A DNA stretch of 64,000 bases, taken from the NCBI RefSeq assembly GCF_006345805.1, contig NC_043014.1, forward strand, positions 46,066,001 through 46,130,000, given 5' to 3'. Origin of the DNA: Octopus sinensis. Lineage: Eukaryota. A program made the translations under genes and the position numbers. Positions 1 to 64,000 of this stretch are shown piece by piece (the stretch's first letter is position 1; each line of letters starts with the position of its first letter). Under the pieces are notes generated by a model that saw nothing but the letters and a program-made list of their open reading frames with translations, had not been told where the DNA came from and did not search any database.

Positions 1-403
1 TCTTTATTCTCAGTGTTTTTTATTCAGCTGTTGTGTTTACCGAAAATTCTTTAAATGTGAAGAAAGCCTTTCATTTTATTTATTTTTGTAGGTGTATATT
101 TCCTGCATTACGCTTTGTGAGCCATTTGATTTACCATCATTGTGGGTCATTATTGTCAAATGGTTACAGCACGAGGTTTACGACGTGCTGGTTGTGAGTT
201 CTATTCCTGGACTCTGCGTTTTGGCCTTGAGCAAGGCACTTCATTTCACGTTGCTCCAGTTTACTCAGCTGAAGATGAATACGAGTAAGAATACTCGGTA
301 AAACCTCTTTTCTCTCTTCCTCTTCATCTCTCTGTCTCTGTCTGTCTGTCTGTCTGCCTGCCTGTGTGTGTGTGTGTCTCTCTCTCTATCTATCTCTCTA
401 TCC

Positions 404-484
<81 letters not shown>

Positions 485-1466
485 CAGCTGTTGCATCATA
501 AATGTTCTGCTGGGTCAAGAGTGGGAAAGATAAGAGTGTATCTATGAATGCTCGCGACTATACAGGCACCTAACACAGTTAGCGAAAGCAAGGTACAAGC
601 TAGCTACATGGTCACATTCGCTTGCAAGTTATGGTTATGCATCTTCTGCCGGAAAGAAAAAAAAAATATTACACATATATAATATATATACATAAACCGT
701 ATCAAAATGCTCTTTCCAAAAAGTTACATAATTGAAGCTTATTTTGATAAAATCTGATTAACCTTAAACCAGTCGCATTTTCTTCAAAATTCTCAGAATT
801 TCTTATGTCAACACATCGACGTTGGTTTCAATTACGCGTTTCATTATATTTTCTCGTTTTGGCATATATATACATTTGACCTTGCTATTCTTAGATACTC
901 AATAAATAAATAAATATTTATTTAAACAATGAACAACGAATTACACGTGATTGTTATAAAAATAATCGTGGCGTAGTGTGATGACTTATCATAGTGGCAG
1001 GTCTCAGAAATACCAACAGGCGCAGAATAAGACTAGCTTTGCCGCACGCAAATATTGGGTTGTCCGGAAAGTTCGTGCCGATCTTTAAAGGAAAGCAAAA
1101 GGTCAATAAATACTTGCCATTACATTTTTAATCAAGTGAGCTCGATTCCCAGATTATGTGTTATGCTCTTGGTAAAGACACTTTATTTCACGTTGCTCCA
1201 GTTCATTCAGCTGTAGAAATGAGTTGTGACATCACTGGTGCCAAGCTGTATCGGCCTTTGCCTTTCTCTTTGATAACATCGGTGGTGTGGAGAGGGGAGG
1301 CTGGTATGCATGGGCGACTGCTGGTCTTCCATAAACAACCTTGCCCAGACCTGTGCCTATAAGGGTAACTAGCCAATTGCAATCCCATGGTCATTCATAA
1401 CCAAAGGGGGTCCTTCAGTGCCAAAATTTGAATTACTTTTAGTATTAGTATTACTATAAAAAGCTA

Positions 1467-2032
1467 TAGGGTTGTCCGGAAAGTTCGTGCCGATTTTTAA
1501 AGGAAAGAAAAAGGTCAATAAATACTTGCCATTACATTTTTAATCAACCAAATATGAACCATTTTGTTACACAATGCATCTCCATCTTTCCTTTCACTTG
1601 AAAATACCCCCTTCCCAGAATCGAGGTGGTTTCATGGCAAACAATTCATCAAGGTATCTTTTTACGTCATCCAAGGAATTGAAATTTTTACCATTAAGAC
1701 TATTCTGCAGAGACCTGAATAAGTGGAAATCCGAAGGAGCAATATCTGGTAAATATAGAGAGTGGGGTAACACATCCCAGCCAAACTGCAGCAATTTTTT
1801 TCTGGTTCCCAAAGCATCAAGTGCCGAAAATGAACTTTCTTATCTTCCATTTTAAAGGGTTACAGAATTAACACAGGTTATAGGAACATAAACCTTCTTC
1901 CACGAAAAGATAGCTTAAACTGTGCTCTAAATGGAGGTGTAGTCAAATCCTATTTTATGGACTCAACAATGTTCTAAAATAAGTCGAAAGGTAAGCTACT
2001 ATCAATCGGCACGAACTTTCCGGACAACCCAA
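1467..2032 (-). mobile_element. Internally deleted mariner element
   Basis: 28-bp TIRs (t[a/t]gggttgtccggaaagttcgtgccgat) with TA flanks. N-terminal [15 protein letters not shown] is fused to C-terminal LLQFGWDVLPH..PDIAPSDFHLFRSL. An extra TIR end lies at 1055-1135. Confidence 0.9.
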
Positions 2033-2337
2033 TATGTTACGACATAGGACTCTGAAGTGCGTTTAATAAAAAGAATATTTATTTTTATCGTAAACAAAAA
2101 TGTCGTAACTACCAACGACAAAAACACCCTGGTAGTAGTCGCGTTCGTGAGTTTCTTGTTAGCTTGTCATTGTGTCTTTTCTGCTACTGTTATCCATTGA
2201 TTTTGTGTTGCGACAGCTTTCTGGCCTGTCGCTGGTTCTGCTGCTGTCTACTGACGACCGTGCGCCATGTGCCGTTTGCTATGGGATCGTAGTGGCTAAA
2301 ATGTGCCGAATATTGAGGTGGTATTGGTAGAAAATAA

Positions 2338-2752
2338 GGCGGCGAGCTGGCAGAAACGTTAGCACGTCGGACGAATTGCGTAGCCGTATTTCATCTGCCG
2401 TTACGTTCTGAGTTCAAATTCCGCCGAAGTCGACTTTGCCTTTCATCCTTTCGGGGTCGATAAATTAAGTACCAGTTATGCACTGGGGTCGATGTAATCG
2501 ACTTAATACCTATGTCTGTCCTTGTTTGTCCCCTCTATGTTTAGCCCCTTGTGGGTAATAAAGAAATAGGTATTTCGTCTGCCGCTACGTTCTGAGTTCT
2601 AATTCCGCCGAGGTCGACTTTGCCTTTCATCCTTTCGGGGTCGATAAATTAAGTACCAGTTACGCACTGGGGTCGATGTAATCGACTTAATACCTATGTC
2701 TGTCCTTGTTTGTCCCCTCTGTGTTTAGCCCCTTGTGGGTAGTAAAGAAATA
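2338..2752 (+). mobile_element. tRNA-derived SINE family B, dimer (184-bp unit)
   Basis: Head ggcggcgagctggcagaaacgttagc, B box gagttcaaattcc, core cctttcatcctttcggggtcgataaa. TSD ggtattgg(t/a)agaaaata. Confidence 0.9.
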
Positions 2753-2939
2753 GGTATTGGAAGAAAATAGCGCGGCAGAGATGAAATTGTTGCTAGAACC
2801 TGCTCGAGTCTTGAATGGTCAGACATTTTGATGACGTTGGGTAAATTGTCACCATTTCATACTTTTAATTTCGCGCATGCGTAGTGTTTGTTTTCAATTT
2901 TGTCGACTACACAGTATAGTAGGGTCCGTTGGGTACTGT

Positions 2940-3890
2940 CTGTGAGAAAAGGTCCGGCAGCTCGGAAAACTCACTCTGATCGTTCTGATAAGAAAAGACC
3001 TCTTGAATTTGTTGGTGAGATCCGGCCATGATTGACAACGATCCCTCCAAGTGAATCAGGCCCATCGCCAGGGACATGGGAGTGTCTGAGATTCTTATCA
3101 GGCAGGTAGTGCATGAAAACATTCGGTATTCCTCATACAAGATGAAAATGGGCCAATTTTTACCCCAAGCCATCAAGGACAAGAAGAAAGAACGCGTTAC
3201 GAAGCTTTTGGACAAAGTCGAAAGCTTTGGTTTTTCTCAGAGCAGAAACTTTTCTGCCAGGATCAGATGGTGGCCACACAGGACAACCGTTGGCTTGTCG
3301 TGTCCCCAAAACATGTACCGAGAGTGATAAAAATCAAACATCCGGTCAATACCATGGAGTTTGGAGTGATCACTCGCGATAACGGCGTTATGTCTCTATT
3401 CATCTTCTCACACAATCACAGACTCAATACGGAGGCCTAAATCAAGTGTCTGGAGGAGGTAGTTCTGTCTTGGTCAAGAGGGTGGCTGCTGGAAGACCTT
3501 ATGTCTGGCGACAGGACTCTGCAACATGCCACACAAGCAGGAGAACTCAGTTATGGCTGTCAGACAATTTCTGCTACAACATCACCCCTAACATCTGGCC
3601 ACCTAACTCCCCAGACTGTAACTCCCTTGATTATTATGTGTTGGGCGTAGTTGAGCAAGAGACCAACAAAACTCCTTGTAACACCAAAGAAGAACTGACG
3701 GCAAGGATTATGGCAGTATTTACCAACTTAAACAAGGAGACAGTCCAGAAGAGTTGCAGGAGATTCTGAAGTCATCTGGAGGCTGTGGTTGAAGCCAATG
3801 GCGATTTTATTGAATAAATTTACTCTTTAGTATTTCAAGATATTTTTATGTAATTTTGGTAAATATATCTGTTAAAATGAGATGTCAGTG
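2940..3890 (+). pseudogene. DD37D (maT/mori-type) Tc1/mariner transposase relic
   Basis: IARDMGVSE HTH-like segment and WRQDSATCH...WPPNSPDCNSLDYY, with 37 residues between the second and third Asp. Frameshifts present; TIRs not found. Confidence 0.85.
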
Positions 3891-3892
3891 TT

Positions 3893-4297
3893 ATTTTACT
3901 TGTTTCAGTCATTTGACTGCAGCCATGCTGGAACACCGCCTTTAGTCGAGCAAATCGACCCCAGGACTTATTCTTTGGAAGCCTAGTACTTATTCTATCG
4001 GTCTCCTTTGCCGAACCGCTAAGTTACGGGGACGTAAACACACCAGCATCGGTTGTCAAGCGATGTTGAGGAAACAAACACAGACACACAAACATATACA
4101 CACACATACATATATATAAATATAAACATATATACGACGGGCTTCTTTCAGTTTCCGTCTACCAAATCCACTCACAAGGCTTTGGTCGGCCCGAGGCTAT
4201 AGTAGAAGACACTTGCCCAAGGTGCCACGCGGTGGGACTGAACCCGGAACCATGTGGTTGGTAAGCAAGCTACTTACCACACAGCCACTCCTGCGCC
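3893..4297 (-). mobile_element. tRNA-derived SINE family A, full length
   Basis: A box gtggctgtgtggtaa, B box ggttcagtccc, internal (TA)/(CA) tract, tail gactgaaacaagtaaaa. Confidence 0.9.
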
Positions 4298-4612
4298 TAC
4301 GTGACAAATTTGAGCAGATTGTGTCCTTCAGCGACGCATAGAAAACTGCTCGGCCAAACAGTGCTATCACCGAAGATAATGAAAATGCTTGTGGCTCAAG
4401 AATTCACTCTAAGTTCCCGAAAATCAAAAAAGAGGGCTTCCAATGAACACAGATCCCTAGGTTGGTTTATGAATCGCTCACCGCTTGACAAGTAATAGTG
4501 GTGTGTTTACGTCCCCGTAACTGAGCGGTTCGGCCAAAGAGAACGGGAGATTAAGTACTAAGCTTTAAAAAAATAATAAGTGCTGTGATCGATTTGTGCG
4601 ACTGAAACCCTT

Positions 4613-5036
4613 CAAGGTATCTTTTTACGTCATCCAAGGAATTAGGAATTGAAATTCTTACCATTAAGACTATTCTGCAGAGACCTGAATAAGTGGAAAC
4701 TCAAAGGAGCAATATCTGGTGAATATGGAGAGTGGGGTAACACATCCCAACCGAGCTGCAGCAATTTTTGTCTGGTTCCCAAAGCATCAAGTGTCGAAAA
4801 TGAACTTTCTCATCTTTTATTTCAATGGTTTACAGAATTAACACAGGTTATAGGAACATAAACCTTCTTCCGCGAAAAGGTAGTTTAAACTGTGCTCTAA
4901 ATGAAGGTGTAGTCAAATCCTATTTTATGGACTCAACCATGTTCTAAAATAAGTCGATAGATAAGCTACTATAAATCGGCACGAACTTTCTGGACAACTC
5001 AATATGTTACGACATAGGACTCTGAAGTGTGTTTAA
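4613..5036 (-). repeat. Duplicate of 1650-2067 (mariner piece plus flank)
   Basis: Same deletion junction, same TIR, and the same roughly 35 bp of sequence beyond the TIR. Confidence 0.85.
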
Positions 5037-5134
5037 ATGACTGAAACAAATGAAAGATAAAATGAGCAGAACAATCAACTCATATGAAGCAACTGTATAC
5101 CGACATTTTACCTGACCCGGTATTCACATTTTAC

Positions 5135-5740
5135 ACACGCACACACACACACATTCACACACTCATACACACACACTCATACACATACTCTCACTCTCAC
5201 ACACTCACACACACACAGACACACACACATTCACATAGGCACACAGACACACTCACAGACACACACACACACATTCACACACTCATACACACACACACTC
5301 ACACTCACACACACTCATACACACACACACTCACACTCACACGCACTCATACACACACATACTCACACACACACTCACAGACACAGACACACACATACAT
5401 TCACATACGCACACAGACACAGACACACACACAAACACACACGCACGCACACGCACGCACACACACGCACATTCACACACGCACATTCACACACTCACAC
5501 ACACATACACAAATTCACATACACTCACGCTCACACGCATACACACACACTCTCACACACACTCACACACACTCACATACACACACACTCACACACACAC
5601 ACTCACACACACACACACACACACACGGACTCACACACGGACATACTCACATTTACATACGCACACACTCACACACACACGGACACACACAAACACACAC
5701 ACACACACAAACACACACGCACATTCACACACGCACTCAT
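5135..5740. repeat. Degenerate (CA)n tract (others: 19075-19155; (TG)n at 27110-27225 and 28085-28520)
   Basis: Direct reading. Confidence 0.97.
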
Positions 5741-6092
5741 GCAGCCATAGATATAGCTAAAGAGAAAGATAAAAAATGAAGGTCGGGTAGATGTCACTTA
5801 GATTGCTGAAAGTCAATGAGTGCGGCTGCTTTATTTCCACTAAAGCGTTTCAAAGACGATTTCTGGTAATTTCATAATTTTATCAATTTCTTGTTAATTC
5901 TTAAATCATTTTCACAGGATTATTACTAAGAAGAACGCACACAGGATCTTTACCTTTTGACCGACAGATTTAAAAAATTATTTTTTGTAACTAAACACTT
6001 TCAAACTTCGGACACGGGTAGAATGTGCCCCCCTCCTCCTCATTACTGCTTGACAATTGGTGTTGCTATGCATATTTGCCCTTAATTTAGTG

Positions 6093-6271
6093 CAGTGGGT
6101 TTCAACCAGGGTTCCGCAAGAAGTTACAAAACTGCTAAAATCGGCAGTAATTTTTAATTCTCCTGTGCAGATATGTGTGCATAAGACTATTAAATTATTG
6201 CACAGGGGTTCCTCGAGCCAGTGGAATGTTTCCTTGGGTTTCCGCTCCAGCAAAAAGTTTAAAAAGCACTG
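6093..6271. mobile_element. hAT-type MITE
   Basis: CAGTG...CACTG ends; 8-bp TSD atttagtg/acttagtg. Confidence 0.7.
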
Positions 6272-6925
6272 ACTTAGTGGTTCGGCAAAAGAGATTGATA
6301 GAATAGGTACTAAGCTTAAAAAAAAGATAAGCCCTGTGATCGATTTGTTCGATTAAAAGCCCCTAAAGGCGGTGCTCTCGCTTTCGAGATTAATCCTGCT
6401 GGATCCCAACAACAACAACAACAACAATAACAAATTAAACCTCAGTAAAGTTACAACTGGAGTCGCGGGACAGAAGGAAACGGAAGGAAGTTTGCGCGTG
6501 GGTTCCTTTATAACTGACAGATTTCTTTTATAAGAAGTCCGGATCTTATCTCGGCAAGGAACTCTGACCTATATCCACAGGAAAGAGACTCTTTACGCAT
6601 GTCTACATATACATCAGAATGTGCCACGATTTACAGCCGATCCTCTTTTTGCGCTGTGTAGGAGTTCTTTGATTCCGTCCTTTCCCGTTAATGCATTTTT
6701 TTTTCTTTTCATATCCCACCACCACCACCACCACCACCACCACCACACCATCAACAATTTAAAGCTCTTAGTCCCACGTTACTATGGTCAAAAATGCTCC
6801 AATCGTAATCATCTATTTTTTAAAGTTATTATCATTACTCTTTTTACTCTTTTACTTGTTTCAGTCATTTGACTGTGGCCATGCTGGAGCACCGCCTTTA
6901 GTCGAGCAAATCGACCCCCCCCCCC

Positions 6926-7494
6926 AGGTACTTATTTAATCGACTCCGAATGGATGAAAGGCAAAGTCGACCTCGGCGGAATTTGAACTCAGAACATAAC
7001 GGCAGACGACGCATTTCGCCCGGCGTGCTAACAATTCTTATTTCTTTATTGCCCACAAGGGGCTAAACATAGAGGGGACAAACAAGGACAGACAAACGGG
7101 TTATGTCGATTACATCGACCCCAGTGCGTAACCGGTACTTAATTTATCGACCCCGAAAGGATGAAAGGCAAAGTCGACCTCGGCGGAATTTGAACTCAGA
7201 ACGTAACGACAGACGAAATACGGCGGGCGACGCATTTCACCCGGCGTGCTAACAATTCTTATTTCTTTATTGCCCACAAGGGGCTAAACATAGAGGGGAC
7301 AAACAAAGGTAGACAAAGGGATTAAGTCGATTAGATCAACCCCAGTGCGTACCTGGTACTTAATTTATCGACCCCGAAAGGAAGAAAGACAAAGTCGACC
7401 TCGGCGGAATTTGAACTCAGAACGTAACGGCAGACGAAATACGGCGGGCGACGCATTTCGCCCGGCGTGCTAACGACTCTGCCAGCTCGCCGCC
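6926..7494 (-). mobile_element. SINE B trimer
   Basis: Three tandem units under one complete head. Confidence 0.88.
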
Positions 7495-8937
7495 CTTCTT
7501 TTTCGATCACAGCCATCACAGTCACGTTGCTGACAACAACCGCAGCCATTTAATAGATATCACAACCACCTCATTAAGATCAAAGTGTGACATACGTGCG
7601 CTCGCGCGTGCTCACACAAAGTTATTTGCGTAATATGGACCCATGGTTTCCTGTTGGTGGAGTCGGAATAGAATGCCTTGCAGTGTTTGCTCCGGTTCTC
7701 AGCGCTCTGGATTCAAATCCCGACCATGCCAACTTTGCCTTTCGTCCTTCCGGACTCGATAAAGGAAGTGTCAAACAAGTGTGATGGATTGATGCAAAGT
7801 TAGAGCATTGGACAGGATATCTCGCCGTATCGGTCTCAGTTGCATATGTTCTGAGTTCAAATTCCACCTCCTGTTGCTTCGGAAATAAATAAAAAATAAT
7901 GATGGTTTTTTTGCAAGTCGCTAAGTGCCTTAGTATTTCAGCTGGTAGTCCTCAATGCCAGCACACTCGCTGGGAGGAGAGAGAACGCAAGGGGACTTTT
8001 AAAACCTGGTCACACAAAGGCATGGGGGAGATCCACCTTAAAAGGACATTTGACTGGTTGACAACCCTTCATTCTCTCTGAACTAAAAAAAAAAAACAGA
8101 AAAGTGAAAACCATACCTATTTCTTTACTACCCAAAAGAGGCCAAACACAGAGAGGACAAACAAAGAACAGACAAACGGATTAAGTCGATTATATCGCCA
8201 CCAGTGCGTAACTGGTACTTATTTAATCGAGGCCGAAAGGATGAAAGGTAAAGTCGACCTCGGCGGAATTTGAACTCAGAACGAAGCGGCAGACGAAATA
8301 CGGCTAAGCATTTCGCCCGGCGTGCTAACGATTCTGCCAGCTCGCCGCCCTCCAAATCATACCACATCCTCCGAACCATCAACTGGTGAACGCATCTCTT
8401 TTCCTCTTCCACGTCTCATTTTATAAACTCTGCACTGAAAAACACGCTCAATCCTTCCTACTCACAATTGCTGTCACGAGGAAACGCTTCCTAATCCACA
8501 GATATGAAACTACAGACGTTAAAGTTAAATAGTAATAGGTCGGAAAGGGCCTGTTAAGGGTTTGCAAGGAGAACTCTTACTTTACAGCTATCCTACTTGG
8601 ATTATCAGTATTAAATTGTAAAAGCAGGAGTGCTAGGATCTATAATAGACAAATGGTTAATGATGATAGTTAAGTACTAACAGGATCTCAACTGTGAGAT
8701 TACAGTTATGCTGTCACGAGAAATACCATTAACAGAAAAATCATTAGGTATAGGATTGGCATATAATAGCTTTGACAAATTTTTAAATATGATTGTTAAA
8801 TACCAATAGAAACTCGGCTGTGAAATTACAGTGATGCACCACTAGAAGCCATTAGAAGTGTCATACTAGTTTGTGGGACTAGTATCTAATAGGTTGGACA
8901 TAAATGGTTAACTATTCATTCACTTCATTAATTCATT

Positions 8938-9336
8938 TATTTGCTTCAGTCATTTGACTGCGGCCATGCTGGAGCATCGCATTTTAGTCGAGGAAATCGA
9001 CCCCCAGGACTTATTCTTTGTAAGCCTAGTACTTAATCTATCAGTCTCTTTTGCCGAACCGCTAAGTTACGGGGACGTAAACACACCAGCATCGGTTGTC
9101 AAGCGATGTTGGGGGAATGGGGGGGGGGCAAACACAGACACACAAACATACACATATATATATGCATATATACGACGGGCTTCTTTCAGTTTCCGTCTAC
9201 CAAATCCACTCACAAGGCTTTGGTCGGCCCGAGGCTATAGCAGAAGACACTTACTTGCCAAGGTGTCACGCAGTGGGACTGAACCCGGAACCATGTGGTT
9301 CGTAAGCAAGCTACTTACCACTCAGCCACTCCTGCG

Positions 9337-9338
<2 letters not shown>
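8938..9338 (-). mobile_element. SINE A (extra 5' half at 9519-9675; 3' scrap at 6850-6925)
   Basis: Same consensus as 3893-4297. Confidence 0.9.
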
Positions 9339-9414
<76 letters not shown>

Positions 9415-9954
9415 AATTGAGATAGGGGTTGTAAATGCAACCCTCCATGGGATAACATATATCCAATATACTGCTAGTGAAGTACCCAACAAAGTTAATA
9501 CATAAATGTTAAGGATACACGGTGGGCTTCTTTCAGTTTCCATCTACCATATCGACTCACAAGGCTTTGGTCGGCCCGAGGCTATAGCAGAAGACACTTG
9601 CCCAAGGTGCCACGCAGTGGGACTGAACCCGGAACCATGTGGTTCGTAAGCAAGCTACTTACCACACAGCCACTCTTACGTCTATGGTAGTTGGGTTTTA
9701 AGAATACCTCAGTTGTGAGGCAACAGCAAATTCTGTGGTCATTAGAAAAGATATATATGTAATGTCAGGAACGGAAAAGACTCTCTATTTCCTGCTGTGC
9801 AGATAAATGGTTTAGCAATAATAATACCTCACGTATGAAATGACAACTATGTGGTCATTGGAAAAGATTTATATAATAACTGCAGCGGTAGGAACTCCGG
9901 CTTGGTAAATATCCTTTCTACTATAGGAACAAAGGCCGATATTTAGGACGAGGG

Positions 9955-10716
9955 ACCCCAGTGCTCAACTGGTACTTATTTTATCGCCTTCGAAAGAACG
10001 AAAGGCAAAGTCGACCTCAGAGGAATTCGAACTGAAAACGTAAAACCGGAAGAAATGCTGTTAAGCATTTTGTCCGGCGTGCTAACGATTCTTATTTCTT
10101 TATTGCCCACAAGGGGCTAAACATAGAGGGGACAAACAAGGATAGACAAAGGGATTAAGTCGATTAGATCGACCACAGTGCGTAACTGGTACTTAATTTA
10201 TCGTCCTCGAAAGGATGAAAGGCATAGTCGACCTCGGCGGAATTTGAACTCAGAGCGTAGCGGCAGACGAAATACCTATTTCTTGACTACTCACAAGGGG
10301 CTAAACACAGAGAGGACAAACAAGGACAGACAAACGGATTAAGTCGATTATATCGCCACCAGTGCGTAACTGGTACTTATTTAATCGAGGCCGAAAGGAT
10401 GAAAGGTAAAGTCGACCTCGGCGGAATTTGAACTCAGAACGTAACGGCAGACGAAATACCGCTAAGCATTTTGCCCGTCATGCTAACGTTTCTTATTTCT
10501 TTACTGCTCACAAGGGGCTACACGCAGAGGGGACAAACAAGGACAGACAAACGGATTAAGTCGATTACATTGACCCCAGTGCGTAACTGGTACTTATTTA
10601 ATCGACCCCGAAAGGCAAAGTCGACCTCGGCGGAATTTGAACTCAGAACCTAACAACAGACGAGATACCGCTAAGCATTTCGCCCGGCGTGCTAACGTTT
10701 CTGCCAGCTCGCCGCC
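9955..10716 (-). mobile_element. SINE B multimer (about 4 units); monomer at 8115-8349
   Basis: Tandem units with two junction types. Confidence 0.85.
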
Positions 10717-11099
10717 TTTCCATCGTAATAATAATAGCACCGTTCTAATAACAGTTCTTTGTGCCAGTGAGACATAAAAGAACACCGTGAAAATCGACAG
10801 AGCGCCGGAGCCTCGTGGAGCTTAAGGTGTTTTCGCTCAATAAACACACACAACGCCCGGTCTGGGAATCGAAACCGCGATCCTCCGACCGCCAGTCCGC
10901 TGCACTAACCACTGGGCCATTGTGCCTCCACTTGAACTTGCTGCTCAATGCAGAGGTTTCCAAAGCACCGGGTCGCGGCTCGGTTCTAGGCCATGGAACA
11001 TTTGGCACAGGGCCGCGTAGAAAAAAATTAATTTAAACATTTTATTTGTTTTATTGACAATTGCTGTCTGTCGTGTTTTTGCATCATATATGTATTATA

Positions 11100-11612
11100 T
11101 CTATATATATAAAACTGTAGTTGTGTGAGTGTCTGTCCCCTTTGATTTAGATTCCTAACTCCTCCCACATTTTGCGGTGCAGTTTAACCAAAACCGGGTA
11201 TCTTATAGTCGTGATTCATATCGAGCCCGTCTGGCTATTAGCGCGCGTCTACGATGAGTCTACGATTTTAAAAATAATTTAACATAATTTTTTATTCCAT
11301 TTTAATGCATTTTTTTTCGTGTGTCGATGGCGGCGGAGTTGGCGTCCACGCTCACGCCTGCACCTGTGTTGCTTTTCCCCTTCTTCCCTCCCTCGTGAAG
11401 CTGTGGGGAAGGGAGTGTAATGAAATCAACGTCATAAAGCGTTGTCAAGGAGACCAGCGTTCTTTTAGAACAACGACTTCATGGCTTGAAGACACCAAAA
11501 CAGAAATGGCTAAGAAAGCCCGAATTGGCATCTATAAGGGAAGTAACTCTCTAAAAATGCTTATATAGTTATTTCCCTTACAAACCCGAGCAACGCCGGG
11601 CGATACTGCTAG
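11100..11612 (+). mobile_element. Non-autonomous Helitron, long variant
   Basis: A^TC start; 3' hairpin cccgagcaacgccggg; CTAG^T end; no TSD. Confidence 0.88.
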
Positions 11613-11885
11613 TTATATATATAATAATTAAATTATATATTATACACTTTATTGTATTTTGTTATATGTGTGATTCCCAGGTTCGTGAGAAAATTGTCTT
11701 GCATGAAACCAGTCTGTGATGCAATAAAAAAAGGCTATGGGCCGCTGCACTAGAGCGCAGAGGAAACTGAAACCGAACTGAAGTGAATAAGGGCAGGAGG
11801 TATATTTTCGGTGTGTAATACGTTTGACGAATGTCTTACTTAAGGCAAGAACCAAAATTATAACATAACGCCTCTCTCTATTATA

Positions 11886-12274
11886 TCTTTATATATAAAA
11901 GTCAAGTTGTGTGTCTGTCTCCTACGATTTAGATTCCTAACTACTCCCACATTTTGCGGTGCAGTTTAACCAAAACCGGGTATCTTATAGTCGTGATTCA
12001 TATCGAGGCCCTTCTGGGTATTAGCGCGCGTCTACGATGAGTCTACGATTTAAAAAAAAATTTACCATCATTTTTTTCCATTTTAATGCATTTTTCACTA
12101 TTATATAAGGGAAGTAACTCTCTAAAAATGTCTACGATGAGTCAACGATTTAAAAAAAATTTACCATAATTTTTTTTTTCCATTTTTTTTGCTATTTTTT
12201 GGCTATAACTCTCTAAAAATGCTTATATAGTTATTTCCCTTACAAACCCGAGCAATGCCGGGCGATACCGCTAG
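11886..12274 (+). mobile_element. Non-autonomous Helitron, same family
   Basis: A^TC...hairpin CTAG^T. Confidence 0.88.
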
Positions 12275-12889
12275 TATATATATAAAGTTAATCCAAGCAT
12301 GAAAACACAGAAAACACAACAACACGAGGACGTGGAACAAGTATAGTATTATTGGACGCTCAGGAAGGAAGGGAAGAAGGAGGGTTTAACGTTTCGACGT
12401 TCTGAATTCAAATTCCGCCGAAGTTGACTTTGCCTTTCATCCTATCGGAGTCGATAAATTAAGTACCAGTTGCGTTCTGGGTCGATCTAATCGACTGGCA
12501 CCCTCCCCTAAAAATTTCGGGCCTTGTGCCTAGAGTAGAAAAGATTATTATATATATAAAGATTATTATTATCATATATGTATATATACATACATACATA
12601 CATACATACATACATAACTACTGTGGTTAGAATCAACTAGGCTGATGAGCTGATGAGAAGAATGTCGGAAATTTAAAGTGGATGGACAGCAAATAAATAG
12701 AATTAGTATTAAGTGTAACCATTTCAAGAGTGTTAACTGTGAATCACTCCTTGAGGCTGACATCTCCGGTGTAGGATCCTGTATTCAAGGAAGGAAATAG
12801 CGAAATAGTATGATATTAATAATGACTTCCAATATAAGAACAATAATAATAATAATAATTTCAGATTTTTCCCACAAGGGCAGCTTGGG

Positions 12890-13245
12890 AGAGTGGATTA
12901 AGTACATTACGTCGGCCCCAATGTTTAACTGGTACTTAATTTATCGACCCCGAAAGGATGAAAGTTAAAATTGACCTCAGCGGAATTTGAAATCAGAACG
13001 TAGCGACGGATGAAATACCTGTTTCTTTACTGCCCACAAGGGGCTACACACAGAGGGGACAAACAAGGACAGACAAACGGATTAAGTCGATTATATCGAC
13101 CTCAGTGCGTAACTGGTACTTAATTTATCGACCCCGAAAGGATGAAAGTTAAAATCGACCTCGGCGGAATTTGAACTCAGAACGTAGCGACGGATGAAAT
13201 ACCTGTTTCTTTATTGCCCACAAGGGGCTAAACATAGAGGGGACT
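12890..13245 (-). mobile_element. SINE B tandem units (plus-strand fragment at 12400-12500)
   Basis: Same consensus. Confidence 0.8.
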
Positions 13246-13314
13246 TCAAGTCCCACACATACACACATACACACAAAACACACACATACACACATACGCA
13301 AACATGACTATATA

Positions 13315-13785
13315 TGTATGTATTATATTTCACTGTGTATATGTATGTGTTTGTATGTGTATGTATGTATGTATATATGTATGTATGTGTATGTATGTAT
13401 GTGTATGTATGTTATGTATGTATGTATGTATGTTTGTATGTATGTATGTATGTATATATGTATGTATGTATGTATGTATATGTATGTATGTATGTATGTA
13501 TATATGTATGTATGTGTATGTATGTATGTGTATGTATGTATGTATGTATGTTTGTATGGATGTATGTATGTATATATGTATGTATGTATGTCTGCATGCA
13601 TGCATGCATGTATGTATGTATGTATGTATGCATGTATGTATGTATGTATGTATGTATGTATGTATGTATGTATGTATGTATGCATGTATGTATGTATGTA
13701 TGTATGTATGTATGTACGTATGTATGTATGTATGTATGTATGTATGTATGTATGTATGTATGTATGTATGCAGGTAGGTAGGTAG
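13315..13785. repeat. (TATG)n tract (others: 18560-18935, 31225-31415; (TATC)n at 385-482 and 23935-24090)
   Basis: Direct reading. Confidence 0.97.
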
Positions 13786-14289
13786 GTAAGTTGGTGTGAA
13801 CAAGTGCAAATCATTTGCGTTGGGGAATAACAGATGCCACAATACTTTTTGCATCAGCGAGGATGACTATGACGTCACAGTCAAGCAGCCTCCGCCACGA
13901 CGTCGTCATCATCGTCGTCATCGTCGTTGTGGAATGTAGTCTGCAGGAGTGGACGAGGAGGGCAAAGGGGGGACTTGTAACAACAGCAGTAACAATAGCC
14001 TCAGTGGGGGTGGGGCTGTACTTCTCAATTCAACATGCTAGAAATAGCGCATGTCTTTTATTTCTCAAATCGCAATTTTAAAAAGTCAGCAGAGAGTGTC
14101 TCCTATTCAGGAACAATGTCGAGCTAAAAATAACATTTTATGCTTTAAACACACAGACGGGATGGGGACTTGAAGTCTTTTCTTCGTGGGGCCGCTTGAC
14201 AAGGGCTGACCGGGAGCAAAGCGAAAAAAATCGCATCAACGTGACAATGAGAGAGGGAGGGTGAATCTTTTCTATTCTAGGCACAAGGC

Positions 14290-14899
14290 CTGAAATTTTT
14301 GGGGAATGGGGCTAGTCGATTAGATCGACCTCAGTACGTAACTGGTACTTATTTATCGACCACAAAAGGATGAAAGGCAAAGTCGACCTCGTCGGAATTT
14401 GAACTCATATCGTAAAGACAAACGAAATGCTGCTAACCATTTCGTCCGGCCCGCCTTACACACACACACAAACACACACACGTATGTATATATATATATA
14501 TATATTCTTTTCTACTTTAGGCACAAGGCCCGAAATTTTTGGGAAGGAGGAGAGTCGATTAGATTGGCCCCAGTACGCAACTGGTACTTAATTTATCAAC
14601 CCACCCCCGAAAGGATGAAAGGTAAAGTCGACCTCGGCGGAATTTGAACTCAGAACGTAACGGCAGACGAAATACCTATTTCTTTATTACCCACAAGGGG
14701 CTAAACATAGATTGGACAAACAAGGACAGACATAGGTATTAAGTCGATTCCATCGACCCCAGTGCGTAACTGGTACTTAATTTATCGACCCCGAAAGGAT
14801 GAAAGGCAAAGTCGACCTCGGCGGAATTTGAACTCACTGCGTAACGACACTGCATAAGCATTTCTCCCGGCGTGCTAACGTTCCTGCCAGCTCGCCGCC
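14290..14899 (-). mobile_element. SINE B multimer plus related fragments
   Basis: Same consensus. Confidence 0.8.
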
Positions 14900-15554
14900 A
14901 GACAGACAGACAGACAGAGTATGGCGCGGTACTTGTTGCCTATCGGGCAATGACACTATGATTCATGTCTGTACCGAACAGTTTTCATTAAGCTCGTGGT
15001 CTTCAAATCCACTTGACGATTGCTGTGTAATAGGAATTTTGCTATTAACGGACGTGAAACAGAAACTCGTAGATCGCTTATTACCGAGAACAATTACATA
15101 ATTGTTTTTTATTTTATCTTATTATATTTTACTTGCTTCGAACATCCGACTGCGGCCATGCTGGTGCATCATCTTGAACGGTTCAGTGAATCAAACGGAT
15201 CCTCCACCACCAATATCTATTTTATAAATTTCGTACTTACTACATCGGTCTCTTTATGCCGAACTGCTAAGTTACGGGGACGTAAACACATCAACATCGG
15301 TTGTCAGGAAGAATGGGGGGAGGTAAACAGAAAAATACATACATACATACATGTACACCCCACCCCTTTTATATATAATAATTTTTTTCTTTATCTTATT
15401 ATATTTTACTTGCTTCAGATATTCGATTGCGGCCATGCTGGTGCATAATCTTGAACGGTTTAGTGGATCAAATGGGCCCTCCACCCCAATATTTATTATA
15501 TATATTTCGTACTTTATTTTATCAAATTTGCCATAGAGGCAGTACAAAGATGGG

Positions 15555-15924
15555 TAGCTTTGACTGCGGCCATGCTGGAGCACCGCCTTTAGTCAAGCAA
15601 ATCGACCCCGGGACTTATTCTTTTGTAAGCCCAGTACTTATTCTATCGGTCTCTTTTGCCGAACCGCTAAGTTACGGGGACGTAAACACACCAGCATCGG
15701 TTGTCAAGGAAATCTAGGGGGACAAACACAGACACACAAACACATACATACATATACATACATATATACGACAGGCTTCTTTCAGTTTCCGTCTACCAAA
15801 TCCACTCACAAGGCTTTGGTCGGCCCGAGGCTATAGCAGAAGACACTTGCCCAAGATGTCACGCAGTGGGACTGAACCCAGAACCATGTGGTTGGTTAGC
15901 AAGCTACTTACCACACAGCTACTC
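15555..15924 (-). mobile_element. SINE A (diverged related tails at 15100-15330 and 15385-15500)
   Basis: Same consensus. Confidence 0.85.
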
Positions 15925-15984
15925 CAGCACCACTCTTACAGAAATGATAATATTAATGCACATTTACATATTTCGGCGCTAAGC

Positions 15985-17250
15985 CTATTCTATTCTTCTT
16001 CGCCCCCAACCAGGCTGTGAGATGCCCATAGGTACTGACCCGGATCTGAACAAGTCCTTTGTAAAGGAGCCCACCACGATGGCCATGTTGACCTCCGATA
16101 TGACCTTCGCAGTCACCTGCGAAGGCCAACTCCTGCCTTCGGTCCAGGCTAAGGGCTCCTCCGTCAAGCCTCGCTTAATTAGGAAGCTTTCTATCGCCCC
16201 TCCCTTCAGAAAAAATACGACAAACTCATCTTCCCTCCTTCTGGGATGGGCCACTGCTCCCTCTGTCGGTGGCACACTTCATCGCCCTTCCTTTCAGAAA
16301 GAATGCGACAAACTCATCTTCCCTCCTTCTGGGATGGGCCACTGCTCCCTCTGTCGGTGGCACACTTCCCACCGACAGAGTTTCGGGGCATGTTGGCAGT
16401 TGATCGTCAACTGCCAGTGATGTCCCTTTCTTTTTTCCCTTTTTCTTATTTTTCCTCTTCTCGACTGGAGGGTGGAGTTTCTCCAACTTGTCCGGGAGTC
16501 CCTCCTTCCCTCCCGCCGCCTCAGAATCCATCGGTTGACAACCATCGTTGTTCACCTTCTTTCTTTTTCCTTTCAAGGGGGTGGGGGTTATCTCCTCCTC
16601 TACCTTTCCCTCCGTTGTATAATCAGGAGGTTCCGTTGGAGGAAAAACATCTTCCTCTAACTTCTTCAGTGCCCTTGCTTGGTTCTTGGAGCAATTCTTC
16701 TTTATATGGCTCGATTCCAGGCACAGGTGACTCTTGGGGGTGGGGGCGTGCCTCAAGAGTCACCGGACACCTAGAACCGGCCATCTTTAGAAAATCTGGG
16801 AAAACCAGATCTTTGGCTGATTGGGTCCATAGGGTCAAAATTGCTTTCGATCCTAGCCAATCAGCCACAGGAAGCATTCTAACATTCAAGAGCCTGGCTC
16901 CGCTGCCACCCAGACTCCGGCGGACAGTGTCCTCTATCCACTCAGGTTCTATTCCGGGTGGCAGCCCACTCACCCAGGCTCTTGTCAATTTCCTCCCACG
17001 ATATGTGGGGAGAAACAAAATTTTTTCCTCTTCCAGTGGCTGACTAGCGAAAATGCTAGCCTCCTTACGGGTGTCAAACAGCAACCACACTGTTGCAAAT
17101 TTGACACCTCTTGCAATATACTTGATAGTTGGCAGGTATTCTGCCAACTTTTTTTCGATTTCGACCTGAGAGAACACAGTAATGGTGTCAAGGGACTTGG
17201 AATATGTCCTCAACACCACCATTCTCTCATTACGGTCCTCTATCCACTGC
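15985..17250 (-). pseudogene. ORF1 relic of a second L1/Tx1-like LINE family
   Basis: FLPTYRGRKLTRAWVSGLP is similar to ORF1 at 46109. Knuckle remnant HLCLESSHIKKNC. Internal duplication of about 88 bp near 16220-16370. 5' side abuts a SINE B head. Confidence 0.7.
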
Positions 17251-17579
17251 TTCTCCCATTTCGCCCGGCGTGCTAACGTTTCTGTCAGCTCGCCGCCTTT
17301 AAAATAATCCTTTCTACTAAAGGTGCAAAGCCTGAAAGCTTTCGAGGAGGAGACTGGTCGATTACATCGACCCCTACATCTCTCTCTATATATATATGTA
17401 TTACTACGTAATATACCCAAACTGCAGTAGCTTCTCTGACGCCATTATAACCAAAAATTGAGTTCTAAGTTTCTGTGGTAGCTTATCATGCATTCATTAC
17501 TAACGACGCTCGCGCTCGCGCGCGCACACACTGGCTCTTTATTTACATATGTGTGAGTATTATTATGTATGCATACATA

Positions 17580-17972
17580 TAGGAGTGGCTGTGTGGTAAG
17601 TAGCTTGCTTACGAACCACATGGTTCCCGGTTCAGTCCCACTGCGTGGCACCATGGGCAAGTGTCTTCTGCTATAGCCCCGGGCCGACCAATGCCTTGTG
17701 AGTGGATTTGGTAGACGGAAACTGAAAGAAGCCTGTCGTATATATGTATATATATATGTGTATGTGTATGTCTGTGTTTGTCCCCCTAGCATTGCTTGGC
17801 AACCGATGCTGGTGTGTTTACGTCCCCGTCACTTAGCGGTTCGGCAAAAAGAGATCGATAGAATAAGTACTGGGCTTTCAAAATAATAAGTCCCGGGGTC
17901 GATTTGCTCGACTAAAGGCGGTGCTCCAGCATGGCCGCAGTCAAATGACTGAAACAGGTAAAAGAGTAAAAG
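17580..17972 (+). mobile_element. SINE A
   Basis: Same consensus. Confidence 0.9.
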
Positions 17973-18177
17973 AATATATGCCTGTATGTATGTATATATC
18001 TATCACTCTCACAAATACACACACTCTCACTATATATCTATACATATGTATATATATATATGTCTATATATATTTCTGGAGTATTTCTATTTTGGATGTA
18101 TCTGGGGTACTTAATTGTGCTCATGACTTAGTGTTTTGCTTCTTCCATGGGTATGAGTAAGTATCTCATTTATTTCT

Positions 18178-18246
18178 TTACCACATTTATCACTGACGAA
18201 GGGAGGGTTCTTACGAACTAACCCCGAAATCGGTCCGATATGGTAA
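18178..18246 (+). ncRNA. Type I hammerhead-like motif, slightly degenerate
   Basis: ttacca..tatca | CTGACGA a | ggg..gttc ttac gaac..ccc | GAAA | tcgg | TC | cgata tggtaa. One mismatch in stem I, and stem III is one base off a palindrome. Confidence 0.6.
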
Positions 18247-19067
18247 TAATGTAAATTTTTAGAAATTTCTGTCGGTTTTTTTCGAGTAGCGTGCGTTCTG
18301 TGAAAAATTATATGGTAATGGACAATATGTCCAATTTTTCGGCATATTTGGCATTAGAAATTTTTTTCGTTTGCCCTTATTTATAAGTTGTTTATAATTT
18401 TAACCTTTAAAAGGTATTTTTTAATATGTTGGCCATTGATAAAATTTTTTTTCGAAAAAATTTTATCCTACATTAAATATGTTTATATATATATATACCA
18501 CTTTAAAAACACCCAGTCTTCCCCAAAATTCATTTGTTCATTGTTTAAAGAATCATACGCACACACTCACTCTCTCTCACATACACACATACACACACAT
18601 ACATACATACATACATACATATATACATACATACATATATACATACATGCACACATACATATATACATACACACATACATGCACACATACATACATACAT
18701 ACATACACATACATACATACATAGATATATACATACATACATATATACATACATACATACATATATACATACACACATACATACATATATACATACATAC
18801 ATACATATATACATACATACATACATGCACACATACATACATACACACACACATACATACATACATACATACATACATACATACATACATACATACATAC
18901 ACACATACATACATACATACATACACACACACATGCAATTAAATTAAAATCAAGAAACAGCCAGACGTATCAGGTGACCATCTCGAACCTCATATGCTCG
19001 TTGTCTCCAGATTGAAGTAAACAAATATTTTTTATGAATATCTGAATTCTTGACTGCTAAAATGTCT

Positions 19068-19156
<89 letters not shown>

Positions 19157-19682
19157 CGCTTAGGCGTAGCGGTACTGTTAATCTGGTTTAGAACCCAATA
19201 TTCATATCTTTAAGAGTAAAACTTTAGTCGAGTATAGAGCAGTAATAAAAATAGTTAAGTAAATGACTAGTGAACAGGAAATGATTACGCAATGCACTAC
19301 ATTAGCTTACTGTTGTTTCTGCTATCGGACGCAGTGCACTCAGAGCTGAACGCTTGTGCGTCACATCATAGCTTCCGCTGAGTTTCTACAATGAGTATAA
19401 CGCGATATACCTCAAATACAGCAATTCACAATTTTTGGGAAGAGCTTTGAAGAACGAAGCGCTAAAGGAATATGATAAGTAATAGACACTATTTCACTGA
19501 CATCTGCCCACTTGTTTCTTTTGTTAGGCATGACCGTGTAGCAAGAAGCTCGCTTCCCCACCACATAGTTCCGGGTTCAGTCCCACTGTGTGGTACCTTG
19601 GGCAAGTAGTCTCTACTATAACCTCGGGCCGACGAAAGCCTTGCGAATGAATTAGGCAGACAGAAACAAAAAAAAGCACGTC

Positions 19683-19734
<52 letters not shown>

Positions 19735-19736
<2 letters not shown>

Positions 19737-19925
19737 CGGGAAGGTTTACGAAAATAAACAAAAGACGAAGGCAGGAGGAGTACAAACAAACAAATGTATT
19801 AGTATGGCCTCTCAGGAATAGAAATAGAAAAAGTCTTTTACGTTTCGAGCCTACGCTCTTCGACAGAAAGATACACAGAAAAGAAACAAGGAGAGAAACA
19901 AGGAGAGAAAAAAATGCGTGTAGGA
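19735..19925 (-). repeat. pLTR-like repeat with degenerate hammerhead (A6 to U); related copies at 21720-21862 (+) and 12300-12400 (-)
   Basis: Minus strand: tcttt | CTGTCGA a | gagc gtag gctc | GAAA cg TA | aaaga. Shared sequence among the three loci. Confidence 0.45.
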
Positions 19926-20003
19926 GCAAACGATCTATCATACACACACACACAAATATTTATATATGTGTGTGTGTGTGTGTGTGTGTTGTGTGTGTAT
20001 TTG

Positions 20004-20037
<34 letters not shown>

Positions 20038-20321
20038 TGTATGTATGTATGTATGTATGAATGAATACCCATAAAGATATTATTATTGTTAATATTATCT
20101 GCGGTAACTATAAATAATTGATAATAATAATAACAGCAATAATATAGGTGGTTACAGGTATCGAATAGCGTGAAATAGCTATAGATTTTAAATAAGCATT
20201 AAGCATAAGGGCGTACTAGGCGCCTTACCTGATAGAAATATGAGTTAAAACCTCAATAAAATCACCAATAACACTGAGAATATGACAGAAAGCAACAGTA
20301 AAGAAGTAAGACATATCATGT

Positions 20322-20612
20322 GAAGGCACATGGCCTAGTGGTTAGAGCAGCGGACTCGCGGTCGAGGGATCGCGAGTTCGAATCTCAGACCGGGCGATGT
20401 GTGTGTTTATGAGCAAAACACCTAAGCTCAACGTGGATCCGGCAGAAGGTAATGGCTAAACTTCTGCTGACTCTTTCGCCACAACTTTCTCTCACTCTTT
20501 CCTCCTGCATCTTGCAGCTCACCTGTGACGGACCGGCGTCCCGTCCAGGTGGGGAACCTATACGCCAAGGAAACCGGGAAACCGGCCCTTATAAGCCAGG
20601 CATGGCTCGAGA
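20322..20612 (+). mobile_element. tRNA-derived SINE family C' (second copy at 28632-28925)
   Basis: A box tggcctagtggttag, B box gagttcgaatc, 3' domain gacggaccggcgtcccgtccagg. Confidence 0.85.
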
Positions 20613-20821
20613 AGGAACAAACAAAAGACATATCATCATAGATAATGTCACTTGGATATTCTTGTATCATGATTTCAAGTTCTGGCCGTCGATCAATCAA
20701 CTCTCCCCAGCAAGACTTGACGAGGGAAAAAGTCCAAACACGCCACGCTGAATGAAGCCTGCCAGCGTTCTGACTTGTTTTGCGCAGACACGAATATAGA
20801 CATACATACATACATATACAT

Positions 20822-21003
20822 ATTCTTTTCTTTTATCTTTTACTTGTTTCAGTCATTTGACTGCGGCCATACTGGAGTACCACCTTTAGTCGAACAAATC
20901 GACACCAGGAGTTACTCTTAGTAAGGCTAGTACTTATTTTATCGGTCGAACCACTAACTTACGGGGACATAAACACAGACACAAATACACACACACACCA
21001 CAC

Positions 21004-21078
<75 letters not shown>

Positions 21079-21450
21079 CATATACATCTATATATACGAA
21101 GAGCTTCTTTCAGTTTCTGTCTTCAAATTCACTCTAGCAAGGTTTTGGTCGGCTTGAGGCTATAGCAGAGACACTTGCCCAAGGTGCCACGCTGTGGAAC
21201 TGAACTCGGAACCATGTGGTAGGTAAGCAAGATACTTACCACGCAGCCACTTATTTCGTTTACTTGTATCAGTCATTTGACTGTGGCCATGCTGGAGCAC
21301 CGCCTTTTAGTCTAAGAAATCAACCCCTGGACTTATTCTTTATCAGCCTGGTATTTATTTTATCGGTGAATTCTGCTGAACCGCTACGTTGTCAAATGAT
21401 GTTGGTGGTGGTGGTGGTGGTGGGGAGGGGGACAAACAGACACAAACGCA
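20822..21450 (-). mobile_element. Two adjacent SINE A copies (other partials: 19525-19685 +, 25010-25130 -, 26245-26465 +, 32710-32930 -, 43017-43150 +, 52680-52760 -)
   Basis: Same consensus, diverged. Confidence 0.8.
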
Positions 21451-21862
21451 CACGCACATAAATATATATATACATACATACATACATACATCTCCACTGG
21501 ACTCTTTACCTACTCTTCATCTACCATATACGGATAATTATCCTCTGGCTGCACCTCTCCTACACACGGACCACAGTGGACTCTACTCTTGAAGAGAAAT
21601 GCTTGCAATACACCATGACGTCTAAAAACCTTTGACTTTACGTAAAACTGTCCTTTTTGTTATTAGTTTATTTTTATACTTTATTTTTATATATTATTTT
21701 TATTTTTATTTTTATACTTTCTCTCTCCTTGTTTTTTCTGTGTTCTTTTCTGTACAGAGCGTAGGCTCGAAACGTAAAAGACTTTTCTATTCCTGAGCGC
21801 TTTACTACTACTCTGTTTGTTTTGTCACCACCTGTCTTCGTCTTTTGTTTTTTTCGTAAACT

Positions 21863-21962
21863 NNNNNNNNNNNNNNNNNNNNNNNNNNNNNNNNNNNNNN
21901 NNNNNNNNNNNNNNNNNNNNNNNNNNNNNNNNNNNNNNNNNNNNNNNNNNNNNNNNNNNNNN
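21863..21962. other. Assembly gap (100 N)
   Basis: Run of N. Confidence 1.
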
Positions 21963-23640
21963 TTCCCTGTGTGGCGTGTTTCCCGATTTTGTAGAATTTG
22001 CTTTCGGCTTTCTTAGCCATTTCTGTTTTGGCGACTTCAAAGCCATGAAGTCGTCGTTCTAAAAGAACGCTAGTCGCCTTGACAACGCTTACGACGTTGA
22101 TTTCCCTACCCTTCCTTCACCACAGCTTCATGAAGGAGGGGGGAAGGGGAGGAGCAACACAGATGCAGGTGCGACCATGGACGTCAACTCCGCCACCGAC
22201 AAAAATTGGAAGAAACCAGACGACAGCTTCACAGTCAAAGGACAACTCTGCCACAAACACCAGCACCATCACCACGACGACGACCACAACTACCACCATG
22301 ACCACCACCACCACTACCACAATGACCACTACCACCACTAACACCACCACCACTACCACCATGATCAGCACCACCACCATGACCACCACCACCACTACCA
22401 CCATGACCACAACCACTACTACCACCACCACTACCACCACCACAACAACCACCATGACCACCACCACCATCACAACTACCACCATGACCACCACCACTAC
22501 CACCACTACCACCATGACCACCACCACTACCACCACCACCATGACCACCACCACCATCACAACTACCACCATGACCACCACCACTACCACCACTACCACC
22601 ATGACCACCACCACTACCACCACCACCATGACCACCACCACCACCACTACCACCACGACCACTACCACCATCACCACTACCACCATGACCACCACCACTA
22701 CCACTACCACCATGACCACCACCACCACTACCACGACCACCACCACCACCACTACCACGACCACCATCACCACTACCACCATGACCACCACCACCACCAC
22801 TACCACCATGACCACCACCACCGCCGCTGCCACTACCACCATTCCGCCGTCGCTATTTCCACCGCCACCAACACCACCATACTATATCGCTGCTCTCTCC
22901 TTTTGGCTACTAAATCTATTACCATATTTCACAAGTGCCATCGCCATACAGCATTGTCTTCAAAAGTTTGTGTTTGGATAATATCTTTTATGTAAAAGTT
23001 GTGCAACAACTAAAACATTCGGTTGTGCAAATTCTTTGCACGGGAAACCTGCCCTGTGTGGCGTGATTCCAGATTTTATAGAATTTGCTTTCGGTTTTCT
23101 TAGCCATTTCTGTTTTGGTAACTTCAAAGCCATGAAGTAGTCGTTCTAAAAGAACGCTGGTCTCCTTGACAACGCTTTTCGACGTTGATTTCCCTACCCT
23201 TCCTTCACCACAGCTTCATGAAGGAGGGGGGAAGGGGAGGAGCAACACAGGTGCAGGTGCGAGCATGGACGCTAACTCCGCCACCGACAAAAATTGGAAG
23301 AACCCAGACGACAGCTTCACAGTCAAAGGACAACTCTGCCACAAACACCAGCACCATCACCACCACGACGACGACCACCACCACAATCACCATCATTATG
23401 ACCACCACCACCACTACCACCATCACCACCACCACCACCATCACCACCGCCACCGCAGCCACCACCACCGTCACCACTACCACAGTGTCTCGCTTTGCAA
23501 TTGTATCCCAGACTTGTTTTGAGACGTCTTGGCAGCGGTGTACTGCAACTGGCAGCAGAACTGAAACATACCCGCTTTTGTGAGTTTGGATAATATTTGG
23601 CACGCATGAATGACGACCCCACATTGAACATGATCCAATG
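21963..23640 (-). repeat. Tandem duplication (about 1.09-kb spacing) of a sequence shared with Helitron internal segments, each copy with an (ACC)n tract
   Basis: 21963-22270 matches 23045-23355, and both match 11320-11520. Confidence 0.8.
22270..22870. repeat. Compound (ACC/ACT/ATG)n trinucleotide tract
   Basis: Direct reading. Confidence 0.98.
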
Positions 23641-23930
23641 AACCGTAAAAAAATTAAATACAGAGAGTTACTTATTCGTAAATATAAATTAATATGTGAC
23701 GTAATTGCCCGAGGTTACTGTGGTCTTTTCGTAGGTTTTTCTTTCCAGAGACATACCTCCCCATTTCTTGGGAACTTTTTATACTGTTTCGACATTTTTT
23801 GCTTATATTCCCAACGATTTGGATCCATTTTGACCATTGTCCCCACCCTTTTTTTTCGCGCCCCTCGAAAAGAAAAGCTCTACATTGTAATTGTCCCCTC
23901 AGTGTTTAGCCCTGTGTGGCTAATAAAGAA

Positions 23931-23983
<53 letters not shown>

Positions 23984-24084
23984 GTGTCTGCCTGTCTATC
24001 TGTCTATCTATCTATCTTTGTGTCTGCCTGTCTATCTGTCTGTCTATCTATCTATCGATCTATCTAGCTATTTATATATCTATT

Positions 24085-26150
24085 TATCTACCTAGCCCTT
24101 GGTTCCTCTGCCAACAGAGAAGCATTAGCATCGGTGAAGTACACTCTTTGACCATTTTCCAGGTGCACTGCAAGCTGTTGAATGGCGGGGTGTCGTTGGT
24201 GTTGGAAAGCCAAAGATGCGCCCAAAAGCCTCGTTGCTACTTATGTACCGTCCCCCTGATAATGCGTCACCTCATCCTGGCAGTAGTCTCTTGTTGAAGT
24301 CAAACATTGCAGTGTCAGAATCCTTGTTACATATTTGCAAACGTACTTGATGGATTTAACGGAGTTGCAAAACTCAACGTTGATGTGGGCATTGAAAGTC
24401 TTTGACAGGAGTGGGCAGTATGGAACAATCCATCTATTATCAATATCGTGCTGTCCGATAGTTGCTGTGAAACCTCCGTCTTCTGGTTTTTTGCGTCTGT
24501 ATGATGGATACCCATCAGCACCTGTCTGAGTTTCTTGTAGGAACCTCCTTGGAAATCTTTTTGAACATATGCTGTCCTTCAAGCATGGTGAGTTTATGTT
24601 GAATCCACGCCCACATGGACCATGTACCATGTTTGCTTTAACTATTTCGTATAGTTCTTTGTCTAAAGCTGGATCAGGAAGCTCTGCAGAGATTATCTTG
24701 ATGTCATTGGAACTGATCTTCGCTGAGAGCCAAAGCAGGATATGAGCATGTGGAAGGCCCCTTTTTGCCACTCGATTGTGTATATGTCACATTGTATGGG
24801 CCCAAAGACTTGCCCTTTTTGTATGAGCTCCATGAGAGAGATTAACTTCAGATGGAAAACTCGGGCGTTGAGATTCCGGTTCGAATGTAAGGCAGGTTTG
24901 AAAGTGTTCCCAACAGTTAATAGTTGTAGTGGTAGAGTGTTTATGCCGAATATGTACGTATGCATGTATATATATATGTATGCCTGTATATATGTACAAA
25001 ATCCTCTGAGAAGGCTTTTGTTGGTCTGAGGCTACAGCAGAAGGCACACGCCAAGTCACCACACAGTGAGACTGAACCCAGGACCATGTGTTTGGAACGT
25101 AGTTTGTTACCACACAGCCACACCTGCCCCTATGTATGTGTGTGTGTGTGTGTGCGTATGTGTGTATGGGTAGATATATTATGCATGTATATATGTGTAT
25201 ATATATATATGTGTGTACATATTACATGTACATCTATATATATACATCTACACATAAAATACAAAATACAAAGTTATATCTTGATATCGCTAGTGATAAC
25301 AATACTCAAAATATATAACAAACTGGAATTGTAGGCCCGTCTCTTGCAATTTCGATCAATTGGATCTTGTCCTCCCTCTTGTATAGAAGTGTACGGCTGC
25401 AGCGAAATTCATTTTTGGACTTTCTTCTATCGAAGGCATTTTAACAAAAATGCTTCCGTAAAGACGGTGAAAATATTGTCAATTTTCCCAAACAGGGACA
25501 CAATTCAATTTTTAAACAATAACCAAAGCCCCTTCTCCGAAAGGGGGAGGGTTACGGTTTACAATTATTTAACAAATGCAACACAACAACGTTTACCTGA
25601 CGAGGAACCAACAAACGTGATTACAATAGTCAAACAGTAATAATAACAACAAACCTTTTTAATGTATCCCCATTTATGTGAAACCACTTATCATTGATGC
25701 AATTTTATACGAATTGCTAATACACACACACACATAATAAGGGTGAAAAAGTGAATATTAATTTGATTAATATGAATTGAAAACCAGTGGTGTAGCATAT
25801 AAGACCATAGCGGATCTTCCTCTAGCAAAAAGGATGACCACTATTAATGGTTCATCCCTGTTATATAATACTTTCATTTTAATAGTTTCAGTATTGAAAT
25901 GAAAGTGTCTGCATTACAATAGAGAGATGTTTTTGTTTCACTTTTAACACGTAATACTGAAATAGTGGAGAAGATATGATATTGCTGTGGGGTCACCCTA
26001 GGGAAAAAGTTAACATTTTTTTGCCGATGACACTCCTCGGACCTTAAGTAAGGCATGTGTAAAATTTGAATGAAATTCGTTGTGTAGTTCTCAAGTTTTA
26101 GGGAAACACACAGACAGACAGACATTCTCAGTTTTATATATATATATAGA
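24085..26150 (-). mobile_element. Decayed autonomous-type Helitron (5' end plus Rep domain), internally deleted, with SINE insertion
   Basis: 5' A^TCTATATATATATAAAACTGAG at 26150. Rep motifs ARVFHLK, IEWQK, RGLPHAHILLW, MVHGPCG, DNRWIVPY and SVKSIKYVCKY, then AVHLENGQRVYF near 24140-24175. Confidence 0.85.
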
Positions 26151-26158
26151 TATATATA

Positions 26159-26218
<60 letters not shown>

Positions 26219-26544
26219 CACATACATACAAGTATGTATGTATGTGTATTTGTGTGTGTGTGTGTGTGTCCCCAACATCGCTTGACAACAGATGCTGGTG
26301 TGCTTATGTCCCCCGTAACTTAGCGGTTCGGCAAAAGGGAGACGGTTAGAATAAGTACTAGGCTTACAAAGAATAAGTCCTGGGGTCGATTTGTTCAACT
26401 AAAGGCGGTGCTCCAGCATGGCCGCAGTCAAAATGACTGAAACAAGTAAAAGAGTAAAAAAGTAAAAGGGTATATACCCTTTAAATACCAATGTCATCGA
26501 GTATTCGTTTTCAGATGTAAAAACAGTTCGGGTGGCGGATGGTA

Positions 26545-26965
26545 GGCGGCGAGCTGGCAGAAACTTTAGCACGCCGGACGAAATGCTTAGCGGTATTTCG
26601 TCTGGCGTTACGTTCTGAGTTCAAATCCCGCCGAGGTCGACTTTGCCTTTCATCCTTTCGGGGTCGATAAATTAAGTACCAGTAATGCACTGGGGTCGAT
26701 GTAATCGACTTAATACCTATGTCTGTCCTTGTTTGTCCCCTCTGTGTTTAGCCCCTTGTGGGTAATAAAGAAATAGAAATAGGTATTTCGTCTGCCGTTA
26801 CGTTCCGAGTTCAAGTTCCGCCGAGGTCGACTTAGCCTTTCATCCTTTCTGGGTCGATAAATTAAGTACCAGTTACGCACTGGGGTCGATATAATCGACT
26901 TAATCCGTTTGTCTGTCCTTGTTTGTCCTCTCTGTGTTTAGCCCCTTGTGGGTAGTAATGAAATA
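26545..26965 (+). mobile_element. SINE B dimer
   Basis: TSD ggatggta at 26537 and 26966. Confidence 0.9.
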
Positions 26966-27167
26966 GGATGGTAGTCACGTGGTCAAAAAGTAGTTGACGA
27001 TAGATAAAAAGGTTTTGAGTGCGTTTAATTTGGTCAACGTTTTTGACTGTTGAAAGGTTTTGGGGTTTATATGTATGACTCATAAGTAAAGAACGGTGTG
27101 TATTTGCGTGTAAGTGTATGTGTGTATGTCTGCGTGTGTGTGTGTGTGTTTTCTGGGAAATGTGGTT

Positions 27168-27227
<60 letters not shown>

Positions 27228-27279
27228 TGTGTGAACATATATGAATGTATGAGGGTGTTCCGTTTGTGTGTATCTCTCT

Positions 27280-27630
27280 CTTTCTCTTTTACTTGTTTCA
27301 GTCATTTTGACTGCGGCCATGCTGGAACACCGCCTTTAGTCGAGCAAATCGACCCCGGGACTTATTCTTTTTGTAAGCCCAGTACTTGTTCTATCGGTCT
27401 CTTTTGCCGAATCGCATCGGTTGTCAAGCAATGCTAGGGAGACAAACACAGACACACAAACACATACATATAAACGACAGGCTTCTTTCAGTTTCCGTCT
27501 ACCAAATCCACTCACAAGGCATTGGTCGGCCCGGGGCTATAGCAGAAGACAGTTGCTCAAGATGCCACGCAGTGGGACTGAACCCAGAACCATGTTGTTG
27601 GTTAGCAAGCTACTTTCCACACAGCCACTC
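27280..27630 (-). mobile_element. SINE A
   Basis: Same consensus. Confidence 0.9.
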
Positions 27631-27649
27631 CAATGTGTACGTGTGTTTA

Positions 27650-28065
27650 CTATTTCTTTACTACCCACAAGGGGCTAAACACAGAGAGGACAAACAAGGA
27701 CAGACAAACGGATTAAGTCGATTATATCGACCACAGTGCGTAACTGGTACTTATTTAATCGACCCTGAAAGGATGAAAGGTAAAGTCGACCTCGGCGGAA
27801 TTTGAACTCGGAACGTAACGGCAGACGAAATACCTATTTCTTTATTACCCACAAGGGGCTACACATAGAAGGGACAAACAAGGACAGACATAGGTATTAA
27901 GTCGATTACATCGACCCCAGTGCGTAACTGGTACTTAATTTATCGACCCCGAAAGGATGAAAGGTAAAGTCGACCTCGGCGGAATTTGAACTCGGAACGT
28001 AACGGCAGACGAAATACTGCTATGCATTTCGCCCGGCGTGCTAACGTTTCTGCCAGCTCGCCGCC
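27650..28065 (-). mobile_element. SINE B dimer
   Basis: TSD-like tgtacgtgtgttt on both sides. Confidence 0.9.
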
Positions 28066-28462
28066 TTAAATGTACGTGTGTTTCTACGAATGTGTGCCTG
28101 TGTGTGTGTGCATACATGTGTATGTGCGTATTTATGTGTGTGTTGTGGTAGTCAGGGCGGGGTGTGTGTGTGTGTGTACGTGTGCACGCGTGTATATGTG
28201 GGCCTGTGCATGTGTGTGTGTGTTATATTTATCAGGGTAGTGTGTGTATCGAGTATGTGTGTGTATGTCTGTGTTATATTTGTCAGGGTGCTGTATGTGT
28301 ACGTGTGTGTGCATGTATGTATTACGTTTGCCGGGTGGTGTGCATGTGTGCGTATGTGTGTATATAAGTGTGTGTGTGTTGCGTTTGTTAGGGTGTATGT
28401 GTATATATGTGTGTGTATTCACGCGTGTGTGTGCATGCGCGTGTGTATATACATGTATGTGC

Positions 28463-28505
<43 letters not shown>

Positions 28506-29039
28506 CGTGTGTCTGTGAGTGTTTCTTGTGACTTTTAGATTGTGTTGAGTTTTATCTTCTTGTCAAAGACTACTACTTGATCGGGATATATTCATGTAGA
28601 CTAATTCTTATCTTCTTATATTTACAAAAGTGGAAGCACATGGCCTAGTGGTTAGAGCAGCGGACAGGCGGTCGAAGGATCGCGGGTTCGAATTTCAGAC
28701 CGCGCAGTGTGTGTGTTTATGAGCGATGCACCTAAGCTCCACGCGGCTCCGGCAGAAGGTAATGGCGAAACTTCCGCTGACTCTTTCGCCACAAATTTCT
28801 CTCACTCCTGCATCTTGCAGCTCACCTGCGACGGACTGACGTCCCGTCCAGGTGGGGAACCTTTACGCTAAGGAAACCGGGAAAACCGGCCCTTATGAGC
28901 CAGGCTTGGCTCGCGAAGGAACAACATATATTTATTTTTAAAAATCATTACCAGGTCTGAATGTTTTTATGTAAATTATTTATTGACTCATCGCAAAGGA
29001 CACACAAAGCTTCAAACCTTTTCTTATCATTGTCAAATA

Positions 29040-29372
29040 CTCTCTTTTACTCACTTTTACTTGTTTCAGTCATTTGACTGCGGCCATGCTGGAGCACCGC
29101 CTTTAGTCGAGCAAATCGACCCTGGGACTTATTCATTGTAAGCCCAGTACTTATTCTATCGGTCTCTTTTTGCCGAACCGCTAATTTACGGGGACGTAAA
29201 CACACCAGCACCGGTTGTCAAGCAATGCTAGGGAGACAAACACAAACACACACACACACATACATATATATACATATATACGACAGGCTTCTTTCAGTTT
29301 CCGTCTACCAAATCCAATCACAAGACATTGGTCGGCCCGGGGCTATAGCAGAAGACACTCGCCCAAGATGCC
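29040..29372 (-). mobile_element. SINE A, 5' truncated
   Basis: Same consensus. Confidence 0.9.
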
Positions 29373-29565
29373 ACTCTGTAACTTTATTTGAATACATTTA
29401 CGTAAACTAATTTTTGCCAGTGGATATACAGTGGATATACAGAGCCTCGCTCTCTACTTTTGAAAATCTTTTTAAATAAATGAAACCGGTTAAGTAAATA
29501 AATACTTTAAAATGACTCCTGCATTTCAAATTCTTTTCTCATATTATATTATATATATATATATA

Positions 29566-30004
29566 GGCGCAGGAGTGGCTGTGTGGTAAGTAGCTTGCTT
29601 ACCAACCACATGGTTCCGGGTTCAGTCCCACTGCGTGGCATCTTGGGCAAGTGTCTTCTGCTATAGCCTCGGGCCGACCAAAGCCTTGTGAGTGGATTTG
29701 GTAGACGGAAACTGAAAGAAGCCCTTCGTATATATGTATATATATATATAATATATATATATATATATTATATATATATATATGGGTGTGTGTGTGTTGT
29801 GTTTGTCCCCCTAGCATTGCTTGACAACCGATGCTGGTGTGTGTTTATGTCCCCGTTACTTAGCGGTTCGGCAAAAGAGACCGATAAAATAAGTACTGGG
29901 CTTACAAAAGAATAAGTCCCGGGGTCGAGTTGCTCGATTAAAGGCGGTGCTCCAGCATGTCCGCAGTCAAATGACTGAAACAAGTAAAAGAGTAAAGAGT
30001 AAAA
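29566..30004 (+). mobile_element. SINE A
   Basis: Same consensus. Confidence 0.9.
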
Positions 30005-30026
30005 GATATATATATATATATATATA

Positions 30027-30660
30027 CTAGCAGTATCGCCCGGCGTTGCTCGGGTTTGTAAGGGGAAATAACTATATAAGCATTTTTAGAGAGTTATAGC
30101 CAAAAATAGCAAAAAAAATGCATTAAAATGGAAAAAATATGATGGTAAATTTTTTTTTAAATCGTTGACTCATCGTAGACATTTTTAGGAGAGTTACTTC
30201 CCTTATATAATAGCGAAAAAATGCATTAAAATGGAAAAAAACGATGGTAAATTTTTTTTTAATCGTAGACTCATGTAGACGCTTCTTAGCCATTTTGTTT
30301 TTGGTGTCTTCAAGCATGAAGTCGTTGTTCTAAAAGAACACATGGTCTCCTTGACAACGCATTACGACGTTGATTTCCTTACACTCCCTTCCCCACAGGT
30401 GCAGTGTGAGCGTGGACGCCAACTCCGCCGCCATCGACACACGAAAAATTATGCATTAAAATGGAATAAAAAATGATGTTAAATTATTTTAAAATCGTAG
30501 ACTCATCGTAGACGCGCGCTAATATTCAGACGGGCTCGATATGAATCACGACTATAAGATACCCGAATTTGGTTAAACTGTACCGCAAAATGTGGGAGTA
30601 GTTAGGAATCTAAATCGAAGGGGACAGACACTCCACAAACTACAGTTTTATATATATAGA
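30027..30660 (-). mobile_element. Non-autonomous Helitron, long variant
   Basis: A^TC...hairpin CTAG^T on the minus strand. Confidence 0.88.
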
Positions 30661-30719
30661 TATACATAGCGCAGTAGTGGTGATATGACAGCAAAGAAAA
30701 GCATACATTCACTCTCTGC

Positions 30720-31070
30720 ATGCAATTAGACTCGGAAAGTTCGTGAGGAACCCATTGACCCAATTTGCTGACTTTTCCGATAGCACACAGGTGTCAATGA
30801 ATGGTTGAATGACCAAATCCAAGCTTCTCTGCTAGTTCCTCAACAGTTACGATGATATTTTGTTCCACCAGGGTTTTCAGGATGTCCTTGTCGAGTTCTA
30901 CAGATCTTTCAGGATGAGGCTCGTCTTCTAGGCTGTAGTTTATGGCTCGGATTTCTGGAACCACCATTGACACTGCCTTACGCTTATTGTCCAATCCCCA
31001 TAGACTGCATTAATATTTCTTGTACTTTGCACACATTTATATTCTGTTATTCTTTTATATGTTTCAGCCT
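30720..31070 (-). pseudogene. mariner transposase N-terminal (HTH) fragment
   Basis: NINAVYGDWTISVRQCQWWFQK and SLEDEPHPERSVELDKDILKTLVEQN..TVEELAEKLGFGHSTIH. Confidence 0.8.
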
Positions 31071-31479
31071 TGAGGTTGTGGCCATGCTGGATCATGTGTG
31101 TGTGTGTGTGGTGTGTGGTGTCTATCTGTCTGTCTGTCTGTATGTATATATGTATATGTATGGGTGTGAACAATAATATTTTCAACAGATGTGTTGCAAA
31201 TGTATCTGATTGTTCTCAAGCTTCAATACTGTGTGTGTGTGTATGTGGGTGTGTTATGTATGTATTGTATATGTATGTATGTATGTATATGTATGTAGTT
31301 ATGTATGTGTGTATGTATGTGTGTGTATGTAGTGTGTGTGTATGTGTGTGTGGTTGTGTATGTATGTATGTATGTATGTATGTATGTATGTATGTATGTA
31401 TGTATGTATGAGTGTATGTTTACTTTATTAATAATTCTCTCTTCCAAGAACATTTTCACTCACTCTTAGCTCTTAGCTT

Positions 31480-32117
31480 CCCATACATTTTACTCATGTA
31501 TCTATCAGCGTCATAGACAGAATACTTTCACTTTAGTCTTCCTCAAATCACTCTGTGGCTATTTACTTTCATTTTATTCGTTGCCCACTGTGTGGTGTGC
31601 GTTTGCGTGTGGTGTAAACCAGACTAAGAAAAGCATTTGACACACACACCAGAATGTGAGTTTTCTGTAAATTGCTAATGGAGTTTAAATTTTAAAAACT
31701 GGACCTGGCATGACGCGATGCATTGTACTCTCAAAAATGCTAGGTAAATTGTAATTGAAGAAATCCTATATTGTAGATTTGTATAACTCCCAAAGGGAGG
31801 CAGATAAAATCTGCCTTTTATAATAAGAGATATATTATATATCTCTTATTATAAAAGGCAGATTTTATCTGCCTCCCTTGGGAGTTATACAAATCTACAA
31901 TATAGGATTTCTTCAATTACAATTTATCTAGCAATTTTAAGAGTACAATGCATCGCGTCATGCCAGGTTCAGTTTTTAAAATTTAAACTCCAATCAAGCA
32001 AAATTTACAGAAAACTCACATTCTGGTGTGGTGTTGTGTGTGTCAAATGCTTTTCTTAGTCTGGTTACACCACACGCAAACGCACACACACAGTGGGCAA
32101 CGAATAAAATGATAGTA
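31480..32117. repeat. Head-to-head inverted pair of a second interspersed repeat family (arms about 270 bp); longer copy at 41366-42240
   Basis: 31560-31830 is the reverse complement of 31841-32117. Subterminal palindrome ggcagattttatctgcc. Confidence 0.85.
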
Positions 32118-32993
32118 ATTCACTTACTGTAGTGAGTGATTCTTTCACTCTGCCCCCACTTCCTCTTTCAACACATAGACACGCAAATATATAAATAAAA
32201 TTGTAAGCTAACGTGCGTGTGTGTGAGTGTTGTGTTGTGTGTGTGCTGTGTGCGCGTGTGTGTGTGAGGGTGCGTGTGTGTGTGTGGTGTGTGCGTGTGC
32301 GTGAGTGTGTGACAGGAAAGTTTTTACGACGAATATAACACCTATATCCAAGTAGCAGAAAGATAAGACAGTAGGTGTTGATTTGAGGGAGATTTGGCTG
32401 CTATTTCTACCATGTCTACCTGCCATGTAGGGGTCTCCCTCATAGGCTCATACATACATATATACATAGATAAGACAGTAAGGTGTGATTGGGGGGAAAT
32501 TTGGCTGCTATTTCTACCAGGTCTAGCTACCATGTAGAGGTCCCCCTCATTGGCTCTATATATATATACATACATAAGACAGTAAGGTGTGATTTGAGGG
32601 AGATTTGGCTGCTGTTTCTACCAGGTCTGTAGGCCTTCTCATATAAACTCAAGCTTTCTCATGCCTTGAACATAAGACCAAAGCAGAGAATGTATTCTTA
32701 TTCTTCTGCTTTTTCCAGCCATTGGTTGTGGCCATGCTGGGGGCAAATGCCTTGAAGAATTGTAGCTTAATGAATCAACTCCAGTTTTATTTTTGTAAGC
32801 ATTGTACTTATTCTATCTGTTTCCTTTGTCAAACCACTAGGTGACAGGGATGTAAACAAACCAACATTCGTTGTCAAGCAGTGGTGGAGGACAATCACAA
32901 GCACAGACACGCACACACACACACACATACATGCAGACACATATACACATACATACATACATACATATATATATATGTGTGTGTATATATATA

Positions 32994-33252
32994 TTGCAGC
33001 GTGGAAGGTGTTTGTAAGCCATTTAAGAAACACACAAAAACCGTTTGATTCACTTCAACATTTAAATTTAATTTGCCAAAATATTTTCCTCGCTTTGAGA
33101 CCGCGACCTGTTCACTGACAAAAATATCGTGCTAACAGGTCGCGGTCTCAAAGCGAGGAAAATATTTTGACAAATTAAATTTAAATGTTGAAGTGAATCT
33201 AACGGTTTTTGTGTGTTTCTTAAATGGCTTATAAACACCTTCAACGCGGCAA
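32994..33252. repeat. 119-bp inverted repeat with 21-bp spacer
   Basis: 32994-33112 versus 33134-33252; five mismatches counted. Confidence 0.92.
33072..33124 (-). ncRNA. Hammerhead-like motif, G3:C8 core variant, in an inverted repeat arm
   Basis: Minus strand: tttgtca | GTGAACA | g gtcgc ggtctcaaa gcgag | GAAA | atat | TT | tggcaaa. G.G mismatch at the base of stem II. Confidence 0.5.
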
Positions 33253-33417
33253 CTGTTTTCGTTCCAGCACACGATCTCAGATCAAGTCACTTGCTATGCA
33301 AGTACATCTCTGTAACTATATATATATTTATATATAATATTATATATATGTATATTGGTAAAAACAGTAAGATAACAAAAGAAAGAAAGAGACCTCATAT
33401 TATGTAAATAGAGGAAA

Positions 33418-33809
33418 TCTTTATATATAAAAGTGAGGTTGTGTGTCTGTCTCCTACGATTAGATTCCTAACTACTCCCACATTTTGCGGTGCAGTTTAA
33501 CCAAAACCGGGTATCTTATAGTCGTGATTCATATCGAGACCGTCTGGGTATTAGCGCGCGTCTACAATGAGTCTACGATTTAAAAAAAATTTACCATCAA
33601 TTTTTCCCATTTTAAATCCTTTTTTGACATATATAAGGAAGTAACTCTCTAAAATTTATTATTAAATCTCAGAACGTAAAAAGCTACAGTAACACCCCTC
33701 CCCCTTTGTGGTTAGCCATATTGAGATGGCTATTATAGTTTACATCTCTAAAAATGCTTATATAATTATTTCCCTTACAAACCCGAGCAACGCCGGGCGA
33801 TACTGCTAG
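33418..33809 (+). mobile_element. Non-autonomous Helitron, same family
   Basis: A^TC...hairpin CTAG^T. Confidence 0.88.
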
Positions 33810-33825
33810 TATATATATATATATA

Positions 33826-34461
33826 TAGTAATACTAAGTAATTAAGGGTTTAGCAATGATTTGCCTCACCACACACCGAAATTTAGAAATAGCAGTCAAA
33901 GAGTTATAGCTATTCTTTCTACTAAAAGGGAGATCTCAGTAAAACCACATCACTTGAAAGGCAAACACAGACAGGCAAGAGAGGAAGAAATGACGGCAAT
34001 CTATCATACAATTTTAAGTCACCTACGGACGTACGTTTCGAAATTAAGTTTTAGGAAAGCATAAGAATTAAATAATTATGTCTTACCCAACTTCTTTTCT
34101 CATCAGCGTAGGACACTACAATTATGAATAATTGTATATTAAATTTCGAGATAGTAGAAGGCATCATCTCAACTCAGTATCAGAGCGAGCTAAAGCCGTT
34201 ACCAGTATCACCAAATTCAAAGTGTGAATGAAAGTTTGTGTCACCAACCCCTTCCCACCAGCGTGTAGCCAAGACAAGATGTTGTGGTCATTTACTGGGA
34301 TGAAATATGGTTATCAGTAATAATATAGGGTGAAATTAATTAATTTGGAATAATCATTAATTTCACCAAGTAGATTTCGGCATGTAAAAGCCTCATTCGA
34401 GGAAAGTTTAAGTAATACTAAGTAATTAAGGGTTTAGCAACGATTTGCCTCACCACACACT
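33826..34461 (+). repeat. About 585-bp unit with a roughly 50-bp terminal direct repeat in (TA)n; second partial copy at 43480-43650
   Basis: agtaatactaagtaattaagggtttagcaa.gatttgcctcaccacacac occurs at both ends. Confidence 0.7.
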
Positions 34462-34644
34462 ATATATATTTATATATTATATATATAATATATATATATT
34501 ATATATATATATATATATATAATATATATATATATAATTATATATATATCCTTTAGTGTTCAGATTATTTGTCAAATGCAATACTTATCTGTTCACATTA
34601 ATTTTGATTTTTCAGGTTCAAGTGGGGTGTCCACAATATTTTCA

Positions 34645-34968
34645 AAAAAAAGCATTCCGTCGGTTACGGCGACGAGAGTCCCAGCTGATACGATCAACGG
34701 AACAGCTTGCTCGTGAAATTAACGTGTAAGTGGCTGAGCATTCCACAGACACGCGTACCCTTAACGTAGTTCTCGGGGATATTCAGCGTGACACAGGGTG
34801 TGACAAGGCCGGCCCTTTGAAATACAGGTACAACTCATTTTTGCCAGCTGAGTGGACTGGAGCAACGTGAAATAAAGTGTCTTGCTCAAGGACACAACGC
34901 GTCGCCGGGAATCGAACTCACAACCTTACGATCTTGAGCCGAATGCCCTAACCACTAAACCACGCACC
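34645..34968 (-). mobile_element. tRNA-derived SINE family D (related heads at 165-300 and 1135-1410)
   Basis: tggtttagtggttagg, gagttcgattccc, ccttgagcaagacactttatttcacgttgctccag. Confidence 0.85.
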
Positions 34969-35526
34969 CTCACCCACAATATTTACTTGTAACTTTGTTA
35001 ATTTTCTACATACAGCTTTGAAACTTTGTAAATGGGTGCTTATATGCCAGTGGATTATAATTACGTAATTTTAGCTGATCTTTCTGACGAAATTTGATTT
35101 TGATGGACAGGTAAATTTAATAAACAGGTGTAAAAACAATAACATTATGAATAAACACTAAAATTCATATTCTTAATACATCTTACCTGTTTGGTTTGCT
35201 GCTAAAATTATCCCAGATGTCAACGGCCAACAATTTTACATTTTTCAAGATGAGGTACATTAATTTGAATTAATTAAAATACAGGTGTAATTGGTACAAG
35301 ATTCTACTCTTTTTCTATATTTCATTCAAATGTCATCATTGAAAAGAAAGTACAAAACTCTTTTACTAGTCAATATACCATTGGCTATGCACTCTTATAC
35401 AATTTAATGAATTCATTCACCTAACAGAATGCATCTAATAAAAAAAATCTCATTAACAGGTGAGACAAAGGTGAATACAGGTGTGTAACATACTGAAAAT
35501 TAATATGTAGTTCTCACTTTCACATA

Positions 35527-35833
35527 TCTTTATATATAAAATTCAAGTTCTGTGTGTGAGACTCTGTCTACTCCGATTTAGATTCCTAACTACTCCCACA
35601 TTTTGCGGTGCAGTTTAACCAAAAGCGGGTATCTTATAGTCGTCATTCATATCGAGCCCTTCTGGGTATTAGCACGCGTCTACGATGAGTCTACGATTTA
35701 AAACAAAATTTACCATCATTTTTCCGCATTTTTAATGATTTTTGCTCGGGTTATGTAAGGGAAGTAACTCTCTAAAAATGCTTATATAGTTATTTCCCTT
35801 ACAAACCCGAGCAACGCCGGGCGACACTGCTAG
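35527..35833 (+). mobile_element. Non-autonomous Helitron nested just 3' of the piggyBac transposase
   Basis: A^TC...hairpin CTAG^T. Confidence 0.88.
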
Positions 35834-35873
35834 TTATATTATAAAATGAAAAGGAATATGCAAAATTATACAT

Positions 35874-37548
35874 TTATGGCATATTTCTGTCTTGAAATTG
35901 TCCAAAGCACCCTTTACACAAGAGCACTTGGCAAAATGAACACATATATAAGGTCTCGACCTGGTATCCTTTTGCAGTTTTTCTTTTTTGCTGCGAGCAC
36001 AGTCTGCAAACTTTTTTTCGTCCGCTTATTTTTTCGACTTGATGAAAGTCAATATTTTCTCTGATGACATCCACCTCAGTTAATTTTGCTTTTCTCCCAG
36101 TTCTGTGCTTTCTAGAAGAAAAGCCCTCACGTAACTGAGATGCGATGTCAACCCGAAATTTCAAGTGGTCGTAGTCTTTTGGTGGCGGAGGTACTTTGTG
36201 GCTTTTTACATATACAATGTGTGCATTTACTATTGTTAAATTAACTAAAAACTACAAAATGTACCTCCACCATTTCTTCCCAGGTCGACCAACTGGGTAA
36301 TATGCCCGATATTGGTGGGATTTTTCTACCCCACCCATATATTTGTTGTAACAAATATTCACAAGGGGTTTCCCCTCAGCACCAACACCAGGTTGTTCGT
36401 TAGAAGACAGAAATAAAATCTGTCTTTTGTCTTTAAATGCAGTAACTAATAAATTTTCTTTTTGCATTTGCAAAATGTCCCCTCTTTTTTTTTTAATTTT
36501 GTTTTTATTTCACGGAGTAAACCTTTACGGTTTCCCGCAACAGTGCTGCACATGTAAGTGCTTACACGGGCAAGATTTTCAGCCAAAGCCACTGAAGAAA
36601 AAAACGGTCGAAATAGAGGTGTCGGTGCTGATGGTGAAAAGGTTGTGTAAGGGACCATACAACATCATGTCCTAATCCATGCGGTCTTTTCCCATTATAC
36701 TTCTTACCTGTGTAAGCATCGAAGTTTACACAGTATCCCGTCTCCGATTCACAAACTTCCCATACCTTGATCCACCATTTAGTAGGTTTGGCAGGCATGT
36801 ACTGCCGAAAATGTACTCTGCCCTTATAGCCTATCATGGCTTCATCTACACTGAGATTTTTCCCAGGTAAATAAACAGTTTTATAATTATTTACAAGTAA
36901 ATCTATCACGGGACGTACTTTGTGCAGGGGATCGTAGTTTGGGTCGTTTTTGTTGGGGGCATTGGCAGAATCATTTAAATGCAAATACTGAGATATTTTC
37001 GAATACCTCGTCTTCGACATGATGTTCGAAATATATGGGTCGCCATACCTTACATCGGGACTCCAATAGTTTCACAGTCGAGGAAGCTGTTTAACTCCAA
37101 ACAGTTAATTGTGAAAAACGCTCTCATTTCCGCAGTATTAGTTGGCTGCCATGGTGGATCGTTTCTTCCTCGAACAGAAATTAAATGTTGCGCATACTTG
37201 TTCGTTTCCTCCGCAACATTTTCAAAACAACTTTCAGGCAAAAATAAAAACAGATAGTCCAGTGGTTGAGCATCAGGAGGTAAATTATGTTGTGGACCAG
37301 GGTTTTCTGTAAAATCAGAAATTGTGACTGGTGTCGTAATTTTCGACCATGTTGCCTTGTTTACAATATCCGTCTTCATCACTTTCATTTTCGTCACTTT
37401 CGTTATCGAAATCTTCTTCGTCCGACGAGTAATCACTGATATCAATATCAGATTCATCCGAAGTCAAAATACTTTTGTTTTCGTTGATATCTTCAATATC
37501 ATCAATGGTAGAACCTTCAAAGTCGGAATCGCTACTTGCTGACGCCAT
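35874..37548 (-). pseudogene. piggyBac transposase pseudogene
   Basis: Acidic N-terminus MASASSDSDFEG. Motifs DPLHKVRPVID, LSVDEAMIGYKGR, YMPAKPTKW and LYFDRFF. YNKYMGGVEKSHQ replaces the canonical GGVDxxDQ. C-terminal CRLC...CSFCQVLLCKGCF. Multiple frameshifts. Confidence 0.92.
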
Positions 37549-38222
37549 TTCTTTCACAACAAACGTATACACTTCTCTTCAAACATGTGGTCGAAACAAT
37601 TTCACAGTATTTATACTTGAATAAAGGCGGGAAAGGCTTCATCTCGAATTATCTCAAAGCTACGAGAATTTAATAACGTGATTTGTTTTTTTTTTTTAGC
37701 GATTTCGTAGAGCGGTCGGATACGGCCGGATTTGGCCGGTTTGAACAAATAAAGGGGAATTAATTTTGGCCGGTTTGAACACACACAATTTAGTACAATT
37801 GTTTCATACTATAACAATTTATTAAAGCTGCAAATATTACAGCAAATATAATATGTCAAGTAATTTTCAGCTAATTTCATATAGGTTTTCCAATAATGTA
37901 AAGTTCTCAAATCAATTAGTAACATCTTAGAGAGTGTAAATATACCGATAAAGTTGTAGATGTGAGTTCCAGGAACTTGAAGCAAGATTCCAAGCAAACC
38001 ATATATGCTTTTCAACAATGTAAAGTTCTCAAATTAATTAGTGACATCCCAGAGAAGGTAAATATACTCATAAAGTTGTGGATATTAATTTCAGGAAACA
38101 TGAAGAAAGATGCCAGTCAGGCCACGATAAAGATCGCATCTAACTGTTGCAAGAAAAATTCCAAAAATTCTGGTGCATCTAAGTTAAGTACCATATTCAT
38201 TTGAATCTAAATTGTTATGCTG

Positions 38223-38284
<62 letters not shown>

Positions 38285-38285
38285 T

Positions 38286-38497
38286 ACTCTTTTTACACTT
38301 TTACTTGTTTCAGTCATTTGACTGCGGCCATGCTGGAGCACCGCCTTCAATCGAGCAACTCGACCCCGGGACTTATTCTTTTGTAAGCCCAGTACTTATT
38401 CTATCGGTCTCTTTTGCCGAACCGCTAAGTGACGGCGACGTAAACACACCAGCATCGGTTGTTAAGCAATGCTAGGGGGACAAACACACACACGCAA

Positions 38498-38539
<42 letters not shown>

Positions 38540-38670
38540 GACAGGCTTCTTTCAGTTTCCGTCTACCAAATCCACTCACAAGGCATTGGTCGGCCCGGGG
38601 CTATAGTAGAAGACACTTGCCCAAGATGCCACGCAGTGGGACTGAACCCGGAACCATGTGGTTGGTTAGC
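38286..38670 (-). mobile_element. SINE A
   Basis: Same consensus. Confidence 0.9.
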
Positions 38671-38808
38671 AATATATATATATATATATATATACATACT
38701 TTCGTGCAGTGGAAACATTTTGATAATTGCCTAAATAAATACAATAAAATAAGCCTTGTATGCCTGTTAACTTTGTTCTTCTTATTTATTTTATTGGATT
38801 AACGTTAT

Positions 38809-38861
<53 letters not shown>

Positions 38862-39462
38862 TTATTATATTATTATTATTATTATTATATCTTTATTTAA
38901 GCAACGGTCACTGTTTTCCTTGTTCTATCAATGTCTTTCCATATCACAACCACCACCACAACGAAGACGACGACGACCACCACCACCAACACGACCACCA
39001 ACACGACCACCGCCGCAGCCGCAATCATATTATTTCCTTTTCTATCCTTTCTCTTTCCTTTTTCTCTCTTTGTTTATATTTTTGTTACTCAACAACGCTC
39101 TTCAAAACTTGTTTACATTCACCTCAATGCATTACATGTCAACGTATAAGACTTTATTATTTACAAATAAAAAAGAGAAAAAATACAGGTCGATAGTAAC
39201 TCCGAAGTTTCACCTACGTCGCACATAGAGAGATGAGAGACAGGTTAAACTTTAAAGTCACTGATAACCTATATATATATATACTTTATTTTAAGCAGCA
39301 GAAAATAAAGCATATTACTCTACCACTGGTATTTGAGTACTCTTTTTTCCACCTTGTTTCACATTTATTGTTTACTCCGGTATATTAATATATATATTAT
39401 ATATATATATATATTATATATATATATATATATTATATATATTATATATAATATATATATAT

Positions 39463-39670
39463 ATCAAAATAAACAACAAGAATGACTCCAGCATTTGGTA
39501 CGATCGTTTCGTACTACATCATTTTTTGGTATTAATGGAAAACCTCTATAATTGGCTGATGAGTACTCAACATCTTAAATATGTTGTAATACTTACAACA
39601 TTCAATAAAATGATGTAGTACGAAACGATCGTACCAAATTGCCGGAGTCATTCTTGTTGCTTATTTTGAT
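39463..39670. repeat. About 63-bp inverted repeat enclosing a hammerhead
   Basis: 39463-39525 versus 39607-39670. Confidence 0.9.
39550..39640 (+). ncRNA. Type I hammerhead ribozyme with canonical core, Penelope pLTR-like
   Basis: ttgg | CTGATGA (39556-39562) | gtact-ca-acatc...gatgt-agtac | GAAA (39622-39625) | cgatcg | TA | ccaa. GUA cleavage triplet and palindromic stem III. Confidence 0.8.
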
Positions 39671-39769
39671 TATAATCGCCCCGCGGATTTTTATGGATAA
39701 CACCATACAAAATTCTGGTGCATCTAAATTAAGTACCATATTCATTTGAATCTAAATTTTTGCTGAACT

Positions 39770-39801
<32 letters not shown>

Positions 39802-40075
39802 TGTATGTATGTATATAAATCCGGGATCTGGAATTATCCAGTAAATTTTTGCTAGTTTATTTTGTCTTTTGACTTCTCTCCTGGTGCTGTATGAACATTT
39901 AATGTGGTTTTAGCTGTTATTTCCAACGCGGTGGTATCTCTTAGATGCTTTAAATTATAATTTTAATAATAATTATTACCTTTGTAGGTTTTTATTCTCA
40001 TACTGGCCATCTTATGCTTATATATATATATATACATTCTCCCTATATATATATATATTCATACATAATATATAC

Positions 40076-40454
40076 ACTCTTTACTCTTTTACTTGTTTCA
40101 CCGCCTTTAATCGAGCAACTCGACCCCGGGACTTATTCTTTTTGTAAGCCTAGTACTTATTCTATCGGTCTATTTTGCCGAACCGCTAAGTAACGGGGAC
40201 ATAAACACACCAGCATCGGTTGTCAAGCAATGCTAGGCGGACAAACACAGACACACAAACAAACACACATACATATATATATACATATATACGACGGGTT
40301 TCTTTCAGTTTCCGTCTACCAAATCCACTCACAAGGCATTGGTCGGCCCGGGGCTATAGCAGAAGACACTTGCCCAAGATGCCACGCAGTGGGACTGAAC
40401 CCGAAACCATGTGGTTGGTAAGCAAGCTACTTACCACACAGCCACTCCTGCGCC
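40076..40454 (-). mobile_element. SINE A
   Basis: Same consensus. Confidence 0.9.
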
Positions 40455-40503
40455 TATGTGTGAATATATTTATATATATATATATACATACATTCACACA
40501 TAC

Positions 40504-40534
<31 letters not shown>

Positions 40535-40562
40535 CATACATACATACATACATACATACATA

Positions 40563-40777
40563 CACGAGGGATGTTGAAAAGCTCCTTTAAAGGTGTAGCG
40601 AAAGGCCTGGTTGGAGGCCCAACCTTCCGAGTCCTTTTACAGGACTTAGTAAAACTGAAGGATCACTGCCTCAAGTGTGTAACTCTGAGAGGTAAATATG
40701 TTAAATAAAATCATAATAACTCTTTTATTTATATGTTCTTTTACCCAAAGCCAGGAAGTTTTCAGTACGCCCTCGTA
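40563..40777 (+). mobile_element. mariner-derived MITE or relic
   Basis: Imperfect TIRs acgaggg..tgaaaag and ttttcagtacgccctcgt. Encodes KCVTLRGKYVK, resembling a mariner C-terminus. Confidence 0.6.
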
Positions 40778-41144
40778 TGTTACTCGATGAAACTCCAACA
40801 TAGTTTGATTTCCACATTTTATTTTTATAGCTTTACAATTTAATAATATTACGTATGGCAATTTTACAAGTCCTACCTTGTTTTGCTGAAATGACAAAAG
40901 TAAAATACACGACTTTTCGAATAAAAGCATTCTCGTTAATAACAATAAAACATACTGCTTCTGTTTGAAATGTGGTTTTTTAAAAAAAATATTTTGTTAC
41001 TTCTATAAAACATGAAAGTACTTGTAATATTGTAAAATGCAACATTGAAAAATTACAAAAATACAAAAGTAAAATGTGGAAGTCGTACTATGCTGAAATT
41101 TAATTGGCTAATGCATTTATCTATAAACAGCCTTACAAATCCTG

Positions 41145-41182
<38 letters not shown>

Positions 41183-41335
41183 TTTTTGTAATTTTTCAAT
41201 GTTGCATTTTACAATATTACATGTACTTTCATGTTTTATAGAAGTAACAAAATAAAAAAAAAAACATTTCAAACAGAAGCAGTATATATATATATTATAT
41301 ATATATATATATATATAATATATATATATATATAT

Positions 41336-41369
<34 letters not shown>

Positions 41370-42261
41370 TATTATAAAAGGCAGATTTATCTGCCTCCCT
41401 TTGGGAGTTATACAAATCTACAATATAGGATTTCTTCAATTACAATTTACCTAGCATTTTTAAGAGTAGAATGCATCGGGTCATGCCAGGTCCAGTTTTT
41501 AAAATTTAAACTCCAATTAAGCAAAATTTACAGAAAACTCACATTCTGGGTGTATGTCAAATGCTTCTTAGTCTGGTTTACAGCACACGCAAACGCACAC
41601 ACACAGTGTGCAACGAATAAAATGAAAGTAAATAGCGACAGAGTGATTTGAGGAAGACTAAACTGAAAGTATTTAAACCACTACTCAAAAAATAAAGAAA
41701 CACAGCAAACAGAAACAAATAAATACATAACCATTTACTCCTCACACAATTTCTTCAATTAGAGTTTACCTAAGATTTTTCAGAGTACTTCAGTGGGTGA
41801 TGCCATAAAAAATTCTTTCAATTTTACCACCAATTAAGACAAAATTCGAGAAAACTCAATATTTTAACATATCACTCCGAAAGCATTGATGTACATGTGT
41901 GCGTGCGTGAGTGTGTGTGTCATTCCTCACACACACGCATACACATACATATACAACTACATACATATACAACTACATAAACTACATACACATACAACTA
42001 CATACAAACACGTGTGTGTTTGTTATTAGTAAAAAGGCGCCAAATCACAACTCACTTATCATTCCAACACATTTGCAAGAGACAACACGGACAGACAGAA
42101 AAGGTAAATTGGTTTTTATTTTACTCTGTATTATTTTATCATATAATATTATATATAGATATATGTATATATAATTGCAGTATGAAACAGTGTTTATGTA
42201 TAAACAGACGACACTTATATATAGTTATTATAATAAGAGATTAATAAATGTATGCATCCGT

Positions 42262-42580
42262 TTAACCCTTTCGTTACCAAGCCGCCCGAATTTACCTATT
42301 CATATTTAAATGAGAATATCAGAGCAAATCTCTTTAGTACATTCGTGAAAACACGTATTATACTTCGTAAACACTTCAACTACAGTTTTGTACAAAAATC
42401 GAAGTGTAATTTTAATTCCGTGAATTATGGGAGATTTTTTTCCGAAATTTGTTCCTATTGTGTTTTCAAAATTTGTAATTCTGACAAAAAATGGATACGA
42501 ATTTCATTATATCAAGCAGCGAGTCAGAATTCGAAGGATTTTCTACTGAAGACCTTCATAAATCTAACTCTATGACTGAA
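42262..42580 (+). mobile_element. 5' end of a second piggyBac-like element, truncated
   Basis: TTAA followed by CCCTTTCG. ATG at 42491 reads MDTNFIISSSESEFEGFSTEDL, like the N-terminus at 37548. Cut off by the Helitron at 42591. Confidence 0.55.
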
Positions 42581-42590
42581 AAAAAAAGCA

Positions 42591-42930
42591 TCTTTTTATA
42601 AGAGTGAAGTTGTGTGGTGTCTGTCTCCTCCGATTTAGATTCCTAACTACTCCCACATTTTGCGGTGCAGTTTAACCAAAAGCGGGTATCTTATAGTCGT
42701 GATTCATATCGAGCCCTTCTGGGTATTAGCGTGCGTCTACGATGAGTCTACGATTTCAAAAAAATTTACCATCATATTTTTCCATTTTAATGCATTTTTT
42801 CGCTTTTATATAAGGGAAGTAACTCTCTAAAAATATCTACGATGTGTCACCGATTTAAAAAAAACTCTCTAAAAATGCTTATATAGTTATTTCCCTTACA
42901 AACCCGAGCAACGCCGGGCGATACTGCTAG
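42591..42930 (+). mobile_element. Non-autonomous Helitron, same family
   Basis: A^TC...hairpin CTAG^T. Confidence 0.88.
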
Positions 42931-42943
42931 TATATATATATAT

Positions 42944-42992
<49 letters not shown>

Positions 42993-43423
42993 ATATATGT
43001 AGTATATATATGTATAGGTGCAGGAGTGGCTGTGCGGTAAGTAGTTGCTTACCAACACATGGTTCCGGGTTTAGTCCCACTGCGTCGAGCTGACCAAAGC
43101 CTTGTGAGTGGATTTGGTAGACGGAAACTGAAAGAAGCCTGTCGTATATAAGTATATATATATATATATATATATGTTTTTCTTAGCTTCTGATCCTAGA
43201 AGCTCCATACTCCATATTACTTCATAAGTGAAAGCTCTCAAGAGTGTACAACCATCTGTAGAATATAAGTGATGTATCTATCAAGTGTGAACGAAATCGG
43301 ATGAAAAATATTGATTTTACGTGAGATCAAGCTAATGGTCGGTCACACACACACGCGCACACATACACACACACACACACACATATATATGTATATATAT
43401 ATATAATATGATATATATATTAT

Positions 43424-43467
<44 letters not shown>

Positions 43468-43648
43468 ATATAATATATATAGTAATACTAAGTAATTAAG
43501 GGTTTAGCAAGGATTTGCCTCACCACACACCGAATTAAGAAATAGCAGTCAAAGAGTTTTGGCTATTCTTTCTACTTAAAAGGGAGATCCCAGTAAAACC
43601 ACAGCACTTAAAAGGCAAACAACGCAGGCAAAAGAGAAAGAAATGACG

Positions 43649-43685
<37 letters not shown>

Positions 43686-44084
43686 TATATATTATTGATA
43701 AATCACTTCAGGTCCTTTTAATGCGAAGTTGGGCCTATATTACATGTTTTAGTGCACAAAACTCTTCTTTTCCTGAATATGTGAGATTAGGACCGCCTCT
43801 AATATTACCTGGGCATTTGTTATACCATCAAATACAGTAAGTTACCGTTGACAAAAAAATAATTATAATAATTTGATAATTACTTCAATTTGTCCCTGTA
43901 TGGTGACATGTATTGATTATCGTTTAAACGAGTTTTTCTCAACCGGAGTCCATTTGGCTCCTCAGAGTCCAAATAAGATTTTTCTTTTTTTTTTTTTTGG
44001 AGGGGAAGATCCATGCCACAAAATAGTAAATTGGTGACCCACAATAGTATTTTAAGAGCGCCTGAAAAATGTCTGCTTTAGGTC

Positions 44085-44666
44085 CGTGCTCCGCAACCTG
44101 TTTTCAATTGCGGCACATTTATACTCTTTTACTTGCTTCAGTCATTTGATTGTGGCCATGCTGGAGCACCGCCTTTTGTCGAGTAAATCGACCCCGGGAC
44201 TTATTCTTTGTAAGCCCAGTACTTATTCTATCGGTCTCTTTTGCCGAACCGCTAAGTGACGGGGACGTAAACACACCAGCATCGGTTGTCAAGCAATGCT
44301 AGAGGGACAAACACAGACACACAAACATACACACACACAAACATATACAAGTATACATATATACGACAGGCTTCTTTCAGTTTCCGTCTACCAAATCCAC
44401 TCACAAGGCATTGGTCGGCCCGAGGCTATAAGCAGAAGACACTTGCCCAAGGTGCCACGCAGTGGGACTGAACCCGGAACCATATGGTTGGTAGGCAAGC
44501 TAACCTACCACACAGCCACTCCTGCAAAATTCGGCGGCACACCTGAACTAAAAATATAACTAAAAGTATAGGAGAAAACAATTATATTCAGATTACGCTG
44601 CGGCGCACCTAGCATCGTCTCGTGGCACACTAGTGTGCCGCGGCATACTGGTTTCGGGGCACTGCT
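44085..44666. mobile_element. hAT-type MITE interrupted by SINE A
   Basis: Imperfect TIR ccgtgctccgcaacctg / ctggtttcggggcactg, with gcggcacac internal motifs. TSD only partly matching. Confidence 0.45.
44123..44524 (-). mobile_element. SINE A
   Basis: Same consensus. Confidence 0.9.
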
Positions 44667-44752
44667 TTACACTGTATGTATTGGTATTTATTGCAAGAAA
44701 CAGCTTGGTTTTGGGGGGTTTTTTTCTCTAGCATTTTACTGAGTTCAACCAA

Positions 44753-45145
44753 GGTGCAGGAGTGGCTGTGTGGTAAGTAGCTTGCTTACCAACCACATGG
44801 TTCCGGGTTCAGTCCCACTGCGTGGCACCTTGGGCAAGTGTCTTCTGCTATAGCCTCGGGCCGACCAAAGCCTTGTGAGTGGATTTGGTAGATGGAAACT
44901 GAAAGAAGACCATCGTATATATGTATATACATATATGTGTGCATGTATGTTTGTGTGTCTGTGTTTGTCCCCCTAGCATCGCTTGACAACCGATGCTGGT
45001 GTGTTTACGTCCCCGTCACTTAGCGGTTCCGCAAAAGAGACCGATAGAATAAGTACTGGGCTTACAAAGAATAAGTCCAGACTAAAGGCGGTGCTCCAGC
45101 ATGGCCGCAGTCAAATGACTGAAACAATTAAAAGAGAAAAGAGTA
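44753..45145 (+). mobile_element. SINE A
   Basis: Same consensus. Confidence 0.9.
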
Positions 45146-45445
45146 AAGTAAAATAGTAATCAAAGGGTCCATAGATAATTTTAAAAAAACGTTGTTGTAG
45201 TTCTCACTATCATTGTCGTTGTTGTTGTTGTTGTTCTAGTTGTTGTAGTTGTTATTGTTTTTGTTGTTACTGTGCTCCAGGCCAGTTCCGATCGATCAGC
45301 AATCGCCCATATGTTCAAGACTGATTATTTCAGCTGTGACCATTTCCCCGATACATACATACATACATACACACACACATATATATATATATATATACGT
45401 TTAAATATTTGTTGTGCAAGATTTTATATATATATATATATATAT

Positions 45446-45628
45446 AACGCGTCTGTAGCTGCCGGTCAAGTAGTGTGGAGCGACTGACCTCCCTTGTTCG
45501 AAGGTTATATGGATACAGTTTGTGTATCAAATAGCTAACTTAAGGCGATGGCCTCATGGAGCTAATAAGCGGACAGCTTTATTCTTATTTTTATAAGAAT
45601 GCCATATTAGTATGGCGATAACTATTAT
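45446..45628 (+). repeat. 5' terminal direct repeat (183 bp), identical to 50980-51162
   Basis: Base-by-base comparison found no mismatch. It starts inside hammerhead stem III (aacgcgtc). Confidence 0.95.
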
Positions 45629-45827
45629 TTTTCGGGAACGCTGCCGTTGTTCTCTTTTAGAGAGACTTAGTAATTTTAATATTTCTATTATTGAAAACAG
45701 GTAGAAAATTTCTTTTTATATATGAACTTTAATTCAGTGTGGAATTAATTTTTATCTTGTCTCTTGTGACAAGTCATTGCATTTTAATATAGATCTTGAC
45801 TTAACATCAAATTCTGATTTTCCCGAG

Positions 45828-47272
45828 ATGGGAGAAGTTATAAATAATGGAAAGCAAAAGGATACAAAGGAGAAACAAAGTTTTTCGGAAGTGTTGGAGG
45901 CAATGTTATAGAACTGGAAGTAGCAATGGGGGATCTCTTCAAGTTCAGAAAGTTCATACAAAGGAATGGAGAAGAAACGAGAATAATACCGCCCCCTGAC
46001 ACCTTACAAGCAATCCGTGAGAAGACGGTAATTTATAAGGTATATAATATTAGGAAAAAAAGATTGCAGATGTAAAAAATGAATTGGTAGAACGGTGCAT
46101 GGCACCAATTGAACAAGGTTCGCTATGTTGGCCGAGGAGTGAGAAGCGCTACTATTGAAGCGCATTTCGAGTCGGCTAGCATAGCGAAGGAAATTTCAAC
46201 TCAAACGTTGAAGAGTGCAGACATCCTGTTGCTGCCCACGTACTTAGGGCGCAGAACAGCTAAAGTAACAATAGAGGATATACCAACAGGTTACGATGTA
46301 ATGTGGGCAGCAACAGCGGTCGTATTCGACGTAGAAGAGAAATTAAACATTTTAAACATGAGGATGAAAGAGGCAAAATTTTGGAAAGGTCAGCAGCTTG
46401 AAATGATCGTTCAAGCTGAAAATGCAACGCTGGAGAGTTTGCCAGACAGGGTCTTCGTGGGGGATGGACACACTATGCGGGTATCGGTGGAGAGACGTAG
46501 GCCCAGATGTTTCAAATGTGGGCAGAAGGGTCACGTCCGCTCAGAGTGCAAAAAGAAAAAACCCGTTAATGCCCCCATTCAAACCGCTGTGGAGAACAAA
46601 GCAGACATCACAGCAACAACAAAAGAGAATACCCGGAAAAAGCAAAATGAAAGTCAAAAGGAGGAAAAGAAAATGAATGGAAAACAAAACGAAAACGAAA
46701 ACGAGGTGGAAAATAATTTATCAAATGGAAAAGAACTGGAAGTGATGGAAATACGACTGTAACAACAAAAGGAAGAAATCCAATACCCCGGACTCCCCAC
46801 CCCAAACAAAAAGAAAAACAAACGCAGAAGAGCAACACAAAAAAATTATCCAATCCCACCCCGCTGGCACTACTTTTGTAGGCCAGCATTTCATTAAACC
46901 CCAGCCCCCAACTTTAAAAGGATTCAAAAAAACCGATAGGTGCATTGCTATAACACAAAAAACGAGAGAGTAGTTTGGTACATAAAGGCGAAACCAAACA
47001 TAAAATGTTTCAAATCATCGGAAAAAAACCCGGATTGGAGGTATGCGAAGGTTGGAGAGGAGGAATGGAAGGAGAGACTCTTCCAACTACACGTGAGGGA
47101 CAACCTGATTAAAGATGTCACACAAGAGGTGATAGCTGGAAAATTGAATATTAGCCCGGCAGCCACTCCATCCCAGAGCCCGGTGGCAACGCCGGTTAAA
47201 TGCCCAGCAACAACGGAGAGTGTGGGGGAGGCAGGCAGACAAAAGCTGCCATGCTCCCTCTCACAACCGTAA
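45828..47272 (+). pseudogene. ORF1 (gag-like, zinc knuckle) of the Tx1-like LINE, frameshifted
   Basis: ATG at 45828 (MGEVINNGKQ...). ORF 46109-46762 contains CFKCGQKGHVRSEC (CX2CX4HX4C). LLPTYLGRRTAKVTI resembles the ORF1 at 16623-17250. Broken into several frames. Confidence 0.8.
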
Positions 47273-47296
47273 GTAAAAAACTTTCTTCATTCATCG

Positions 47297-50200
47297 ATGA
47301 TTAAGTTGGGCTGTATAAATGGCGTGGAATGGGGTCGAAATGGAAACAGGCTTGCTTGCTGGACGACCTCAGGACACACAGAATAGATGTAGCCATTGTC
47401 ACCGAGTCCAAGATGAGAGGAACCCAAGCGTTCTCGCATCTTCTCAATGGTTACGAGAAATTTATTTCTCCTAGCCGAGGAGGAAGTGCAGGCGTGGCAG
47501 TCCTTATCAAGAAGAACTTGGACTTACAGGTAAGTACTGTCTTTATGGACCCAGAAGGTAGGCTGGTTGTCCTCGATGTAACTCACGTGAGTAAGCAGTC
47601 CTTCAGGTTGGTAGCTGTTTATGCTCCTAATGAGGGTAGGCAGACTGGTTTTTATCGGAACTTGGAGCACTTTCTAGTGACGTCTAAAACGGTAGTATTG
47701 GTAGGGGATTTCAACACTATCATCGATGCGCGGATAGATAGTGTGGGCTCGTCTGATAGAAGGGGGAATCCTTGCCTCAAGGGTCTACTGACGAGCCTTA
47801 ATCTAGTAGATCGGTTTCGAATGGATGAGCCGAGCATTCCACAGTGGACGTGGAGTAACAATGACGGCTCACGCAGATCGTATATAGATAGGGTATTTGT
47901 TAAAGAACGAGATAGGAATAGCATTAGCTGTCCACAATTTTGTATTGTGCCTTACACGGATCACAAATTAGTGACGTGTGAGGTACATGTAGATAAATGC
48001 CATAGACAGGGACCCGGATACTGGAAAATGAACAAGTCTATTTTGGCTTGTGAAGCTTTCCGTAACCGGATTATGGAATTAGTCCAGAGGGCATTATGTG
48101 GAACCATCATTAATAATAGATGGTGGATCGCCCTCAAAAGAGCCATCCGTTTCGAGTCCATTAGATTTAGCAACCAGCTAAGTTTAGATAGGACTAGAAT
48201 AGAGGGCGATTTAGTTAAGACTTAGACGAGGCATGGGATCTGGCTGTGCATCTAGAGTGTTAGCAGAGAGAACGATCTTGTACCGTCACCTCAATGCCAA
48301 GCATGAAGGATGTAGAGTCAGAGCTAAGCTACGTGCAATGAAACGAGAAGGTATTAATGTTGCCGGATGGGCACGTCGTGTGGAGAGTCAGAAGGGCAAA
48401 AAGTCCTCTATTAAGTCTTTAACTGACGAACATGGACGCAAAATCTATGGACAGGAGGAGATACAGAAGGTCTTTCAACAGCATTTCGCTCGGTTGTTTG
48501 GGGAGGGCGATCCACTCGAGCGAGGGGAGGACTTACAGAACTTCCTAGCTGGTGGGCATCGGCTCTCGCCACGCAGAGCGGAACGCTGTGAAGGACCGAT
48601 TACTCCCGCGGAGGTAAGAGGGGTTTTGGCTGAATGCGCCCGGGAAAAGTCGCCGGGACTGGATGGTCTGCCCTATGAGTTTTATTGTTGTATGCCGGAC
48701 TTGTTCGGGGACATACTGGCAAGCGTCTACGCAAACTGGCAACAGAATGGGAAGATTCCCAGTTCTGTGAGCCGGGGAGTTGTGACGCTGATCCAGAAAG
48801 ACCCGAGCAAGGGGGATAATATTAGTAATTATAGGCCCATAACTCTACTTAATGTAGAGTTAAAGATTTTGGCCAAGGTGTTAGCAGAAAGGTTGAAGGT
48901 CGTCATGGAAAAACTTGTCGGAAAGGCACAGACATGTGCAATCCCAGGAAGGTCGATCGAAGATAATCTTCACCTTCTACGCTACACTATAGACAGGGTT
49001 GGGCAATTAGCCGGCAAAGGAGGGGCATTGGTCCATTTAGACCAAAGTAAAGCATTTGATAGGGTAGATCATCAGTACCTGGCGACGGTTCTCGAAGCGG
49101 CTGGGCTAGGTCCTGACTTTCGCGGGTGGATATCAGCTATGTACAGCGGTATCAAGTCCACAGTCCAGATAAACGGTTACTTAACGGAACTGTTTTCGAT
49201 TAAGCGTTCAGTTCGTCAAGGATGTCCCTTGTCCCCTCTCCTGTACGTTTTGGCTCTTGAGCCATTGCTGCGGAGTTGGAGACGGTGAGATGCAATCCTA
49301 ATGAATCGGATGCGGTAAGTCTGTTTCTGCGTATGCGGATGACGTCACCTTCACGTGTCCAACGAAGCACAACTAACTCGTGTAGAAGGTGCTCTCCGAA
49401 GATACGAAGCGGTGGCTGGGGCAAAAGTTAACAAGGACAAGTCCACTGGTTTGCGCCTCGGCACCTGGAGGAACAAGCCGATATCGTCCAGTGTTGTTGG
49501 ACACTGGACATATGGTCCTGTTAAATTGCTTGGAGTTTGGTTTGGTTCAGACTCCCAGACGGAGAAAATTGGAGCGAGGTAGTGACCAAGGTAGAAGCCA
49601 TAGTTCGGGAGTGGTCCGGAAGGCATCTTTCCTTGAAAGGGAGGGCGGAGGTGGTACAGGTGTTTATAGCATCTGTAATCACCTATCGCCTGACTGTCGT
49701 GCCTTGCCCCGATTTGTGGCTAAGCAAGTTGGATCGACTCCTTTTCCGCTTTTTGTGGAAGGGAGGAAAGCCACTTGTAAGGCGCTCCGTGTGTTGCCAG
49801 GAACCACTAAAGGGTGGCTGGGGATGCCTTGGTTAATGATGCGCAGGCATGCGCTGAGACTGAGACATCTCTGGTTTCACCTGGAAGGTGATAAGGTGTG
49901 GAGTCCGCTGGCAGATAATTTCTTCCCGCAACCGGACTCTATGGAGAGATTTAAACCCGGTTTCATTAAAAGACGGAATCTGACTTTATGGCAGAAAGAG
50001 TGCCGACAGGCACTCTGGCTGATCCACAAGATAGGCAAAGCCGGCTGCGGGAATACCACCTCGACATTTTATAGAAGGATGGTAGAGGCAAAAAATGACG
50101 ACATCCTAAGAGGGGCTCTAGGGTTCGATGAGGATCAACTATACGACCTGTTTAAGAAGACTTTCAAGCCGGGGTATTTGGACAATTACCAAAAATCCCT

Positions 50201-50687
50201 GACTTGGCAGTGCTATAGGAATGCTCTACCTGTTCGCGATAAGTTATATAGGCATGGAATGTCAATGCCACCGACATGTCCAAGATGTGGGTTGGACGAT
50301 GAAACCGTCCAGCACGCTTTTGTACATTGTCAGGAGCTGTCAGGCTTAATAAGTTACGTAGAACACGCGTTGTCGCATCTGGGACGAGTACAGCTATCGG
50401 CTGGTTCTATAATAAAGATGATACCGCCAGCTGGACTCTCAAAGGAAGGTGAGGCTTGTTTTCACTGTACGGTGGCAGTACTGAAAGAGTGTGTGTGGAG
50501 AACTAGATTGGAAGGTTTGGTGTCAGGATCCTTTGTCTCTGGATATGGTATGTTAAAATACTTCAGATACCATCTAAAGAGCAAGATGGATTTAGAGAAG
50601 AGGAACCTGACACAGAAAAAGTATGTGAATCGATGGAAGGATGTGATAAAAAAGGTGGGTGTGAGTAACCCTTCTTGGTCATCATGA
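47297..50687 (+). pseudogene. ORF2 (AP endonuclease, reverse transcriptase, C-terminal Cys/His finger) of the Tx1-like LINE, several frameshifts
   Basis: APE motifs: IDVAIVTESK, LVAVYAPN, VLVGDFN, SYIDRV, YTDHKLV. RT motifs: KSPGLDGLPYEFY, NYRPITLLN, LDQSKAFDRVDH, SVRQGCPLSP, and YADD at 49332-49343. C-terminal CPRCGLDDETVQHAFVHC. Frame changes near 47322, 48225, 49290, 49580 and 49836. Confidence 0.93.
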
Positions 50688-50951
50688 AGGGAGAAAATAG
50701 TCTCTGGGCTCTTAGGCTGTCGGGTAAGAATCCTGACTGTGATATACCTAGCTGGCCAAAATCATTTTTAATTTAAAAACAAAAAGGAGAAAAGTAAAGT
50801 CTAGTATCATAATCAATAATCAACATATGTAAATATCAAACGAACAACGTAAACTTTTTGTAATTATGTTTTGTATTGTAATGTACTATCTCTGTAAGAT
50901 TTTTATAATCATAATAAAGATTTTAGAAGCGACACCTACTGGTCTGGCTAC

Positions 50952-50993
50952 GCTGCATTGAAAAGGGGCAATACCCCGAAACGCGTCTGTAGC
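50952..50993 (+). ncRNA. Minimal type I hammerhead ribozyme, U3:A8 core variant
   Basis: gctgca | TTGAAAA | gggg caata cccc | GAAA | cgcg | TC | tgtagc. Stem I is 6 bp with one G-U, stem II is 4 bp, stem III is palindromic. Predicted cleavage after 50987. Confidence 0.75.
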
Positions 50994-51162
50994 TGCCGGT
51001 CAAGTAGTGTGGAGCGACTGACCTCCCTTGTTCGAAGGTTATATGGATACAGTTTGTGTATCAAATAGCTAACTTAAGGCGATGGCCTCATGGAGCTAAT
51101 AAGCGGACAGCTTTATTCTTATTTTTATAAGAATGCCATATTAGTATGGCGATAACTATTAT
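50980..51162 (+). repeat. 3' terminal direct repeat (183 bp)
   Basis: Identical to 45446-45628 and followed by (TA)n. Confidence 0.95.
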
Positions 51163-51201
51163 ATATATATATATATATATATATAGGTGCAGATATATAT
51201 A

Positions 51202-51407
51202 GGTCATCAGCCCACGTCGATCACGTCCCTGCTCTTTGTACAGACCGCCCGTCGCTACTACCGATCGAACGGTCCGGTGAGGTCCTCGGATCTGGCCGAC
51301 GAGACCGCTTACGCGCGGCAGCGTTCCGCGCCGTCGTCGGCGCGTTCTCTGATGGCCCGGAGAAGACGACCGAATCCGATCGCTTAGAGGAAGTAAAAGT
51401 CGTAACA
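51202..51407 (+). pseudogene. 18S rRNA 3' fragment (helix 44 region), orphan rDNA piece
   Basis: Matches universal SSU motifs GTCCCTGC(C)CTTTGTACA(C)ACCGCCCGTCGCTACTACCGAT and TAGAGGAAGTAAAAGTCGTAACA. No flanking rDNA, and it stops before helix 45. Confidence 0.9.
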
Positions 51408-51723
51408 TTTAATGCGAAAAATGACCAAAAAAGGAGCAAACACAACATATTTAGCAGCGAAAACGTTAAATTAGGAAAAGACAAACCGTTCTTCAGTTCA
51501 TGGATACGATACGAAAAGCGTAATTTCGAAAACGAAATTTTGTAATGCACTCTCGGATTTTGTGAAATAAATTGCAATTTTCGCCAAATAAAATCGCAGA
51601 GATATGTGTCGACTATGGAAGGATAAGTGTCACAACGCCGTTTATTAATTGGCTTTACAGAGGGTGTTTTCTACTTGTTCCATGTGGGTACAATCTTTCA
51701 AGTTAATAAATCCAACGTTGTGT

Positions 51724-51980
51724 GGAGGCGCAATGGCCCAGTGGTTAGGGCAGTGGACTCGCGTTTGGAGGATCGCGGTTTCGATTCCCAGACCGGACGT
51801 TGTGTGTGTTTATTGAGCGAAAACACCTAAAGCTCCACGAGGCTCCGGCAGGGGGTGGGTGGCGACCCCTGTTGTACTCTTTCGCCCCAACTTTCTCTCG
51901 CTCTCTCTTCCTGTTTCTTGAGTAACGCTGCGATGGACTGGCGTCCCGTCCAGCTGGGGGGGGGGAACACATACCCATGG
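51724..51980 (+). mobile_element. SINE family C (head-only copy at 10790-10929, minus strand)
   Basis: ggaggcgcaatggcccagtggttag, gtttcgattccc, gatggactggcgtcccgtccag. Confidence 0.85.
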
Positions 51981-52319
51981 GCCTGGCGAGAGTGGAGATT
52001 TTATTCACATCCAAAGCATATTTATCAAAATGTTTTCTACAGCATATTTAACACTGACCTACACGCACACAGACACATGCATATATATATAAATATGTCG
52101 GTGATCGATATTAGACAGGTATTGAGATCGATTTAGTCAATTGAACTATCCTCCCACGCTCACCAAATACAATATACCACTCCTGTGTCACTCCACAGAG
52201 CTGCTACATTATTGAATCGACCAACTAAAAATAGCATCTGATGAAATAACAGGAATGTATTAGATCACGTAGTCCACGGTACACTAGGCCTGAAAAGAAA
52301 AAGTTTAAAAAATTAGGTG

Positions 52320-52321
52320 CC

Positions 52322-52368
<47 letters not shown>

Positions 52369-52395
52369 CATATATATATACATATATATATATAC

Positions 52396-52444
<49 letters not shown>

Positions 52445-52584
52445 CATATATATACATATATATATACATATATACATATATACATATATATACATATATA
52501 CAATATATATACATATATACATATATACATATATATATACATATATATATATATACAATATATATATATACATATATAATATAC

Positions 52585-52615
<31 letters not shown>

Positions 52616-53278
52616 CATATATTTATACATGAATATTCATCGTCTGAATATTCTAGTTCATTGTTTTCTCTCGAATCACATGTAAGACACACAAACATAT
52701 ATACATACACACATACATATATACGACAGGCTTCTTTCAGTTTCCGTCTACCAAAACCTGTAATCATGTGTTGCTCTGTTTTCTTTTCTTTCATTTTTTT
52801 TCTTCCTTAAATGGCTTATTTAGAGGTAGAATAGCAATGACTATAATCCGCTTGTTGTGGGGTGGGAGAGGAGGAATCGAAGGAAGAAATGATGGAAGAA
52901 AGGAAGGAAGGAAGGCAAGAAAGAAGGAAGGAAGAAAGAAAGAGTGAATGAATGAATGAAGGAACGAACGAACGAAGAAACGAGTGAAGGAAGGAGAAAG
53001 AAAGAAAAGAAAAGAAATGAAGAGAAGAGAAATGAAGAGGAAGGAAGGAAGGAAGGAAGGAAGGAAGGAAGGAAGGAAGGAAGGAAGGAAGGAAGGAAGG
53101 AAGGGAGGGAAGGAGGGAGGAAGGAAGGAAGGAAGGAAGGAAGGAAGGAAGGAAGGAAGGAAGGAAGGAAGGAAGGAAGGAAGGAAGGAAAGAAAGAAAG
53201 GAAGGAAGGAAGGAAGGAAGGAAAGAAAGAAAGAAAGGAAAAAAGAAAGAAAGAAAGGAAAGAAGGAAGGAAGGAAGC
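52320..53278. repeat. (TA/TACA)n tract at 52320-52620 and (GAAG)n tract at 52890-53278
   Basis: Direct reading. Confidence 0.97.
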
Positions 53279-53707
53279 TATAGCCAGACAAGAGGTTTGA
53301 CCCCGGGCCGTGCAGAGGAGTTGAATTGGGCAACGAATTAAGGCTATCATGCAAGAAAAGAAACGCTTGTTATCCCCGGTTACGCTATTTTTGCCTATAC
53401 AATTCTACATAGAAAATAATGGGTCAACCGGTAATTGTGGTCGAAACTGAGGTGTTGGCCAAGTCGAGATATTATCAAAACGAGATATTAGTCAAACCTC
53501 CTGAAGACGGGGGCCGGATCAACCTAATGGTTATACACTTCCACTACTGTTTGCTTATTTTTACGAACGACATCTGCCAATATTATGAAGCAATTTTCAG
53601 CCCCCAGAAACGGCTGTAGAACCTGTAACACCATACCTTTTTCGCTTCATTTTCTGTGTCTTTATACTCTGTGTAGGTTTGCTCTCTTAATATATAAATC
53701 TCTCTCA

Positions 53708-54107
53708 CTCTCTCTTTACTTGTTTCAGTCATTTGACTGCGGCCATGCTGGAGCACCGCCTTTAGTCGAGGAAATCGACTCCAGGACTTATTCTTTGTAA
53801 GCCTAGTACTTATTCTATCGTTCTCTTTTGCCGAACCGCTAAGTTACGGGGACGTAAACACACCACCATCGGTTGTCAAGTGATGATGGGGGGACAAACA
53901 CAGACATACACACACACGCACATATATATATATATATACATATATACGACGGGCCTCTTTCAGTTTCCATCTACCAAATCCACTCACAAGGCTTTGGTTG
54001 GCCCAAGGCTATAGTAGAAGACACTTGCCCAAGGTACCACGCAGTGGGACTGAACCCAGAACTATGTGGTTGGTAAGCAAGCTACCTAACACACAGCTAC
54101 TCCTGCA
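53708..54107 (-). mobile_element. SINE A
   Basis: Same consensus. Confidence 0.9.
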
Positions 54108-54261
54108 CCTATATATATATATTTATATATACAAAATAAGAAAATGGAGGAATAGATTTCTTTCAATCATCAACTTCCAGATAATACCAATTCATATAAT
54201 TTATTAACTAACCCCTATCTCACTTAGTACTATATATTTATCTATATATTTATACATGAAT

Positions 54262-54612
54262 GGAGGCGCAATGGCCCAGTGGTTAGGGCAGCGGACTCGT
54301 GGTCGTAGGATCGCGGTTTCGATTCCCAGACCGGGCGTTGTGAGTGTTTATTGAGCGAAAACACCTAAAGCTCCACGAGGCTCCGGCAGGGGATGGTGGT
54401 GATCCCTGCTGTACTCTTTCACAACAACTTTCTCTCACTCTTACTTCCTGTTTCTGTTGTACCTGTATTTCAAAGGGTCGGCCTTGTCACTCTCTGTGTC
54501 ACGCTGAATATCCCTGAGAACTACGTTAAGGGTACACGTGTCTGTGGAGTGCTCAGCCACTTACACGTTAATTTCATGAGCAGGCTGTTGTCGTCGTAAT
54601 CGACGGAGTGCT
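54262..54612 (+). mobile_element. Chimeric SINE: family C head with family D tail
   Basis: 5' part matches 51724; 3' part matches the tail of 34645-34968. Confidence 0.8.
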
Positions 54613-54964
54613 TCCAAAGATACATGAATATTCATCGTCTGAATATTCTAATTCGTTGTTTTCTCTCGAAGCTGTTTTATCTGTTTGCTTGCATGATTAT
54701 CGCCATATCTGTCCACTCGGATTTATCTAATAGCCACTCTTTAGCCCGTAGACATAGGGGTATAAGTCAAAAGCATTTGAGCGTTACTAAGTGTTTTCTT
54801 TATTGAGTATCATTTTTGGATCTGGATCTTTTCGGTTTGAACGGCAGTTTTTAACATAATTTCTAGGTAACTAAAAAATTTTATAAACACATTCTACCAG
54901 TATACGAAGTTTAAAACATCTTTTTCTCTTGGCTTTATTGAGAAAATTCTATAGTTTGTAAGAT

Positions 54965-55296
54965 GGCACCGCCTTTAGTCAAGGAAATCGACTCCAGGAC
55001 TTATTCTTTGTAAGCGTAGTACTTATTCTATCGGTCTCTTTTTGCCGAACCGCTAAATTACGGGGATGTAAACACACCAGCGTCAGTCGTCAAGCGATGT
55101 TAGGGGGACAAAGACAGATACACACATATATACGACAGGCTTCTTTCAGTTTCTCTCTACTAAATCCACTCACAAGGCTTTGGTCGGCCCGAGGCTATAG
55201 GAGAAGACACTTTCCCAAGGTGCCACGCAGTGGGACTGAATCCGGAACCATGTGGTTGGTAAGCAAGCTACTTACCACACAGCCACTCCTGCGCCT
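54965..55296 (-). mobile_element. SINE A
   Basis: Same consensus. Confidence 0.9.
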
Positions 55297-55350
55297 ATAT
55301 AATATTTTAATTAACACAGTCAAGATATGGTCGCGAAAATGAACGAAATT

Positions 55351-55730
55351 GGATCTTTTTGGTTTGAACGGCAGTTTTTAAAAAATAATTTCCACGTAAC
55401 TAAACACTCTTAAATTTCGAATACTGGTAGAATGTGTTTATAAAACATCTTTTTTCTCTTGGCTTTATTGAGAAAATTCTACAGTTTGTAAGATATTTGA
55501 ACAAAAAAAAAAAACAATTTGAAATTTTAACCAATCACTGACGTCTATTGAGGTGAAAACATTCTGTGCTGTATGAATATGTCCCTCGGTTAAGAAACAG
55601 TTTGGGTTTATTTACATTTGTGACGAAAAAAGATACCCTTCCCCCACCTCTAGCCAACCCTAAAACGGATTGAAATGCAATAGATCGATGCTAGGGTCAT
55701 AATTATGGGTGACAATTTCATATGACACCG

Positions 55731-55764
<34 letters not shown>

Positions 55765-55786
55765 GCCGTTCAAACCGAAAAGATCC
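55351..55786. mobile_element. MITE with about 29-bp TIR and 8-bp TSD (Merlin-like by GG ends; superfamily is inference)
   Basis: ggatcttttt ggtttgaacggcagttttt...aaaaactgccgttcaaaccgaaaagatcc; perfect TSD acgaaatt. Partial copy at 54824-54963. Confidence 0.85.
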
Positions 55787-56149
55787 ACGAAATTAAATAC
55801 TAATACGATACTGTGAAGGACAAATATTTTATTTTTAAAAATACACATAGAATACAAAATGAACTGAAGCCATTGGCACCACTGATATTTTGTAGGTGTC
55901 GGCAATGACTTCAGGACAGACAAATTTTATTAGAAAAATAAAAAGGAAGAAAAACAAAAAAAGATACAATGGACTAAAGTCGCAAACATCGCAAATTTGA
56001 AGTTATCTGCTATGACAAGGGAAGTAACTATTGTTAGACTGTGATTGCTTAAGTATCATACAAAATTAGGCCTGAAAATTGAAACGCAAAGTTACGTCGT
56101 TTTATCAGATGTTTTCAGCAGTTTGCATTGTTCAGATATTTATGTAAAA

Positions 56150-56554
56150 CTAGCAGTATCGCCCGGCGTTGCTCGGGTTTGTAAGGGAAATAACTATAAA
56201 GCATTTTTAGAGAGTTATAGCCAAGAAATAGCAAAAAAATGCATAAAAAATGGAAAAAAAAATGATGGTAAAATTTTTTTTAAATCGTTGACTCATCGTA
56301 GACATTTTTAGAGAGTTACTTCCCTTATACAATAGCGAAAAAATGCATTAAAATGGAAAAAAATGATGGTAAATTATTTTTAAAATCGTAGACTACTCAT
56401 CGTAGACGCGCGCTAATACCCAGAAGGGCTCGATATGAATCACAACCATAAGATACCCGGTTTTGGTTAAACTGCACCGCAAAATGTGGGAGTAGTTAGG
56501 AATATAAATCGTAGGAGACAGACACTCACACAACTTCACTTTTATATATAAAGA
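56150..56554 (-). mobile_element. Non-autonomous Helitron, same family
   Basis: A^TC...hairpin CTAG^T on the minus strand. Confidence 0.88.
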
Positions 56555-56791
56555 TATAAAACTACATTAAAAAAATATACTGTAAATAATAAAATTTTAA
56601 AAAGCAATTTTATTTTTCATTTACGTTAATCAACATCTATGAGGCGACTCGGCCTCTTGGAAATAGCTATCTTAATCGTTTCAAATTTCAACAGGAGGCC
56701 AGTAATTTTTGAGAAAGACGGTTTGTTGATTACATCTATCCAATACCTCACCAATAGTTTACCTTTCATCCTTTTGAGATTAATAAGGCTG

Positions 56792-57204
56792 GGATCCTTT
56801 CGGTTTGAACGGCAGTTTTTAACATAATTTCTAGGTAACTAAACACTCAAACTTCGTATACTGGTAGAATGCGTTTATAAAACATCTTTTTCTCTTGGCT
56901 TTATTACGAAAATTCTATGGTTTGTAAGATATTTGATGTTTTTTTTTTTCTTCAATTTCTGCAATTTCAACCAATCACTGATGTCTATTGAGGTAAAAAA
57001 AAACATTCTGTGCCGTATGAATATGTCCCTCGTTTAAGAAACAGATTGGGTTTATTTACATTTGTGAAGAAAAAAAAGATACCCTTCCCCCCCCCACCCC
57101 TAAAACAGATTGAAATGCAATAGATCGATTCTAGGGTCATAATTATGGGTGACAATTTCATATGACACCGCTAGAAAAAACTGCCGTTCAAACCGAAAAG
57201 ATCC
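56792..57204. mobile_element. MITE, same family as 55351-55786
   Basis: Same TIRs; TSD taaggctg/taaggttg. Confidence 0.85.
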
Positions 57205-57429
57205 TAAGGTTGATATCAACTTTATTTGAGCTCAGCATGCCGGATGAAATTGTTAGCGGTATTTCTTCCAATTTTACATTCCAACTAGAGGATCTGAACT
57301 CCGAACGTAAAGACGGACGAAACGCCGCTAAGCATTTTTTCCGGTGTACTAACAATTCAGTCAGCTCACCGCCTTAAGAGTACAGTCGATAATGCAATAC
57401 GTAGCATTACTAAATATGCATGATGGTCA

Positions 57430-57835
57430 CAAGATTGCGGTTTCTCCGGGCCACAAAAATGAAAAGTGTACACTGGAAAGGTAAGACCCTGAATATAATT
57501 GAGGGGTCGACCCTATAGAGAATATAACAAACTATAACGATGGACGACATAGTGAGGGTCAGGGTGGAGGGCAGAATCCCTCGTTGCTTTAAATGTGGTC
57601 TGAAAGGCAACATTAGAGTGGACTGCCATCCACAGACCAAAAAGAGAACAACCACAAGAGAAAGACCCCAGGAAGAACAAGTCGGAAAGGACGAAACAAT
57701 GTTACCAGTAGAGGTGGAAGAAAAGACAGGAAAAGAATAGGAGACCACAAGGAAAAGGAGAAAGTGCAATGCACACAGAACCCCACACTATAACCACCCA
57801 CACCCTACAGACACCAAACCTTCCCACCCACCTTC

Positions 57836-57874
<39 letters not shown>

Positions 57875-57990
57875 CATTGATACACAGGAACCCACAAACT
57901 TCCCCTCCCACTGAAAGTTGCTTTGCATGTGTGTTTGGGGATGTGGATGAGGAACTGGTTAACAAAATAGTGAAATGGAGGAAGGAAGAG
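57430..57990 (+). pseudogene. LINE ORF1 fragment (zinc knuckle); partial duplicate at 61790-61985
   Basis: VRVRVEGRIPRCFKCGLKGNIRVDC resembles RVSVERRRPRCFKCGQKGHVRSEC in ORF1 at 46109. Confidence 0.7.
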
Positions 57991-57999
57991 TGGTGCTTT

Positions 58000-58470
58000 T
58001 AACGTGCCACCGGCACGGAAGCCAGCCAAGGCGGAGCTGGCATCGGCCACGTTCGGATGGTGCTTTTTATGTGTCACCGGCACAGAAGCCAGTCAAGGCG
58101 GCGCTGGCAACGGCCACATTTGGATGGTGCTTTTGGCATCGGCCACGTTCGGATGGTGGTTTTTATGTGTCACCGGCACAGAAGCCAGTCGAGGCGGCGC
58201 TGGCAACGGCCACGTTCGGATGGTGCTTTTGGCATCGGCCACGTTTGGATGGTGCTTTTTATGTGTCACCGGCACAGAAGCCAGTCGAGGCGGCGCTGGC
58301 AACGGCCACGTTCGGATGGTGCTTTTGGCATCGGCCACGTTTGGATGGTGCTTTTTATGTGTCACCGGCACGGAAGCCAGTTGAGGCGGTGCTGGCAACG
58401 GCCACGTTCGGATGGTGCTTTTGGCATCGGCCACGTTCGGATGGTGCTTTTTATGTGCCACCGGCACAGG
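58000..58470 (+). repeat. 96-bp tandem minisatellite, about 4.8 copies, with internal 29-bp subrepeat
   Basis: gtgtcaccgg recurs at 58071, 58167, 58263 and 58359, with a variant at 58455. Confidence 0.95.
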
Positions 58471-58966
58471 TACCACAACTACTATTTCCATTGATATTTA
58501 TTTCGATGTTCATGTTATTTCTTAGATTCCAGAAGAATGAAATAAAGTGTCGTCTATGTGATATTTGTATTGAAAATGCTCTACTGCAAAGCAGCTTGTC
58601 CAACGTTTTAATTCTGCTGTAATGGTTTCTAACGTTAGCATAAGGCTAACAATTTTGAAAGAGGGAATAATCAATTATATCGACCCCGGAGAAATGAAAC
58701 AGAGCTGATGTCAACGCGATTTGAAACCTGAACATGAGGAGAAACAAGGACAAGTCCTTTTTTTTCAGACACTCTCACCATTCTGCTAATACATAACATG
58801 ATTTCTACAACAGGCATATGGTCAGCAATTCGAGAAGCTATGGTTATTTCATAACACTGGCCCCTAAAACTGATTGATACTTTATTTTCTCGATAGTAGA
58901 ATGATGAATTGCAAACTTGAATTCAGCAGAATTTGATACCAGAACGGAAAGAACTGGAAACAAATA

Positions 58967-59200
58967 CCTATTTCTTTACGACCCACAAGGGGCTAAACAC
59001 AGAGAGGACAAACAAGGACAGACAAACGGATTAAGTCGATTAGATTGACCCTAGTACGTAACTGGTACTTAATTTATCGACCCCCAAAAGGATGAAAGGC
59101 AAAGTCGACCTCGGCGGAATTTGAACTCAGAACGTAGCGGCAGACGAAATACCACTAAGCATTTCGCCCGGCATACTAACGTTTCTACCAGCTCGCCGGA
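58967..59200 (-). mobile_element. SINE B (decayed relatives at 58670-58960, 59200-59580, 61990-62100 and 63020-63350)
   Basis: Same consensus. Confidence 0.8.
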
Positions 59201-60024
59201 AACAAATACCGCAAAGCATTTTTTCCGGCGCAGTAACGACTACCAGCTCACCTGAAAACCTGAAATGTAAGGGAAGTAGTTGACTAAATCGAACCTTATA
59301 CCGGATTTTATCAACACCGGAAGGATGAAAGACAAACTAACTTCAGGATTTGAACAAAGAAATGCAATGGATCGATGTAAATACTCCAAGACGATCTAAC
59401 AGATATGCCGTAAAAATAATTCTTTTAAATCTCGGCTCAAAGGCATCAGTTTTAAGTAGAGGAGAAAGACGCCGACATGGACCCCAGTGATGAACTGGTA
59501 CTTTGCTTTTCATTCTTTTGGCGTCGATAAAATAAAGTTGATCTCAGTGAGATTTGAACCCAGAACGTAACAGGAACAAAAACCGTAATAATATAGCTAA
59601 CATTAATAAGAATATCCTTATGGGTAATAAATGCTTAAATATTAATAGTACTTTTCTCACACACACAAAAAATTGTTCAGCTGTTAAAATGTTTGAAATT
59701 ACAGTTCCTAAACCAAATAAGTAATAGGGAGATTGTGGTCCCTTTCTACGCCCTTTGAAACCTATTGGAAGACCTTATCTCAGGAAGCAGAAGAATTTTG
59801 AATGCTCGTTACTTAGCAAACTCTACTGAAAAGAAGCCGCGGGGGCGCAGGCATTGGTGTTGAACAGGATCACAGTCTGTCGCGATCAATTACACACGCA
59901 CGACATCTACCACGTTGAACTATGAAGCTTTTAGTTAACCTGTTATTTTTAATATTGCTACGCTGCAGTGGGACGACAGTAGCCGAAACAAGTTGCAGAA
60001 TGAACGTCTCCATCACACGACTAT

Positions 60025-60412
60025 ACTCTTTACTCTTTTACTTGTTTCAGTCATTTGACTGCGGCCATGCTGGAGCACCGCCTTTAGTCGAGCAAATCGA
60101 CCCCGGGACTTATTCTTTGTAAGCCCAGTACTTATTCTATCGGTCTCTTTTGCCGAACCGCTAAGTGACGGGGACGTAAACACACCAGCATCGGTTGGCA
60201 AGCAATGCTAGGGGGACAAACACAGACACACAAACATATACACACACACACACATATATATATATACATATATACGACAGGCTTCTTTCAGTTTCCGTCT
60301 ACCAGATCCACTCACAAGGCATTGGTCGGCCCGGGGCTATAGCAGAAGACACTTGCCCAAGATGCCACACAGTGGGACTGAACCCGGAATCATGTGGTTG
60401 GTTAGCAAGCTA
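60025..60412 (-). mobile_element. SINE A
   Basis: Same consensus. Confidence 0.9.
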
Positions 60413-60559
60413 CTATAAAAATGATAGTTTTCTTTGCGATTGTAAGTTTAAATAGTAATAAACCCACCGAAATAAACAGCATTCCAATTGATATCTATAA
60501 ACGAGAGGTGTATTCTTCTCCCAGAAGGATTTCATCGACTTGTCATGATCGAGACCCAA

Positions 60560-61100
60560 GAAGAAAACTTCTCCGATTGTTACCGTCAACAAGAAAAAGA
60601 CAAAGCAGGCTTATTTATGGTGGGGGGCAGGACAAGTTCAAGTTCGAATTTTTAACAATCGATTTACATTTCACAGAGACCAACATATTCCAGTCGCAAA
60701 ATCAATGATTTAAAATTTAAAACATCGTGTGGAACGTCTGATATTTTCAACAACAGCAAAAGTGTTGGAAACCTCATCGACCGCCGTATCTAAGCTTCAT
60801 AGAAACGACGAAGGCATTTGATAGTAGTCAGCGTAGTTTTCTCTAGCGAACTATTGATTCCCGGCAGAAATTCAAACTTCTGAGACTACTTCATGAGGAC
60901 ATGTCTGCAAAAGGTTCTTGTTAGTGGTACATCAACTAAGCCTTTCCAATGGTATATCCGCAAAAGGTTCTTGTTAGAAAGGCTCAGTTGATGTACCGCT
61001 AAGTTAACTCCGATTTCTCACAGGGCTGTGTCATCGAATTCTATGCTCATGCATCTCATGAGGACAACGTGACCATCGAGCAAGAACTCAGAACACTCAG
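60560..61100 (+). pseudogene. Old, highly decayed LINE reverse transcriptase fragment
   Basis: LSFIETTKAFDS near 60790-60826 and QGCVI at 61021 resemble RT motifs in the expected order. Confidence 0.45.
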
Positions 61101-63644
61101 TAGAGGGATGACTGACTTTTTCTCTATCATGCATATATCGAACCTGGACTGGTCGTCAGCCTCGAAGAATTTCTCCAAATTTCTTGACGCATAACACCCT
61201 CAAGCTTGTTCGTACGAAATAAAGCCTGGTTTTAAAAACTAAGCAAAATAAGATTTTAAAAAAATGATTTCTCACTTAAAGGAATCCATCTAACTTCTGA
61301 TATCGATCCAGTAGACTTGAAAGAGTCTAAAAAGTTTTTCGATCTGCTGGTCCAACAATAATTCCTCGAAAACGAGTTTGCTGACAGTTAGAAAGGGTTT
61401 GCAATACCTCAAATCTGTAATCAATGTAGTGGACTGTCTGAAGGAAATGAAGTACAGAAAAGAAAAACTTCCTTGTCATGAAAAGCGAACTCGGATAGAT
61501 AGAGTACCAAGATTCTCAAATGATTGCTAACCGTCTTCGAAAACAAATTTTTTTATATTCTTATCTGAACGTAAAAGAGACATCAAAAGGTGAACTGCTT
61601 TTTAAGCGGGGTTGAAGTTTTGCAAGAGACGGAATTTGAAACCTGTATGTGGAGTGTGAGAACAAGTGCCGCAAGTCCTTTTGTCTGACGTTCTCACGAT
61701 TCTGTCAATTTATCGTCATAAGTAATTTCTACAACAGGCAGAAGGCCAATAATTTGGAGAGTCGAGGTTATTTGATAACATTGGCCTCAATAATATAACA
61801 AACTATAACGATGGACGACATAGCGAGGGTCAGGGTGGAGGGCAGAATCCCTCGTTGCTTTAAATGTGGTCTGAAAGGCAACATTAGAGTGGACTGCCAT
61901 CCACAGACCAAAAAGAGAACAACCACAAGAGGAAGACCCCCAGGAAGAACAAGTAGGAAAGGACGAAACAATGTTACCAGTAGAGATGGAAGGATGGAAA
62001 GCAAAGCCGGATTCAGCGGAATTTCAAGCCAGAACCGAAATAACCAAAGAAATGCCATTAAGCATTTTATGGAGGTGTAATAACGGTTCTACCAACTTGC
62101 CGTCTGATTCTGCTGTCATACTTTCAAACTAGTACAAAGGTGAGGGTAATAATTGATTAAACAGACCTTAATACTAGATTTTACAAAGCTGACCGCAACA
62201 GAATCTGAGCATAAAGTAGAGCCGAGAGATACCGCAAAAGTATTTTGCCCGACGTCCTAATAATTTAACATATGTTCAACAGAAATTCGTTGGAAGAGGA
62301 GCAGACGATTATTAACCTCAATGAATGCACCCCTTCCCCAGCTAATCAGTAGAGTGAAAAGTTGGCCATGGAAGTATTTGAACTGAAACCGTAAAATATT
62401 TTATCCAGAATCTACTGCGTAATAATACCTTGAATCTGCAATCAAGAGCAATTTTGAGTGGAGGAGGAAGTAGGGAAAACCTACCCACTTACACGACGGC
62501 TTCCTTAATTTTCTGGAAAACGGATTTTTTTTTTTCTTTACTAGAATTTTCTACAGATACTTCTCAGTTTGTAGATATCTATTATATTGAAATTTAAAGT
62601 TTTTTCTACTGGGAAGAGAGGTTTTGGATAAATTAATATGGGTAGACTGTTTCTTCATGACTTTCATAAAAAATATTTTCCTAAAAATTTCTGCAAATAC
62701 CTTACATATGGTGCGAAAATTACAATTGATTTGGAATGTTTAAAAAAAAGTTGGTGCACGCACACGTACACTGTCTACAAAACGAAACTCGAAATCTTGT
62801 AAAAATGTGAGGTGTTTTAGAACGAAAGTGTACGAGTCGAGCCACTTTTTTTCCACCCCTAAATTCTGATTTAATCAGATTCTACACTATCCGAAAAGTA
62901 CTTGTAGCAATTTTCAGGAATACTGCTCGCTTTCTGAAAGCGAGAAAGGAAACAAAATCTAGGTGTACACATGTGAAGATGGGCCGGAAGTTGATTACAT
63001 GGACCTCAGCGATCAACTGCTACTTTTATCAATCCTAAAAATGAGGTACACCAAAGAGTCGATCCCGGCAGCATTTGAACTCGTAAGAAATAAGCATTTT
63101 GTCCGGTGCGCTCATGGTTCTGCCACCTCGCAGACTTCGTAATAATGGTTTCAAATTTTTGCCCCAAGGGCAGCAAATTTGGAGGAGGGGGGGATGAGTC
63201 GATTACATCGACCCTAGTGTTCAACTGGTACTTATCGACCCCGAAAGGATGAAAGGCGATGAAAGTCGACTTCGGAGGAATTTGAACTCGTAATGTAGCG
63301 ACAGGCGGAATACTACTAAGCACTGCGTCCAACACGCTAATGATTCTGCCATCTCCCCACCTTCATAATAATGACGGTAGTAGTGGTTTCTGATTTGGAA
63401 ATAAGACCAGTAAATTTGAGGAGAGGGAAGGACCCTATACTTCACTGGTACTTTAATCCTGGGGGGACGATAGGCAAAGTTGAAACTGAACAGACGCTCT
63501 GACGATTCTGCCAGTTTCCCCTCCCTTTTCAGCTCTAATAATATGCTTCCTTGATTAAGTCCCTTTAATAGCTTTGGGTGAGTGAGTTACTTTACAGATT
63601 AATTTTCTGTAATGTACTTCAGTTATACTAAGACTTAACTACTA

Positions 63645-64000
63645 CCAAAAGGGACATGAAGGCCTGCAACATCAATATTAGCGGTTGTGAGGCAGTTGCC
63701 GGCAACCGTGGAGAATGGCGACGTACCATAAAAGAGGGAATACAAAGGAGTGACAGAGAGAGAGAGAGAGAGAGAGGAGAAATGGAAAGAAAGGAAGAGA
63801 CGTAAACAAGAGACTATGGCACTACAACCAGCTAGGCAAAGTCTTTGCTACATTTGCGGCACCTGCCAGAGGGAGTGTTTGTCCAGGATAGGACTACACA
63901 GCCACAGCAGGAAATGTATCAGGACATGAAATATAAAAGCCGGACTAGACTACTTTATGCGCAACTCCATTGTCTCCCGAGACAGAAAGGATGCCAACCA
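63645..64000 (+). mobile_element. 3' end of an RTE-clade LINE
   Basis: KRDMKACNINISGCEAVAGNRGEWRRTIKEG and YICGTCQRECLSRIGLHSHSRKC, followed by an RTE-type 3' UTR (ccattgtctcccgagacagaaaggatgcc). Confidence 0.8.

What the first reader, a model, noticed from the sequence alone, without database searches (positions are those of the whole stretch)
45446..51162. L1/Tx1-type LINE with Penelope-like terminal direct repeats overlapping a hammerhead ribozyme
Seen: an APE-RT LINE (CCHC ORF1, no GIY-YIG) lies between two identical 183-bp direct repeats, with (TA)n on both outer sides. The 3' repeat starts within a complete hammerhead fold (50952-50993). The 5' repeat starts at the equivalent point, about 8 nt upstream of the predicted cleavage site. 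Established: minimal hammerheads with a palindromic stem III in partial terminal repeats are the hallmark of Penelope-like elements and retrozymes, whereas ribozymes described in LINEs (R2, L1Tc and others) are 5' HDV-like. Inference, two models. (A) The ribozyme and repeat belong to the LINE, which is cut out of read-through or multimeric RNA, possibly circularised (monomer 5534 nt), and copied slightly more than once around. (B) A Tx1-like, target-specific LINE inserted into a roughly 270-nt retrozyme/pLTR; ttttaga at 45655-45661 and 50921-50927 could be its TSD. I know of no description of either arrangement for this group, but I cannot search the literature.
Basis: partly seen in the sequence, partly recalled or inferred. 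Interest (0 to 1): 0.9.

Follow-up and report, generated by a model that had tools for sequence, protein, structure and literature searches.

The report
Tx1-like LINE nested in hammerhead retrozyme
The "terminal repeats with a hammerhead" do not belong to the LINE: a Tx1/L1-type LINE sits, flanked by a 15-bp target duplication, inside a 1.5-unit copy of a 362-nt hammerhead-bearing, retrozyme-like tandem element that inserts into (TA)n microsatellites.

Summary
There are two identical 183-nt repeats (45446-45628 and 50980-51162), (TA)n on both outer sides, an APE-RT LINE with a CCHC ORF1, and a minimal hammerhead at 50952-50993. The hammerhead core carries U3-A8, a covariation already reported for Penelope-element hammerheads.

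The repeats and the ribozyme belong to a separate 362-nt non-coding element with at least about 700 candidate copies. Its copies are permuted partial tandems of 0.2 to about 4 units. They end at one of two CTATTA sites inside (TA)n. In 86% of cases they lie head-to-head with an inverted partner.

The 5.36-kb LINE proper occupies one fixed site in that unit, between two copies of AAGCGACACCTACTG. LINE-free units have one copy of this 15-mer. The window copy has lost the 5' copy through a ~192-bp deletion. Older solo copies of the LINE lack the repeat and lie next to U1 snRNA 5' ends or ATA-rich sites, one with a 10-bp TSD.

Co-mobilisation of the composite (model A) is disfavoured but not excluded. 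The mobiliser of the host element is unknown; a PLE is my inference. This is a new variant of known kinds.

The parts
45425..45445 (.). (TA)n microsatellite, left flank of the insertion
   Evidence: Read directly. 50 of 59 3' flanks of family members are TA microsatellite.
45446..45628 (+). 5' copy of the 183-nt repeat. It is positions ~54-236 of the 362-nt host (retrozyme-like) unit. It starts 8 nt upstream of the hammerhead cleavage-equivalent site 45453|45454.
   Evidence: It is 100% identical to at least 40 other genomic copies.
45629..45699 (+). Host-unit segment following the repeat. It contains the second alternative 3'-end site, CTATTA, at 45685-45690.
45699..45702 (+). Junction of a ~192-bp deletion private to this copy. 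Missing are ~50 nt of host unit, the 5' copy of the 15-bp duplication, and the first ~127 nt of the LINE 5'UTR.
   Evidence: Other copies carry the extra ~190 nt. In the window the LINE aligns only from LINE position 128.
45702..50926 (+). LINE proper (5'-deleted). It ends ...AATAAA (50913-50918) GATTTTAG (50919-50926).
46091..46762 (+). ORF1 remnant with a CCHC zinc knuckle (~46505-46555). The intact ORF1 in other copies is ~512 aa.
47305..48225 (+). ORF2 part 1: apurinic/apyrimidinic-type endonuclease.
   Evidence: Pfam PF03372, E=4e-15.
48215..49288 (+). ORF2 part 2: reverse transcriptase, N-terminal part (different frame).
   Evidence: Pfam PF00078; frames.
49386..50687 (+). ORF2 part 3: RT C-terminal part and zf-RVT (third frame).
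   Evidence: Pfam PF13966; frames.
50927..50941 (+). AAGCGACACCTACTG: the 3' copy of the 15-bp target-site duplication, which is positions 1-15 of the host unit.
   Evidence: identical junctions in ~30 copies; a single copy in LINE-free units.
50952..50993 (+). Minimal type I hammerhead motif (U3-A8 core, palindromic loop-less stem III). Predicted cleavage at 50987|50988.
   Evidence: The U3-A8 variant is documented in PMC4209133.
50980..51162 (+). 3' copy of the 183-nt repeat. It ends at the first CTATTA 3'-end site (51156-51161).
51159..51185 (.). (TA)n microsatellite, right flank.

Best explanation
Two different retroelements are nested here.

(1) The host. It is a 362-nt non-coding element of the metazoan 'non-LTR retrozyme' / Penelope-pLTR type. 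It carries one minimal hammerhead per unit.
- Copies are seamless, circularly permuted partial tandems, as if reverse-transcribed from multimeric or circular RNA.
- Reverse transcription starts at either of two internal CUAUUA sites annealed to a nicked (TA)n target.
- Usually both DNA ends of the break are primed. This gives two copies that meet head-to-head.
- The window holds a 1.5-unit copy. Its two overlapping parts are the '183-bp terminal repeats'.

(2) The guest. It is a 5.36-kb Tx1/L1-type LINE (CCHC ORF1; APE-RT-zfRVT ORF2).
- It inserted by ordinary target-primed reverse transcription into one specific site of the host unit, 10 nt upstream of hammerhead stem I. This duplicated AAGCGACACCTACTG.
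- This site is a recurrent target of the young LINE subfamily, in the way Tx1L uses Tx1D. Older relatives used U1 snRNA 5' ends or ATA-rich sites.

Shown: the anatomy, the empty sites, the fixed junctions, and the solo copies with a TSD.

Inferred: recurrent site-specific insertion rather than amplification of one composite; a multimeric or circular RNA template; and that the host is mobilised by another enzyme, most likely a PLE.

Also inferred: read-through LINE RNA would carry the 15-mer, which is useful for annealing to the nicked target. It would also carry the downstream hammerhead, which could trim its 3' end.
For: Host element
- There are at least 759 candidate copies of the repeat; all 40 scored are 100% identical.
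- LINE-free units have period 362, in arrays of up to ~4 units.
- Of 59 distinct 3' ends, 29 lie at site 1 and 25 at site 2, both CTATTA. 50 of 59 flanks are (TA)n.
- 70 of 81 5' ends lie in 35 head-to-head pairs.
- The circular unit folds to -118.9 kcal/mol against -83.9 +/- 5.4 for shuffles (z=-6.5). The dimer forms stem III.
- The hammerhead motif is unique in the window and absent from 20 Mb of random sequence.
- There is no sequence similarity between the host unit and the LINE.

Nested insertion
- The 15-mer flanks the LINE in all ~30 full-length copies with invariant junctions. LINE-free units have it once.
- A unique 78-nt 5'-truncated LINE remnant sits at the same site with only 8 nt of the 15-mer upstream.
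- LINE-15mer-LINE arrays (period ~5377) occur at two loci.
- The LINE occurs in host units of at least 3 subtypes, interleaved on the LINE tree.
- Most LINE-bearing arrays also contain empty sites.
- About 31 of 34 repeat-associated LINE 3' ends belong to full-length copies. None is truncated inside the LINE next to (TA)n or next to an inverted partner.
- Private substitutions run about 3-fold denser in the flanking host sequence than in the LINE. This is weak evidence.

LINE autonomy
- Solo copies lack the repeat. One has a 10-11-bp TSD and is 5'-truncated. One lies at a (TA)n edge. One is directly followed by U1 snRNA (Rfam 80.8 bits).

Precedent
- Tx1-clade families target other transposons, snRNA genes and microsatellites (PMC4494074).
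- Site-specific LINEs occasionally insert in tandem (PMC4640811).
Against: - The older solo copies show a different target (|ATAC/ATAT, U1 5' end). The 15-mer site does not resemble it. Recurrent targeting therefore requires a specificity change between subfamilies only ~3-9% apart.
- Fully occupied LINE arrays of period 5723-5725 (4+1 copies on C3; also C10122 and C13093) contrast with many completely empty arrays. This fits co-amplification or local duplication better than independent hits.
- The marker 3 nt upstream of the 15-mer (cag/cgg) and the 3' junction variant (TTTTAG/TTTAGG) co-segregate with LINE lineage.
- Only one truncated insertion at the site was found. Two further candidates abut assembly gaps.
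- No PLE sharing sequence with the host unit was found. One abundant family was sampled and is unrelated.
- ORF1 shows no detectable purifying selection among copies.
- Hammerhead cleavage is untested.
Confidence: 0.58

Rival explanations
1. Composite co-mobilisation. A single ancestral off-target insertion put the LINE into a retrozyme unit. Since then the whole LINE-plus-retrozyme unit (5724 nt) has been copied from read-through, multimeric or circular RNA by the LINE's own RT. Copying starts at the retrozyme's CTATTA sites in (TA)n.
For: - Junctions are invariant in ~30 copies.
- Solo copies of the LINE use ATA-rich or (TA)n-edge targets, compatible with (TA)n.
- Tandem LINE arrays of period 5723-5725 have every site filled.
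- Junction-proximal markers are linked to LINE lineage.
- The repeat-associated LINE subfamily is far more numerous than the solo one: 34 versus 6 of the 40 scored 3' ends.
Against: - No composite copy ends inside the 5.4-kb LINE, although 5' ends are spread over the 362-nt units. Random truncation or joining should mostly fall inside the LINE.
- Upstream of most LINE copies lie LINE-free units, not a LINE 3'UTR.
- The 78-nt remnant has its breakpoint inside the 15-mer.
- Two of two examined solo LINE insertions have no inverted partner, against 86% for the host element.
Confidence: 0.22
2. LINE-driven retrozyme. The 362-nt hammerhead element is a non-autonomous partner mobilised in trans by this LINE family (ATA/(TA)n-cutting endonuclease), not by a PLE. 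The nesting reflects a LINE/retrozyme partnership.
For: - The target type is shared: solo LINE 3' junctions are followed by ATAC/ATAT, and one lies at a (TA)n edge.
- The RNA 3' ends are similar in kind: ...GAUUUU versus ...CUAUU, each followed by AUA.
- Both families look recently active.
- They are physically linked.
- Cervera & de la Pena 2020 left 'LINEs or PLEs' open as mobilisers (PMC7229834).
Against: - There is no shared 3' tail or any other sequence similarity.
- Solo LINE insertions look like ordinary TPRT products (TSD, 5' truncation, no inverted partner), unlike the host element.
- The hammerhead type (min-HHR, U3-A8), the tandem-plus-inverted architecture and the (TA)n bias are the published hallmarks of PLEs (PMC4209133, PMC8557442).
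- PLEs are very abundant here: 4846 GIY-YIG candidates.
Confidence: 0.12
3. DNA-level spread. The LINE was copied from filled into empty host units by ectopic gene conversion or unequal crossing-over, using the ~300-nt homologous flanks, rather than by new retrotransposition.
For: - Copies are always full length and junctions are invariant.
- Near-junction markers are co-converted while distal markers are reshuffled.
- Some arrays are fully occupied.
Against: - It would need more than 30 inter-chromosomal conversions of a 5.4-kb heterology in a short time.
- The unique 78-nt truncated remnant with a shortened duplication looks like TPRT.
- The LINE makes TSD-flanked insertions elsewhere.
Confidence: 0.05
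4. The 183-bp duplication is an assembly artefact, or a chance one-off.
For: - The assembly has gaps next to some copies.
- It has many homopolymer indels.
Against: The same partial-tandem architecture recurs at dozens of independent loci with different flanks.
Confidence: 0.01

Closest known systems
Tx1L in Tx1D (Xenopus), Tx1-Mar in Mariner-N4_AMi (crocodilians), and other target-specific Tx1-clade LINEs (Keno/U2, Kibi, Koshi)
   Same: An APE-RT LINE with a CCHC ORF1 found almost exclusively at one position of another repetitive element, giving composite units. Relatives target snRNA genes or microsatellites (PMC4494074).
   Different: The target here is a hammerhead-bearing retrozyme-like retroelement, not a DNA transposon. 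The TSD is 15 bp. Older relatives abut the U1 snRNA 5' end. As of 2015, the only element reported to target U1 snRNA genes was the DNA transposon Dada-U1 (PMC4640811). Clade membership by RT phylogeny was not tested.
Metazoan non-LTR retrozymes (Cervera & de la Pena 2020, PMC7229834; Li, Clavereau & Pollet 2026 preprint)
   Same: A non-coding unit of 170-400 nt with one type I hammerhead, in tandem genomic copies. The RNA is predicted to be highly self-paired. A circular or multimeric template is suggested by permuted copies.
   Different: The hammerhead is the minimal, loop-less stem III type with a U3-A8 core, not the canonical type of invertebrate retrozymes. Copies are short (mostly under 4 units), sit in (TA)n, and are mostly in inverted pairs. 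circRNA is not shown. A fraction of units carries a complete LINE.
Penelope-like elements and their pLTRs with min-HHRs (Cervera & de la Pena 2014, PMC4209133; Craig et al. 2021, PMC8557442)
   Same: Partial tandem 'pseudo-LTR', an adjacent inverted 5'-truncated copy, (TA)n insertion bias, a minimal dimer-type hammerhead including the U3-A8 covariation, and hammerhead pairs on opposite strands 100-700 bp apart.
   Different: The coding element between the repeats has APE + L1-type RT, not a telomerase-like RT + GIY-YIG. No PLE ORF was found linked to this unit.
5' HDV-like ribozymes of R2, L1Tc, RTE and similar LINEs
   Same: A self-cleaving ribozyme physically associated with a LINE transcript.
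   Different: A different ribozyme class. Here the ribozyme belongs to the target element and lies downstream of the LINE 3' end (and upstream only through the preceding host unit). It is not part of the LINE 5'UTR.

Membership tests
Hammerhead ribozyme (type I, minimal PLE-type) | Conserved catalytic core (C3 U4 G5 A6 N7 G8 A9 ... G12 A13 A14, A15.1-U16.1, H17) | tested here: met
   11 of 13 positions are canonical. C3/G8 are replaced by U3/A8, which keeps the 3-8 Watson-Crick pair. This natural covariation is reported for Schistosoma PLE min-HHRs. Sequence read.
Hammerhead ribozyme (type I, minimal PLE-type) | Helices I and II, plus a palindromic helix III that allows an active dimer | tested here: met
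   Stem I has 6 bp and stem II has 4 bp with a 5-nt loop. ACGCGU pairs between two copies in cofold. The descriptor gives 1 hit in the window and 0 in 20 Mb of random sequence.
Hammerhead ribozyme (type I, minimal PLE-type) | Match to curated covariance models (Rfam hammerhead families) | tested here: not met
   No hammerhead hit at E<=10. I recall that the Rfam models expect a closed stem III and a canonical core, which this motif lacks; the models were not inspected here.
Hammerhead ribozyme (type I, minimal PLE-type) | Self-cleavage at H17 | not testable with these tools
   5' ends of DNA copies at unit positions 58-63 are only weakly enriched: 4 observed versus 1.3 expected, P=0.05.
Hammerhead ribozyme (type I, minimal PLE-type) | Covariation in stems among diverged members | tested here: inconclusive
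   The 73 instances are nearly identical. Variants are single C>T changes giving G-U pairs.
Metazoan non-LTR retrozyme | Non-coding tandem unit of ~170-400 nt with one type I HHR per unit | tested here: met
   362-nt unit, arrays of up to ~4 units, one motif per unit.
Metazoan non-LTR retrozyme | Expressed as self-paired circular RNA | not testable with these tools
   Only the fold was tested: circular MFE z=-6.5. Permuted copies with two internal start sites fit a circular or multimeric template.
Penelope-like element | Telomerase-like RT with GIY-YIG endonuclease | tested here: not met
   ORF2 has Exo_endo_phos + RVT_1 + zf-RVT. The best PDB match is L1 ORF2p.
Penelope-like element | pLTR partial tandem, inverted 5'-truncated neighbour, HHR in the repeat | tested here: met
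   (86% inverted pairs). This applies to the 362-nt host element, not to the LINE.
Tx1 / L1-type LINE | APE endonuclease + RT (+ zf-RVT) in ORF2, and an ORF1 with a CCHC knuckle | tested here: met
Tx1 / L1-type LINE | TPRT signature: TSD and 5' truncation | tested here: met
   A solo copy has a 10-11-bp TSD and is truncated to 1.3 kb. A 15-bp duplication flanks the nested copies.
Tx1 / L1-type LINE | Placement in the Tx1 clade by RT phylogeny | not tested
   No labelled reference set was available. The only support is that homologues at ~30% identity are named 'Transposon TX1' by their sources.
Tx1 / L1-type LINE | Sequence-specific target | tested here: inconclusive
   34 of 40 scored 3' ends are at the same 15-mer site. 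However, a single origin followed by co-amplification is not excluded. Solo copies use U1 or ATA-rich sites.

The most novel reading that the evidence does not exclude
The LINE and the hammerhead element form a functional partnership. The LINE's APE/RT would mobilise the 362-nt retrozyme and the 5.7-kb composite from hammerhead-processed, possibly circular RNA. That would make this the first 'autonomous retrozyme', and would show that an APE-type LINE, not only a PLE, can drive metazoan retrozymes and produce PLE-like tandem/inverted insertions at a palindromic (TA)n target.
Probability: 0.15. Interest if true: 0.85.

Novelty: new variant of a known kind. Interest (0 to 1): 0.5.

Why it matters
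- It separates two elements that look like one and corrects the idea of a LINE with Penelope-like LTRs.
- It adds a hammerhead retrozyme to the list of 'safe-haven' targets used by Tx1-type LINEs.
- It gives a well-resolved example of a minimal-hammerhead retrozyme family in a large invertebrate genome. Two defined reverse-transcription start sites and 86% head-to-head double insertions constrain models of how retrozymes and PLE-like elements integrate.
- The physical linkage of a complete, recently active LINE with a retrozyme makes the open question 'who mobilises animal retrozymes?' directly testable in this species.

Tried and rejected
- Rfam, at gathering and at E<=10, finds no hammerhead. 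It finds only an 18S fragment and microsatellite pseudo-miRNA hits.
The other copies show a 15-mer duplication instead.
- Distant LINE relatives (40-45% identity) from ENA contigs: one is a tandem array (period 6484), but no hammerhead-like motif was seen in their 3' regions.
- The LINE tree against host-unit subtype is star-like and only partly sorted, so it is not decisive.
- N/S counts on ORF1 give shared variants 23N:8S and singletons 65N:25S, so there is no signal.
- ORF intactness is unreliable because of abundant private 1-nt homopolymer deletions.
- Host unit against LINE proper: no similarity, so the unit is not a deletion derivative made of LINE sequence.
- Search for a PLE partner: flanking ORFs in 60 loci show none. 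One abundant PLE family downstream of a GIY-YIG hit is unrelated.
- Two candidate 5'-truncated nested copies turned out to abut 100-N assembly gaps.
No full census was therefore possible.
- A U1-like motif in the 15-mer region was compared by eye. The register of the nicks differs, so I treated the resemblance as coincidental.
Full report
OBSERVATION

The window holds an exact 183-nt direct repeat at 45446-45628 and 50980-51162. (TA)n lies on both outer sides. Between the repeats lies a LINE. ORF1 has a CCHC knuckle. ORF2 has an APE endonuclease, an RT and zf-RVT, and no GIY-YIG. Its closest solved structure is human LINE-1 ORF2p, E=5e-63. Its closest named homologues, at ~30% identity, are called 'Transposon TX1'.

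ORF2 is broken into three frames in the window. All family members carry many private 1-nt deletions in short homopolymers: 122 private indels in 52 kb. These frameshifts may therefore be assembly errors.

THE HAMMERHEAD

Rfam finds no hammerhead, even at E<=10. A descriptor for the minimal Penelope-type hammerhead hits exactly 50952-50993 and nothing else in the window. It hits nothing in 20 Mb of random sequence of the same dinucleotide make-up.

- The core is UUGAAAA...GAAA, with U3 and A8 in place of C3 and G8.
- This keeps the 3-8 base pair. It is a natural covariation already described for PLE min-HHRs of Schistosoma (PMC4209133).
- Stem III is the loop-less palindrome ACGCGU. Two copies pair through it in a cofold.
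- Predicted cleavage is C50987|U50988.
- Cleavage itself is untested. Such minimal motifs cleave poorly in vitro.

WHOSE REPEATS ARE THEY?

The 183-nt sequence has at least 759 candidate copies in the 2.7-Gb genome, and the 40 scored are all identical. Almost none of them flanks a LINE. They belong to a 362-nt non-coding unit.

I number the unit from the A of AAGCGACACC (window 50927). The hammerhead then cleaves after position 60, and the 183-nt repeat is positions 54-236. Copies are seamless, circularly permuted pieces of a tandem, from 0.2 to about 4 units long.

- Of 59 distinct 3' ends, 29 lie at position ~236 and 25 at ~298. Both sites read CTATTA|TT. 50 of 59 flanks are (TA)n.
- Of 81 distinct 5' ends, 70 sit in 35 head-to-head pairs. 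In these, two oppositely oriented copies, each with its own 3' end in the (TA)n, meet with a few bases of overlap.
- 5' ends are otherwise spread over the unit. There is a hot spot at positions 17-25 (9 against 2.0 expected, P=2e-4). Enrichment at the cleavage site is only weak (4 against 1.3).
- The circular 362-nt RNA is predicted to be much more structured than shuffles (z=-6.5).

This matches a metazoan non-LTR retrozyme (PMC7229834). It also matches the structural hallmarks listed for PLE insertions: partial tandem pLTR, an inverted 5'-truncated neighbour, (TA)n bias, and a hammerhead in the repeat (PMC8557442).

HOW THE LINE RELATES TO IT

Other LINE copies carry ~190 nt more 5'UTR than the window copy. 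They show the full arrangement:

...GATTGTCRG-AAGCGACACCTACTG-[ATTTTTCC...ORF1...ORF2...AATAAAGATTT(T)AG(G)]-AAGCGACACCTACTG-G(T)CTGGCTACGC-hammerhead...

The 5.36-kb LINE proper is therefore flanked by a 15-bp direct duplication. LINE-free units have the 15-mer once. That is the picture of a filled and an empty site.

The window copy has lost ~50 nt of host unit, the 5' 15-mer and 127 nt of LINE 5'UTR in a private deletion at 45699-45702. The host unit and the LINE share no other sequence.

THE LINE CAN LIVE WITHOUT THE REPEAT

A 62-nt probe of the LINE 3' terminus finds only 62 candidates genome-wide. Of the 40 scored, 34 are followed by the 15-mer and 6 are not. The solo copies are more diverged. 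They end ...GATTTT and are followed by one of the following:

- ATACTTACCTGGCA..., which is U1 snRNA from its first base (Rfam 80.8 bits);
- ATACTTATAC, with the same 10-11 bp also at the 5' flank of a copy truncated to 1.3 kb, which makes it a TSD;
- ATACTTtg, ATACAG or ATACAT;
- (TA)n(TG)n, for a copy truncated to 2 kb with unique sequence at its 5' side.

One old full-length copy is preceded by U1 nt 1-17. The LINE is thus an ordinary, autonomous, TSD-making element whose older lineage preferred |ATA(C/T), including the U1 5' end.

NESTED TARGET OR CO-MOBILISED COMPOSITE?

- the TSD-like duplication and the abundant empty sites;
- a unique 78-nt LINE remnant at the same site, with only AAGCGACA upstream, which is what a 5'-truncated TPRT event looks like;
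- LINE-15mer-LINE arrays at two loci, which look like re-insertion into the regenerated target, a behaviour known for Utopia;
- LINEs in host units of at least three subtypes, interleaved on the LINE tree;
- empty sites in the same arrays;
- a ~3-fold excess of private substitutions in the host flank over the LINE, which is weak evidence;
- above all, about 31 of 34 repeat-associated LINE 3' ends belong to full-length copies. None is truncated inside the 5.4-kb LINE next to (TA)n or next to an inverted partner. Yet the host 5' ends are scattered over a few hundred bases. If LINE and host were copied together, most end points should fall inside the LINE.

For co-mobilisation (model A):

- the 15-mer does not resemble the solo copies' target;
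- arrays of period 5723-5725 have every site filled, next to many arrays with none filled;
- junction-proximal variants track LINE lineage.

I weigh this as about 0.6 for nesting by target-specific insertion and about 0.2 for co-mobilisation. The remainder goes to a LINE-retrozyme partnership or to DNA-level spread.

WHO MOVES THE HOST ELEMENT?

This is not shown. The hammerhead type, the tandem-plus-inverted architecture and the (TA)n bias point to a PLE. PLEs are very abundant here, with 4846 GIY-YIG candidates. However, the one family I could sample is unrelated, and no PLE ORF lies next to any of the 60 loci read.

The two solo LINE insertions examined have no inverted partner. This argues, on n=2, against the LINE enzymes producing the host's architecture. 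The palindromic (TA)n target could itself explain double priming, so this question stays open.

A POSSIBLE BENEFIT TO THE LINE (INFERENCE ONLY)

A transcript reading through the weak AATAAA would carry the 15-mer directly after the LINE 3' end. That is the sequence complementary to the nicked target, as used by other site-specific LINEs. The transcript would also carry the hammerhead 61 nt downstream, which could define its 3' end. Transcripts starting in an upstream unit would be trimmed by that unit's hammerhead.

COMPARISON AND NOVELTY

Tx1-clade LINEs are known to target other transposons, snRNA genes and microsatellites (PMC4494074). Minimal hammerheads, retrozymes and pLTR-like architectures are also known. 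I found no description of a Tx1/L1-type LINE associated with a hammerhead, or of one targeting a retrozyme. As of 2015, the only element reported to target U1 snRNA genes was the DNA transposon Dada-U1.

The finding is therefore a new variant of known kinds, not a LINE with its own hammerhead LTRs.

LIMITS

There is no RNA or biochemical evidence. Clade assignment rests on domains and on names given by sources, not on a tree.

Noticed in passing
window 51210-51407 (+): A fragment of the 3' end of 18S rRNA lies directly right of the (TA)n. Rfam SSU_rRNA_eukarya gives 74 bits over model positions 1671-1796 of 1831. It stops at GTCGTAACA and is followed by unrelated AT-rich sequence. No ITS or 5.8S follows, so it is an orphan rDNA piece, possibly a retro-copied or target-derived fragment.
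   Followed up: partly
L080 (G000:C15:29053130-29053270); L077/L078 (G000:C6502:254400-254800 and 259780-259980): Older solo copies of the same LINE abut U1 snRNA. One 3' end is followed by U1 from nt 1 (Rfam 80.8 bits). One full-length copy is preceded by U1 nt 1-17. All six solo 3' junctions are followed by ATAC or ATAT. This is a lead for a U1-5'-end-targeting Tx1-like LINE. In the 2015 literature read here, only Dada-U1 (a DNA transposon) is listed for U1.
   Followed up: partly
35 loci, e.g. L007 1148-1746, L018, L019, L020: 86% of 5' ends of the 362-nt element (70 of 81) lie in head-to-head inverted pairs. Overlap at the junction is about -5 to +6 nt, and each partner has its own 3' end in the (TA)n. 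This suggests that both ends of the break in the palindromic target prime reverse transcription.
   Followed up: yes
host-unit positions 17-25 (window equivalent ~50943-50952): There is a hot spot of 5' ends just upstream of hammerhead stem I: 9 observed against 2.0 expected, P=2e-4. Almost no ends fall in the 43 nt beyond it. This could be an RNA 5' end (transcription start or processing site) or a strong RT stop. It is unexplained.
   Followed up: partly
L061 3253-3443 (G000:C4:112245800-112254300); also short hits in L020, L029, L035, L037: A ~190-nt insert interrupts the APE domain of one LINE copy. Parts of the same sequence occur at other, unrelated loci. It is probably a small SINE- or MITE-like repeat.
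   Followed up: no
L064/L065 (ENA ERZ25071366 ctg14421c, 15.9 kb): A distant relative of the LINE (40% identity in ORF2) from another organism is also arranged as a head-to-tail tandem array with a period of 6484 nt. A simple pattern scan found no hammerhead-like motif in the ~830-nt spacer.
   Followed up: partly
whole genome; L083 (G000:C6:12733500-12734500): Penelope-like elements are extremely abundant: 4846 GIY-YIG candidates, many with identical scores and 781-aa open frames. The sampled family has a C-terminal GIY-YIG. Downstream it carries ~100-nt repeats with ...TGATGACGTC...CGAAAC... motifs that may be its own hammerheads.
   Followed up: no
window ~51716-51800 (+): A tRNA-like stretch (GGCGCAATGGCCCAGTGGTTAGGGC...GGTTTCGATTCCC) looks like the head of a tRNA-derived SINE. 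ARAGORN calls no tRNA there.
   Followed up: partly
window 21863-21962; also G000:C27:4504371-4504470 and C2:174527318-174527417: Runs of 100 N (assembly gaps or withheld stretches) occur in the window. They also lie directly upstream of two LINE 3' fragments. Repeat copies next to gaps can be mistaken for truncated elements.
   Followed up: yes
all LINE copies, e.g. L031-L060: Private single-base deletions in short homopolymers are about as frequent as private substitutions, at ~2.3 per kb. Only 4 of 25 copies keep ORF1 open, although their substitution divergence is very low. This looks like long-read assembly error rather than decay.
   Followed up: partly
G000:C27:4504700-4504900 (L082+L109): One nested copy ends abnormally. 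The host unit stops at position ~140 and is followed by a short inverted piece of itself (foldback) and then (TA)n. This is a different junction type from the usual head-to-head pairs.
   Followed up: no
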